Below, one piece after another: positions 1 through 64,000 of a DNA stretch of 64,000 bases. The notes under the pieces were generated by a model that was not told the DNA's origin, did not search any database, and saw nothing but the letters and a program-made list of their open reading frames with translations. The translations under genes were made by a program, and so were the position numbers. How positions within the stretch are numbered: position 1 is the stretch's first letter; each line of letters begins with the position of its first letter. The DNA is from the human T2T-CHM13v2.0 reference genome, Homo sapiens, in NCBI RefSeq assembly GCF_009914755.1, contig NC_060928.1. The stretch is one strand, 5' to 3'.

Positions 1-465
1 CCAATTTCCTGCATCAAAGCAATAAGTAGAGATTGAATGAAATTTTCAACGATCATTAACACTATTCTTAGTTTCGAAAGTATTTGCTTGCTGGGTAGTG
101 CTTTTGGTAATCATTCTCTAAATATTTATATTCCTGTGTCCTATCTTGAAGAAGTTCCTGATGGAAACTGGAAAGCAGAGCATTCACATCCAGGAATGTG
201 GGAACTAAAGGAATTAGGGAAACCTGGAAAGAATCTTACCAGAGAAGCAGTGGGGGCCGGTTAGGGATTGCAAGAGTTCCTGCCCTTTTTCTCTCCCACT
301 TTATTAATCTGGCCTTCCTAACAGAGACACAATATATTAAACAGGAAGGTTAAGAGAGATGGAAGAAAATGCAGGATCAATCCCATCTCCTGCTCATGAA
401 TGATGTCTGGTTTGGAAGAGACCATTTAATTCCCAATTCTGTGGAAAAGTGACCTTTGCGGATGA

Positions 466-606
<141 letters not shown>

Positions 607-649
607 GTTGGAAAATGAAGCCACAAGGCTGGAGGCGTGGAGTTTGCTT

Positions 650-843
650 AATAAACAACTTTGAGGTATGGGGCCCTCCCAACACCCTCCCCCCACCCGC
701 CCCGCCCAGGAACGTCTGGACCCTGGCAGGTTGGCTTTCTGGGACAATTCCATGGGCTTCATTTATCAGTTTTTTCCCTTTTTAATTGGTGGAGAGAGAC
801 AAAAGTTTTTATAATCTTTATTAAATTTTCCTTTTTAAATAAA
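650..843 (+). terminator. Candidate polyadenylation signals for C4orf51
   Basis: AATAAA at 650-655 and 838-843, downstream of the stop codon. Confidence 0.55.
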
Positions 844-889
844 TACTTGGGACCACATTTCTCTGCTAGAACCACAGAAATGGTGCTGC

Positions 890-1600
890 GGCCCCGACCG
901 TCGGGGGCTCCGGCGTCACAGAGCCTGTCCCTTGTATCTGGGAGCCCCGGGGAAGGCGCAGGGGCGTGAGAAATGCTCTTTGTATTCAGAGCGGTCACCC
1001 AGCAGAGCCGGAGCCTTCCACCGCCAGGTTTTCCTCCGCGCAAGGCGCCGCCGGGAAGCGAATTGGCTCCGACAGTCGCGGGGGCGGGGGCGGCCTCAGA
1101 CGCGGCGGGCTCGCGAGCTCAGGGGCGGAGTCGTGGCCCTCCCGTCCCGGCTCCCTCGGTAGGCTGCCTGCGCCCCCAAAGCCGCGCCCACGGCCCGCCC
1201 ACCCGCCGCCTGCCCCTCCCCTCCCCGGTCCGCCTCTTCCCGCTCCTCCCGGCCCGCCGGAGCGGCCGTCTCCTTCTTCCTCCACGGCCCACCTCTTCTC
1301 CCCCACGATCTTCCTCCCCTAGCGTCCACAGGCCGCCTCCGCCGCCTACGACCCTCCTCCTGCTGATTCCCCCCCACCACCGCCCGCCTCGTCGCCCCCG
1401 CGGAGCGCGCGGGAGGGAGGGACCGGGAGCGGCAGGGGCTGCACATGACCTGGGGCGCGGGAAGGAGCCCGCTGCCGTCTAGGCCCGCGAAGGGCCCCGG
1501 CAGCCGCCGACTTCTGAGGAAAAGCAGAACGGTGTTTGGTTTACTAAAGTAGCCGCCTCCTACCACTCTTCCTCCCCAGCCCCGCTCTCTGCTCCCCACA
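890..1600. promoter_or_regulatory. CpG island, promoter-like, with GC boxes
   Basis: Very high GC and CpG density, GGGGCGG boxes (~1081-1093, ~1122-1128) and C-rich tracts, with a sharp transition to AT-rich flanks. Confidence 0.85.
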
Positions 1601-4600
1601 CCCCCTTCCGTTTACTCCTAGTTACCAAGACCGTCCTTCTCTTAGGATTTCTGTTGAATAGAAAATACAATTAAAAGTCGCAGCACCACCCCTGCCTCCC
1701 GCCCCACAAACTCCTAGTGATTATTTTTGTCTCTTAGCCCTAGGTCGGGTTAAATACATTCCCCGGGAGCCATCTGGTCTGATTCCCGGCAACCTTCGTA
1801 TGGTTTCCATTAAGCTCTCCAAAAGCATGCATTGAAAAGGCAGCCCTGTAGCCACTTAGGAACCTCCGGAGTTTTGCCCTGGCCAGCCCCAGTAGACATC
1901 CCAGGCAGAAGGAGAGAAAGGCCTCTGTTTAGGTTCCGAGTCTAGTACCTCATGATCCTGGTTTTAATCTCGAATTTCTTGGCTTTTCCTAGTCCAAGAA
2001 AATACAGTTCTCCAAGGTAATGGCTATCATTAATTCATCATTTGTTTTTTACTATACGCAGAGGATAGCTGATTAGAATTCTGTTTTAATTCTAAAAATG
2101 AAGGCTAACAGCTTTACAGATAGGTTGCAACAGTAACCTGGCCACACAAGTTCAATTTGACCAGCAACATTGGTATGGTGGGGTCTACACCTTCTCGCCT
2201 GTCTGTCCACCATTCCTTAACCCCCAAAAGGCAAAGAACAAATGTTTGCTTGTGGAAACATATTCCCTCACACGTGGGTTAGGGCTTGTGTCCAAGAAAA
2301 AGGGAACCGGCAGGTTCATAGACTCTGAGTGTTGTAACTAGAGTGTTCCTTAGGATTCATCCGAGATGTATATCCATTGATTGAGGACACTCAGAAAGTG
2401 GAGGGGCTTCGGGAAGGTCACGTGGCTGATGAGTACAGTACTGCGGCCTAATTTGGGGATGGGAGGGTGGGGAAGAGACCTGGGCATCAAGAGCTTTATC
2501 ATATACAGCAAGGAAGATTGTGGTCAAACCAATTCATTAGTGGCACATCCTGAATCTCCCCAGTCCCTCAGCCGCAGTCCCATCTCTGTCCTGCTCTGTG
2601 CCTCCCTGTTTGCGGAGTTAGAGCCCTTTGCTGTTCCTCCTGTTTCCCCACTCCCGCCCTGACCGTGTGATTTTTATTTGGGTTTTAAAAATGAAACCAG
2701 GTGCTGCATAAAACAAAAGCAAAGTAATAACAAGGAAAGACTAGCCAACGCCTGAGGAATGTGCTGAGTTTTATGACTCAGGCTGTCCTGGCAAAGAGCT
2801 TGGACTGACAGCGAGAGGTGGGTGCCACGGAGCACAGACCATACATGGCAGCCCTGGCCTCCCCAGATAGGCATGGTCAAGGCAGCCTGTGACTCATTTC
2901 ACAAAACCAGAGACTCTTGTTCTTTGTGGAGCAAGACTTCCCGGAGGCTAGAGCAGGATGATTGTCAACTTTTCTTCTTAGAGCCGGTTCAGTCTGATAA
3001 AGCAGGGGCCACCCCGGAGTTTGGAGGGGAAGAGAGCCCAGGCACAAGGCCATCCCTGGGAAAGAAACAGGCTTGATGCACTTGGGCGAGGGCTTTGGTG
3101 CAGTGAGGAGATGAATAACATGGAAGTTGCAACGTGACATGAAAATTAGCATGTATTGTAGTGGAGACAATGGCTTGAGAGTTCCAGGTCGGGGATTGCC
3201 ACAGTGCCTTGGAGAAGGGGACTGTTGGAGTGCTCCTAAGCCTGGAGGAGGTGTTTGCTCCTCCTGAGTGCATGGAGCACAGGAAAAGATTGTCAGATGC
3301 CAGTAGGGTTTCCGAGGTGCCATTCCTCACGCAATCTGGAAGAGTAACTATGGGCAAAATAGTAGACTTTGCATAAACACCCAGAGAGCCACCCAGGCAC
3401 ACATCCTCACATTGTGAGAATTCTTTTCAAATGAGCATAGTAATGGGATGAGGTGTACATTTTTTTCTGTTACTAAGAGACAGACTGGGAGAGTGAGAAT
3501 GCAAAGGAGAATGTCTCTCCTAGCAGAGGTGGTGGGAGGGGTTGGAATTTGGATGACAAGGATCTGTTTGTGCCGCCTTCATTACACAGGCCTGAGTGGA
3601 ATGGGACTGATAGGGCTTCTTCTGGTTTCTGCTTCTGGTTTCTTCTTCCCAGAGAAGGCTGTCACTTTTTGAATGAGAATGAACTTTGGCTGGCATAAAT
3701 GAGGTCTTCGTGCAGCAGCCCTATGGAACAGGGACTTGTTTTTCCTTATCTTCTTTCTCTTTTTCTTTTCCTTTCCATGGAATACCCATTGAAAAGCTAT
3801 GGTGACTATTCCATAATTGCAGGCAAAGCTCTGCTTAACTTGTTCCTTAAAGTCTACTTACCTGGAAAAATAAAGTCTTTTAAGGACGATGACTTCATAA
3901 ATATTTATAGTGGGAACAGGCATCACTCTGGTTCTGCGAGAGAATGGGCTCATTCAATTTTATTTATGATGTGACACTTGGGTGAGTGACATCCGTCATC
4001 TGGGTCAGCCCTACACTCTGTTCCAGTGAAGCATGTTTATGGAGTGATTATGCCTGCAAATATTTGCTATATTTAGGCCCTCTCCTCCCCTAACCCCCTC
4101 TTAGACTTCTTAAGTCCCCAAACCAGCAAAAAGCCAAGCTATGGTCTGGAAGGTTTGAACCCTAATGACAAGGCACAGGGGCTTGAACACGTGCTGTAGA
4201 AGGATTTGACGAACTGGGAGGCAATTAGAGTGGGAACACTGTTATTATAGCATTCCTATATTCAGGAGGTTTTGCTGGTCCTGTGTCTAGCAGGTGAGCG
4301 CTCTCAGCTAGGCATGAGGAGTTTTGACAGGTGACGAGCACAGCCCTGAGTGACGAATGCAGAAGGATGCTTTTGAAACTCTTTCCTTCCCAGGGAGCTT
4401 TCTCTGGACAGGATTTCACAGGCCCTCAGATCTGTCACCATGCACCCTGGGGCTTTAGGGGCAGGACCTGATAGGGACTCTGTGACCTGAGCTGGGTCAA
4501 GGTCTGGGTGTAACCTGAGGCCTCCTCTCAGCCACACCTGGTCCATGGCTGGGCGCAACAGCTGCCGTCCATCAGCTGTGGAGCAGGGAGGGCCTTCTCT

Positions 4601-6213
4601 GGCTTCCTGGCTTTCGAGTGCACATGCCCTGACCTAGGCATTTCAGGCTGGACTTAGACATACTTCAGGACTCAATATTTGCTCTCCAATCGGCTTGGCC
4701 ATCTATTGTTTATCCTGGGAAGGGCCAGGTCTTGGCACAGGAGCCTGAAGCGTTGCCAGTGTTTTATTTTTAGAGACAGGAAAATGTCTGCTTTTTGGCA
4801 GCTGCTCTTTTTCTGGCACACATCAGGGATGGTGTAAAAAAGTTCAAGTGAGAGATTCCAAGCCCTAAATTCACGGCCTATGACACAGGCAATAGCACCA
4901 TGAGCCTCTCAATAGGCGCCTTTGGGGAACCTAGGATCTGTCATTAGAAGGCCTTCTGGGCAGAATAGTGGCCTCCCTGCCACACCCTGGCGGCGAGAGT
5001 CCTCTCTAGTTCATAAACCTCAGAGTCTGAACTTCTCGTGAGTCCCTTTTGAATGCATCAGCCGATCTGAACTATTATAGTTCTTACCTCCATTCATCTC
5101 CTTATCTACCAGTCCATAATCTGGTTCAACTTGGTAGGCAGAGTTAAAAAAAAAAAAAGTCTGCTAAATTTCATGTTCATCAACCCTTCTTAGACCCAAT
5201 GACGTTGTCATCATAATGATTGTAGAAGACAGCCAGTGTACATGGCAAGAAATATCTTACTAGATTCAGGGATCACATTTCCAAGTTTTATTGGAATTAA
5301 TATTTGTCTTAACATAGCCCTCTTAAAACATATTTTTGTAGGTCCTGTGATTCTAGCTGCTGACAATTTATAGGAAAGCATTTTGCAAACTATAGTGACA
5401 TATTATGCAAAGGTAAAATGGAATATAAATAAAGAATTATTATCTTCTTTTCTCCCCAACCTTTGAAAAACGATTACTTTCTAATTACAAAAATAAAACA
5501 TGAATAAGTTCTTCTTTACTGCTTATAGCCCATCATTACCTTTTGGATTCATTTTTCTTCCTGCTGGAGCACATCTTTGGTAGATTTTCTTTTGCTTTTC
5601 CTCCCTTCTCCATCAGAGTGGGTAATACATTTTTCTAAGGGCTTGTATGTCTGAGAAGATATTTTGCTCTCTCTCTCTGCATGTTAGCTTGGCTTGTTAT
5701 AGAACTCTAAGTTCAAATTGATTTTTCCTGAGCATTTCTAAGCTATTCCATCATTTTCTTGAGACTGCTTTGGTTGATGAGCAGTATCCTTTTGATCTGA
5801 CTCTCACTCCTTCGTAGATAATCCTCTGTATCCTCTTGTACCTTTTAGGATTGCCTTTTTCACCTCAATGCTCTGGAGTTTTGTTTTGATATCACTATGT
5901 ATGAATTTATTTTTAAAGTTTATCCTGCTTGGTAATGATAGGCTCTTTCAATCTGAGTGTTCATGTTCTAAAATATGGGGTGGAAACCAGACAGGTTAAA
6001 TTCATCTGTATAGTAAAATGCTGAGGAAGAAAGGAAAGAAACTGTGTGGCTTGAGTGTTGGGAGGAATTTTAAGGGGTTATAGAGAGAGCAAGAGAGTAA
6101 GGCTTGGAGAGATTCATTGTTAGTTGGTTCCTGCTGGAGCACATCCTTGATAGAGAAAAATGTGTAAAGAAGACTTTTTAAGCTCTTTGGATGCATATTA
6201 AAAATATACTCCC

Positions 6214-6627
<414 letters not shown>

Positions 6628-6685
6628 CTAAACCACAAGACTGAACCATAAGACTACTTTAAATTAATATGAATTATATAATCAA

Positions 6686-7008
<323 letters not shown>

Positions 7009-7460
7009 TAGGCAAATAGCCTTCTTTCATTCTGTCCTTGTCCCTTCCCTTCCCTCACACTGTCCAGGCTACAGTTTCTTTTTACATAATGAAAGATTCT
7101 TTTACAGAATGAGATGGAGTTAGATGCTCTAAAGTCTTGCTGTTTCTCTACAACTCTCTTTCTCTTAGTCATTTGTCATCGACCTACCTAAACACTTTCT
7201 TTTATGGCTAATAGCTTATAAGAAGCATACACAAATACTTTGTCCACTCATTTAGTAATATAATTTCTCACCAGATGAGTTGTCATGTATAGATTATAGA
7301 TTTGGTCAGAAAAGACTGTGCAGTGACCAAAGTTATAGCAATTTAGGACTCTTAGCTTGAGATCCAGAATGCGAAGCTCTGCTTACCTCCCCAGAAGTTT
7401 ACTACTCCAGACTGAGGAATTCATCCCATAGATTGTCTTGGTCCACCCATAGAAGTTAAT

Positions 7461-8071
7461 GTGTGGCACAGAGCGTCAAGATTTGGGAAAGGCTCAAACA
7501 CAAACTGATATTCAACCAACAATAGCATCTCTGACCAAATGAAGGCAGGAGATACAAACAAAATCATATTATGACTTTTCACTCTCTTCTTGAAACATAA
7601 TCATTGAATTGGCTTTTATTTTATCATGTGCATGTATTATCTTTTAGAAAGCACTAAAAACAATTGTTAAACTTTTAAAAGTATAAGGACAATAGAATAA
7701 TTATTGAGAGTCCAAATTCTCCCAGGAGATTTGAATTATTTGAGAGCTTTTTCCTCTACTTCTAATATCCACACTAAAGTGTTTGATATGATGAGACAGT
7801 AAACATATGCAGCCTGTATAATCTGAATTACTCTCCTGACTAAAAGGTAGAGATACAGTCGCTGAGGCCCAACACCCCTGACAACTATTGAGCTCCTAGT
7901 TGTTAGATGCTGCTACTCTCACTAGATTTTGAGATATGCATAGTCTCTGCCTGAGTATGTGGGGATGCAGTGTGACCTAGAGGAGGGAGATCTGGGAAAG
8001 GCTCAACGTGGAACTGGTATTCAACCAGCAATAGCATCTCTGAGCAAATGAAGGCAGAAGATGCAAACAAA
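7461..8071 (+). repeat. Local direct duplication of ~100 bp (7461-7563 and 7970-8071)
   Basis: Both copies share gggaaaggctcaa...tattcaacca.caatagcatctctga.caaatgaaggcag.agat.caaacaaa. Confidence 0.85.
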
Positions 8072-9710
8072 CGTTAAGTTCAGAGTCCGCTGACATTGGA
8101 AGCCAGCCAGGTGAAAACCGTTCACGTGGATCTTCAAGGGAGTCAGGCATTTCTTAGAGTTGCCATCAGCATTTCTTCTTTTCTGGAATGTAAAGTTTCC
8201 TTCACTTTGTATGTAACTAGGGCTCTATCTGTATCCAGAGAGGGTGAAATGCTTTCCAAATTATAGCTATCTCTCCCTTTCTGCAAAAAAAAAAAAAAAG
8301 ACAAAAAATAAAAAAAAGTGACAATGTGAGGTTTTCAAAACTGCATTTTACAAAAGAAGAACTATGCATTTACTTTATAATTTCAAATGCTATATTTTCC
8401 ATTTTTGGTTAATCTGTAATTAATTGTGGCTCCTAACTCATCGGGTTTCCTACAGTCCCCTTCATCTTTTCTCCAACCTTTATGTTAAACAGTTAATGCT
8501 CTATACATTATATAAATACCCTTCTGAAATTCAGTGCCCAAGGAAAAACCCACTTTTAAAGAGAGGGATTCTGAATAATAACCACCCCTTGTTTTGAAAA
8601 TACAGGTTTTCATAAAACAGCATTTGTAAAAGCAGGTCCACCTCTAGAGAACATGTGACAAGTATCTAGCAGATGTCATTACTGCAAAGTACTCCCCTCA
8701 AAACCCTTAAATTTTCACTTCTTCTGGATTTGCCGCTTTAATGGAAGAGCCCACCATGGCGACACATGCTCTGCCTCTCAAAGTGTGGTCTGCAAGGCTT
8801 TGCCAGATGGTCTCCTTCAGAGTAAATGCTTTCAATATGATAATGTTTATATTTGTGATTCTGTCATGAACTAATAATTTTCTCATGATAGTTCATAAAA
8901 AACAGATTATTTCATTTCTATCTCATAAAACCCAGTACCTTTCCTCCCATTCTATCTGATGAGGGTGATTTTTTTTCCCATTGGTGAGGTAGCAGTGAGT
9001 GTGGGGAGGATTATGGAGCTGCAGCTGTCTCCACGGCTGAAGTGGTGTCCAGCCTAGAATTTGAGATCCCCTCCTCCTCCTCACAAAGGTCAGGCTTGCA
9101 ATGCATCAGAAAAGGATAGTTTGTCAGGGTAACAGAGACCAGGGCTCCAACATAAACAATCTCTCTGAAACTTCAAGGTTTACCTTTTAGCTGTAATATT
9201 CCGGAATTTGGTGGCTGAGTCTGGGGCTCTCTGGCCGTATCCATCATGTTTTCTTAGAGGCTGATCATATTCCCTTCTAATCCTTCATTTTTCCAGTCTA
9301 GAATACTTATTTTATAACTCTTGCCACAGCAGAGGGGTGAGGGGTAGGGCGACTTTTCATCCTTTGACCTTTTTTTATTTTAAAACTTTTTTGGACTCTT
9401 TGTATTTAGGAGACGAGGTACTAAATTTTATCTGTGTAGCCCTCTTTTCCTGTGGATATTTGGCTAACAGAAACTGGTCCTGGTGGGCAGCAATAGTAGG
9501 GATGGTATGAAGATGGATGGCCTACACTTCAAAGGGTGACTTGATAGAAAAAGATATGGAAAATTAGTTTGGAGTGTGGCTGGAGATTATAATGCCACTA
9601 GTTTACTCTTCTTCAAAGGAATGTGAAGTAGGGAGTGGGAAAAGGTTAGATTTCCCTGAGAGAGAAGGAAAGCTTTGGGGTCTTTTGGCGAGAGCTAGGA
9701 TGCATTAACT

Positions 9711-10035
<325 letters not shown>

Positions 10036-10512
10036 TAACTTTATTTCTTTCAGTACTAAACTCAATACAAGGGTAGACTTTTCTCTTTGTTGCCAGCATC
10101 TCACCATCTACTCATTCTGTAACCTACTGGAATTTAGCTTCCACTTCTAACCTGTCATTGAATCTGCATCCTTAAAGATCACCAATGGCCATCAAATTGA
10201 TACAGGCTATGAGATTCAGCCTCACTCTACTCATCCTTCTGTATGATTTCACATAAAAGTCTCTCTACTGTTGGGTTCTCTAGCAATGTTGTGCTTGTCT
10301 CTGGCTTCTCTGTTTCTTCTCATTCTCATGTGTTGACAACTCCTCCTCTTTCTTCTCCTCCATTAAAGCCATCTCCTAAGGTTCTGTCATTGGTGCCTTT
10401 GTTTTTGCTGTTGTTGCTGCTGCTGCTGTTTCTTCCATGGTGTTACCACCCTCTCCACTGTCTTCAAATGTCATCTTTGCTCCAACAAGTCTCATCATGA
10501 ACTTTCTTCTGA

Positions 10513-10865
<353 letters not shown>

Positions 10866-11235
10866 AGAGCATTTTCTTCTAGACAGGAAACTATTGTGAT
10901 CCACCTGGTGAGGATGCTAAGAATCTGCACAAGGATGTTAAGAGTGGAAAAGACAGGAGAGAGTCATAAAAATATTTGGCAGATAAAATAAACAGAGCTC
11001 TTTGATGGATTAACTATCCAAAGAGCAAGAGGAAGAAAAAGAAGTAGGAGAGCTAGAAGGGGACAAAGCTGACCCCAAGTTTTATAGGTTAGGTAAGTTG
11101 GAGGATAGGTGTGCCCTTACTGGAGTAAGAAATACATGGTAAGGGTCAGATTTAAGGGAGAAGATGATGACTTCAGTTTAGGACATTTGGAACATACCTC
11201 ATCTCTGTCTTTTTTGCCTTTTGAGTCTTCCCTTC

Positions 11236-11630
11236 TGTCTTAGTCTGTTTTGTGTTGCTGTAACAAAATACCCGAGACTATATCATTTATAATAAACAGA
11301 AACTTATTTGGCTCATGGTTCTAAAGGTGGGAAAGTCTAAGATCAAGGGGCCAGCATCTTGTGAAGGCTTTCTTGCTGCATCATCCCATGGCAGAAGGTG
11401 GGAGGGCAAGAGAACACATGAGAGACAGAAGGGGAAGCGGGCTTAACTCATCTTTTTATGAAGATCCTGCTCCTGAGATAACAAAGCCATGCCTGTGATA
11501 ACGGCATTAATCCATTTCTGAGGGCAAAGACCACATGAGCTAATCACCTCTTCAAGGTACTGTCTCTCAACACAGCTACATTAGGGATTAAGTTTTCAAC
11601 ACATGAACTTTGGGAGATTCAAACCATAGG
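11236..11630 (-). mobile_element. MaLR solo LTR (MST-type)
   Basis: tgtcttagtctgttttgtgttgctgtaacaaaatac...aacacatgaactttggg...caaaccatag is typical of a reverse-oriented MST/MLT1 LTR. Confidence 0.8.
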
Positions 11631-11639
11631 ACTTTCTTA

Positions 11640-12180
11640 GTGCTGCTAGAATTATCTTCCTAAAATGCAGATCTAATTCATGCCATTCGCCTCAAAATTT
11701 TTTGTTAGCTCTTACTAACTACAGAGTAGTTTAGGCATTCAGTCTCCTTGACAGGGATTTGAAGCCCTACACAAGCTGTCTTTGTTTGGTTTCATTGTAA
11801 TCTTCTAGCACAACAGAATCCACCAAGCAATTTCTCACCTTCTTGCCTTTGCTCAAGCTGTTCTCTCAATCTGGAATGCCCTCCCCAATTTTTCTGTGTA
11901 TGGAAATCCCACTCATTCTTTAGATTGCAGCTTGCATGCTACATCCTCCATAATGCCTCCTCCCACCACAGTTAGAATCTGTCATTCTTTATTCAATATT
12001 TTCACAGCAATTTATGTGTATTTTTCCTTGTATTATAATGCATATGCTCAAACACGCATTTCTTCTATTGGTTAGTAAACTCCTTAAAGCTGGGAAATGT
12101 ATCTTATTTATTTCCATTCCTTATCAGCTGCCAACACACGATTTTCCATATATTTGTTGCTCATTAAATAATAAATGAAA
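11640..12180. mobile_element. Old LINE-2-like fragments
   Basis: Degenerate L2 3'-end-like motifs (gcctttgctcaagctgttctctc..ctggaatgccctcccc, ttgctcattaaataataaatgaa). Confidence 0.5.
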
Positions 12181-12565
12181 AAGAGAGGGAGACATTGATC
12201 ATGGTTAGCGTGGAGGGGGAATCTTGGGGGGAGAAATGGTTGGTAAGGTAGGCTGGGACTTGCTTTAGAATATGTTCAACTGGGATGGAAACTTTGGGCT
12301 CTGAAGAAAAGGGATAGGGAATAATGATGAGGGTGGCAATGGATTATGGGTAATGTGAAGGGCTTATATTTAAACAAAGGATCCTGTGATACAAAATCAT
12401 TCGTGTACACATTTAGCTTCTTATCCACAGGCAGATAAACCAAATTGTTAAGTCCTTCGGCAGGAAATTATTACTCTGCCCATTTAATTGTAACCCCAAC
12501 TCTTGAATATTTCACTATTGCTGCTACTATGTCTATTGTCTGATGCCATAAAGAGATGGGACCTT

Positions 12566-12926
<361 letters not shown>

Positions 12927-15674
12927 CTATGGTGATAATCTATTGCTATGCCCATTTATTTAATTGTAGAAAAGGTGAGCAAGGAGGTATTCATTCTGAT
13001 TAATAAGATATCTTTGACCCTTAGTTTTTCTTTTCATACATTTTCATCAATCTGTTTTTATATTAAATAGAACAAAGAAAAAATGAAAAATTTTGTCTTT
13101 AAACAATTATTTTAATGGGTACATAGTAGGTATATATACTTATGGGGTAGATGAGATAATTTGATGCAGCATGCAATGCATAACAATCACGTCAGGGTAA
13201 ATGGGGTATCCATCACCCAAGCATGTATCCTTTGTGTTGCAAACAATCCAATTATTCTCTTTTAGTTATTATAAAATGTACAATTAGATTATCATCGACT
13301 ATAAGACACACTGTTGTGGTATCAAATACTAGGTCTTATTCATTCATTTTTTTTTTTTTTTGGTACCCATTAGCCATTCCCACTTCCCCCTAACCCCCTA
13401 GAACCCTTCCCAGACTCTGGTAATCATTCTTCTACTCTCCATCTCCATGAGTTCAATTGTTTTAACTTTTAGATCCCACAAATATGTAAGAACATGTCAA
13501 ATTTGTCTATGTCCAGCTTATTTCACTTAACATAACAATCTCCAGTTCCATCTATGCTGTTGCAAATGATTGGATCTCATTCTTCTTTATAGCTGAATAG
13601 TACTCCATTGTGTATATTTACCACATTTTCTTTATCCTTTCATCTGTTGATGGACACTTAGGTTGCTTCCAAATCTTGGCTATTGTGAACAGTGGCGTGA
13701 GAAATATGGAAGTGCTGATACCTCTTCAATATACTGATTTCTTTTCCTTTGGGTATATACCTAGCAGTGAAATTGCTGGATCATATGGTGGCTCTATTTT
13801 TAGTTTTTTGAGGAACCTCCAAACTGTTCTCCATAGTGGTTGTACTAATTTACATTCCCACCAACAGTGTACTAGGGTTCCCTTTTCTCTACATCCTCAC
13901 CAGCATTTGTTGTTGCCTGTCTTTTGGATAAAAGCCATTTTAACTTGGGCGAGATGATATCTCATTGTAGTTTTGGTTTGCATTTCTCTGATGATCAGTG
14001 ATCACTTTTTCATAAGCCTGTTTGCCATTTGTATGTCTTCTTTTGAGAAATATGTATTCAAATCTTTTGCCCATTTTAAAATCAGATTATTATAAATTTT
14101 TTTCTATGGAGTTGTTTGAACTCCTTATATATTCTGATTACTAATCCCTTGTCAGATGGGTAGTTTGCAAATGTTTTCTCCCATTCTGTGGGTTATCTCT
14201 TCACTTTGTTTCCTTTGGTGTGGAGAAGCTTTTAACTTGATGTGATCCCATTTGCCCATATTTGTTTTAGTTGCCTGTGCTTGTGGGGTATAACTCAAGA
14301 AATCTTTGCCCGCTCCAGTGTCTTGGAGAGTTTTCCCAATGTTTTCTTTTAGTTTCATATTTTGAGATCTTAGATACTAGTCTTTAATCCATTTTTATTT
14401 GATTTTTGTATATAGTGAGAAATAAGGGTCTAGTTTTATTCTTCTGCATATGGATATCTAGTTTTCCCAGTGCCATTTATTGTAGAGACCATCTTTCCCC
14501 CCAAGGTATGTTCTTGGCACCTTTGTCAAAATGAGCTCACTGTAGATGCCTGGACATGTTTCTGGTTCTCTATTTTGTTCCATTGGTCTGTAGGTCTGTT
14601 TTTATGCCAGTACCATGCTGTTTTGATTACTACAGCCATGTAGTGTAATTTGAAGTCACATAATGTAATTCCTCTAGTTTTGTTTTTATTGTTCAGGATA
14701 GCTTTGGCTATTCTGGGTCTTTTGTGGTTCTATATACACTTTAGAATTTTTTTTTTCTATTTCTTTGAAGAGTGCTGTTGGTATTTTGGTAAGGATTGCA
14801 TTGAATCTGTACATTGCTGTGGGTAGTATGGACATTTTAACAATATTGATTCTTGCAATCCACAAACATGGAATACCTTTCTTTTTTGTGTCCTCTTCAA
14901 TTTCTTGCATTAAGGTTTTATAATTTTCATTGTAGAGATCTTTCACTTCTTTGATTAATTTCTAGGTATCATTTTATTTGTAGCTATTGTAAATGGGATC
15001 CCTTTTTAAATTTCTTTTTCAGACTGTTTGCTGTTGGCATATAGAAATGCTACTGATTTTTGTACGTTGATTTTGTATTCTGCAGCTTTACTGAATTTAT
15101 CAGTTCTAATAGTTTTTTGGTGGAGTCTAGGTTTTTTAAAATATAAGGTCCTATCATCTGCAAACAAGGATAATTTAACTTCTTTCTTTCCAATTTGGAT
15201 GCCCTGTCTTTCTCTTGTCTGATTGCTCTAGCTATGGCTTCCAGTACTATGTTGAATAACAGTGGTAAAAGTAGGCATCTTTGTTGTGTTCCATATCTTA
15301 GAGGAAAAGCTTTCAGTTTTTCCCCATTCAGTATGATACTAGCTGTGGATCTGTCATATATGGCTCTAATTATGTTGAGGAGTATTCCTTCTGTGCCCAG
15401 TTTTTTGAGGTTTTTTTTTTTTTATCATGAAGTGGTGTTGAATTTTAACAATGCTTTTTCCGCATTAATCAAAATGATCATATGGTTTTTGTCTTCTATT
15501 CTGTTGATATGATATATTACATTGATTGATTTGCATATGTTGAGCCACGTTTACATTCCTGAGATAAATCCCACTTGGTAATGATGAATAATCCTTTTAA
15601 TGTGTCATTAAATTCAGTTTGCTAGTGTTTTGTTGAAGATTTTTTCATCAATATCAGTGACATTGATCTTTAGT

Positions 15675-15870
15675 CTCCCTTCCTCCCCCCTTCTTTCCCT
15701 CCCTCCCTCCCTTCCTTCCTTCCTTCTTTCCTTCCTTCCTTCCTCTCTCTCTTTCTCTTTTTCTTTTCCTTCCTTCCTTCCTTCCTCTCTCTTTTCCTTT
15801 TGCTTCCTTCCCTCCTTCCTTCCTTGCCACCCTCCCTCCCTCCTTCTTTCTTGTTTTTCTTTCTTTCATG
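15675..15870. repeat. (CCTT)n/(CT)n polypyrimidine microsatellite inside the L1
   Basis: About 195 bp of nearly pure C/T. Confidence 0.95.
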
Positions 15871-17072
15871 CCTTTGTCTCGTTTTGGTATCAGTGTAATA
15901 CTGACCTCTTAGAATGAATTTAGAAGTATCCCCTTCTCTCTGTTTCAGAATAGTTTGAGTAGGATTGGTATTACTTCTTAAATGTTTGGTAGAATTCAGC
16001 AGTGAAGCCATCATGTCTCAGGCTTTTTTTTGCTGTGGGACTTTTTATTACCACTTTGATCTCGTTACATGTTACTAGTCAAATAACATTCAAGTTATTG
16101 GTTCAAGTAATTGGGTTTCTACATGGTTCAATCTTGATAGGTTGTATGCATCTAGAACTTTATCCATTTCTTCTGGATTTTCCAATTTACGGGTATCTAG
16201 TTGCTCATAATAGCAACTAATGAGCCTTTGAATTTCTGCAGTATTAGTAGTAATGTTTCCTTTTTCAACTCTGCTTTTATTTATTTGGATCACCTCTCTT
16301 TTTTTCTTAGCTAGTCTGGTTAAAGGTTTGTCAAATTTGTTTAGCTTTTCAGAAAACCAACTTTTAATTTCATTGATCTTTTGTATTGTTTTCTTCATTT
16401 CAATTTCATGTATTTCTGCTCTAATCCTTATTTCTTTTCTTCTTCAAATTTTGGGTTTAGTTTGCTCTTGCTTTTGTAGTTCTTTAATATACATCATTTG
16501 GTTATTTACTTGAAGTTTTTCTTCTTTTTTGATGCAGGCACTTATAGTTATAAACTTCCCTGCTTTTGCTGTATCCCATAGGTTTTGGTATGATGTGTTC
16601 CAATTATCATTTGTTTCAAGACATTTTTCAACGTTCTTCTTAATTTCTTCATTGACGCACCGACCATTCAGAAACATATTGTTTGATTTCTATGTATTTG
16701 TATAGTTTCCAAAATTCCTCATTATTGATTTCTAGTTTTATTCCAATGTGGTTAGAGGAGATGCTTGATTTTATTTAAATTTATATGTGTTTGTTTCATG
16801 AACTAACATATGGTCTATCCTTCAGAATGATTCATGTACTGAGGAGAAGAATGTGTTTTCTATAGCCATTGGATATAATGTTCTATAAATATCGATTAGG
16901 TCCATTTGGTCAATAGTGCAGATTAAGTTCAATGTTTAGTTGTTAATTTTCTGTCTGGAAGATATATCCAACGCTGAAGGTGGGATGTTGAAGTCTCCAG
17001 CTATTATTGTATTGGGGTCGATGTCTCTCTTTAGCTCTAATAATATTTGCATTATATACCTGGATGCTCCAA

Positions 17073-17125
<53 letters not shown>

Positions 17126-17661
17126 TTCAAATTGTTATATCCTCTTGCTGAATTGACCCCTTTATCATTATATAGTGACCCTCTTTGTCTCTTCTTATAA
17201 TTTTTGAAAACTATTTTGTCTGATATAATTATAATTACTCCTGCTCTTTTTTGGTTTTCATTAGCATGAAATATCTTTTTCCACCCTTTATTTTCAGTCT
17301 ATGCTTGTCTTCATAGGTGAAGTGTATTTCTTGCAGGCAACAGATCATTGGGTCTTGTTTTTTCATTTGTCTGTTTTAAAATCTATTCAGCTGCTCTATG
17401 TCTTTTAATCGGAAAGCTTAGTCCATTTACATTCAGTGTTATTATAGACAAGTGAGGATTTATTCCTGTCATTTTGTTGTTTGTTTTCTGGTTGTTTTGT
17501 GGTCTTCCTTCTTTTTTTTTCATTCCTGTCTTCGTTTTAGTGAAGGTGATTTTTCACTGGTGATATGATTTAGTGTCTTACTTTTTATTTTTTGTGTATC
17601 TGTTATATGTTTTTTGGTTTGAAGTTACTATGAGATTTGTAAATACTATCTTATCACCCAT

Positions 17662-17962
17662 TTTTTTATTTTTATTTTTTTGAGACAGAGTCTCACTCTG
17701 TTGCCCAGGCTGGAGTGCAGTGGTGCAATCTCGCTCACTGCAACCTCCAACTCCCGGGTTCACACCATTCTCCTGCCTCAGCCTCCCGAGTAGCTGGAAC
17801 TACAGGTGTCCACCACCACACCCAGCTAATTTTTTGTTATTTTTAGTAGAGACGGGGTTTCACTGTGTTAGCCAGGATGGTCTCGATCTCCTGACCTCAT
17901 GATCTGCCCGCCTCGGCCTCCCAAAGTGCTGGGATTACAGACATGAGCCACCGTGCCCGTCC
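17662..17962 (-). mobile_element. AluY-like element nested in the L1
   Basis: Reverse Alu (gttagccaggatggtctcgatctcc); TSD atcacccatt on both sides. Confidence 0.95.
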
Positions 17963-20900
17963 ATCACCCATTATTTTAAACTGGTAACAACTTAACACTG
18001 TTAGCCTAAAAAATCAAACAAGCAAACAGAAAACTAATAAAGACTCTACACTTTACCTTCATCTCCCACTTTTTAACTTTTTGTTGTTTCTATTTATCTT
18101 CTATATTATCTATGTCTTGAAAAGTTGTTGTAGTTATTATTTTTAATTGGTTCATCTTTTAGTCTATTTAATATGAGAATAGTTTACATATCAGTTACAG
18201 AGTTATAATATGCTGTTTTTTTTCTGTGTATTTACATTACCAGTGAGTTTTGTACCTTCAGATGATTTTTTTTATTGCTCATTAACATCCTTTTTTTCCT
18301 GATTAAAGAACTCCCTTTAGCATTTCTTGTAGGACAGTTCCATTGTTGATAAAGTCCCTCAGCTTTTTTCTGGGAAAAATCTTTATTTCTCCTTCATGTT
18401 TGAAGGATATTTTCACCAGATACACTATTCTAGGGTAAAAGTTTTTTTTTTTTTTTTTTTTTCCTTTAGCTCTTTAAATATGTCATGCCACTCTCTCTTG
18501 GGCTGTAAGGTTTCCACTGAAAAGTCTGCTGCCAAACATATTGGAGCTCCATTGTATGTTACTTGTTTCTTTTCTCTTGCTGCTTTTAGGATCCATTCTT
18601 TATCTTTGACCTTTGGGAGTTTGATTTTTAAATGCGTTGAGGTAGTCTTCTTTGGATTAAGTTCACTTGGTGTTCTATAACCTTCTTGTACTTGAATGTT
18701 GGTATCTTTCTCTAGGTTTGGGAAGTTCTGTGTTATTTTCCCTTTGAATAAACTTTCTACCCCTATCTATTTCTCTACTTCTTCTTTAAGGCCAATAACT
18801 CTTAGATTTGCCCTTGTGAGGCTTTTTTTCTAGATCTTGTAGGAAGGTTTAATTCTTTTTAATTCTTTTTTATTTTATCTCCTCTGACTATGTATTTTCA
18901 AATACCCTGTCTTCAAGGTCAACAATTCCTTCTGCTTGATCAATTCTGCTGTTAAGAGATTCCGTTGCATTCTTTAGTATGTCAATCACATTTTTCAGCT
19001 CCAGAATTTCTGCTTGATTCTTTTTATTTCCATCTTTGCTAAATTTGTCTGACAGAATTCTGATTTCCTTCTCTGTGTTATCTTGAATTTCTCTGAGTTT
19101 CCTCAAAACAACTATGTTGAATTCTTTGCCTTCAAGGTCACTTATCTCTGTTGCTCCAGGATTGATCTTGGTGCCTTACTTAGTTCATTTGGTGCGGTCA
19201 TGTTTTCCTGGATGATCTTGATGCTTGAGGATGTTCAACAATGTCTAGGCATTGAAGAGTTAGGTATTTATTTTAGTCTTTGTAGTCTGGGCTTGTTTGT
19301 ACCTATCCTTCTTTGAAAGGCTTTCCAATTCTTTGAAGGGACTTGAGTGTTGTGATCTAATTTGTATCTGCATTACGGGACTCCTCCAGCCCAATAATGC
19401 TATGGTTCTTGCAGGAGGTAGAGGTACCGCCTTGGTGATCTTGGATAAGATCCAGAAGAATTCTCTGGATTACCAGGTAAATACTTTTGTCTTCTTCCCT
19501 TACTTTCTCCCAAACAGAGTCTCTGTGTGTGTTCTGAGCTGCCTGGAACTGGGGATAGAGTGACATAAGCAACCCATCGCACTACCACTGGGACTACACT
19601 GGGTCAGACCTGAAGCCAGCACAGCACTGGGTCTTGCCAAAGGCCTACTGTAACTACTGCCTGGCTCTACTTATGTACTTATGTTTGCTCAGGGCCCTAG
19701 GGCTGTACGATCATCAAGTGAAGCTAGCCAGGCTTATGTCCTTCCTTTCAGGTCAGTGAGTTCCCCCAGGACCCAGGCAGGCCCAGAGATGCTCTTCAGG
19801 AGTCAGGGCCTGGAGTCAAAAACTTTAGAAATCTGCCTCATGCTCTCTTCTACTGTGGCTAAGCTGGTGCTCAAGCCACAAAACAAAGTCCTTCCCACTT
19901 TTCCTTTCCCTTTGCACAGGCAGGGGTGCCTCTCCCCATAGCCACCACTACCATCACGTGCCCACAATATGGTGGGTACCGCCAGGTGACTGCTGATGTT
20001 CCCTTAAGGCCCAAGGGCTCTTCAGTCAGCTTGTGGTGAATGCTGCCTGGCCTGGGACTCACCTGTCAGGGCAGTGGGCTCCCCTTTGGCCCAGGGCAGG
20101 TCCAGAAATGCTGTCCATGAGCCAATGTCTAGAATCAGGAACCTCAAGAGCCTGCTTGGTGCTCTACCCCACTGTGGTCAAGCTGGTACCTAAGGTTCAA
20201 GACAAAGTCCCCTTTTGTTTTTCCCTCTGCTTATCTCAAGCAGAAGGAATCTCTCACAGTAGGCACCACAGCTCAGAATGTTCTGGGTCTTATCTGAAGC
20301 CAGCAAATCTCAGTCTCACCCAAAGTTCTTGATGTACTATCTGGGTATCGCTGCTGGTTATGCAGGACCCAAGGGATCTTTAGTCAGCAGGTGATGAATG
20401 TTGCCAGGAATGGCTCCCTCTCTTCAAGGCAGCAATTTCTTTCTGGCCCAGGATGTGTCTAGAAACGTCCGTGAGCTAGGGCCTGGAATCGGCGCCTTAT
20501 GACTCTGCCCAGTGCCCTGTGCTACTGTGGCTGAACTGTTATCCAAGTTACAAGACAAAGCCCTCATTTCTCTTCCCTTTTCTCTGCTCAAATGGAAGGA
20601 AGTGGTCCATTTTGGAGCTGTAAGCTGTACTGCCTGGGGTTGGTGGAGGGTTGGCATGGGCACTCCCTTAGCTGCCCTGGCTGGTGTCTCAGTAGGTCGT
20701 ATACCCTCTAAGTTCACTGGTTTCAAGTCCAGCACAGCACTAAGACTTGCCATTCTTGTGGCCTAAGCTGCCTTTTGAGTTTATTTAGGATTTCTGAGCG
20801 CTTTAGCTCACAATGGTGTGTCTTGCCTGAACTCAAGTTCCGACCACTTGGATAGGCAATTCCCCTCTGGCTAGGGCTGTTCTAAATGCTGCCAGCATGA

Positions 20901-21165
20901 GTGGGCATCTGTTGAGTTCAGCCTAGTTTTGTTTTCCACTGTAACAAGGCAGCACTGAGGTCAGTGCAGGGTCCCACAATCGCTGTGCTCTCACTCCCCC
21001 AAGTACACAGATCCTGCGTGCCACGTGGCCGCTGCTGGGGGCTGGGGAGGGATGGTCTTGGCAATTTAAGACTGTCTTTTCTACCCTCTTCAGTGCCTTT
21101 TTCAGTAATATGAAGTTAAAACCAGGTGCTGTGATTGCTCACCTGATTTTTGGTCTTTATGAAGG

Positions 21166-21168
<3 letters not shown>

Positions 21169-21205
<37 letters not shown>
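21169..21205. repeat. (TG)n microsatellite
   Basis: Direct reading. Confidence 0.95.
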
Positions 21206-21207
<2 letters not shown>

Positions 21208-22679
21208 TTGTTAAATTTGGTGTTTCTGGTGGGGGAAAAAGAGGACGATTGGTGAATGCTTCTATTCGACCAGCTTGCTCCACCCTTGAAAAATATTGTC
21301 TTTTAATATGAATCCTAGAATAATAAAATTGATGACCTTCCTTCTGGGTGGTCCCACACATACATATTTATTATGTTTCTATCTTTATTATGTATGTACC
21401 TATGCATTCTTTATATATACATTCTATGTATCCATGTGGCCATCCTATCCATCAGTCCATCTTTATCCCAATCTTCCATTAATAATACAACTGCTAGTTG
21501 TGTGTCAAAGATGGGAAGAAACAGAGAAAACCCCTATGCTGAATATTTTAATTTTCAATTATCTGTTATGAGTGCACCTACTCCTTGTCCAGCCCCATAT
21601 TCCTGGGGGAGTTATATGCACAGAGAAGATGTCAGACAAATGTAATCTTTTTATTCCTAGTTGGAGTATGGCTCACAACCCCTTTCATGGTGAGTTTGGA
21701 CCTAAGAGAGCCACTGGGATGCCTTTTGCTTGGGCTTGAGGCTGCCTGCAGAGGCCTGGGTGGTAACTTGTCCCTATCAGCCCTGTTTTGGCTCTCATAT
21801 GGCTTTCCTAGGTCAAAGAGGCTATGGTGGAAGGCAGTGCACAACCCTCTCCAGTGGCTTCTCCCTAAAAAGTCCTAGAAGAGCTACATCCCATCAGAGA
21901 AATAACACACCCCCAATATGGGAGGACTCTAAAGAGGCCCTGCTACATGAATGAGAAGGCTTTGCCTGCCTCTTAATGTGCCAACTCCTCCATTTCTTAG
22001 CATCATGACACAGTGCTGTCCTTGGCTCTGCCCAAGACCATCAGTCCTTCTCAAGAGTAGGGGGCCAGGAGTGGAGGGGAAGTGCGCTGAGTTAACCCAG
22101 CAGGGTGGATGGGTAACCAACATTGACCTGGAGGCTAAAGACATGGCAACATTCACACCAAATATGATCATTGTATTGGATACCACTTGTTCCCCATCTC
22201 ACAGACTCACCTTATTCTACCTTTTGTTGTAGCAACCAGCTCGGGTCAGATGTCATTGACAGGACCTCCTCTTGGCTTCACCAAGTCGCTCTTGCTGCCT
22301 GCCCAGGGCTTCTTTGCCACCTCAATATTTAGTGTATTCTTTCATTATGTTAAAACTAAATAAAATGTTTCATTATACCTGCTATAAGAAACCATTTACT
22401 CTTCTACAGAAAACATATGAAAAGTGGTTGTCAGAGCTCAGTGGTCACAGTGGCACTGGTGACTTTGAGGAGGCTGGAAGCAATTGGGATGGGAAATGGA
22501 GGGAGCAGAGTTGGAGAGATGAAAGTGGGCAGGGCAAAGCCTCTCTATCCATCTGGCAAACCCCTAACTCATCAAACCAGATCAAACAGTTCAGTAAAAT
22601 ATGTTTAAGCCACCCTCAAGACGACTGCAGGCATTCCAAGCATGGAGAGTTAGCTCTAACCAGACAAGGAAAACTTTAA

Positions 22680-22988
<309 letters not shown>

Positions 22989-25659
22989 TTAGATCTCCCA
23001 ACCTTTGAAGTGAGCAGAAAAATCTTTTTAGTCATTCTTTTCCCTTCACTGAGCCTGTTGTGACTTGAAAATATTGAGTTGCCATTTTTGCTGTAACTGC
23101 CTTACAAGGATTCTGCCTTGCAACCATCTCTTTCAAAAGGCTGACTTTTTCTTGTTTACAACAAGTTGTAGAATCATAGTTGATTATATGTTATATTAGA
23201 GTGGGAAGGGGCCTTAGAGATCATTTAGTTCAGCGCCTCTTTTCATAAGATGCTTAACGGTATGTCTTAATCACAGCCCTAGTTTGTGTCTGAGCCAGGT
23301 TTGTAACTCAGGTAGCCTGACTCCAAGTAATCCAAATTTTCTCACTATACAGGGTAAAAAACCACCTATAAAGAATTGTGTAGGGGGAAATGATTTTGAA
23401 GTGTGAATTGAAGCAGATTCTCTGCTCCAGGTTTATAATTCTACTGAAAACCAAGAACTAATGAACTAATACTTAGCTGTATGAGAAAGGAATTCCAGGG
23501 GAATATAGCAATTGGTTTTTCTTTTCCCTTTTGCACCTCCTATCAGTGTGAGCAGGATCTGAATTTTCCTGTTTTACAGATTCAACTACAAAGAAAGAAT
23601 TATGAACAGAAACTCTACTACTTCATAAAGAAGAAGAGGCCTTGATTAATAAATAACCCTTCAGATGTTGTACAGGGAAAAACGGGGTGCCCCAATTTCT
23701 GGGAGTCACCCCACTTCACTTACCCTGGGGCCTGTTTTACAGGCATTTGCCTGCTTAGTTAATTGTAGTTATTCCCAAAATAAACCCCATTTTGTGTGGG
23801 ACTCTTCTATTCTGAGGGAATGATGTAAGCAAGAATATTGGCTGGAGTATCTTGAATATCTGTGATAGATGGCTCCTTAGAATGAATCTTAAATCTCCAA
23901 GGGACTCCTTTTATCTTGTGATTTTGCTCACAGGTTCTAAGCTGCTGCTGGGAAGGGTTCCAGTTCTATATTCTCTGTCTTCTGGAAGCACTGATGAAAT
24001 CACTCAGCTGCTACCCGCTTCCATCTCTCACTAAGCACCTCTTGGCTCTCCTTCGTCCCCACAGACTGAAGGCATGGAGGTGACTAATGAGATGTGTCTT
24101 CCCCTTCAAATTGTTCACAAGCCCCACATGACCTTTGGCAGGCAGGGGTTCTACTGTGGTGTTTCTGACTGTGGATAAGGGGACATATGTGCTCACCATG
24201 GTTTGCTATTTCTCCTTGCTCTCCTGTGACCGGTGCGGCAGCTCAGTTAAATGGTCAGGCATGGTTCATTGGTGGCCCCCAAACAATCCATCAGCAGTGG
24301 ACACATTATAGAAAACATGGCTTTGAGTCTTAGCTTAAACTATATTTATGTAGCATGACAGTAGGAGAAATATCTAATTGTGCTTGGATTAAAATTCAAT
24401 CAAAGGCCTCATGACTGGCTTGGAGATGCCGGGGTCCACACACCATGTTTTCCAGAGAAGTCAAGATGAGAGAGGATGTGGTCTGTTCTGTCATGAACAG
24501 TTCTGTTTCCAGACCATTTCTCAAAGTCACTGAAGGCCCATTTCTGGGGAAATGATTACTAAACTGATGATTATTTTCTTTGTATTGCTGGCTATTCTCA
24601 ACTTCAGGGAAAATGTAAGGTAGCTGTGGAGTTTAAGGAAAAAAGAATGTGTACACAAAATGAGAAGCCACACCTGCCTGTAGCACTAGCAAAAATCAAA
24701 GAAGTCTGCCTTATTTTAACATTTTCAGTAAACACCAGCCACCTCAACACAAAATTAGTATTTGAATCAAATTAACGTATTTGACTCAATCACCTAAAAA
24801 ATAGCTATTGGATGAAAAAATAAAAGAGAAAATAGTGTCTAATTAGTGACTGGCCATTTTCAAAGTGGCTTCTCCTACATTATCTCATTTTTAAAAAAGT
24901 AAATTTGATCTTTTTAAATGTTAGAGTGAAGTGGTTCACAATTGCTTGAAATAAGCAAAAGACATTATATTTATAAGCATGCAAATTACAAACCAGGCAA
25001 AACAGTCTCTTCTGCTGCTTTATATATTTTTGTCAACCATCATAGATTCATGGAAAGGTCTCAAATAGATAGAACAAAATGGATTTTAAAAAATTGTTTG
25101 AACTTAGCGTGTTTTTCATTTCTTTCTCTCTCTGTCTTTGGTCTCAGTTTCTTTCTCTGGTACCTTCCCTTGAAAGGTGAACTATTATTACTTGCATTTG
25201 GATAGATTATTATTTAGTTTGCAAAACATACCATTTTTCCACTCATTAAAATCTCATAGTTGCCCAACTTCATTAAGATAAATGGAATTATTCATCTGTT
25301 TTCCCCCCTTTGGCTATGGGGTCAATGAAATGATGTTAAGCAGGAGAGGATAGGGCTGGCAAACACTTTTAAATGTCACTAAGTAATTTCAGGAAGGAGC
25401 TGGCCTGCCACTGTCCTGAATGATGGATATGCTCTCAACCTTAATGGCCATTAATGATGTACATAATAACAGTTTGCATTATAACCATCGCTGTTCAACA
25501 CTTGAATTTTGTGACAGTTATAACCAGGAGTGGACACTTCTGAAATCTGATTAAAATACACAGAGAAGTAAAAAACAGAACAAAGCAAGACATAACCCTG
25601 AGACCAACAAGCAGCCAAGGATGGCAAACCAAAAAAGAAAAAGAAACAAGAGTATAGCC

Positions 25660-28600
25660 AACCTTTTTTTTTTTTTAATTAGAGTATATTATACTTTCAA
25701 ACTGGATACACTAGAAATTGGCAATGCAACATAAGATGCAAAGGAATATACCAGTTACTGTCAAAATGACCCTGTACAGCCTCGTAATGCAAAAAGCTTT
25801 ATACAATACAAATTTTCAGTAATGTACACAAACCTTGACAGTATGATCATCTGAACATAATATGAAGAGTTAAAAAAAGGATAGAAGAAAGAAAGTGCTG
25901 AGAACCCTAACTGCATTACTATATGGAAAAATAAGCTAGTTTTCATTGAAGAATGCATAGTGACAACAATTGAAGTTAGTTGGTAGGTGAATTTCTCAAA
26001 GATGTTAGTGTTTTATACGGAAAGGATATCTATGGAATACATCCTTCCCTGAGTATCAAACTGCAAACCAAATTCAGGGGTACATATTTTCTAGGGTGGA
26101 GTCTGAAAAATGCTGTAGATTTTTTTCTTTATTAATAACAATAATAATATAAAAAGTCAAACAAACTCCAAACACACCTTTTCTCACTCAGAAAACTTTT
26201 ATAATTTACCAGAAAGATTGATGACTCTTTCCAAAGTGCTAAAAAAGTTGCCCAATTATATTAAGCATTACTAAGTCATTCAAATACAAGTTCAGTGGCA
26301 AGCAGTGAAATGCATGGCATTTGAGCAGTAAACGTCTCCTTCCTTCACCTCCTCTCGTTCTTGAAAGTTTCAACCCTAGACCTCCTATTGCACAAGTGGC
26401 ATGCTGTAAAACCTATAGTCTGAATTGTCAGGGCCACCCTTTCAGGTTTTTAACCTGCTGGTGCTTAAGTGTGATTCGCCTTTTCTACCAGCCTCTGTGG
26501 GACTACTTTAGCCCTCTTTCCTGTCATCACTGAACTTGTAGTTTTGAAAACACATTATTAGCCAAGTGGCACATTCTCCATTATATGGGGATAAAGACAT
26601 GACTTGAAAACAAAACAAAACAAAACAAAAAACCAACCCACCCATAAGCCCAGTATTCTTGGAGTGTATTGTCCATAACTATCTATAGTGTCTTTTACTG
26701 AGACATTGACGTGGCGAGGTTGAACATCGTTTCAAACCTGGCCAAGAGCAAAGGTCTCTGCTGGAGAATGACTGAGGGTTTGGGAGCTTCCCGCTCCCTG
26801 TGGGCATCTCCTTAGTGTAAACAGGTTTGCCAGGGCACCAAGTAGGCTCCCCATCCATGGCGGGATGACTGGCAAAGGGAGGTGTAGCACACCTACTAGG
26901 TGTGGGGAAGAGGGGCTGGCGTGGAGGGGACTGAGGAGACCATGGTGTGGACAGACAGTACAGTCTTCTGGCTTCCTGTAGAACTGTACTAATTTCCAGG
27001 GAGCTTTCAGCAAAGCAAACTGACTAGAGGAAGAACATTAGGGATGCTTTTATTTTCCCCTGGTGAAACAGATTTTAAAAAACCCCAACTCTTAGGATAA
27101 CACATGATGGAAAACAGCAACACAGTAAGAAAATGTTCCTCCTGTACACCAGTTCTCCAATAGATAAATAATATATAAACTTTTATATTCCAAACTTCCC
27201 ATTATTATACAAAGAACATTTCTTCCTGCTCTTTCAGCCTGTTTCATACTGGAAATTCTGTTGTTTTAAAAATACAAGCAATGAACATATTCAGCCAAAG
27301 ATTTTTTTCCTTTTTTCTTTTTAAATCACCCATTACTTTTTAAGATTAGCAAAGAGCTTTACAACCAACCCACACCTGCTTCCTGCTGCAATAAAGTGCT
27401 GCACATAAATTGCCATTTTAATGACCACAAAATAAGAGCTTTTAAATAAGTATAAAGTTAGCCTCCTAGCAGGTTACATCTACCAGGCGTTAACAAAATG
27501 GAATACAGAATTACTAATAACATGGAGGATACCACGATTAGCCAGAAGATCGGCAAAACACAATGGAAACTTGTCAGGGGCATAAACTGAACCATAGGAC
27601 TAAACAGCACCTTTTTGTTGCGTCATTATATGTCAAAGAGGTTGTGGCTAAATCTTCAAACATACAGTCTACTCATTCCATAAAAAAGGTACATTTTCTT
27701 CCTTTTATTTTACTTTTTTTTTTTCAGATGAGAAACAAAAACTAGTGCAAGACCATAGCACTGTGCAAAACTGCCATTTCTTTTTTTTAGTCTGAGCATT
27801 TATACCCAGAATTTATCCAAACCCCTTTTAATCTCCTTGGCTGGATTTATCAACCATAAATTTTTTCACCCATACATTTCTTTTTCCTGCAAACAAATGG
27901 TAACCACTGAATTAATACATCTCATATATATATATAATCTGCCCTTAAAAAATGATGCACTGTGTGTGTGCACCGTACACATTTGTCTACGTGTGGGCAC
28001 ACACACAAAACACACTTAAGTTCTGTGATGTTAGCTGCAGTGCTGCGAGATATTTCTTCCAGATCAGTCACTTGATTCCTCGCCTCTTCATCACCAGAGA
28101 AGATCTGAGCGCAAGGTCTCCAGCGCTCTGGCGGAAATCTCCAGCAGCACTGTAGATGGCTACCATTCCTTCATCGACTAAGCACCAGGCCCTACCACTC
28201 TGTAGCCATCAAAGAGAGAGGGAAAGGTGATGAAGGAGCACAGGGAGAGACTGTCGTGGATGAACAACCCAGGAGGGAAAAGAACGTTCATCGCTGTTAA
28301 AGAAGCCAGTACAAAGAATGTGCAATAGAAATGTCATGGCACACGACACACGGCTTTCTCTTTCAGAATCCACAAACGCCCACACACCGCATTCACCCAA
28401 CAGAAAACCAAATGCACCAGTATATAAGCTTACAAGTGCTGATTGCTATTAAGGACACTCTCTTTAGGGTTTAACAAGACAAGATTCCTTTCAGAGAAAA
28501 GTACGGAGAAGGGCTGAGAGTGGGAGTGGGTGGCTGGGGAGGCATGCCTCTGAAGGTAGAAGTATGCAGTAGGTCACCTCTCTGAAGATTGGATAAAGCA

Positions 28601-28803
28601 GCTTTCAGGTCAATGCAATAGGTATACACACAGAGCCAATTTTCTATTCCTTACTAAAGATATACAGTACACATGTTCCAGACCCATCGGGGTCTGTAGG
28701 TTTTGCAGCAACATACACCTGCTGGGGTTGTGTTTAAGTTTTGTGGTTTTTTTTTTTTTTTTGTCTTTTGTCTCTCTGTTTTTGGTACAGAACATGGCTG
28801 CCC
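25660..28803 (-). other. ZNF827: ZNF827 3' UTR with several candidate poly(A) signals
   Basis: Transposon-free, U-rich sequence on the minus strand, downstream of the terminal ORF. Minus-strand AATAAA at 27704-27709, 27049-27054 and 26128-26133; ATTAAA at 25674-25679. The distal end is inferred. Confidence 0.7.
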
Positions 28804-29623
28804 TCAGACAGTCTCTGCTCTTTCTCTCAGTCCGAGATAGGCCAGGAAGGAGTGTTTGGGTGAGGGGATGCTGGGAGGCGCAGTCTGAGGTCGGGGAGGG
28901 TGGAATGTGAGATCCAAGTGGTTCTTGGGGTATAACATTGTCAAGGGAATGAGATGGGCAAAATCTGAGTTCCGGTACTTGTCAAAGCGCAAAGGGGAGC
29001 CGTTGAAGGCCAAAGCCTTGAGTGCCAGGTTGGGCTCTGAGCTGCTGCCGTGGGCTGCCGACAGGGCCACGGTCTGCAGAGCCTGGGAGGCAGACATAAC
29101 TGACAGGGGAGACAGGAGATTCCGGGAGCTCCCGACCACCAGGAGCGGGGCCCCCGGGCCGGCCGGTTCCTTGGGGGCTGGACACAGGCCCTTCTTGTCC
29201 TCCTCGGGGCAGTCCCCACTCTGGTGCTTCTTGACGTGGCGGCTGAAGACGAAAGGGTGTGTGGTCTTGAACAGGCACTCTTCGCAGCTGAAGGTCTGGC
29301 GTGGGGCGTGCTTCAGCTTCTTGTGCAGGTTGAGATTGTCCTTGCGCTTGCAGCTGTAGCTGCACTGGTCACAGTGGAAGGGCCGCTCCCCGGTGTGGAC
29401 GCGCACGTGCTCGATGAGCTTGTTGGCGGTCTTGGACAGGTAGCCGCACTGGTCGCACTTGTAGTGGTTGCCCAGGCGGTGCTCCCGGGTGTGCGTCTCC
29501 AGCTCCAGCTGGTTGGCCTTCACCGTCTGGCAGATCCGGCACTTGTACTCCATCTTGTAGTGGGTCTTGAGGTGGCACTCCATGGCAGCGGGGCGGTTGG
29601 TGGAATAAATGCAGAATGGGCAC
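28804..29623 (-). CDS. ZNF827: ZNF827 terminal exon open frame: 272 codons with 5 C2H2 fingers plus tail (long isoform)
   Basis: Acceptor gctttccccggcag|G at 29623. The upstream exon ends in phase 2 (AA), giving AAG TGC CCA TTC TGC (K-C-P-F-C). There are five C-x2-C-x12-H-x3/4-H units, a TGERP linker and strong third-position GC bias. TGA at 28804-28806. Confidence 0.85.
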
Positions 29624-31114
29624 CTGCCGGGGAAAGCAACGCAAGGGAGGTTCAGCCGGGAAGGTTCGGAGGCAGCCGCGCTTCTCGCCGCCTCACCAGC
29701 CTTCCCTCACACCACCCCCCAGTGTCTGAGGCCTGGCCTGCCCAGCCCAGCCCAGCCCTGCCGCCTCTCAGGGGTGGAACGGCCCTTTTTGGCTCTCCCT
29801 GCTGACAGAGCAGTCCCCGCTGACAAGCAGCTCTGGCAAGGTCCGCTCAGCCTATTCTGGGTCTCTTGGCCGATACAGGCAAGGCCAGCCCTCACCAAGG
29901 GGAGCAGAGAAAGTGCCAGGAATCAATTTGCTGGTGCTCCCCTCCAGCCCCCGCCCGGCCCCTCGGAGCCCTCCCCACTCCCGACCAGACAGCGCAGAGG
30001 TCTAAACCTCCTGACCTCCCCTCTAGATGGGAGCAACACAAAGAATCGACTTTTCATGCACCACACCAAGCACACGCAGAAAGGCTAAGAGGTTTTAAAG
30101 AACAGCTTATAGGGGGAGCGCTACCTCCAGCAAACAGAAAGTCACAGGGGTCAGAATCGTGCTTATTAAGGGTTTGTTAGGATGAGAAGGCCTGTGTGTG
30201 TCTCTCTGTGTGAGTGTGTGCATGTGTACATATCTATGTACTCGTAAAACATATCTCCCTACAGGACTAGCTCTTTGTCAGGAAAGGAAGCTGAGGACTA
30301 TGGCAGGGGCATGGGAGGAGAAGGAAGCCCACCCAACGGCCCATCTGCTAATGAGGAAGGGAGGAGGGAGGGAGACAACTGCTATCTGGAGCTCGAAGAC
30401 ATTATTAATACATGATTATGCCGGAGATAGGATAATAATCCAACTGGATTGGAAATTCTCAGAGGGCAGGACCATATCTTACATTTCCTCTGCATTCTCT
30501 GCAGTGCTTGGTAGAGTACTTAACACACGGTAAGCACTCAGGACATACTGGTTCATTATTTGAGTGGTCTCTACAGGCAATTTAGGTAGATTCTGGAAGG
30601 GCGGATGCTGGTCCCAGCTCCATCACCTTGTCAGGCTGGAGCTGGACACCCTAGCCTGGGCCTCTCTGTGGCTCGGTTTCTCCATCCTTTGCAGTGAGGC
30701 TACGCTACCACCAACCCTCCTGGCTGTCCAGAGGGGCCACGAGGAGTGGTGAGGCCATGTTAACAAACTCTGCTGAGCCTCTCTTTTAGAAGCTGCCAGG
30801 CTGGAGTCAGTGGCTTATATGAGAACTGTAGTGTGTTTGCTCTCTTTCCACAAAGAATGCAGATGCAAAAGTGGCTGCCTCAGCTCTTGCTTGGCTCCTG
30901 CAGGGCAGGGCTCAGGAGTGGACTGTCCTCGGAGGGTCTGGAGAGGTGTTCAGCAGAGCCCAACACAACCAAGTGCACCGTGCACGGCCTCCTCAGCGCC
31001 AAGCTCGCCGTTAGCCTTTGAACCTCAGCTCACAGAAGAGTGCACACGAGAGAAATATAAAGCCCATTCCCAGGTCAGGTGCACACACAACCCCTACGCC
31101 AAGCTGGGCCTTAC

Positions 31115-31147
31115 CTAGAGGAGTCTGAAACTCACCACTGTCCTGAG
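31115..31147 (-). CDS. ZNF827: ZNF827 small cassette exon (33 nt, NSGQW*; or 12 nt using an internal donor)
   Basis: Acceptor attatttttcttttgccgtag|C at 31147. Donors TG|gtgagt (exon end 31136) and AG|gtaagg (exon end 31115). TGA at 31132-31134. The peptide matches a recalled ZNF827 isoform end. Confidence 0.8.
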   Translation of the reverse strand, partial: LRTVVSFRLL

Positions 31148-31426
31148 CTACGGCAAAAGAAAAATAATAGTATAATCTTATTTGATCTGCATTATGAACA
31201 GGATATAGAGTACAAGCAGTTCCATCACAGAAAAGCAATTTAGACATCAGCAGTCTGTTTCATTTTAAGGACATTTCTGTGACCCACAGCTCAATCTTTC
31301 TTTCACTGCTCAGGCAAAGTGCTAAGGGTTTTCCGTGCTCCCGTTATTTTCTTAAAGACACTCTCTCAGGCAAATTAATTCTCTGATATGGCAAAGGAAA
31401 CAAAACAAAACAAAACAAAGACTCAC

Positions 31427-31493
31427 TGTATAGCCAGAAGGCATTATCAATTTTTTCAAAGTATTCTTCTACTTGGTCATCCTAGAACATAAA
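31427..31493 (-). CDS. ZNF827: ZNF827 alternative stop-containing cassette exon (NLCSRMTK*; coding 31469-31493)
   Basis: Branch-point-like TGCTAAC, then cgtcccctgtgtaatag|T. The phase-2 join gives AAT TTA TGT TCT AGG ATG ACC AAG TAG. Donor ACA|gtgagt follows 31427. The peptide matches a recalled ZNF827 isoform end. Confidence 0.75.
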
Positions 31494-33012
31494 CTATTAC
31501 ACAGGGGACGGTTAGCACCGCACGGGAAGTGTCTGTACCAGCAAAAGCATCAGAATTCACTGTGCATTCTCCCCAATGGCTTCAGAGGCTGGGGACTTTG
31601 GAGGTCCCTGAGGAAAGGCGAACTGGCAAAGCCACAACTGGCAGGGGCTGCAATGTTCATGGGTGTGACTGGGCTACTGGGAAGGGCAGTGAGCACTGGT
31701 CCAACCACAGAAAAACATGGTTCTGGTGTTTCTCTTTTTAAAATGAGAGCACACAAATATTTATAAAGGGACAGTGGGAACAAACCAAATCAAATCCCCA
31801 AATAAGCTCTTCCTAGGCATTTCCCATCTACTGGTTTCCTTGAATTATAATCACCCCCTCCCCAATCCCTTCTGCCCTCCCCTCCCCCTCCCCCAAGAGT
31901 GAAACGAAATGGAGTTCAACGGAGGTCCTGTTGTTCCCTGACTCTTCTATGTGGGGGAGTTTTTGAGGAGGCAGGGGCCTGGGGGGACCCAACCTGCACT
32001 GACCCCAACACTCCACTCCCAGGGTCTTTTCCATCTCTCCCTTCCTCACCCATCTAGGGGAGTCATGCCACCTCTCTGGCAGGTTGTGCGTTTCAATGAC
32101 GAACATGTTTTAAAACAAAAGGTTTTTTCCCCCTTGTGTTAAGTAAAATGTAATTTTTCATTCAACATGATCGTTTAGCTGAGAATTAGTAATTATGCCT
32201 TGAAAACTGTGTCTTTCTGTGTCCTCCTACCTGTGCTGCTTTCTCTTTACCAGACCCTAAGTGCCTTGTGAACAGGGACTCTGATTTCACTGTGCAGATG
32301 AGGTAGTACTAGGACATACATTTCTTGAGGGTGGAAATGGTGTTTTATTCCTGTGTGCCTGTTGGCACCTGTTATCAAGCCAGACACACAGTACGTTTGA
32401 TATTAGTTGATTGGTCTCACTTGAGACCAAAGGGCCTCTTGAAAATACTGGTTAAAGATGATGCTCGTTGTCTAGATCTTGGGAAGAAGACATCAGTATG
32501 TTTGCAGGAGGATCATGAAGCACATGATCGTTGCATGAAAAATGTTGCTTCCTGCCTGTTCAAACTGTCCAATTTTGGAGGGTGGGGTGGTTGCAATGCT
32601 TACTTAAAGGATATGTAGCAAGCCATCGGAAAAACAGAGAAGGTGAATCTCGGTCACAGTATGATTTATGCTTGGGGACACTAAGCCCTGAGTCCATTAA
32701 AATCAAGTCTGAACAAAACTCAAGCAGTGTAGTCTATTCTTGCATGCTGGGTTGTTTCAACATGTCTTTTTTCTTGCCCTGAATCCCGGGGTATTTGCAA
32801 AATGGATTCTCCTACTGACATCTGTTGACACCCTAGGGGGACAGGTCTAATTCAATCCAGCTAAAGGCAGCAGGGGTTCCTGACTAACTCCTCTCATACC
32901 AAGCTCCCCTTCTCCATGACTCCCAAAACCTTCACGGGAAGGGACGGGGTAGGGAAGGGGAAAGGGTATTTAATAACAACGCAGTAAAAGGTTCTGTACT
33001 TGCTTTCCTTAC

Positions 33013-33190
33013 TTGAGCCCACCGGTGGGGACAGTGTGGCATTTCTTATGCTCCAGCAGCTGTTCGGGGGTCTTCATGAACTTGTGGCACACATCACACT
33101 CAAACATCCGGGTGATGAGGTGTATCTGCAGATGACGCTCAAACATGTTCTTCGTCTTGCAGACAAAGTTGCAAAAAACACATTCGAACC
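33013..33190 (-). CDS. ZNF827: ZNF827 exon with two C2H2 fingers (GFECVFCNFVCK...HKKCHTVPTGGL)
   Basis: ccttgcag|GG acceptor, AA|gtaagg donor; 178 nt, phase 1 to 2. Confidence 0.95.
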
Positions 33191-33571
33191 CTGCAAGGAC
33201 CGAAGCTGGGTATAGAGGTGCACAGGGCAGCGGGGAGAGGAGGGCAGGAGTGGAGCCAAGCTCCTCCCCACTTCCTCCTGCCTCCTCCGACGCCTGACAG
33301 CTATACCCTTCCAGGCACTGTTCCCCATATCTCTGTGCTAAAAGGAGTTAAATGTACAAACATCGGAATCAATGTCACCCTCCCCATCCTTCCACCCCAT
33401 ACTCGGATTCAAATTAAGCCAAAAGAAATACAAACTTTAGGTGAGGCCCAGCATACTGCATCCTGGGCCTATTATCAGTTTTTGACATCGCTCCTGTGCA
33501 GGGCTTATTCTCAAGAATGGGTCATCCTGGGTGCGGAGGGTTGAGCAGGCTCACACCCACCTCCTCCTTAC

Positions 33572-33763
33572 CTTTCTCTGGCTTTTCCTCACTGTTCAGT
33601 GAGGGCTGGCTCCCAGGCATGACAGAGATGACCAGCAGATTGTTCCCGCCCTTGTTTTTCTGGGAGCCATCTGAATCATCTTTGCTGTTGGCTGAATCAC
33701 TCAGAGCTGAGAGGGAGGATGAAGAGGGGCTATTTGATTCGCTGGGGGTCTTCCTGTCTTCCC
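33572..33763 (-). CDS. ZNF827: ZNF827 exon, Ser-rich linker (GEDRKTPSESNSPSSS...EEKPEK)
   Basis: tttttcag|GG acceptor, AAG|gtaagg donor; 192 nt, phase 1 to 1, open frame. Confidence 0.93.
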
Positions 33764-34019
33764 CTGAAAAATAAGCAAATAACCCAGTCTGTTAATGAGA
33801 TGAAAATCCTCAGAATTATAGCAACTGAGGGTGACGAGTTGAGTCTCATGGATGCATCATCATTCTGGGGGCACAGGCTCATGTCCCCAGCTCCCCCACT
33901 GCTGGGGGATCCCAGGTCCTAAGGCACCTACCTCCTTTGTGGTACTGGGGGCCAAGAGCAGGCATTCATTAATTTGACAAGTGTTTATTAAGGTCTTACA
34001 TGAATTAAAATAAAACGAC

Positions 34020-34250
34020 AGTAATAGCTAAGACATACTAAACATGTTACCACGTTCCAGGAACTGTATTATACTTTAAATTATCTCATTTTGTTTTTTC
34101 AAAAATCCTATGTGGCACAACTGTTATCAGCCCCATTTTACGATGAGGGAATGGAGTCACAGAAAGGTTAATCTGGCCTAGATCATATGGCTGGGAAGTG
34201 GTGGAGAAGAGGTTTGAGTTCGTCTGACTCCAGGGTCCATGCTCTTCATC
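34020..34250. mobile_element. MIR SINE
   Basis: MIR core ccccattttacgatgagggaatggagtcacagaaaggttaa. Confidence 0.7.
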
Positions 34251-34319
34251 AGTACTCGGGACCCTCTCCCTCAAAGCCAGATACAAACAAGTCAGCAGAC
34301 CATTAAAATCTAGTGTCAG

Positions 34320-36620
<2,301 letters not shown>

Positions 36621-36732
36621 GGTTAGGGGGGAAAATATAGGGAGACTGTTCTTCAATTATCTTCAAATCAGTTCATTAAGCAATCTAGTAACTGTAAATG
36701 TTAGAACCTAACTTCCTTTATTAGGAGATTAA

Positions 36733-36882
36733 ATTAGCCAGGTGTGGTGGCATATGCCTGTAATCCCAGCTACTTGGGAGGGTGAGGCAGGAGAATCGCT
36801 TGAACCCATGGAGGCGGAGTTTGTGGTGAGTGGAGATGGCACCATTGTACTCCAGCCTGGGTGACAGAGCAAGACTCCGTCT

Positions 36883-36958
<76 letters not shown>
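36733..36958 (+). mobile_element. 5'-truncated Alu (right monomer) with long poly(A) and (TA)n
   Basis: Begins at attagccaggtgtggtgg and ends in a long A run followed by (TA)n. Confidence 0.92.
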
Positions 36959-36964
<6 letters not shown>

Positions 36965-38061
36965 GGTATACAAAGTTTGGAAATAGAGCTGTAATGGTGG
37001 GTTACATCTAGAGTGTAAAATTATTGGTGTCATGTTTGTTTACTTTTATTCCATTTTCAAAATTTTCTAGAGTGACCATATTTTTAAAAGTTTTTAAAAA
37101 GAGAAAGGAAGAAATATGTACCCACTTACAATGTTTTCAAATCCTTTTCCTGTCAGAACTGCACTTAGGGTCCAGGGCAGACAACTCTTACTTCAGTTCA
37201 CAATTTTAAAAATCTTGCTCCTATTAGAACTGCAAGTATGTGACCTCAGTCACTGACCATGAGGAGCAATGGTATATGACTTTAGACTACAGACTTCTCT
37301 CTTGGTACAAGAAAGCTATGTGACAACTAGTACCATTATTGCCATTTGCTTATCAGTATATATTTAACCAGCTTAGTTACATTTTCTAGGTAGAACATTT
37401 TTAGCGGAGACCCTGAATCCCTGATACTGCAACTCCATCTTCTAATATTCACCTGTTGCAAGTGATTCTTTTAAATTCATTTTTAGAATTAAAACATATT
37501 AATTTCAACTACCATCTCTAAACATAGATTCAAGTACCCTTAGGCTTAAGGCACCAGGCAGAAATACCTAAATTAATAAATGTATAAAGATACAATGTGC
37601 TGTGCCAGCCACTCTGTGATGCAGCCCAGCTTGCTCAATGTGTAATCCCTAGTCCAAACAGCCTCTCCTGTTTCTGTCCTCATCTTGTTTTGCTATGTCT
37701 GTGGAAAGAGCCAGGGTGCCCTTGCCAGCCAAGTCCAAGGCTAACTGTGACCCAAGTGGTCATTTACCTTCTTCAGCATCGCAAAGATCTTGGTGAAGGA
37801 CACCTGTGCACAGGTGATGCAACTTCACACATTAGGACAACCAGCTGAAGAGAACTTAAAAAACAAAACAAAACCCCTAAATATTGCACAATTTTAAACA
37901 GCACAAATTAGGAAATTGAAACCATAAAAAAAATTACCAATCATCTTGCTTCCTCAATACAGACACTGTTACATTTTAGAGTACTTTTCATTCTTAACAA
38001 AGTAAGCACTTCTACTTTTAAATTGTTTCCATTAAGGTTAAGAATAAAGACTCTAGATCCA

Positions 38062-38348
38062 GGCTGGGTGCCGTGGCTCACGCCTGTAATCCCAGCACTT
38101 TGGGAGGCTGAGGTGGGTGAATTGCCTGAGGCCAGGAGTTTGAGACCAGCCTGGCCAAATGGCAAAACCCCATCTCTACTAAAAATACCAAAAAATAAGC
38201 TGGGCGTGGTGCCCCATGCCTATGATCCCAGCTACTCAGGGGGCTGAGACACGAAAATTGCTTGAACTTGAGAGGTGGAGGTTGCAGTGAGCCAAGATCA
38301 CGCCACTTCACTCCAGCCTCGGCAACAGAGTGAGACCCTGTCTTAAAA

Positions 38349-38379
<31 letters not shown>

Positions 38380-38385
38380 AAAAAA
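38062..38385 (+). mobile_element. Alu with (TAAA)n tail, adjacent to a MIR
   Basis: Full dimer; tagatc on both flanks; MIR-like core follows (ctcatctataaaatggggatgat). Confidence 0.93.
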
Positions 38386-40505
38386 TAGATCAGAACATGT
38401 GAGTTTGAATCTCACTTCTACCACTTAGTAGCTGTATTATTTTGAACAAGACACTTAACTTTGTGCCTCAATTATCTCATCTATAAAATGGGGATGATAT
38501 CAGCACTTGCCTCATATGGTGGTTGTGATACTTAAATAGGTTTTTATATGTAAATCATTAAGAACAATGTCTGGATCATGGTAAGCATTATAGAAAATAT
38601 TATTATTCTATTATAAAACATACATAATAAAATATAATAATAATGATAACTAATACTTTGTATTTTCCCATGCTATTTTAGATATTTGTACAGAGTTGGC
38701 TCTCAAAAAATTCTTGAAAATATTTGCATTGTTTTAAATGATTGTATTATATCCATGGAGGGGATTATTCTACTTAAATAGTACCTTAAAATTAAATTTA
38801 AAGGTAAAATTAATATTTCACTAATTGAATATTTTCCCATGAATAAATTCCCAGAGATGGGATTACTGGGTCACAGGGCATTACATTTTAAGCCTCTTGG
38901 TATATACAGCTTAATTAGTTTCCAAGGAGTTTTACAACTCCGCAGGGCAACAGCAATGTGAGTACCAGCATCATCCCAGCAACAGTGAGTATTAATATCA
39001 AATGTTCTCCTAACTTAACAGGTGGAATATAAGCCTCGAGTTTTAGCTGTATGTGTTTCCTTATGGTAAGTGGTTAGCTTTTATTTCCTTCATTGTGAAT
39101 TGACTGCTCATGTCCTCATATCCTTTGCTAATTCTTCAATTAGAGGCCTAAAGGTTTTCTTAACAGTTTATAGGAATACTCTATGTAGTAAATATATTAA
39201 CCTTTTGTCATTTTTGTAAACACATTTTTTCAGACCCAGGTTTTGGTTTTGCTTCTCTTTTTCTGTTATTTTGCAAACTGAAGAAATTTTTATGTGTCAG
39301 ATCTCTCGATTGTTTTCATTTGTGCTTTATTTTATCACTTAAGCTTTTACAAATCCTTCTAGCTCTGGAAGCTTGATAAATATTCTATTTTCTTCAGGCT
39401 TTTCTAGGGCTGATTTGTTAATAGGGATTCTGTAAGTTATCTGGAATTTATTTTGGTGTCAATGTGAGGTGAGGTATTGATAGTTGTATTTTCCAAATAG
39501 CCATTCAGATTCCTCAATGCCATTTATTGCAACATTTAGAAATTGCAGCAAAATTTGCACTGAAGAAGTCACAAGCACCAAAGGGGATATTTTCCCCTTG
39601 TTGATATTCTCTGCAGGGACAAGACGCCAGACAGTGGGAGAAAGAAGGTGAGGAGGGATCACTAAGCGGAAATGCCTAATGAGAGGACAGTTCCTCAGGT
39701 ATCCCTTTAACATAACCACTCACAGGCATGCCTGGAGTAACACCAACCCATAAGAAAATGTGAGAAAGCATGGGTTCTGTAGGAGACTAAACAAAATGCG
39801 TGCTGTTGATTAGAGCTTATCCTGTAGATCACAACTTCACTTAGGTAACAAGATAGCGTGGCAGATTTCCTAAGGTACTGAAATAATAGGGGCCTTTTCC
39901 TAAGACAGGAAAATCAAATTAGAGAACAAGGCTCATAAAATTAGAGAATCTTAGGCCTAAGGGCATCTTCTGCGCATCTGAAAATATAGGGAACAGATGG
40001 AGGTCCAGAGAAGTTAACTGAGGTCCTACATTCACAATACTACTTATGGTACCATAGGGTCTAGAACCTGGATCGAGAATTCAGTGTGTGCTTTCCTCCA
40101 TGCCAAGTAACTTCCACATAGATTACAGAAATAAGTCACTAGGACTCTAAGGTTCAAGCAAGGGCCACATCTGAATAGTTTTCTTACTTAGCATGCACAA
40201 ATGTGCACAGATGAGCTTGCACACAAATATATTCATTCACTGAAGGTACATTGATTCCCCACTTGTACTGTGTAGGGCCTGCTCCAGGTGCTGAGATACA
40301 GCAGTGACTTAGATAAGCTCCCTGTTCTTGGGAATATATACTGCTATATATGTCATATAACATATATATTGCTTTATACCCTAACTTTGCAATAGTCCAA
40401 CTTACTAATTTACAGATTTAGATTGATCTATTTTGGGTCAAACTGAAACATCTCAAAACTATACTAAATACAGGAAACCCTTGCTGTGAGACCATTAGCT
40501 TATAA

Positions 40506-40722
40506 TGGGGGTCAGCAAACTACAGTCCTTGGGCTCAAATGAGCCTCCTGTTTTTATAAATAAAGTTTTATTGGAACATGGCCATGCCCACTCATTTGCA
40601 TATTGTCTACGACTACTTTCAAGTTTCAACAGCCGAGTTGAGTAGTAGTGACAGAAACTGTATGACCTGAAAGCCTAAAATATTTACTATTTGCCCCTTT
40701 GAAAAAAGCTTGCAGGACCCTG
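40506..40722 (+). mobile_element. MER58A-like hAT-Charlie non-autonomous DNA transposon
   Basis: Terminal inverted repeats (ggggtcagcaaact...agcttgcaggaccctg) and a perfect 8-bp TSD gcttataa at 40498-40505 and 40723-40730. Confidence 0.88.
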
Positions 40723-42539
40723 GCTTATAAAATAGGTTTTAACCTTATTCTTAGAGCAGCAGCATTAAAGGCTCCTACTGAATTAAAAAAGAAACTTCTT
40801 TAATGCATTTCACTCTTGGGTGACTGTACTAACAAACAAGAATATTCTTTCCTGCTAGACAATGAGCCCTGAATCCTGCTACATCAGAGAGAACAAGATC
40901 TTTGCTTCATTCCCTGTGGTAATTACGAGGTATGTGTTTGCACTGGTTAGTTGTGAAGTTTCCACTCACGACAATTAAATGATGACAAGTCCAGCTTCTG
41001 CCTAGCCATATGGTTTCTATGGTTTCTATGGTGGTATGGGTGTGGAGGGGGCTTTGGAGCAGGATGGGAGGGAGGAAGGTTTTCAACTGGGTTCAGGTAT
41101 ACTTTGGAGTAAAGAGGGTTAGAACAAAGGTTAACAGAAAGGAGAAAAAAAAGACTATCTGAAAAGCCAGTGGTAATGGAAAAGAGTTTGGCCTTTTCCT
41201 CCATTAGCCACTCCAGAAATGCTGAATTTAATTTGTCTTCAACATGGGTTTCCCAGCTCACCTGCTGCCCACAGGCTAATGTGGTTACAGTCAGACAACT
41301 GACTGTAAAAATGGCACCTTCTCACTTGGCATAACGGCTCTCTGCAGACCTCCAAGTCATAGCTGCTCAATTTACTGACAAAAACAAGCTTTTATTACTG
41401 TTGGCACCACTGAGCCAAAGTGGCCAGAGAAACACAGAGAGATCCTCCTCTGCTGTGTACATCGTCAGCACAACTGTCAGGGAAATTCCCCTTCCCGAAT
41501 CCTTCAAGTGCTGATGATGTGAGGGGCTGACCCAACACCCAGGGCTGGCAATCAGCAACATCAGCTCTTAATTTGTAAGCCCCGCAAATGCAGACGGAGC
41601 TCCTCCTCATTCTCACTTAATGACTCCTTGCTGGTATCATTTGTAACCATCACTTGTGAGAGTATAATTGCATGGTGAAGTCAGAATGTTAACATCAATA
41701 AATGGAAGAAGTTAACCAGAATGGCAAGAAGCTTAAATAACAGGCGAGCACTGGTGAAGCCTTGGCCATGGCCTAGACAGTGATGGGTTTGTTTCAGGAG
41801 AATCTGGTTTTCTTTGGCCGCGAACACACATGCCATGCGTCATTAAGGAGAGCGTCAGGGCTGCAGTTTCACTGGAGAGGAACAGAGCCTACAGAAGTAG
41901 GTGTGTAGTGCCCTGGCATGGGAAAACAGAAAGGTTCAAAGCTCTGCCAAGTGTTTCTCGGGGCTGTCAGAACAGCAATGATACAGAGAGCAAGCTCTGG
42001 AATGAAAACTGTTCTGGGCTGAGTTTCAGTAGTCACTGAAACTAGTGACTACTGAACTAGTGACTGAAACTAGTGACCACAGCAACCCCTAGTTGCTGAC
42101 CTTGGATGGAATATCTCACCTCTGTTAAGCCTGTTTCTTCACCTGTACTGTACAGTGTGATAATAATAGTATTCACTTAGAGGGTTGCTATGGGGCTTAA
42201 ATGAGAGCCAGTGTGCAAAGGCATAAGACTGGGGCATTGAAAGACTGTCACATATGGTGATGAGGAAGAGGATCAGGATGAGCAACAAGCAAAGAGCTCG
42301 GCACCTCTCAACCACATCTGAACTTGGGAGTCTTTCAGAGCAGTGAGGCACAAGGCATGCCAGGAAACAGTATTATGACTACAGGGAAATGTGGCTTTCA
42401 TGCCTTGGGAAAGTCCTTCCTTCCATGGAAGGAAAAGGGCAATGTCTCAGGGCAGTGGGGATGCTTCGGCCAGGTGGCAGGTGCTCTGGGGTGCAGGGGA
42501 TGGAGAAGGAGTGTGAGAAGGACAGACAGGAATGGTCAC

Positions 42540-42706
42540 CTGTGTGCTTGGTGCCAATGTGAGTCTTTATCTCTGCTTCCTCCATGGTGACGAAGTCGCA
42601 GGCAGTGCAGCAGATCGAAAACATCCACTGCTCCTTGTCCACGTGGAGTGACATGTGGCTGACAAACTGGACATTGAGCTCGGTCTCAAATCCACACACG
42701 TGACAA
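42540..42706 (-). CDS. ZNF827: ZNF827 exon with two C2H2 fingers (SCHVCGFETE...KTHIGTKHT)
   Basis: Long pyrimidine tract plus catgtag|T, CAG|gtgacc donor; 167 nt, phase 2 to 1. Confidence 0.95.
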
Positions 42707-43822
42707 CTACATGAAAGGGTAAAAGAAAAGAGGGGGAGAGAAAAGGGTGACACATACTTCTAAATGTAGGCTGTCCATTTATACACAGTACACTCAAGAA
42801 AACTGGAATTTGAAACACATTTGTCTCTCCACCAAAAGGTTTTGCATTAGAAAATTCTTCTGCTTTCTGGGATGCCTCTAAAGTAGTCACTGTGCCAAAG
42901 AGACTAAGGGCCAGCATCATGTAACAATCACATATGTGTTATAATGATGCTAAATAATCATAAAGTTAATTTAAAACTATGGATTCCAGATGCTGCACAT
43001 CACCTAATTGATTTCCTTTGGGCAAAGAGATGTGGGGTAGCATTGCCAAGGTATTTAGTGGTGCCGGTCCACTGATAAACTCGGAGAGCACCTCATAGTC
43101 CAGGAACCTCTCTCTGGCTCTGGAAACCTTCCCTAGTAGCAATGAAAGCACCTACAGTTTGTTGTATGGCACTCCAAGCAAGAGGCTACTCTATCCGGGA
43201 CAACTTCTGATAGAAGCCACCCACTGCTAGAGACATTTCCTGCAAAAGCAAGTTTCCACCAATCAGTATGGCAACTCTCTAGGACAAGATTTGACAGCCA
43301 GAAACTTGGGGGTTTTATGGCAATCAAACCAATATTGATTCATGATTGAATACAGAAATGAAACATAAAATCCACATACTAAAGTGTGATACAACCATGG
43401 GGAAATACGTAACGCCTTCTGGGCTAGTTCTCTGGGGTTCTCAGATTTATATTTCCTCAGCTTTTTTTTTTTTAAACAATTCTTAGGGAGCAGCAACACA
43501 CTCAGTTACAAAGGTTGGAGCTTCTGAGCTGAACAGACCTAAAAATTCATCATCCCCAGAGCCCGTCTCTGTCTGGAGCTCCACCCCAGAGAGCCACCTC
43601 TAAGACCATTTCTCTTTCAATTAATACCACCAGGGGCACCCAAACCAAGAGAGGAGTCTGTGCAACTGCAGGGCTCAATCTGAGCAAAGAAATTACTCAA
43701 ATGAAGGCCAGGCTATGACTGAGAAAAGGGGCCTCGTGATGTATGCCCACAGCAGACAGGTAGGAAGTGTTGAAGTCAAGAGTCTGAGAAAGGCGGACTA
43801 GCATGTTCCATCTGCAACTCAC

Positions 43823-43994
43823 CTGTAATAATAAGGATGTTTCTTCCCATCACTGCCTTCAGAGGTGACGGCGCTGACAATGTCCTCGGTGTCTGTACTC
43901 ACCAGCTTCACGGAATGGACGGTCAAGTGCTGGTTCAGATTTGCACGGCACTTAGCAGCATAGGGGCACAAGTGGCATTTGTATTTTCTTTCCT
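43823..43994 (-). CDS. ZNF827: ZNF827 exon with a C2H2 finger (EERKYKCHLCPYAAKCRANLNQHLTVH...KHPYYY)
   Basis: ttctcccccag|AG acceptor, CAG|gtgagt donor; 172 nt, phase 1 to 2. Confidence 0.95.
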
Positions 43995-44208
43995 CTGGGG
44001 GAGAAGGAACAGGAAAAAGCCCAAATCGCTTTCAAAAAAGGAAGTCCCAACACCTTGCAAGAATCAGTTAAAGGTATCAAGGAAAGCATGGTTCAAGTCA
44101 TATTTCAGATGGAGACAATGGTAATGCCTAGGAATTGTAAGTATCTAAAAGTCTTTACCCAGCAGGTCACTCCTGTATTAGTACTTCTAAATATAAAAGA
44201 AAATCTCC

Positions 44209-44518
44209 GGCTGGGCACTGTGGCTCACACCTGTAATTCTAGCAGTTTGGGAGGCTAAGACAGAAAGATCACTTAAGGACAGGAGCTCGAGACCAGCCTG
44301 GGCATCACAGCGAGACTCCATCTCTACAAAAAAATTTTTAAAAAATTAGTCAGGTGTGGTGGCACGTGCCTGTAGTCCCAGCTACTTGGGAGGAGGAGGT
44401 GGGAGGATTGCTTGAGCCCAGGAGGTCAGGGTTACAGTGAACCACAATCACATCACTGCACTCCAGCCTGGGTGACGGAGATAAACCTTGTTTCAAAAAA
44501 AAGAAAAAAAAAAAAAAG
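44209..44518 (+). mobile_element. Alu (J-type)
   Basis: Diverged dimer (gaggattgcttgagcccaggagg) with A-tail. Confidence 0.93.
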
Positions 44519-46107
44519 TCCCAGGGCAACTAGAATAGATAACCTGCTTTTTTTTTCCTGGACACCCACAGCCCATTTTCCTGATAAGGTAAGCCCCACA
44601 CAGGGCAAAAGAATATTCTGTGAGTGAGCAAGTGTGCATGTCTGTTTGTGTGTGTGTGTGTACCCCATGTGTCAGTCGTGGGTGAGTGCTGAGCAGGGGA
44701 GGGGGAATAAAACACAGCATTTGCAGGACTACAGCGTAAAAGAGGCCTCATCATTTTCCCTAAGCTCCTGGCCTGGGTCGGCCAAGAAATAAAAAAACTA
44801 ATGAAATTAAGGGGAAAAAATGCTGTGTGAAATAATTTAATTGGAAATTTCATTTTACATAAATAAAGAATTTCAATTAACTTCTTAATGGAAACCCTCT
44901 CATAAAACTGACAAATGTTTCAGGATCGTTTCCAGAGTGGCATTCTGAATTCGTTTGATTAATCAAGCAAATTAAAGTAAAAGGAGCAGGCTTTGCTTTC
45001 ATCACACAGATAAAGGTAATAGCAGAAGATGAAGGAAAGAACAACTCCAGTGTTCTATCCTTAATGCTTACTTGGTATTACTGTGCCTGGCTTAAAGGAA
45101 ATACCTGTCTTCTTTAGTTCACAGAGAAGAACATGGAAAAAAGTTCTTCTCTACAAAATATGAGACCATTATTGTTATAGGTGGTCCCCAACATCTTGAA
45201 GGGCTGGCATCTGGGCTCAGCAGGGTCAGGGGAGGAGCCCCACCGTCCAGATAAAATGTGTCCTTTCTTTAGAAGTTTTGTGTTTGTATGAATAAGTGAG
45301 GTTGTTAAGTTTTGTTATTAAGGTTATGCATCCTCCATAAAGTGAAACTGTGGAGCTTTTTAAATCTTTTTCTATCATTTGGAAAGGTTTAATAACATTG
45401 GAATTTCCTCTTCTCAAAAGGTTAGAAAGAACTCACCAGCGAAAATTTCTGGACCTGATGCCTTTATAAACGGTATGTCCTTCATAATTTTTCCAAAATT
45501 TCTCTTTGGGAACCGACTGATTCAAGTTCCCTCCCCACTTTGGGTCAATTTTAGTCATTCTGTTTAAATGATCTATGTCATCTAAGTGTTCAGCTTTTTT
45601 TCTTAGAGCTTCATTATTCTCCAATAATTCTTTAACATCTTCCACATTGATGATTAGGCTTCCTTTTTCATTCCTAACTTTGAGTATTTTTGCTTCATTT
45701 TCTTAATCAGGCTTAACAGGATTTATCTATTTTATGGCCATTTCTTTCTAGACTTTGTTGTTTTATCAATTCCTTAAGATGACCATTAAGTTCCTTTATT
45801 TTTGTCTTTCTCTAATTAAAATGTTTACCTCTATAAATTTTCCTCTGACTAGAGCTCTTGCTGTTTGCTCCAGGTTTATGTATGAAGTGTTCTCTATTTC
45901 ATTCCTTTTAGATGTCTGTTATTTGAATTTTTATTTTCTCCCTTTTTCTTTGGTCCAATTAGGCAGGACATTTTATTGACCCTTACTTATTTAAAATTTC
46001 ATTTAAGTATGCTCAGAGAATGTGACCTTATAAAACTCCACTTTTTTGAACATGTTAAAGTTTTCCTAAATTTTGTCTTTAGTCGAATTTAAAATTAAAA
46101 ATATTAA

Positions 46108-46660
<553 letters not shown>

Positions 46661-47407
46661 CAAAATTAATCTTGTCCTATTAATACTTCCTGTCTTGCTT
46701 TTTAAATTTTGTGTGATGTACGAAATCTTTATTTTGAACTTTTCTTTATCATTTTGTTTTTGTGTTCCCTGTAAATAAGATATATCTGGATTATTTAAAA
46801 ACCTGATTTCAGTGTAAAAATGGAAATGTTTGATTTTATTATTTCCATCTTGCTTTATGTTTACTACTGATTTTACCTTATGTCTTTTTGTCTTCAATTA
46901 TTTTTGCTGTGTGGACTAAGTTACTATTTATTCCTCCTTGTTAACTTGGTTGCCTTCCCTTTCCCAACTCTCAGAACCAACCATATTTCTCCACAATTAT
47001 ACATAAATAAAGGCAGAAGCTGTTTCTCCACCAAGGTGCCTTTTCCCTGGCTGCTCCCACCCACAACAATAAGATAAAACCAGTAAGATGGAGTGTGTCC
47101 CCCTGTCCTTCACTTTCAAGATGAACTCAATACATTTTTTTTAACAGAGTTTAGGAATTTTACCTGAATAAACCTAAATTGTGTATATTTTCTCATCGGT
47201 CCTACCTGGAACTCAATGAACCCTTTCAATACAAATAAAAAAGCCTTTCCAAGGTCTTCTTTAAACATGCCAGAGAAAATGGCTTGAAAAGGTCAGCCAT
47301 TCCCAGCACTTCCTGTAATGCCTCTCTTAGAGAAACTCAGTTTCCGGAGAGTAAAGAAGTTGGTGATGGAGCATAGAGGGCTGACAGCCCAGGCCCTACT
47401 CACTCAC

Positions 47408-47545
47408 CTGTGTGCAGCGAGAGGTGTCGGGACAATGTCTGCTGTCGGCCAAACACTTTCCCACACACGTCACAGGGAAAAAGCTGGTCATTGAATTTCC
47501 AGGATGGTAATCCATTTCCTGCCTCTAGGACTATCTTTTCTGTTT
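47408..47545 (-). CDS. ZNF827: ZNF827 exon with a C2H2 finger (ETEKIVLEAGNGLPSWKFNDQLFPCDVCGKVFGRQQTLSRHLSLHT)
   Basis: ttcttttgacccag|AA acceptor, CAG|gtgagt donor; 138 nt, phase 1 to 1. I found no further upstream exon in the window. Confidence 0.93.
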
Positions 47546-47866
47546 CTGGGTCAAAAGAACAAAGCATCATGAGAAATAAGGCAACAAGAATACATTTTCT
47601 GTTAGTCAACATTCAGGATTTCAGCAGAGCCTTCTCTCTGAAGAATGTGGCTAGTAATTGCAAATGAGTCTCCGTAACTGGTTTTCCTGCTCATTTCCTG
47701 TCTCTAAGAAGGCCGTTCTTGAAAGCTGCGGTGGCAAGTGGATTCCGACCCCTGTCAATTCTTCAGTATTTTCTCTCTTTCTTCACTAAAGACCAGCCAA
47801 CTAACCCTCTAGTCAGTTGATAGCACTGTGCCCAGTATACAGCAGATACTCAATAAATACTTGTTA

Positions 47867-48268
<402 letters not shown>

Positions 48269-48944
48269 TCAGATTCTGATGTGAAAATAAATGGTCCTAT
48301 CCCTTGAAAGGAAATATGCTTTCATTCTCTTTAAGAAGAAAGCTTTGCTCTTCATTCCAGTTTGTGCAAAATCCTTAATGAGGAATTTGTGCTAAGTAGA
48401 ATCAGTGATAACTACCACACGCTGTGCCACAGAAAATTCCCTAATGCAAGAATGAACCAGAATTTCCCCCAAAGGTCTCATATTTGGGAAAACAGTGCCA
48501 CAAGTTATCTACCCATAATTCATAGCCATGAATGAAATAAATGGACTTTAATACATTCTCTAATCATCTTAAAGAGTTTTTATTTTCTCATTCTTATCCC
48601 TAGGATTACCTTTAATTTTCTAATCCATGTTTCTTTTTGTGGAACTGTACCAGATTATACAAACATTCCTCCTATGATAATGTCATAAAATAGGTGACAG
48701 AGAACACCAGAAAGAGAGAAGGAGACACTTCTAAAAGGACACTTGAATGGGCCACTGATAGGCTTTTCACCTCACTTTGAAGACCAAGACAAATGACACA
48801 CTAAGTTAATATCTTGTCTTTTACCTCAGTAAATAATTGCAAATCTCCTTAAAGCTCAGTACTGCATTATAGAACTGGACACCACGTGGTGATAATTGAA
48901 TGGTGGTAAGAACTTCTCCTAATCCACGCAGATGAAAATGCTCA

Positions 48945-49321
<377 letters not shown>

Positions 49322-51719
49322 TCACACAATTTGGCTAAAACTGCTTCCCAAATACAGGCTTCCACCTGTATGTGGCTAAATCAATGGGATCAATTTTCAC
49401 TGGAATGATTTGCCAGATAGGGAAGAAGAAACAAATATGAATATATGTCTGGAAATGGGAGGAGGGGAAATGATGGTGAAATTGCAATAATGTTCGCTGT
49501 GAGGCACCTGCCAGCAATCCCAACACTGATAAAGCACATGAACTGATTCATCTGTGTTTGTTAAAACATAGCACTTGGGGCCTCAGGAAGAAGGGTTGCT
49601 CTTATTAAAGTAGAAATGTGTGACTAAAAACCTCTAAAGGGGAAGAGGGCAGAAATGTGGGTGAAGAGAAGTAAAAAAAAAGGGAGATGAACTTCTGAGG
49701 ACAAGAACTACTCTTAAACGGCTGTCCTTGAGTCCACGCAGTGGGCATTTCAGCTGTGCATGAATTTCAGTATATCAGTAGCTCCTTTTAAGTGTATAAT
49801 CAAAACAGTGCTTCAAAGAACAATAACGGTAATAATTATAAGGAGAGGTCAAGAGGGTACAGGGTCTGTTAATACATTCACAACAAGAATGAATGAATTG
49901 GGTCAAATATCAAATAAGTAGATGCAATTAAAAATAGATAAGCACCTTAATAATTCCTTCAAGTATCAATCATGTACTCGAGAAGCTGAAGCATCATGAA
50001 CTGTCTGATTCCGTCCACTGGTCTTAGAAAATGATGAAAGCTACCGAGGCTGTGCTGCAGCTGAGTGGGAAGAATCCCCGGAGTCGCAGTGAGGCAGGCA
50101 GTTGTCACGGGGCACCCATGACTGCTCAGCCACAGTCCCACGCCCAACTCCAAGCCTCGTCTAGGAATCGCTGCTCTCCCCACCTCATGTTTGCATTTGC
50201 TACAGCAATCCATTTTTATTTTGCACACAGGAACAAGGCAACCACAGGCCATTTGGAGTCTTATCCCAGAACATGACCTCGAAATCACGGCTGGGTGGGG
50301 CCTGGCGGAAGAGGCAGTCGGGGGAGGAGTATTACTGTGGCAACACAAGACCTGAAGCAAAGGCCCGTTCTTTTTTCCAGGAGCTGAGATGAGATGAAGC
50401 TGAAATGGGGCTCAGCAAATGCCACACTCTCCTGCATCTCCTGTGAATGATGCCACCCAAGTGCCATGTGAGAAACTTTGGAATCTTTTTTGATTCCTCC
50501 CCCGACTCTCTTTCAACACATCCAATCAGTCACCAGAAGCTGGTGATCTTATGCAGGTCTTTCTAGACCTCACTGCCTTAATTGTGTCATCATCTTTCAC
50601 CAACATTGTGGCAAAAGCCTCCAAAACAGGTTCTCTGCTATCAGACCCCTTCCAACAGCCCTTCCTCACCTCACAGATTCCAGAATGATCTTTCCGAGGC
50701 ACAAATCTCATCATGTCTTGTTCTGTATGGCAAAGGCTCCTCAAGGCCAAACTTCTGGCTTCTGAGTCCTTCATGGCCTGGCTTTGGCCACCTCCCACCA
50801 CCCGAATGCTTGGCAAAGTAGACTGCTTGACTTTTCAGGAACAAACAATTCCCTTTTAAGTGTCATTGCTTTTGAATCAACTGTTCCTCCACCAAAAGCT
50901 ACTCCCCGCAACTACTTCTGTACAATAAACTCAGACTCAATTTGAAGCCCTATCTCAGATTTTATCTCCTTGGTGAAGCCCTGCCCAATTCCCAAGGTAG
51001 AGTTAGTCATTTCCCCTGCTCTGTCCCAGGGAACTTTTATGAATATTTCCGTTGTACCACTTTTCCTATTATATCACTTGTTTACATATCTTCTATAAGC
51101 CATATATATATATATTCTGCATATAAAGCACCCAGCATAGTCCAACGTGAAGCAGTACTCAGTCAACACGTCCCCTGGCCTCCCTTCCCTGGGGTAAAGG
51201 TTTTGCATTATTTATTTGTGTATCCTCAGCATTAGCACAATCTCTGCTACATAAGAGGTGCTTAGTATATATTTGTTGAATAAATGAATGACTGAATAAA
51301 AGGGTCCAAGTGAGGTGAATAGACATTATTCTTATTTTATAGTAGGAAAGACTAATAATTTAGTAGCATTCATTAAGGCCTATGGCCAATTCAGAATGAA
51401 AAATCAGGCTACCTGCCTTTTGAATTGCTGTTTTAACTCAATTCACTAACTGCTTTCATGATTCTATTAGTGGAAATGTTTGCAGTCCTGAGCCATACTC
51501 CTAAAGGCTCTAAATTCTTACCTCTTCCCAATAGCATCAAGCCACAAGATGATTCTCTTTATGATGAACTCTGGCAGTTGCTATTTTCAGTTAACCCAAC
51601 AGTCATTCTCAACTTTCCTTATCCCCTGCCTTCTCCAGCCATGGAAGCGGCTTGGGTAGCCATGTGCCAAAGTTCTGAGAAGGCTTTTGCTTTTCTGTTA
51701 AAATGAAGGATATACTGGT

Positions 51720-52410
51720 ATTGACCCCTTCTCTTTTCCAGCCTTGATCACAGAAGAAATGGCTGGGACTCTGGCAGCCATTTTGTGAATATAAGGCATG
51801 AAGACAAAAGCCAACTCCCAAGGATGGAGAAAGGGAAAGATGGGAAAAGTATAGGTCCTTGATGTGGTTTGGTTCTGTGTCCCTGCTTAAATCTCATGTC
51901 AAATTATAATTCCCAGTATTGGAGGTGGGGCCTTGTGGGAGGTGATTGGATCATGGGGGTGGAGTTCTCGTGAATGGTTTAGCATGGTCTCTCTGGTGCT
52001 GTTCTCATGATAGTGAGTTCTCACGAGATCTGGTTGTTTAAAAGTGTGCAGCACCTTCCCCTTCTCTATTCCTACTGCTCTGGCCATGTAACATGTGCCT
52101 GCTTCCCCTTCACTTTCCACTATGATGGAAAGTTTCCTGAGGCCTCCCCAGAAGCCAAGCAGATGCCAGCATCATGCTTCCTGTACAGCCTATGGAACTG
52201 TGAGCCAATTAAAACCCTTTCATTGTAAATTACCCAGTATTTCTTGATAGCACTGCAGGAACTGAGTAATACAGTCCTCTGTGGCATTTCTCAGTAGCTG
52301 AGTGAACGCCAGCAACCACCCACTTTTGGACTTTTTGTTTTGTGAGGGAAATAAGTCCCTGTTTGTTTCAGCCACCGTTGGTTGGGTTTTCTATTACTTA
52401 TAACACTCTT
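51720..52410 (+). mobile_element. Old MLT1-type LTR split by an MST insertion
   Basis: gcagccattttg...aagccaac...aggatgg before the MST and ggactttttgtt...agccac...gggttttctattact after it. Confidence 0.55.
51860..52273 (+). mobile_element. MSTA/B solo LTR
   Basis: TG...CA termini (tgatgtggtttgg...taataca) and a 5-bp TSD gtcct at 51855-51859 and 52274-52278. Confidence 0.92.
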
Positions 52411-53469
52411 AACTGAAGGCTCCTCCTATGGTTCCTCTTGGTCTTAGGACTTTGAACATTAGGTTCCACCTTTTGACAGGCTTTAATTCCCAAAATCCCC
52501 CATCCTGTGAAGAACTCTCCATATTCATTATCAACAGCAACAAGTGTACACCCAGCTGAACACATTTCCATCTTAATTATCTTCTTCTGTTGGGAAAGAA
52601 AAACCTTAAAACTTCTTTTAGATTACTCAGGAATTTCCTTTAAAAAAACTTTTTATGAAGCATAATATTTGTAAAAGAAAAGTGCACATATCAATAACTG
52701 CTTTTAAGTTAGTTCCAAAGTCACAAAACAGCTTGGAATATGGGTACTGTTTTTAAATTTTTGCTCTTCTTCATCTTGATTCCCACATCCCTTAGCATTT
52801 GTTTCATTATTTTACATAGCTTGAATGTATACTTAAGATTCTCTTCATTTCTTTTTGAAATACTTGTCTAATGGTAACCTCTTTTTTTGTACAGAGTCTC
52901 ATAGGATTTTGTCTCTTATAAAGCATTTTATTTCATTTCACACTCTTATATTCTGATCCCTGGGATAACCATAAATTGCTTCCAGAAATTCCTGGCTACT
53001 CGGTATTATGTGATCAGATGTTTTTTCTCTACTTTTCCACCTATGATGTTTGCCTTGAATGTCATTTGGGCTTTTCCTCTTCCTTATATAGGTTTTTGTT
53101 TTAAATGAAGCAAATAGGTGTGTAGGATTAAGCACTTTTGTCCTTACAGTATGGCTAGAAAAGTAGGAACACAGTGTAAGGAGAACGATCTCATCTTAGC
53201 AATCCCAAAACAAGGCTTTCAGCTCCTCCTGTTAATGGTGAACTGAGGCCTATCATCCATAATGATGAGGACTAGTTGGCCAAAATACAATAGAGCAAAC
53301 TATGCTTCTTATAACCTAGTTATTCAAGGGGACATGTCTCATTTCATGCGTAGGTCCTGGGAAGATGAAACCCATCCAGCATGCCTCCAAAAACTTTCCT
53401 TAATTAAACCCATTCGGTAGAATTTAGGAAGGAGTTCTATCAAAATCTGCTTGACAATACATTATTATC

Positions 53470-56135
53470 AAGTAGAGCACTCAGTTATCTTCAGATCCAG
53501 TTTGTTCATTTTCAGGAGGATAAAAATGAAGCATTATATTCCAGGACCTCTCCTGCCCCAGAGTAACCCACAACTGTTGCCCAAGGTTGGGCAACAGTTT
53601 CCACAGTAACTAAGTCTCTATCCTGCCCCAAATCTTAGTTCAAGGAGGAACCTGAACGATCATCTTGTTCAATGTTTTCTGTTTTATATATAAGGGAACT
53701 GAGGCCAAGAGAACCTAAGTAATTACCCCAGGTAACCTGGCTAGTGACTCTGGGAGAGCAGAGACAGACCCACGGTGTCATTCAAGCTCTTCCAAGCCAC
53801 ATGAAATCAATGCCAAAGTCTACAAACAAACAAAGGAGGGATTTTTCTTCTCTTCCTGTTCTTTGGCTCTGAGTTTAATACTCTTGGTTACACATGTGCA
53901 GATTTAGCAACAATCCAGACACTAGCACTTTTCTCCATTTCTGTTATTAAAAGTATAAGCCTAGAATATTTCCAGGCACAGAGATGTTAGAAAGTGTAAT
54001 ATGTCAAAACTTACAATAAAGAAGGAACAAGAGGAAGATCAACTAGGGAAGTCCTAACAGCCAATCCTCTCTGAGGTAAACATGGTATTACTGAAGAAAG
54101 TTCCCTTGAACCTTTCATTGCCATTTGGGGAGCATTTTTGGTAAAATTAAACAAACAAACAGATAAGCAAAACCTCAAAAAACAACAGGGACAAAGAAAA
54201 AGACTTTAGTTTGTTTCCTTTCAATTTTAACATAATTTGACCCTATATTTGGTGTATTGTTTGGCTTTGTGGGCACATTTTACTGTGTGAAAAGATCCCT
54301 GTATTCCCTGACAAAACAGTCCTCTCAAAGAACCATCTCTCAACCTGATTTTGGTAAAAGAAATGCTAAGACAGAAGGCTTTATTTGGCGACAGCTGTAA
54401 GCAAAAGATTGGCCAAAATATGACCTCAATGCATAAATAACTGTTCAGATCAACTAAATCTCATTACTGAAGAAGAGGCTCTGGGGCCGCTTGGGTTTTC
54501 CATTGTGACATATGGTATTTTGATCACTTCTTTCTTTCATGATCAAGGCTGGAATGTTTTGAGGCATACCTCAAACTGAAATTCTGAAATCCTCTGTAGT
54601 CTTGGATAGGTTAAAACCTACCAGGTCATTTTCCATGCAGAAAGCAGAGGGCATGGAACTTTCTGGTCAGACTCCAGCCCTACTGGCTCTGTCCTTTGGT
54701 TTCATGGGTTCTGCATGGCCTCTGCTTAAAACAAGCTACCACCTTCTGAGGGCTGCTTGTGAAGCTAAGAGTCAGCTGTGGTTATGACTCTTTGGGGGTT
54801 AATATCTTTGTTCCAGTGCTTGCAGCTCGTCTGTATCCCTTTTTAATTTTTTCAGAGTCATTTCAATTTAGGGTTACTTGCCAACATCTACCGTTTTAGA
54901 ATTTCCAGCTCAGAGGATCTACCTTGCAGTGTCACAGCTGTACTGGAACAGCAGCCACAATGCAGATGGCTGGCACTGGTGACCTGTCCCATCATTTCAT
55001 TTACTACTGGTGACCCTGCACAAGATGCCAGAAGTGTTGCTCATGCCAGTCCTAACAGACTTACTAGGCTCCCTATGACCACCTCTCTGCAGGTCTTGGC
55101 AGAACCAACTTCCCCTTTAAGGACCATTACACTCACCCAAAGATTTCTGCTGGCCAAGGTGTTACCTCAATGAACTGCTAAGATAGAAGAATTGAGAAAT
55201 AGTTTTTGTCGGCCGGGCGCAGTGGCTCAGGCCTGTAATCCCGGCACTTTGGGAGGCCGAGGCGTGTGGATCACAAGGTCAGGAGTTCGAGAACAGCCTG
55301 GCCAACATAGTGACACCCCGTCTCTACTAAAAATACACAAATTAGCTGAGCGTGGTGGCGCGCGCCTGTAGTCCCAGCTACTCAGGAGGCTGAGGCAGGA
55401 GAATCGCTTGAACCCGGAGGTAGAGATTGCAGTGAGCTGAGACCACGCCATTGCACTCCAGCCCGGGTGACAGAGTGAGACTCCGTCTCAGGAAAAAAAA
55501 AAAAAAAAAAAAGAAATAGTTTTTGTCAATCTGTGCTCAGTTAGAAACACTGGGTGGAGATTCTTTTTAGATGTAAGAGTTAACAGCCTTGATCTTCTTT
55601 GGGCTCATTTCAACCTCCAATGCTTAACAAACTTAGTAAAGTAGAATTTTGCATTACTACTTTCAGGGGGTCCATGCACAGGCCCTGGGAATATGAAACC
55701 TGTCAAGCATGTCTCCAAAAATTTTTATTAATTAAACCCATCTGATAGAATTCAGGTGACAGTTCTATCAAACTCTGTTTGACAGAGCATTAGATCAAGT
55801 AGAGGACTCTGATACTTCCAATCCAACTCCTTCATTTTCAGGAGGGCAAAAATGAAGCCTGACACTCCAGGACTTCTCAGACCCCAGGGCACCCCACATC
55901 TTGCACAGGGTCAAGTAACCGTTTCCACAGTAATTAAATCTCCATCCTGCCCCAAACCCAAGATCAAGGAGGAATCTTAACAATCATTTTTTTCAAAGTT
56001 GCTGTTTTACATATAAGAAAACTGAGGCCTAGAGAAACTGAGTAATGACCCCAGGTAACCTGCCTAGTGACTCTGGGAGAGCAGAGACAGACCCACAGTC
56101 TGCCTGCTCCTCTAAGCCATATGAAATCAATGCTA
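53470..56135 (+). repeat. Old local duplication of ~340 bp (53470-53815 and 55795-56135)
   Basis: Collinear similarity, including an identical ctagtgactctgggagagcagagacagacccac and a shared atgaaatcaatgc. Confidence 0.88.
55211..55512 (+). mobile_element. Alu (S-type)
   Basis: Full dimer; 16-bp TSD agaaatagtttttgtc. Confidence 0.95.
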
Positions 56136-59112
56136 ACTGCTTAGTAAACAGCTGCTTCTGAAAAATCATCCCAGGAAAACTGGATAACCATTTTTTTTTG
56201 CTTAGTGCTAGGTAACAGCTTAAAAAATACTTACTGATTGATTTGTATCGTAAAGAACTGTGTTTCTATATCTGGTTCTTTATGCAGGTCATATTAAATC
56301 AATAGTAGAAAACTGGACCTTGATTCCTTGGGTAACAGAAATGGCTAGTACTAGGTGCCCCTAATTCCAGTGAGGCTGATCACATAGAACTTGAGCACCA
56401 TAGGGACCTTCTCTAAGCCTCCAAATGTAGATAGTCACTGCCAGAATCCAGGCCAATTGATGGCTGCCATTATAACAATAATCATTTTAAGAAAACTATA
56501 TAACTTAATCCTTTACAAAATCCATGTATGAAAAGTTGGATGTTGCTTCTATGTTTTCCCTGTACTTGTACTTCCAAGATTAGTGGGATCCTCTATAAAA
56601 CCTTATTGAATAAATGATATAATCACATCACCAAGATCAGGACTGTTGTACTGAACAGCAACCTAATTTTATATTACAACATGGAAGCAAACTGACAATA
56701 TTGATTCAGGAATCATGTCTAAAGGACCTGGTTATTATCTTGCCCATTACACAGACCAGTGACCACTTCTCTTCTTAATGATGATGGTAAGATTTAAGGT
56801 CTTAGCAATGGGCCCTCAGAATGTCCCAATGTTGAGGCCATTTATAAATCTTTGTTAGAAAAGTAATCAGGCCTGAAAATCATGTCTTTTTTGTTTGTTT
56901 GGCTTTGTGGCAGAAACTGATGTTTATTTACTCAATGTCTAACAGAACTATGTGGGTTTTTGTTTTGTTTCCAGGTGGCAATGTGCCCAGTTAAAAACAT
57001 ACGTTCCTTACTAGCTTCCACTGCTATTAGAGGCTGGTCATGAAACATAGTTCTAGACAATGAGATATAGGTGGTAGTTCCTATAAAGACTTTTGCCCTT
57101 CACTCTGCCTCCTCCTTCTTGGCTGTCTGAAGGTACCACAGCTTTCTTTCAATCACGAAGATGAAAGCCATTGATAAGGGTGGAGGAGCAGAAAATTAAA
57201 TGGTGGGTCCTCGATATTTTCCTCAAACAGCTATACTAGCCTTACATTGCCTATTTCTGAATTCTTTATTATGGGGGAAAAACAGATCCATAATTGGTTA
57301 AGTCTCTGTGGTTAAGCTGAACATGATTCCAACAGATAAAGACTTAAAGTGCATAAATAGTTTCATCCAATTTTGGCAGTTTATCTCCATTATGCAAAAC
57401 AATATCAGAGTTTGTTAAAAGTATATTAAGGAGACAGTACATAATTAAAACAATAGCTTATATTTATGGAGGACTGACCACTGCATTAGTCACTATATGA
57501 TGCATTTTACACACATATTTAATATTTAACCTTATAGCAGCACTATGTATTAGACACTATTATTATCATTCTTATTTTACAACACAACAAAACAAAAGCA
57601 AAAACAGTATCAGGCTCAGGGTGGCTGAACTCAACGTCACCTAGCTGGTAAGTGATAGCCTTTCCCAAACCCGAATCTGTCTGACTACAAAGCCCATACT
57701 CTCAACCATTTATTACATTATACTAGAAGACCAAAAAGGAAAATCTAATGGTTCTAATTTATTTCACCAGAGACAGATCTTCTGTCTGTTACAATCTCGA
57801 TTTGTTCCACTGTAAATTCACCAACCATAAAGAAGAAGCATCCATGATCACATAAATCTAAAGAGAGCTTTATTGAGGCAACCTAAATGCTTCCCCCAGG
57901 GCCTGCCTGGAGAGAGAATGGTGGAATTTGGAGGCTCTGCCTCTTTTCTGTTACCCAACTCCTCTTTGGCCTCTTCTTTACATCTTTACATCTGGTGAGC
58001 TGCTGCATATGAAAAATCTGAGCACCAATTATGTAAATTTTAATCATAAAACTTATTTCAGGTCAGCTTTCACTTGCTCCAGAATGAGACCCTTATAGTC
58101 TGTTCTTTCAGCTTTTCCCAGTGAAGAAAAATAACAGGCATTCAAGTGCAGAGTTACCTAAAGACTGTATTAGGTGACAGCAAATCTTTAAATTCAAAAG
58201 TTATCTTCTATAATTTACTATAAAATATGGGCACATATGAGAACACCTTGAGGAAAAACATTATCATTGTTTGGGCAGATATAAGAATTTCCTCTTTTCT
58301 CTTGTTTGTCATTGAACTAGGTTTTCAATATATATTAATACTTACTGAATAAGTGAGGAAAGGAATAAACTAAATGAAAAGAACAGATCACTATAATTAA
58401 AAATTTAATGATTCTAAAATACTCTAATGTTCTAGAAATACTCTGAGTTTAGAAAGTAAATCCAGACTTTCTAAAATACTAAAATTTTAATGTTAATTTA
58501 CTCCTGAAATGTTGCAATGTGCTATGCATCACACCTATAGAGTTTTTAGAATACTGAATATATTTCTTTTTAAAATTCAAGTCACAGTCATTTCCAGATA
58601 TTATTCAAGTAAGCCTCTAGGGATTCTGCAGTTCTCTTCACTAAGATTGGAATCCACTGGTATCCTCAATTATTCTAGTCTTCTTTTCTTATGGACAAGT
58701 CTTGATCATATCAATCATTCCTTTAAAGATTTCTAAATTTCCTTAAAGCCCTTATCAGCTCCCAGACACTGCAATATTCTTGTGTGACTACATCCAGTTT
58801 CAAATTTTCAGTCTTCCTCTTTCTCTGCTCCTAACCTATTGAATTCTGTATTAACAGGAAATATAACTATTCTACTTTGCCTTTCTCCTGACCTTGGGTT
58901 TTAGCACATTATAACATTTTTGTTAGTTGATGGCAGATTTAACATTTTAAGGCAACAGTGGTCACAAATATTTTTTCTCCTTCATCCAGAAATCCTACCT
59001 ATTTGATTAGGCAGTTATATGTTTTTATATGATGGGAGTTTCTGTTTGTTGGTTTATGTAATTATTTTTCCTCAGGCAGGGAATCACAGACACAGGACTG
59101 GGAAATACTGTG

Positions 59113-59475
59113 TGTCTTAGTTCATTCAGGCTGCTATAACAAAACACTGGATGGCTTATAAACCACAGAAATGTTTTTCTCACAGTTCTGGAGGCTGAGA
59201 AGTCCAAGATCAAGGCACTGGCAGATTCAGTGTCTGGGGAGGCCCTGCTTCCTCACAGACAGCCATCTTTCTCACTCCACCCTCACATGGCAGAAGAGGC
59301 AAGGGTTCTTTTATAAGGGCCTCTTTTATAGGGGCACTAATCCTAGTCATGAGGGCTCCACTCCCAAGACCTAAGCACTTCCCAAAGGCTCCATCTTCTA
59401 CATAGCATCACTTTAGGGGTGAGGATTTTAATGTATGAATTGAAATGGGGGGACATAAACATTTAGACCATACCA
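59113..59475 (-). mobile_element. MaLR solo LTR (MLT1A-like)
   Basis: tgtcttagttcattcaggctgctataacaaaac...aagtccaagatcaagg...gggggacataaacatttagaccatacca. Confidence 0.85.
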
Positions 59476-60561
59476 CTTTGTTAGCTAGGAGAGGAGGAAA
59501 GGGATTATTAGTATTTTCCTGTGAACGTATGTCATAATGATTGGCAGCACTGATAATTAGTTACCAGTAATAATAAGTAGCATAGTTGGCAAATATTTTA
59601 TTTTTTATATAAATAAAATAGGCCATCTCTATTATATCATTCTCAATAATTTGAATACACATATACTTTCTTTAATGGTTAAGAAAACTTTGGATTTAGG
59701 TATAGCTGAAAGAGGAATTATACATACGAATAGCTAAGATTTATTTAGCACTGATTTTACTCTGGGCACCGTGCTAAGGCTACAGGTTTTACTTATATAA
59801 TTTCATTTAACTCTCTTAACAAAAGATTAAGGTTGGCCTCATTATTATCCTCATTTTATAGATGAGACAAATCAAGGCACAGAATTGATTATGAAATCAG
59901 CTTGTTCTTACATAGCTGGTAAGAGGGACAGCCAGGATTAAACCCAGGATGCCCAACTAGGAAGCGTATGTACTCTACAGCTTCCCTTATACTGCACACA
60001 ATTCTAGCTGTGTCCATGGGATGTGTCATTCCTCTTTGCAAAAACCTCTGCTTTCTATGACAAAGTAGATAAAGGCTGATAGCCTTGAGGCTGAGCTTCT
60101 GGCCTCAAGATTTCTATGAGATGGTGACCTCGTTTTGGACCTGGTGCTAAGGAGGCCAATACCATGTGTTAAATGTTTCTCTTTCCTAGGTGGCAAGTGC
60201 TGCTGCATTTCATGGCCTCAGATCAAAATACAACCTCATTAGCTGCTGTGAACACAATGTTCCTGTTGAAGAATAGAATGGAATGGAGTTAAGAGTGTAG
60301 AAGGTCTGATGCAAATTTACTCCTACTCCTATTGACAAAGAGTTTGAACTACTGAATTTGTATATGAAAGTCAGGGCATCCTATTGTTTTCAGTTGTCAT
60401 AAGAAAAAAAAAAAGAAAAAAAAGAAATGGCATTACTACTGTCAATATAAATAAATGAAAAATCTAAGCTACTTCTGTTTGTCATTTCAGGATTGAGAAA
60501 TGGACTTTTGGCTCACAAACCAGAAATATATATATCCAAAAGCCTAGGAATAGATATATAA

Positions 60562-60721
60562 TTTTTTTTTTTAAGAGACAGGGTCTCACTTTGTCACCCA
60601 GGCTAGAGTGCAGTGGCATGGTCACAGCTAACTGCCGCCTCGAATTCCTGGGCTCGAGCAATCTGTCCGTCTTGGCCTCCCAAAGTGCTGGGATTACAGG
60701 TCTGAGCCACTGCGCCTGGCT
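60562..60721 (-). mobile_element. Alu monomer (FAM/FRAM-like or recombined)
   Basis: A single ~160-bp monomer carrying the Alu 5' end and tail. Confidence 0.85.
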
Positions 60722-61241
60722 TGGGATATTTTTAAGCAACAGATAATATTCAATAATTCAACTCCAAAGTAGTTGAGCAAAAGAAGTACCTGTATTTAAA
60801 AAAGATGTCTTCCTTCCATTTCAATTTTCAAATTGAAAAGGAATTCAAATAAATTAAATTAAAAAATCAATGTAAAATTTTGGCTACAAATAAAACTAGA
60901 GAAAGATCAAATAATAAACTGCAAAATATGGCAGGACTACTTTACTCTTGCGTGGAAATGCAATACATTCTAGTTACGTGCCCTGTTACTGTAGGTTGTT
61001 TGTGTGTTGATTTTTCTCATGCATTATGACTTGGCCACCTTGGAAAGTGTCTCTTCCTACCCTCTCTCATTACATAGATCTTAAATATAATAGACAATAA
61101 ATATTTGTGGATTTGCTTAAAATTCCACTAGCTATAGGCAAGAGAAAACATGCATGGATGCATGACATATGTAATTTAATGTCAATAACTTCCACATAGA
61201 CAAGGCTGAGAAGTCCCAGCCTGTGCACACTGCACCCTTTC

Positions 61242-61813
61242 TGTATTAGGGTTCCCTAGAGTGACAGAACTAAGAGATATATATATATATATCTCTTATA
61301 TATATATAATATATATATGATATATATCTTATATATACTTATATATAATATATATCTTATATATATTATATATATTAAATATATATCTTATATATTTAAT
61401 ATATATAATATATATATTATATATATATAAAAAGAGGAGTTTATTAAGTTTTAACTTACACTATCATAAGGTCCACAATAGGCTGTCTGCAAGCTTGAGG
61501 ACCAAGGAGAGCCAGTCTGAGTCTCGAAACTGAAGAACCTGGAGTCTGATGTTCAAGGGCAGGAAGCATCCAGCATGGGAGAAAGATGTCGGCTGGGAGG
61601 CTAGGCTGGTCTTACCTTTTCATGTTTTTCTGCCTGCTTTATATTTGCTGGCAGCTGATTAGATTGTACCCACCAGATTAAGGGTGGGTCTGCCTTCCCC
61701 AGCCCACTGACTCAAATATTAATCTCCTTGGCAACAGACACACAGGCACACCCAGGATCAATACTTTGCATCCTTCAATCCAATCAAGTTGACACTCAGT
61801 ATTAACCATCACA
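61242..61813 (-). mobile_element. MLT2A (ERVL) solo LTR with internal (TA)n expansion
   Basis: tgtattagggttc...cagtattaaccatcaca termini, 5-bp TSD ctttc at 61237-61241 and 61814-61818, and a TA-rich block at 61275-61430. Confidence 0.92.
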
Positions 61814-62512
61814 CTTTCCTACCCCATAACAGAAAGCTGTTACCTCTAACTTTGATGTTAAAAGTTCAACCTCAAAAGGTCTTTGGAGACCTTCCCTCAG
61901 CAGAATCTTTGCCTCATCTTTGGTGAATTAGGGAGAACTGGAAGAAGGCATAGTATTCCTTCTAGTTCATAGAGAACTTGAGATGTGGATAAGCTAATTG
62001 CTTGCCTAAGGTCCTCCAGTGAAACTCTGACTGGGGGGAAGTCAGTCTCAGCTCAGCTCCCTCTTCACCTCATCCCCCTGCCTCCCCACATGCTGAGGTT
62101 CAGGTTCTTAATCACACTACATACTAAAGGCTTTGCAGAACTAATCGGTCTTCAACCATACACTGTTTTACGGAACGTGTACTAGAGCGGAGAACAGATG
62201 TCACCATGAGAATCTTATTTTCTGCTATTTCCCGATTTTGGCCTGTGAACATTTGTAACCTTAATGTTGCATGAACAAAGATTTTTGCATTTAATACTAA
62301 TATGGGAACTCACAGATCCTCCTTCTCCAGTTGGAAGTGTGCCACATTCTGATTTCAACAGTGTATGGCTGCTTTTTCAGCGTGTGAATTTGCCTCAATG
62401 TCCTGTTGGTGTCTTCTGAGCTGAAAATGTGGTCACATTCTAGTCTTACAGGAGATAATGTCAGGTAAAACATCTAGAGATATTTACATTTGTCACTTTC
62501 AAAGCACACATA

Positions 62513-62801
62513 GCCTGCAATCCCAGCACTTTGGGAGGCCAAGGTGGGAAGACTGCTTGAGCCTAGGAGTTGGATACCAGCCTGGGCAACATGGCAAAAC
62601 CCTGTCTCTACAAAAAGTACAAAAATTAGCCAGGTATGGTGGTGTGTGCCTGTAGTCCCAGCTACTCAGAAAGCTGAGGCCGGGCGGGGTGGGGATGGGA
62701 TAGGATGGGATGGGATGGGAATTGCTTGAGCCCAGGAGGTTAAGGCCACTGCACTTCAGCCCGGGCGACAGGGCGAGACCCTGTCTCAGAAGAAAAAAAA
62801 A
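62513..62801 (+). mobile_element. Alu (J-type) with internal (GGGAT)n insertion
   Basis: Diverged dimer; ggggatgggataggatgggatgggatggga at ~62691-62720. Confidence 0.9.
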
Positions 62802-62981
62802 TAGCACATACATACCCAACACCAGTAAAGGCCGATGGAAAAGGTTTTTACTTGTCAAGACCTAATTCACAGAGCTGTTTCTACTGTTAAGTAAACCAGC
62901 AACATCCACAGCAGAACAAAACACTGCATAACACCATATCCCAAATATTGGTTTGGCAAGAAACCATGGGTTAAAAAGTGA

Positions 62982-63614
<633 letters not shown>

Positions 63615-64000
63615 TAATTATGAATCAATGGCATTCTAACATAATCTAATATCCCAAAACAAAAATTAGAGGTCAGATCCCATCAGGCTCAAAACAGAAG
63701 CTGAGTTCCTCTGTGTTGGATCTCACTGCATGAATTAGGCAACACGATAATGAGAAGTATTTCCTTTTGAGCCGATCGTTTTGCCCTAAACAAGAGAACA
63801 TGTAAGAGCTAAATCCCTACATTAGATTCACGTGTGTGAGGTAACATTTAAAAGGGAAGTGGAAGCAGTTGTACTATTTCTGAAAATCTTTGCTGTATCT
63901 GCCTAGCCAGAGTAGGGTATCTTATCAGTGGCTCCTCAGCTAAGGCTTCTAATTCCTTTTGAATTTAATTTGGAGCCAGTCAGTGGATAAATCATATAAA

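What the first reader, a model, noticed from the sequence alone, without database searches (positions are those of the whole stretch)
28804..29623. A five-zinc-finger module lies downstream of the short ZNF827 stop codons
Seen: the terminal exon is an uninterrupted 272-codon frame with five canonical C2H2 fingers (CPFC..HLKTH, CRIC..HTREH, CDQC..HVRVH, CDQC..HKKLKH, CEEC..HVKKH), a TGERP linker and strong GC3 bias. Direct splicing from 33013 (AA|gtaagg) to 29623 (cag|G) reads GGL-K-CPFC in frame. Recalled, not verified: the commonly used ~1080-aa ZNF827 proteins end at NLCSRMTK* or NSGQW*, so this exon is 3'UTR in those transcripts. Inference: a ~270-aa longer isoform exists with an extra nucleic-acid-binding cluster. 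Functional studies using the short cDNA (NuRD recruitment, ALT telomeres) would miss it, and variants here may be mislabelled as UTR. Some annotation sets may already contain this isoform.
Basis: partly seen in the sequence, partly recalled or inferred. Interest (0 to 1): 0.8.

Follow-up and report, generated by a model that had tools for sequence, protein, structure and literature searches.

The report
Conserved extra zinc-finger exon of ZNF827
The stretch labelled as untranslated tail in the reference human ZNF827 transcript is really an ancient protein-coding exon that adds five zinc fingers, already modelled in most vertebrates but ignored in the functional papers I read.

Summary
Window 28807-29622 (minus strand) is an open 272-codon frame with five C2H2 fingers, ending at TGA 28804-28806. 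It joins exon 33013-33190 in frame, reading GGL-K-CPFC.

It is real coding sequence:
- GC3 is 0.82 against GC2 0.44. Composition falls to 0.40 with no periodicity right after the stop.
- All 120 listed database hits cover it fully. They are ZNF827 proteins, mostly 1,250-1,360 aa, from mammals to sharks and chimaera. 108 of 120 carry the same GGLK|CPFC junction.
- The finger part is 90% identical between human and chimaera, against 69% for the accepted exons just upstream.

The 14-finger form is therefore the ancestral full-length protein. Human short forms arise at this one junction: a 33-nt stop-bearing microexon (NSGQW*), an alternative exon (NLCSRMTK*), or reading into the intron (K*). Short models also occur in birds, lizards and a frog.

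It is not new as annotation. The one domain description I found gives nine fingers. Human junction reads, ribosome and peptide data could not be checked. Interest is moderate to low.

The parts
33013..33190 (-). Last coding exon shared by all isoforms. It encodes two C2H2 fingers (fingers 8 and 9 of the protein) and ends with two bases (AA) of a codon.
   Evidence: hub exon table. The orthologues read ...EHKKCHTVPTGGL here.
33009..33014 (-). AAG-TAA across the 5' splice site (CAA|GTAAGG). Reading into the intron, or using the annotated downstream donors after 33004 or 33000, gives GGLK-stop.
   Evidence: donor extensions give K*; hub table lists exons 33000-33190 and 33004-33190. 12 orthologue models end in GGLK.
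31154..31493 (-). Alternative exon entered at acceptor 31493. It reads N-LCSRMTK then TAG (31471-31469). It ends at 31154 (AATAAG hexamer at 31182), or runs on to the donor after 31115.
   Evidence: hub table (31154-31493, 31115-31493). One orthologue model (P0139) ends NLCSRMTK.
31115..31147 (-). 33-nt stop-bearing microexon. It reads N-S-G-Q-W-TGA (TGA at 31134-31132, 17 nt before the last exon junction). It is the coding end of the selected transcript NM_001306215.2.
   Evidence: hub table. Six orthologue models end NSGQW.
31136..31147 (-). 12-nt version of the microexon, using the inner donor GTG|GTGAGT. It stays in frame, puts NSGQW in place of K, and continues into the finger exon.
   Evidence: human sequence. 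Modelled in P0002 (Myotis davidii X2), P0015 (Mesocricetus X3) and P0026 (Mus X8). Not in the hub's human exon list.
28807..29622 (-). 272 codons of the terminal exon: five C2H2 fingers plus a 139-residue tail. 29623 is the first exon base and supplies the third base of the junction Lys codon.
29560..29622 (-). Finger 10 (CPFC...HLKTH). Its two residues before the first Cys (L-K) come from the upstream exon and the junction.
   Evidence: junction.
29479..29541 (-). Finger 11 (CRIC...HTREH).
29395..29457 (-). Finger 12 (CDQCG...HVRVH), followed by the TGERP linker. It is almost invariant from human to shark: only the D after the first Cys varies, to E.
29308..29373 (-). Finger 13 (CDQC...HKKLKH, with H-x4-H spacing). 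Invariant from human to shark.
29224..29286 (-). Finger 14 (CEEC...HVKKH).
28807..29223 (-). C-terminal tail of 139 aa, predicted mostly disordered. It holds conserved islands (LLSPLS.M.AS.ALQ.VA, HLIPLT, TFH, K.SFLAYLGL) and ends in -ETV.
   Evidence: 32 of 139 positions invariant; pLDDT below 50; found only in ZNF827-like proteins; no Pfam family.
28804..28806 (-). TGA stop of the long isoform. Composition drops from 0.61 to 0.40 GC here.
   Evidence: The C-terminus is at the same place in 16 of 19 orthologues.
25653..28803 (-). 3'UTR shared by the long form and by the short forms that splice to 29623.
   Evidence: Hub table. No codon periodicity (GC 0.39, 0.40, 0.40 in the three phases).

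Best explanation
Window 28807-29622 (minus strand) is the ancestral last coding exon of ZNF827. Spliced directly from 33013 to 29623, it extends the protein by 273 residues. It adds five C2H2 fingers that continue the two fingers of the preceding exon, giving a seven-finger run and 14 fingers in all, plus a partly conserved, probably disordered tail.

Human short proteins of about 1,080 aa come from choices made at this one intron:
- including a 33-nt microexon whose TGA lies 17 nt before the last junction, which the 50-55 nt rule predicts to be NMD-immune;
- using an alternative exon entered at 31493;
- reading past the 5' splice site, which itself carries an in-frame TAA.

The locus therefore works as a splice and termination switch between a 9-finger and a 14-finger protein.

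Shown here: the frame, the splice sites, the coding signature, the conservation, and the orthologue models for both forms. Inferred: that human cells make the long form; that the extra fingers bind nucleic acid, as the related CTCF and ZFP568 arrays do; and that the switch is regulated.
For: Frame, fingers and splice sites:
- Open frame, fingers and Pfam hits.
- Canonical splice sites and an in-frame join.

Coding signature:
- GC3 0.82 (0.92 in the fingers) against GC2 0.44. After the stop, GC is 0.40 with no periodicity.

Orthologues:
- One search found 358 proteins with E<=1e-3 among 2391 candidates. All of the best 120 cover 100% of the 272 aa at 68-100% identity. Nearly all are named ZNF827 and most are 1,250-1,360 aa. 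They come from bats, rodents, elephant, shrew, marsupial, monotreme, birds, crocodilians, turtles, squamates, amphibians, lungfish, sharks, rays and chimaera.
- A teleost long form (P0151) appears.
- Junction census of those 120: 108 read GGLK|CPFC, 3 read GGL-NSGQW-CPFC, 2 carry other in-frame insertions, and 7 are intron-read or other-exon models.

Conservation:
- 140 of 272 positions are invariant across 20 sequences: 108 of 133 in the fingers and 32 of 139 in the tail. The C-terminus is at the same place in 16 of 19 orthologues.
- Human against chimaera: fingers 90.2%, tail 46.8%, and the 281 upstream residues encoded in the window 69.4%. Human against mouse: 98.5%, 90.6% and 97.9%.

Related structures:
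- The nearest solved relatives are DNA-binding arrays: ZFP568 (5v3m_C, E 8e-32) and CTCF (7w1m_H, E 1.5e-30, aligned over query residues 1-139).
- AF2 places a helix in each of the five fingers, with block mean pLDDT 62-87.

Short forms elsewhere:
- Of 29 proteins new, 26 stop at this junction: 12 K*, 6 NSGQW*, 4 KTVVSFRLL*, 2 KHPEEPEEI*, 1 NLCSRMTK* and 1 other. They include birds, lizards and Xenopus laevis.
Against: - No human transcript, ribosome or peptide evidence was available to me.
- The curated selected transcript (hub table) and the one functional paper whose domain description I read know only the short form.
- The microexon has a long pyrimidine tract and consensus-like donors. 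The long form may therefore be a minor product in many human tissues.
- Most orthologue proteins are automatic predictions, and 7 of 120 are visibly faulty models.
- dN/dS could not be computed because no vertebrate DNA is held by these tools. Constraint is inferred from protein identity and from preserved frame and stop.
- Only one of the four linkers within the module is canonical (TGERP), so DNA binding is not assured.
Confidence: 0.85

Rival explanations
1. Relic exon. The 14-finger form was ancestral, but in humans (or all mammals) the exon now serves only as 3'UTR of the short forms, and its frame survives by chance or because of RNA-level constraint.
For: The selected human transcript treats it as UTR (hub table). 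Short forms dominate curated records, and the papers I read describe nine fingers.
Against: All 31 best clusters (P0001-P0031; 30 carry a mammalian name, P0028 is unnamed) keep the whole 272-codon frame at 87-100% identity, with no truncation. Human and mouse fingers are 98.5% identical. GC3 is 0.92 in the fingers, with a sharp change of composition at the stop. UTR-type constraint does not preserve a reading frame and a stop position.
Confidence: 0.05
2. The long protein is made from the reference transcript itself, by readthrough or recoding of the microexon TGA. The 33-nt exon is a multiple of three, so the frame runs on (NSGQW-x-VSDSSR-CPFC...).
For: One search shows the frame stays open past the TGA into the finger exon.
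Against: Rfam found no SECIS or other recoding element in 25000-33500; the only match was Ocean-V at E 0.62. None of the 120 orthologue proteins carries the VSDSSR insertion. Plain exon skipping explains the 108 GGLK|CPFC models.
Confidence: 0.03
3. The five fingers are expressed mainly as a separate small protein, starting at Met14 (MECHLKTH...), from a promoter in the last intron where RefSeq marks enhancers (30448-31449).
For: One unnamed 255-aa database protein (P0123) starts at that Met. The hub table marks regulatory elements in the intron.
Against: Finger 10 would be cut in half. P0123 looks like a fragmentary model. 108 of 120 orthologues join the exon to the upstream fingers. I did not search for proteins of this size (150-476 aa).
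Confidence: 0.04

Closest known systems
Predicted long ZNF827 isoforms of other vertebrates (for example Myotis lucifugus X1 at 1349 aa, Gallus gallus X3 at 1336 aa, Xenopus laevis at 1317 aa, Callorhinchus milii X1 at 1351 aa; names as given by the database)
   Same: Same exon, same GGLK|CPFC junction, same C-terminus. Identity to the human 272 aa is 68-100% at full coverage.
   Different: In human, the curated selected transcript stops upstream and labels this exon as UTR (hub table). I could not see whether a human predicted model with this structure is among the 16 RefSeq transcripts. Mouse X8 (1326 aa) is also long but carries NSGQW in place of K at the junction.
Short ZNF827 (about 1,080 aa, nine fingers), as used in the NuRD/ALT and ssDNA/ATR studies
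   Same: Identical up to ...TVPTGGL. It has the same N-terminal NuRD-binding motif and ZnF1-9, as described in PMC10933417 (passages).
   Different: It lacks fingers 10-14 and the tail. It ends NSGQW, NLCSRMTK or K.
Polydactyl DNA-binding C2H2 arrays with solved structures: CTCF (7w1m, 8ssq) and ZFP568 (5v3m)
   Same: Tandem C2H2 fingers. HMMER aligns all five fingers (residues 1-139) to CTCF 439-583, and finger pairs to ZFP568. There is one canonical TGERP linker.
   Different: This is only family-level similarity. The other three linkers within the module are non-canonical (YKMEY, RLGNHY, APRQTF), as is the entry linker TVPTGGLK from finger 9. No target sequence is known, and published work on the short form reports ssDNA binding.
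Finger-number switching by alternative splicing in other zinc-finger factors (Ikaros and Helios isoforms, C-terminally truncated WT1). Recalled knowledge; titles seen only in the listing.
   Same: Alternative splicing changes how many DNA-binding fingers the protein carries.
   Different: Here the switch is a stop-bearing 33-nt microexon, plus a stop inside the 5' splice site, at the last intron. No functional comparison of the two forms has been made.

Membership tests
C2H2 zinc finger (Pfam PF00096, PF13909, PF23611) | C-x2-C-x12-H-x3-4-H spacing of the zinc ligands | tested here: met
   Five non-overlapping matches at aa 1-21, 28-48, 56-76, 84-105 and 113-133.
C2H2 zinc finger (Pfam PF00096, PF13909, PF23611) | Profile score above the curated cut-off | tested here: met
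   PF13909 39.8 against 27, PF23611 38.6 against 27, PF00096 25.9 against 25.2. PF13465 (39 against 40) and PF13894 (26.9 against 27) are just below.
C2H2 zinc finger (Pfam PF00096, PF13909, PF23611) | beta-beta-alpha fold around zinc | tested here: inconclusive
   AF2 gives a helix in each of the five fingers and strand residues in fingers 2-5. Confidence is only moderate (10-residue block means 44-87 over the finger part, 62-87 for residues 21-130; overall mean 53, pTM 0.21). Zinc binding is not testable here.
ZNF827 orthologue group, long form | The exon is contiguous, in frame, with the ZNF827 exon that ends ...TVPTGGL | tested here: met
   Human join. 108 of 120 database proteins have GGLK|CPFC.
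ZNF827 orthologue group, long form | The tail sequence is specific to the family | tested here: met
   The 139-aa tail matched 5 representatives among 1.84 billion at E<=1e-3. Four of them carry the upstream ZNF827 exons as well; the fifth (P0123) is a 255-aa fragment holding only the fingers and tail of this exon. No Pfam family.
Protein-coding exon | Codon periodicity and a boundary at the stop | tested here: met
   GC at positions 1, 2 and 3 is 0.56, 0.44 and 0.82 inside. Downstream it is 0.39, 0.40 and 0.40.
Protein-coding exon | Frame and stop preserved across species, with amino-acid constraint | tested here: met
   dN/dS itself was not computed because no orthologous DNA is held.
Protein-coding exon | Human transcript junctions, ribosome footprints and peptides | not testable with these tools
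   No RNA-seq, Ribo-seq or MS data are held. Paper searches turned up no report.
Selenoprotein or programmed-readthrough gene | A SECIS or recoding element downstream of the in-frame TGA | tested here: not met
   Rfam at E<=1 over 25000-33500 gave only a chance-level Ocean-V hit.

The most novel reading that the evidence does not exclude
The 14-finger protein is the principal, ancestral ZNF827, and tetrapods keep a dedicated terminator switch at its last intron. The switch consists of a microexon with stops in two frames, an inner donor that restores the frame, and a 5' splice site that carries an in-frame TAA. It toggles between a 9-finger and a 14-finger protein with different nucleic-acid targets. 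If so, the published NuRD/ALT, ssDNA/ATR and EMT functions describe only the truncated form.
Probability: 0.35. Interest if true: 0.55.

Novelty: already known. Interest (0 to 1): 0.3.

Why it matters
ZNF827 is studied in three settings: as a recruiter of NuRD to ALT telomeres, as an ssDNA-binding regulator of ATR-CHK1, and as a neosubstrate of lenalidomide and pomalidomide (passages).

The domain map I found counts nine fingers. The five extra fingers are better conserved than fingers 4-9 and second only to fingers 1-3.

If human cells make the long form, several things follow:
- Over-expression, rescue and deletion experiments done with the short cDNA test an incomplete protein.
- Knock-down and knock-out phenotypes may belong to either form.
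- Coding variants in 28807-29622 are reported as 3'UTR on the reference transcript.

The practical step is cheap: check junction counts and clone the long form.

Tried and rejected
- **Paper searches for a described long isoform:**
  - ZNF827+isoform gave 79 papers, of which 25 were listed. I read passages in four of them, PMC10933417, PMC7657652, PMC11194075 and PMC11263748, looking for isoforms; none discusses ZNF827 protein isoforms. In a fifth, PMC6156078, I read only the ZNF827 passages.
  - ZNF827+microexon gave 1 paper, about circZNF827 only.
  - Zfp827 gave 37 papers; I saw the listing of 25 and none was on isoforms by title.
  - ZNF827+PhyloCSF gave 0.
  - ZNF827+'zinc fingers' gave 22; passages of a review, PMC11306022, say nothing on isoforms.
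  - Two searches were badly framed. Their minimum-terms setting let in papers without ZNF827, so they are uninformative.
  - No supplements were opened. Conomos 2014 and Sahu 2022 were not read (seen only as citations).
- **Splicing-regulator motifs around the microexon:** no UGCAUG or GCAUG in 30800-31800.
- **Recoding of the TGA:** no SECIS.
- **Antisense frame 29104-29805 (+), 233 aa:** no Pfam family. I take it as the mirror of a GC3-rich coding frame.
- **Fold search:** not run, because the AF2 model is a low-pTM string of fingers.
-, two of 17 orthologues (P0064, P0119) were mis-sliced by my script and carry no information there. The alignment replaces it.
- **P0124** (1245 aa) departs from the frame in the tail and looks like a frameshifted model.
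- **Third protein-database search:** a search for proteins of 150-476 aa was not spent.

Full report
**What is in the sequence.** On the minus strand, a stop-free frame runs from 29706 to the TGA at 28806-28804 (300 codons). The annotated terminal exon starts at 29623 behind a pyrimidine-rich acceptor (…TTGCTTTCCCCGGCAG|G). From 29622 the frame holds 272 codons. A regular-expression scan finds five C2H2 units with the ligand spacing C-x2-C-x12-H-x3-4-H, at residues 1-21, 28-48, 56-76, 84-105 and 113-133. Pfam agrees: PF13909, PF23611 and PF00096 score above their cut-offs. The upstream exon 33013-33190 ends with two bases, AA, before GTAAGG. Joined to 29623 it reads …TVPTGGL-K-CPFC… and adds 273 residues. 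Exon 31147-31115 reads N-S-G-Q-W-TGA, and the acceptor at 31493 reads N-LCSRMTK-TAG.

**Is it coding?** Three lines of evidence say yes.

- Composition. GC at codon positions 1, 2 and 3 is 0.56, 0.44 and 0.82, and GC3 is 0.92 in the finger part. The 3,151 bases after the stop have GC 0.40 with no phase difference.
- Relatives. A search restricted to proteins longer than the query found 358 hits with E<=1e-3 among 2391 candidates. All of the best 120 cover 100% of the 272 residues, at 68-100% identity. Nearly all are named zinc finger protein 827, and most are 1,250-1,360 residues long. They come from bats, rodents, elephant, shrew, opossum, echidna, birds, crocodilians, turtles, squamates, frogs, salamanders, caecilians, lungfish, sharks, rays and a chimaera. 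A teleost long form turned up later (P0151).
- The junction itself. Of the 120 proteins, 108 read GGLK|CPFC. Three read GGL-NSGQW-CPFC, two have other in-frame insertions, and seven are visibly faulty models that read intron or another exon.

In a 20-sequence alignment from human to chimaera, 140 of 272 positions are invariant: 108 of 133 in the fingers and 32 of 139 in the tail. The protein ends at the same residue in 16 of 19 orthologues; three sharks add six residues.

The human finger part is 98.5% identical to mouse, 97.7% to chicken, 97.0% to Xenopus, 90.2% to chimaera and 82.0% to a teleost. The 281 residues encoded by the accepted exons just upstream in this window score 97.9, 86.1, 79.7, 69.4 and 72.6% against the same proteins. 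Using a bat protein as the mammalian stand-in, the five fingers (90% to chimaera) rank above the ZnF4-9 region (70%) and below only ZnF1-3 (98%).

I could not compute dN/dS, because no vertebrate DNA is held by these tools. However, a preserved frame, a preserved stop and this level of identity over more than 400 million years cannot be the behaviour of a UTR. The age is established knowledge of vertebrate divergence, not a result of these calls.

**What the module looks like.** Counting in the bat orthologue gives nine fingers before the junction and five after, 14 in all. The nine match the 'nine C2H2 ZnF motifs in two clusters' of PMC10933417 (passages). The new fingers follow directly on the two fingers of exon 33013-33190, so the long protein has an unbroken run of seven. 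The residues just before the first Cys of finger 10 come from the upstream exon, so the exon only makes sense when spliced in this phase.

Fingers 12 and 13, joined by the only canonical linker (TGERP), are almost invariant from human to shark; one residue varies. The nearest solved relatives are DNA-binding arrays. These are ZFP568 (5v3m_C, E 8e-32) and CTCF (7w1m_H, E 1.5e-30), with all five fingers aligned to CTCF 439-583. AlphaFold2, run with the 20-row alignment, places a helix in each of the five fingers with block mean pLDDT of 62-87. It leaves residues 137-272 at low confidence.

The 139-residue tail has no Pfam family. In a library of 1.84 billion representatives it matched only five proteins. 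Four carry the upstream ZNF827 exons as well; the fifth is a 255-aa fragment holding only the fingers and tail of this exon. Its conserved islands and its -ETV end suggest short docking motifs. That is inference only.

**How the short forms arise.** All of them are decided at the last intron.

- The 33-nt microexon has a long pyrimidine tract and a consensus-like donor (TAG|GTAAGG). Its TGA ends 17 nt before the final junction. Under the 50-55 nt rule (established knowledge) that should spare the transcript from NMD. This is the selected RefSeq transcript, so the finger exon becomes its 3'UTR (hub table).
- The microexon has an inner donor (GTG|GTGAGT after 31136). Using it gives a 12-nt exon that stays in frame and puts NSGQW in place of K. 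This is modelled in mouse X8, golden hamster X3 and Myotis davidii X2.
- It also has an inner acceptor (CTCAG|G before 31142). This gives K-TVVSFRLL-TAG and is modelled in four mammals.
- The 5' splice site after 33013 reads AAG|TAA in frame. Intron retention, or the annotated donors after 33004 and 33000, therefore gives GGLK-stop.

A second database search, keyed on the two fingers before the junction, brought in 29 new proteins, and 26 of them stop here. Twelve end in K: six mammals, two birds, three lizards and Xenopus laevis. Six end in NSGQW, four in KTVVSFRLL, two birds in KHPEEPEEI, one in NLCSRMTK, and one otherwise.

The truncation point therefore seems to be an old and widespread feature, reached by different routes in different lineages. 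These are mostly automatic models, and I have no DNA for them. That the K-ending models arise from the same TAA is my inference from the human sequence.

**What is known.** The long form is not new as annotation. It is the usual predicted protein in most vertebrates, and mouse has at least one such model. I could not see which of the 16 human RefSeq transcripts, if any, has this CDS. The hub table lists only exons that differ from the selected transcript, and a skipping transcript would add none.

In print I found nothing on it. The 2024 Nature Communications paper describes nine fingers and works with a commercial tagged cDNA and ZnFΔ1-3 and ZnFΔ4-9 mutants (passages). A 2024 NAR paper used an ORF-library clone (passages). 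A 2024 review repeats the short-form picture without mentioning isoforms (passages). The library searched does not hold most subscription papers. Conomos 2014 and Sahu 2022 were not read.

**Rivals.**

- A relic exon used only as UTR in mammals is contradicted by all 31 best clusters (30 with a mammalian name, one unnamed), which keep the whole frame at 87-100% identity, and by the codon signature.
- Readthrough of the microexon TGA is possible on paper, since the 33-nt exon keeps the frame. It has no support: there is no SECIS or other element, and no orthologue carries the insertion.
- A separate small protein from an intronic promoter would cut finger 10 in half. It rests on one fragmentary database entry.

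**Verdict.** The exon is the conserved C-terminal coding exon of a 14-finger ZNF827. Human reference transcripts truncate the protein just before it. As a discovery it is already in the databases for other species, so novelty is low. Its value is as a warning to people working on ZNF827 and to variant annotators. The untested points are how much long form human cells make and what the extra fingers bind.

Noticed in passing
window 31136-31147 (-): The inner donor GTG|GTGAGT overlaps the TGA of the microexon. Using it gives a 12-nt in-frame exon (NSGQW in place of K) that leads into the finger exon. It is modelled in mouse X8, hamster X3 and Myotis davidii X2, but is absent from the hub's human exon list.
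   Followed up: partly
window 31115-31142 (-): The inner acceptor CTCAG|G gives a 28-nt version read in another frame, K-TVVSFRLL-TAG, whose stop is the last three bases of the exon. The microexon therefore terminates in two frames. It is modelled in two bats, a hedgehog and a pocket gopher (P0129, P0133, P0134, P0136).
   Followed up: partly
window 33009-33014 (-): The 5' splice site carries an in-frame stop (AAG|TAA). Twelve orthologue models from mammals, birds, lizards and Xenopus end in GGLK. Whether their DNA has the same TAA was not checked.
   Followed up: partly
window 31115-31493 (-): Transcripts that use acceptor 31493 and then donor 31115 would have their TAG (31471-31469) 354 nt before the last junction. 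They would be predicted NMD targets, unlike the version ending at 31154 behind an AATAAG hexamer (31182).
   Followed up: no
window 28807-29223 (-): The tail ends in -ETV, which resembles a class I PDZ-ligand end (recalled motif class). It has invariant islands (LLSP.S, HLIPLT, TFH, F-L-x-Y-L-G-L). The tail occurs only in ZNF827-like proteins.
   Followed up: partly
window 29443-29457 (-), finger 12: Finger 12 has a C-x-x-C-G hairpin (CDQCG), the feature I recall as typical of cereblon/IMiD zinc-finger degrons. ZNF827 is reported as a lenalidomide and pomalidomide neosubstrate (PMC6156078, passages). Three upstream fingers also have CxxCG in the bat orthologue. Which finger is the degron was not looked up.
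   Followed up: no
P0103 (Pelodiscus sinensis X3), junction region: A turtle model reads GGL-NGGQW-KSFRIAQEKYRLM-CPFC. This is an in-frame exon beginning like the mammalian microexon but without the stop, which hints that the cassette predates mammals. It is a single predicted model.
   Followed up: no
window 29104-29805 (+): A 233-aa open frame lies antisense to the finger exon. It has no Pfam match and is probably a by-product of the GC3-rich sense frame.
   Followed up: yes

What the first reader, a model, noticed from the sequence alone, without database searches (positions are those of the whole stretch)
31109..31170. Dual-donor microexon: 12 nt keeps the frame, 33 nt adds an in-frame UGA
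Seen (minus strand): ttttgccgtag|CTCAGGACAGTG|GTGAGTTTCAGACTCCTCTAG|gtaagg. The internal donor GTGAGT overlaps the TGG-TGA codons. Using it gives a 12-nt exon and the in-frame peptide GGL-NSGQW-CPFC, with four net residues inserted just before the first Cys of the next finger. Using the distal donor includes UGA and removes all five fingers. The same bases therefore act as either stop codon or splice donor. With skipping and the upstream 67-nt exon, four C-termini are possible. Inference: a compact splice switch controlling finger number.
Basis: partly seen in the sequence, partly recalled or inferred. Interest (0 to 1): 0.8.

Follow-up and report, generated by a model that had tools for sequence, protein, structure and literature searches.

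The report
ZNF827 terminating exon with inner donor
A 33-base exon of human ZNF827 ends the protein before its last five zinc fingers, and it also holds a strong inner splice site that would leave a 12-base in-frame insert and keep the fingers; that insert appears in mouse, hamster and bat gene models, but its use in humans is unproven.

Summary
The sequence is exactly as described. On the minus strand, exon 31147..31115 (33 nt, annotated) has a good acceptor, an internal GTG|GTGAGT donor after nt 12 and the annotated TAG|GTAAGG donor. Skipping gives GGLK-CPFC plus five C2H2 fingers. The 33-nt form gives GGLNSGQW*. The 12-nt form gives GGLNSGQW-CPFC, a net gain of 4 residues.

The internal donor scores about as well as the annotated one. 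Three of 192 ZNF827 orthologue cluster representatives carry exactly the 12-nt junction peptide: Mus musculus X8, Mesocricetus auratus X3 and Myotis davidii X2. Six end in NSGQW*. The hub's human RefSeq table has no 12-nt exon, and I could not look at RNA-seq reads.

An acceptor 5 nt inside the exon gives KTVVSFRLL*. The exon starting at 31493 gives NLCSRMTK*. Extensions of the upstream donor give GGLK*. All three appear in orthologue models.

A stop overlapping a donor is a generic property of GTGA/GTAA donors in this phase, and it recurs at the upstream exon.

Verdict: a real long/short (14- versus 9-finger) isoform switch. The 12-nt route is plausible and probably minor. It is a new member of a known kind, of modest interest.

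The parts
31115..31147 (-). 33-nt cassette exon of ZNF827 (annotated). It reads (AA)C TCA GGA CAG TGG TGA and ends the protein as ...GGLNSGQW*.
   Evidence: hub RefSeq table; 6 of 192 orthologue representatives end in NSGQW.
31136..31147 (-). Proposed 12-nt in-frame microexon (same acceptor, internal donor). It replaces K with NSGQW just before the first Cys of finger 10.
   Evidence: translation. The exact junction peptide is in P0002, P0015 and P0026. It is not in the hub's human RefSeq table.
31130..31135 (-). Internal donor hexamer GTGAGT (context GTG|GTGAGT).
   Evidence: Recalled weight matrix 9.51 versus 9.85 for the annotated donor. Duplex with the U1 5' end -9.2 versus -9.9 kcal/mol.
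31132..31134 (-). In-frame TGA overlapping the internal donor, 17 nt upstream of the last exon junction.
   Evidence: the hub CDS ends at 31132.
31109..31114 (-). Annotated (distal) donor GTAAGG of the 33-nt exon.
31148..31170 (-). Acceptor region: pyrimidine-rich tract (16 of 20 positions pyrimidine), a TGC at -8..-6, then AG.
31115..31142 (-). 28-nt version of the exon from a second acceptor 5 nt inside it (ctcag|GACAGTG). It reads K TVVSFRLL, and the TAG stop is the last 3 nt of the exon.
   Evidence: translation. 4 of 192 orthologue representatives end in GGLKTVVSFRLL. Not in the hub's human table.
33013..33190 (-). Upstream coding exon (fingers 8 and 9), ending ...GGG CTC AA. Its donor GTAAGG gives an in-frame TAA (33011..33009) when the annotated alternative donors at 33004 (GC) or 33000 (GT) are used, giving ...GGLK*.
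   Evidence: hub table; 11 of 192 representatives end in GGLK.
28804..29623 (-). Coding part of the last exon: 272 aa with five C2H2 fingers, stop at 28806..28804. This stretch is 3' UTR in the selected RefSeq transcript.
   Evidence: 68-100% identity to the 120 listed ZNF827 orthologues, from mammals to sharks.
31427..31493 (-). It reads ...GGLNLCSRMTK*.
   Evidence: translation; the same C-terminus is in P0166, Pipistrellus kuhlii X2.

Best explanation
This is an alternative-splicing node in ZNF827 between fingers 9 and 10. It decides whether the protein is the long 14-finger form or a short 9-finger form. Skipping the 33-nt exon joins ...GGLK to CPFC and gives the long form, which is the one conserved down to sharks. 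Including the whole exon through its annotated GTAAGG donor brings in TGA 17 nt before the last junction. By the 50-55-nt rule that message should escape nonsense-mediated decay and make the short protein ending NSGQW. The internal GTG|GTGAGT is a second, real but probably minor, 5' splice site. When it is used, only 12 nt stay, the G that opens the last exon rebuilds the Trp codon, the frame is kept, and a long form is made with NSGQW in place of K. That lengthens the finger-9/finger-10 spacer from 8 to 12 residues. Shown here: the sequence, the frames, the donor strengths, the annotated 33-nt form, and gene models with the 12-nt junction in three mammals. Inferred: escape from decay, use in humans, low abundance, and any effect of the insert.
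For: Sequence and frames. Donor strength: the internal donor scores 9.51 and -9.2 kcal/mol, the annotated distal donor 9.85 and -9.9, and both beat the annotated donors at 33013 (8.14, -5.0) and 42540 (6.89, -8.1). Orthologue models, 192 cluster representatives pooled and classified: 142 long with K-CPFC; 3 long with NSGQW-CPFC (P0026 Mus musculus X8, P0015 Mesocricetus auratus X3, P0002 Myotis davidii X2), none labelled low quality; 6 ending NSGQW*; 4 ending KTVVSFRLL*; 11 ending GGLK*; 1 ending NLCSRMTK*. In Pipistrellus kuhlii the two overlapping frames NSGQW* (P0158) and KTVVSF... (P0171) together force the DNA to read TGG TRA GY, so a GTRAGY donor motif is kept there (my deduction). Control: at a stronger unannotated internal GTGAGT in exon 43823-43994, 0 of 113 representatives that hold the upstream anchor lack the segment, so model builders do not use every such site. 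Distances from stop to last junction are 17, 0, 5 and 9 nt for four of the truncating routes. Long forms have 14 fingers and short forms 9. Passages of PMC10933417 describe ZNF827 with nine fingers.
Against: No transcript reads could be examined. The hub's human RefSeq table (16 transcripts) has no exon 31136-31147, although human data are the deepest of any species. The three orthologue models are automatic predictions. A model builder that favours long open frames could pick the internal GT only to avoid the TGA, and my control site has no stop to avoid, so it does not exclude this. A 12-nt exon is well below the size at which acceptor and donor are easily recognised together (recalled knowledge). 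The supplements of the MicroExonator mouse paper (7 files held as text) contain neither Zfp827 nor ZNF827, though the files may list coordinates or be cut. Clustering at 90% hides isoforms, so 3 of 192 says nothing about how often the form is annotated. The turtle model lacks both the donor and the stop.
Confidence: 0.6

Rival explanations
1. The internal GTGAGT is not used as a splice site in vivo. It binds U1 and helps define this very short exon, so it raises use of the annotated downstream donor. The 12-nt models in other species are artefacts of annotation that maximises the open reading frame.
For: The two donors lie 21 nt apart and pair with U1 about equally well. The hub's human RefSeq table lists only the 33-nt form. 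Recalled from the literature and not checked here: an upstream competing 5' splice site can speed splicing at the downstream one. One search shows that strong internal GTGAGT motifs can sit unused in exons.
Against: Three species from two mammalian orders carry the 12-nt junction in models not flagged as low quality. At the control site, 0 of 113 representatives use the internal motif.
Confidence: 0.25
2. The GTGAGT is only a by-product of the codons TGG TGA followed by GT and has no role in splicing. The exon is a simple terminating cassette.
For: The stop must lie there to give NSGQW*.
Against: Only the TGA is needed for termination. The AGY that follows is fixed in bats by a second reading frame (KTVVSF), which is itself a product of alternative splicing. 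The orthologue models with the 12-nt junction also speak against it.
Confidence: 0.1
3. The 12-nt form is a regulated, tissue-specific (for example neuronal) microexon with a function of its own. It keeps the long protein in cells that activate this acceptor, and it changes the spacing between fingers 9 and 10.
For: The length is 12 nt and in frame. There is a TGC at -8..-6 of the acceptor behind a pyrimidine tract; a UGC close to the 3' splice site is a recalled feature of SRRM4-dependent microexons. NSGQW is identical in human, rodents and bats, and NGGQW in a turtle.
Against: There are no expression data. NSGQW is also the tail of the short form, so its conservation need not reflect the 12-nt form. 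I found nothing in print and nothing in the MicroExonator supplements.
Confidence: 0.2

Closest known systems
Alternative 5' splice sites within one cassette exon (competing or tandem donors)
   Same: There is one acceptor and two GT donors 21 nt apart of similar strength. The choice of donor changes the exon length and the reading outcome.
   Different: Here the shorter product is only 12 nt. The longer one carries a stop that is part of the shorter one's donor, so the choice is between termination and read-through rather than between two peptide inserts.
Neuronal microexons (3-27 nt, SRRM4/SRRM3-dependent; criteria recalled)
   Same: 12 nt, frame-preserving, a UGC close to the acceptor, and a peptide conserved among mammals.
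   Different: Tissue specificity and SRRM4 dependence are untested. The microexon is nested in a larger annotated exon. The donor is absent from the one reptile model seen, so conservation is not vertebrate-wide.
Cassette exons with a premature stop (poison exons) versus decay-escaping truncating exons
   Same: Inclusion of a short exon brings in an in-frame stop.
   Different: The stop lies 17 nt from the last junction. By the 50-55-nt rule (recalled) the message should be stable and make a truncated protein. That form is in fact the hub's selected RefSeq isoform, and its finger count (9, by orthologues) matches the nine fingers that PMC10933417 describes.
In-frame stops built into the 5' splice-site consensus (GTAA/GTGA), which end translation when a donor is bypassed
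   Same: TGG|TGA-GT here and AAG|TAA-GG at the upstream exon's donor both end the protein when splicing moves downstream.
   Different: Nothing in principle. This shows that the stop-or-donor overlap is ordinary.

Membership tests
Alternative 5' splice-site event | A second GT donor with a good consensus match inside the exon | tested here: met
   GTG|GTGAGT: recalled weight matrix 9.51 (34 of 6369 GT sites in the window score as high or higher) and U1 duplex -9.2 kcal/mol.
Alternative 5' splice-site event | Transcripts that use each donor | tested here: inconclusive
   The distal donor is annotated in human (hub table). The internal donor appears only in predicted isoforms of mouse, hamster and Myotis davidii. 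No reads were available.
Microexon (neuronal, SRRM4-type) | Length of 27-30 nt or less and a multiple of three | tested here: met
   12 nt; the frame is kept.
Microexon (neuronal, SRRM4-type) | UGC motif just upstream of the acceptor, behind a pyrimidine tract (criterion recalled) | tested here: met
   TGC at -8..-6; 16 of 20 upstream positions are pyrimidine. A single trinucleotide is weak evidence.
Microexon (neuronal, SRRM4-type) | Neural-enriched inclusion and dependence on SRRM4/SRRM3 | not testable with these tools
   No expression or perturbation data are held. The MicroExonator supplements hold no Zfp827/ZNF827.
Microexon (neuronal, SRRM4-type) | Deep conservation across vertebrates | tested here: inconclusive
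   NSGQW is found in human, rodents and bats. The Pelodiscus model has NGGQW followed by K and a 51-nt read-through, so no donor at that place. Other classes show only K-CPFC in the representatives seen.
Decay-escaping truncating exon | Stop less than 50-55 nt upstream of the last exon junction | tested here: met
   17 nt. The rule itself is recalled, and mRNA stability was not measured.
C2H2 zinc fingers (the region switched on or off) | C-x2-4-C-x12-H-x3-5-H motifs and a Pfam match | tested here: met
   Five motifs in the 272 aa of the last exon. PF00096 scores 25.9 bits (cut-off 25.2) and PF13909 39.8 bits (cut-off 27).

The most novel reading that the evidence does not exclude
The exon is a three-state switch. 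A tissue-specific activator of the UGC-bearing acceptor, for example SRRM4 in neurons, would by default truncate ZNF827 to 9 fingers. A regulated shift to the inner donor turns the same inclusion event into a 12-nt microexon that restores all 14 fingers with a longer finger-9/finger-10 spacer. Donor choice, not exon inclusion, would then set finger number and DNA-binding register. The mammal-specific change after the Trp codon would have made the stop and the escape route in one step, out of an older in-frame 51-nt exon still seen in a turtle.
Probability: 0.15. Interest if true: 0.55.

Novelty: new member of a known kind. Interest (0 to 1): 0.3.

Why it matters
ZNF827 recruits NuRD to telomeres, binds single-stranded DNA in the ATR-CHK1 pathway, and lies at a cardiovascular risk locus. 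The passages I saw describe it with nine fingers (PMC10933417). That is the short form made by this 33-nt exon. The form with five more fingers is the one conserved from sharks to mammals, and in the hub's selected human transcript it lies in the 3' UTR. Knowing which splice routes at this node give long or short protein, and in which cells, bears on how experiments with ZNF827 cDNAs and knock-downs should be read. The 12-nt route is a small addition to that picture. It would matter mainly if it proved to be regulated.

Tried and rejected
1. RNA structure that could hide or present the inner donor: the fold of 31076-31195 (minus) gives -27.2 kcal/mol and z = +0.67, with 149 of 200 shuffles folding as well. 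I rejected this idea.

2. Literature: ZNF827+microexon (1 paper, about circZNF827 only, passage seen); ZNF827+isoform+zinc fingers (4 listed, none on this event by title or abstract); Zfp827+SRRM4 (1, irrelevant); Zfp827+alternative splicing+exon (6 listed; passages of two read, which only mention the gene); ZNF827+alternative splicing+exon inclusion (the same review). PMC13161183 passages say nothing about isoforms. I found nothing in print on this exon in these searches. Subscription papers and most supplements are not covered.

3. MicroExonator paper PMC7821500: 7 supplementary files, 0 occurrences of Zfp827 or ZNF827. This is a weak negative.

6. Conservation of the hexamer at the DNA level across vertebrates could not be tested, because no vertebrate genomes are held. 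I used orthologue protein models as a proxy.

7. I did not fold the long form with and without the insert, because a model would not decide whether the 4-residue change matters.

8. MaxEntScan and SpliceAI are not on hand. I used a recalled, approximate weight matrix and a U1 duplex energy instead, with the window's annotated donors as yardsticks.

Full report
**Observation.** Read on the minus strand, the window holds ttttgccgtag|CTCAGGACAGTG|GTGAGTTTCAGACTCCTCTAG|gtaagg. The 33 nt run from 31147 to 31115, which is the exon in the hub's RefSeq table. The upstream coding exon ends ...GGG CTC AA at 33013. The last exon starts G TGC CCA TTC TGC at 29623.

I joined the exons by coordinates in a script, with these results:
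- Skipping gives ...HTVPTGGLK-CPFCIY...
- The 12-nt exon (31147..31136) gives ...GGLNSGQW-CPFCIY..., 335 versus 331 residues counted from exon 33190.
- The 33-nt exon gives ...GGLNSGQW followed by TGA (31134..31132).

The G that opens the last exon rebuilds the Trp codon. The GT of the inner donor is the last base of TGG plus the first base of TGA. The last exon encodes 272 aa with five C2H2 motifs and a stop at 28806..28804. It matches the Pfam C2H2 families.

**Is it more than chance?** I used an approximate 5' splice-site weight matrix recalled from memory.
- The inner donor GTG|GTGAGT scores 9.51 and the annotated donor TAG|GTAAGG 9.85.
- The annotated donors of two neighbouring ZNF827 exons score 8.14 (33013) and 6.89 (42540).
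- 34 of 6369 GT sites on both strands of the window score as high as the inner donor, about one per 3.8 kb of strand.
- Duplex energies with the 5' end of U1 agree: -9.2 and -9.9 kcal/mol, against -5.0 for the 33013 donor.

So the site is as good as a real donor. A control warns against reading use from the motif alone. Exon 43823-43994 holds an internal CTG|GTGAGT that scores 10.55 and would also keep the frame. It is not annotated, and none of the 113 orthologue representatives that hold the upstream anchor lacks the corresponding 27 residues.

**Evidence from relatives.** No vertebrate DNA is held, so I used protein models. Three searches gave 192 distinct cluster representatives of ZNF827, from mammals to sharks. 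I classified them by what follows the motif ...H-T-V-P-T-G-G-L:

| Representatives | What follows GGL | Reading |
|---|---|---|
| 142 | K-CPFC, long | exon skipped |
| 3 | NSGQW-CPFC, long | exactly the 12-nt product (P0026 Mus musculus X8, P0015 Mesocricetus auratus X3, P0002 Myotis davidii X2) |
| 6 | NSGQW, then the end | 33-nt product (two Pipistrellus species, Phodopus, Dipodomys, Spermophilus, one unnamed) |
| 11 | K, then the end | extension of the upstream donor |
| 4 | KTVVSFRLL, then the end | second acceptor, see below |
| 1 | NLCSRMTK, then the end | exon starting at 31493 |
| 2 | KHPEEPEEI, then the end | bird models |

Nine lacked the motif. The remaining 14 were single or rare other forms.

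The database is clustered at 90% identity, which hides isoforms. These counts therefore show that a form is annotated, not how often.

The three 12-nt models are automatic predictions. None is labelled low quality. I could not see their read support, and a builder that favours long open frames might choose the inner GT to avoid the stop.

- *KTVVSFRLL\*.* The human sequence gives this tail if a second acceptor 5 nt inside the exon is used (ctcag|GACAGTG, exon 31142..31115). The stop is then the TAG that forms the last three bases of the exon.
- *NLCSRMTK\*.* The human sequence gives this tail from the exon entered at acceptor 31493, whether it ends at 31427, 31154 or 31115.
- *GGLK\*.* The annotated alternative donors at 33004 (a GC donor) and 33000 read AAG TAA.
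- *Frameshift.* The second acceptor combined with the inner donor leaves 7 nt and shifts the frame.

One species, Pipistrellus kuhlii, has models with four of the truncated ends, and each is identical to the human prediction.

Its two overlapping frames, NSGQW-stop and K-T-V-V-S-F, together allow only TGG TRA GY at the inner donor. A GTRAGY motif is therefore kept there (my deduction).

In the turtle Pelodiscus (P0103) the homologous exon reads NGGQWKSFRIAQEKYRLM before CPFC. That is a 51-nt in-frame insert with Lys after Trp, so it has neither the stop nor the GT. The stop-plus-donor therefore looks like a mammalian change to an older in-frame exon. This rests on one reptile model.

**How it most likely works.** The node chooses between a 14-finger and a 9-finger ZNF827.

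The truncating routes all place the stop close to the last junction:
- 17 nt for the 33-nt exon.
- 0 nt for the 28-nt exon.
- 5 and 9 nt for the extended upstream donors.
- 42 nt for the 67-nt exon, if it is joined directly to the last exon.

By the 50-55-nt rule (recalled) these messages should escape nonsense-mediated decay. That fits with the short form being the hub's selected RefSeq isoform. It also fits the published description of ZNF827 as having nine fingers in two clusters (PMC10933417, passages).

The inner donor gives a way to include the exon's first 12 nt and still make the long protein. It replaces K with NSGQW and lengthens the spacer between the last His of finger 9 and the first Cys of finger 10 from 8 to 12 residues. 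The residue two places before that Cys changes from Leu to Gln.

I expect the 12-nt form to be minor, for three reasons:
- The downstream donor is slightly stronger and nearer the next acceptor.
- A 12-nt exon is hard to define.
- Human RefSeq lacks it.

The acceptor has a TGC at -8..-6 behind a pyrimidine tract. This resembles the recalled signature of SRRM4-dependent microexons, but a single trinucleotide proves little. No stable RNA structure surrounds the exon (z = +0.67).

**Rivals.**
- The inner GTGAGT may serve only to recruit U1 and help define the tiny exon. In that case the 12-nt models would be artefacts (0.25).
- It may be a mere by-product of the codons (0.1).
- The 12-nt form may be a regulated microexon with its own function (0.2). 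This is a stronger version of my reading, not a separate alternative.

**Comparison with what is known.**
- Competing 5' splice sites, microexons and truncating cassette exons are all well-known kinds.
- A stop that doubles as a donor follows from the GTGA/GTAA consensus in this intron phase. It occurs a second time 1.9 kb upstream in the same gene.
- The 33-nt exon is annotated.
- The 12-nt form exists in public predicted models of three mammals. It is not in the hub's human table, nor in the papers my searches reached.
- The MicroExonator supplements hold no entry for the gene.
- Paper reading closed, so other microexon catalogues were not checked.

**Verdict.** The finding is a new member of a known kind, with interest 0.3. 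The more useful by-product is that the hub's selected human ZNF827 transcript, and the nine-finger protein described in the passages I read, correspond to the short form. The deeply conserved five-finger tail sits in that transcript's 3' UTR.

Noticed in passing
window 28804-29623 (-): In the hub's selected RefSeq transcript this stretch is 3' UTR. Yet it encodes 272 aa with five C2H2 fingers that are 68-100% identical in the 120 listed orthologues, down to sharks. Long orthologues have 14 fingers and short ones 9. The passages I read of PMC10933417 describe nine.
   Followed up: partly
window 31142-31144 (-): A second acceptor lies 5 nt inside the 33-nt exon (ctcag|G). It gives a 28-nt exon whose last three bases are the stop, with tail KTVVSFRLL. 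Four orthologue models carry this tail (Thomomys, Myotis lucifugus, Pipistrellus kuhlii, Erinaceus). It is not in the hub's human table.
   Followed up: partly
window 33000-33012 (-): The upstream exon's donor GTAAGG supplies an in-frame TAA. The annotated alternative donors at 33004 (GC-type, weight-matrix score 2.54) and 33000 (1.18) are weak, yet they give the GGLK* end seen in 11 orthologue representatives.
   Followed up: partly
window 43898-43906 (-): An internal CTG|GTGAGT sits inside coding exon 43823-43994 (last exonic base would be 43904, score 10.55). It would remove 81 nt in frame (LVSTDTEDIVSAVTSEGSDGKKHPYYY). It is unannotated, and 0 of 113 orthologue representatives use it.
   Followed up: yes
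P0103 (Pelodiscus sinensis X3), residues about 362-379: The turtle model reads the homologous exon as an in-frame 18-residue stretch NGGQWKSFRIAQEKYRLM with no stop. This suggests the mammalian stop and inner donor arose within an older in-frame exon.
   Followed up: no
P0175, P0176 (bird models): Bird short forms end GGLKHPEEPEEI*, a different tail at the same junction. The P0176 cluster has 524 members. Truncation after finger 9 may be reached by different routes in different classes.
   Followed up: no
window 31154 (-): The RefSeq exon 31154-31493 ends inside the acceptor region of the 33-nt exon, at the G of the TGC motif. What follows (CCGTAG) is not a donor, so this looks like a transcript 3' end rather than a splice site.
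   Followed up: no
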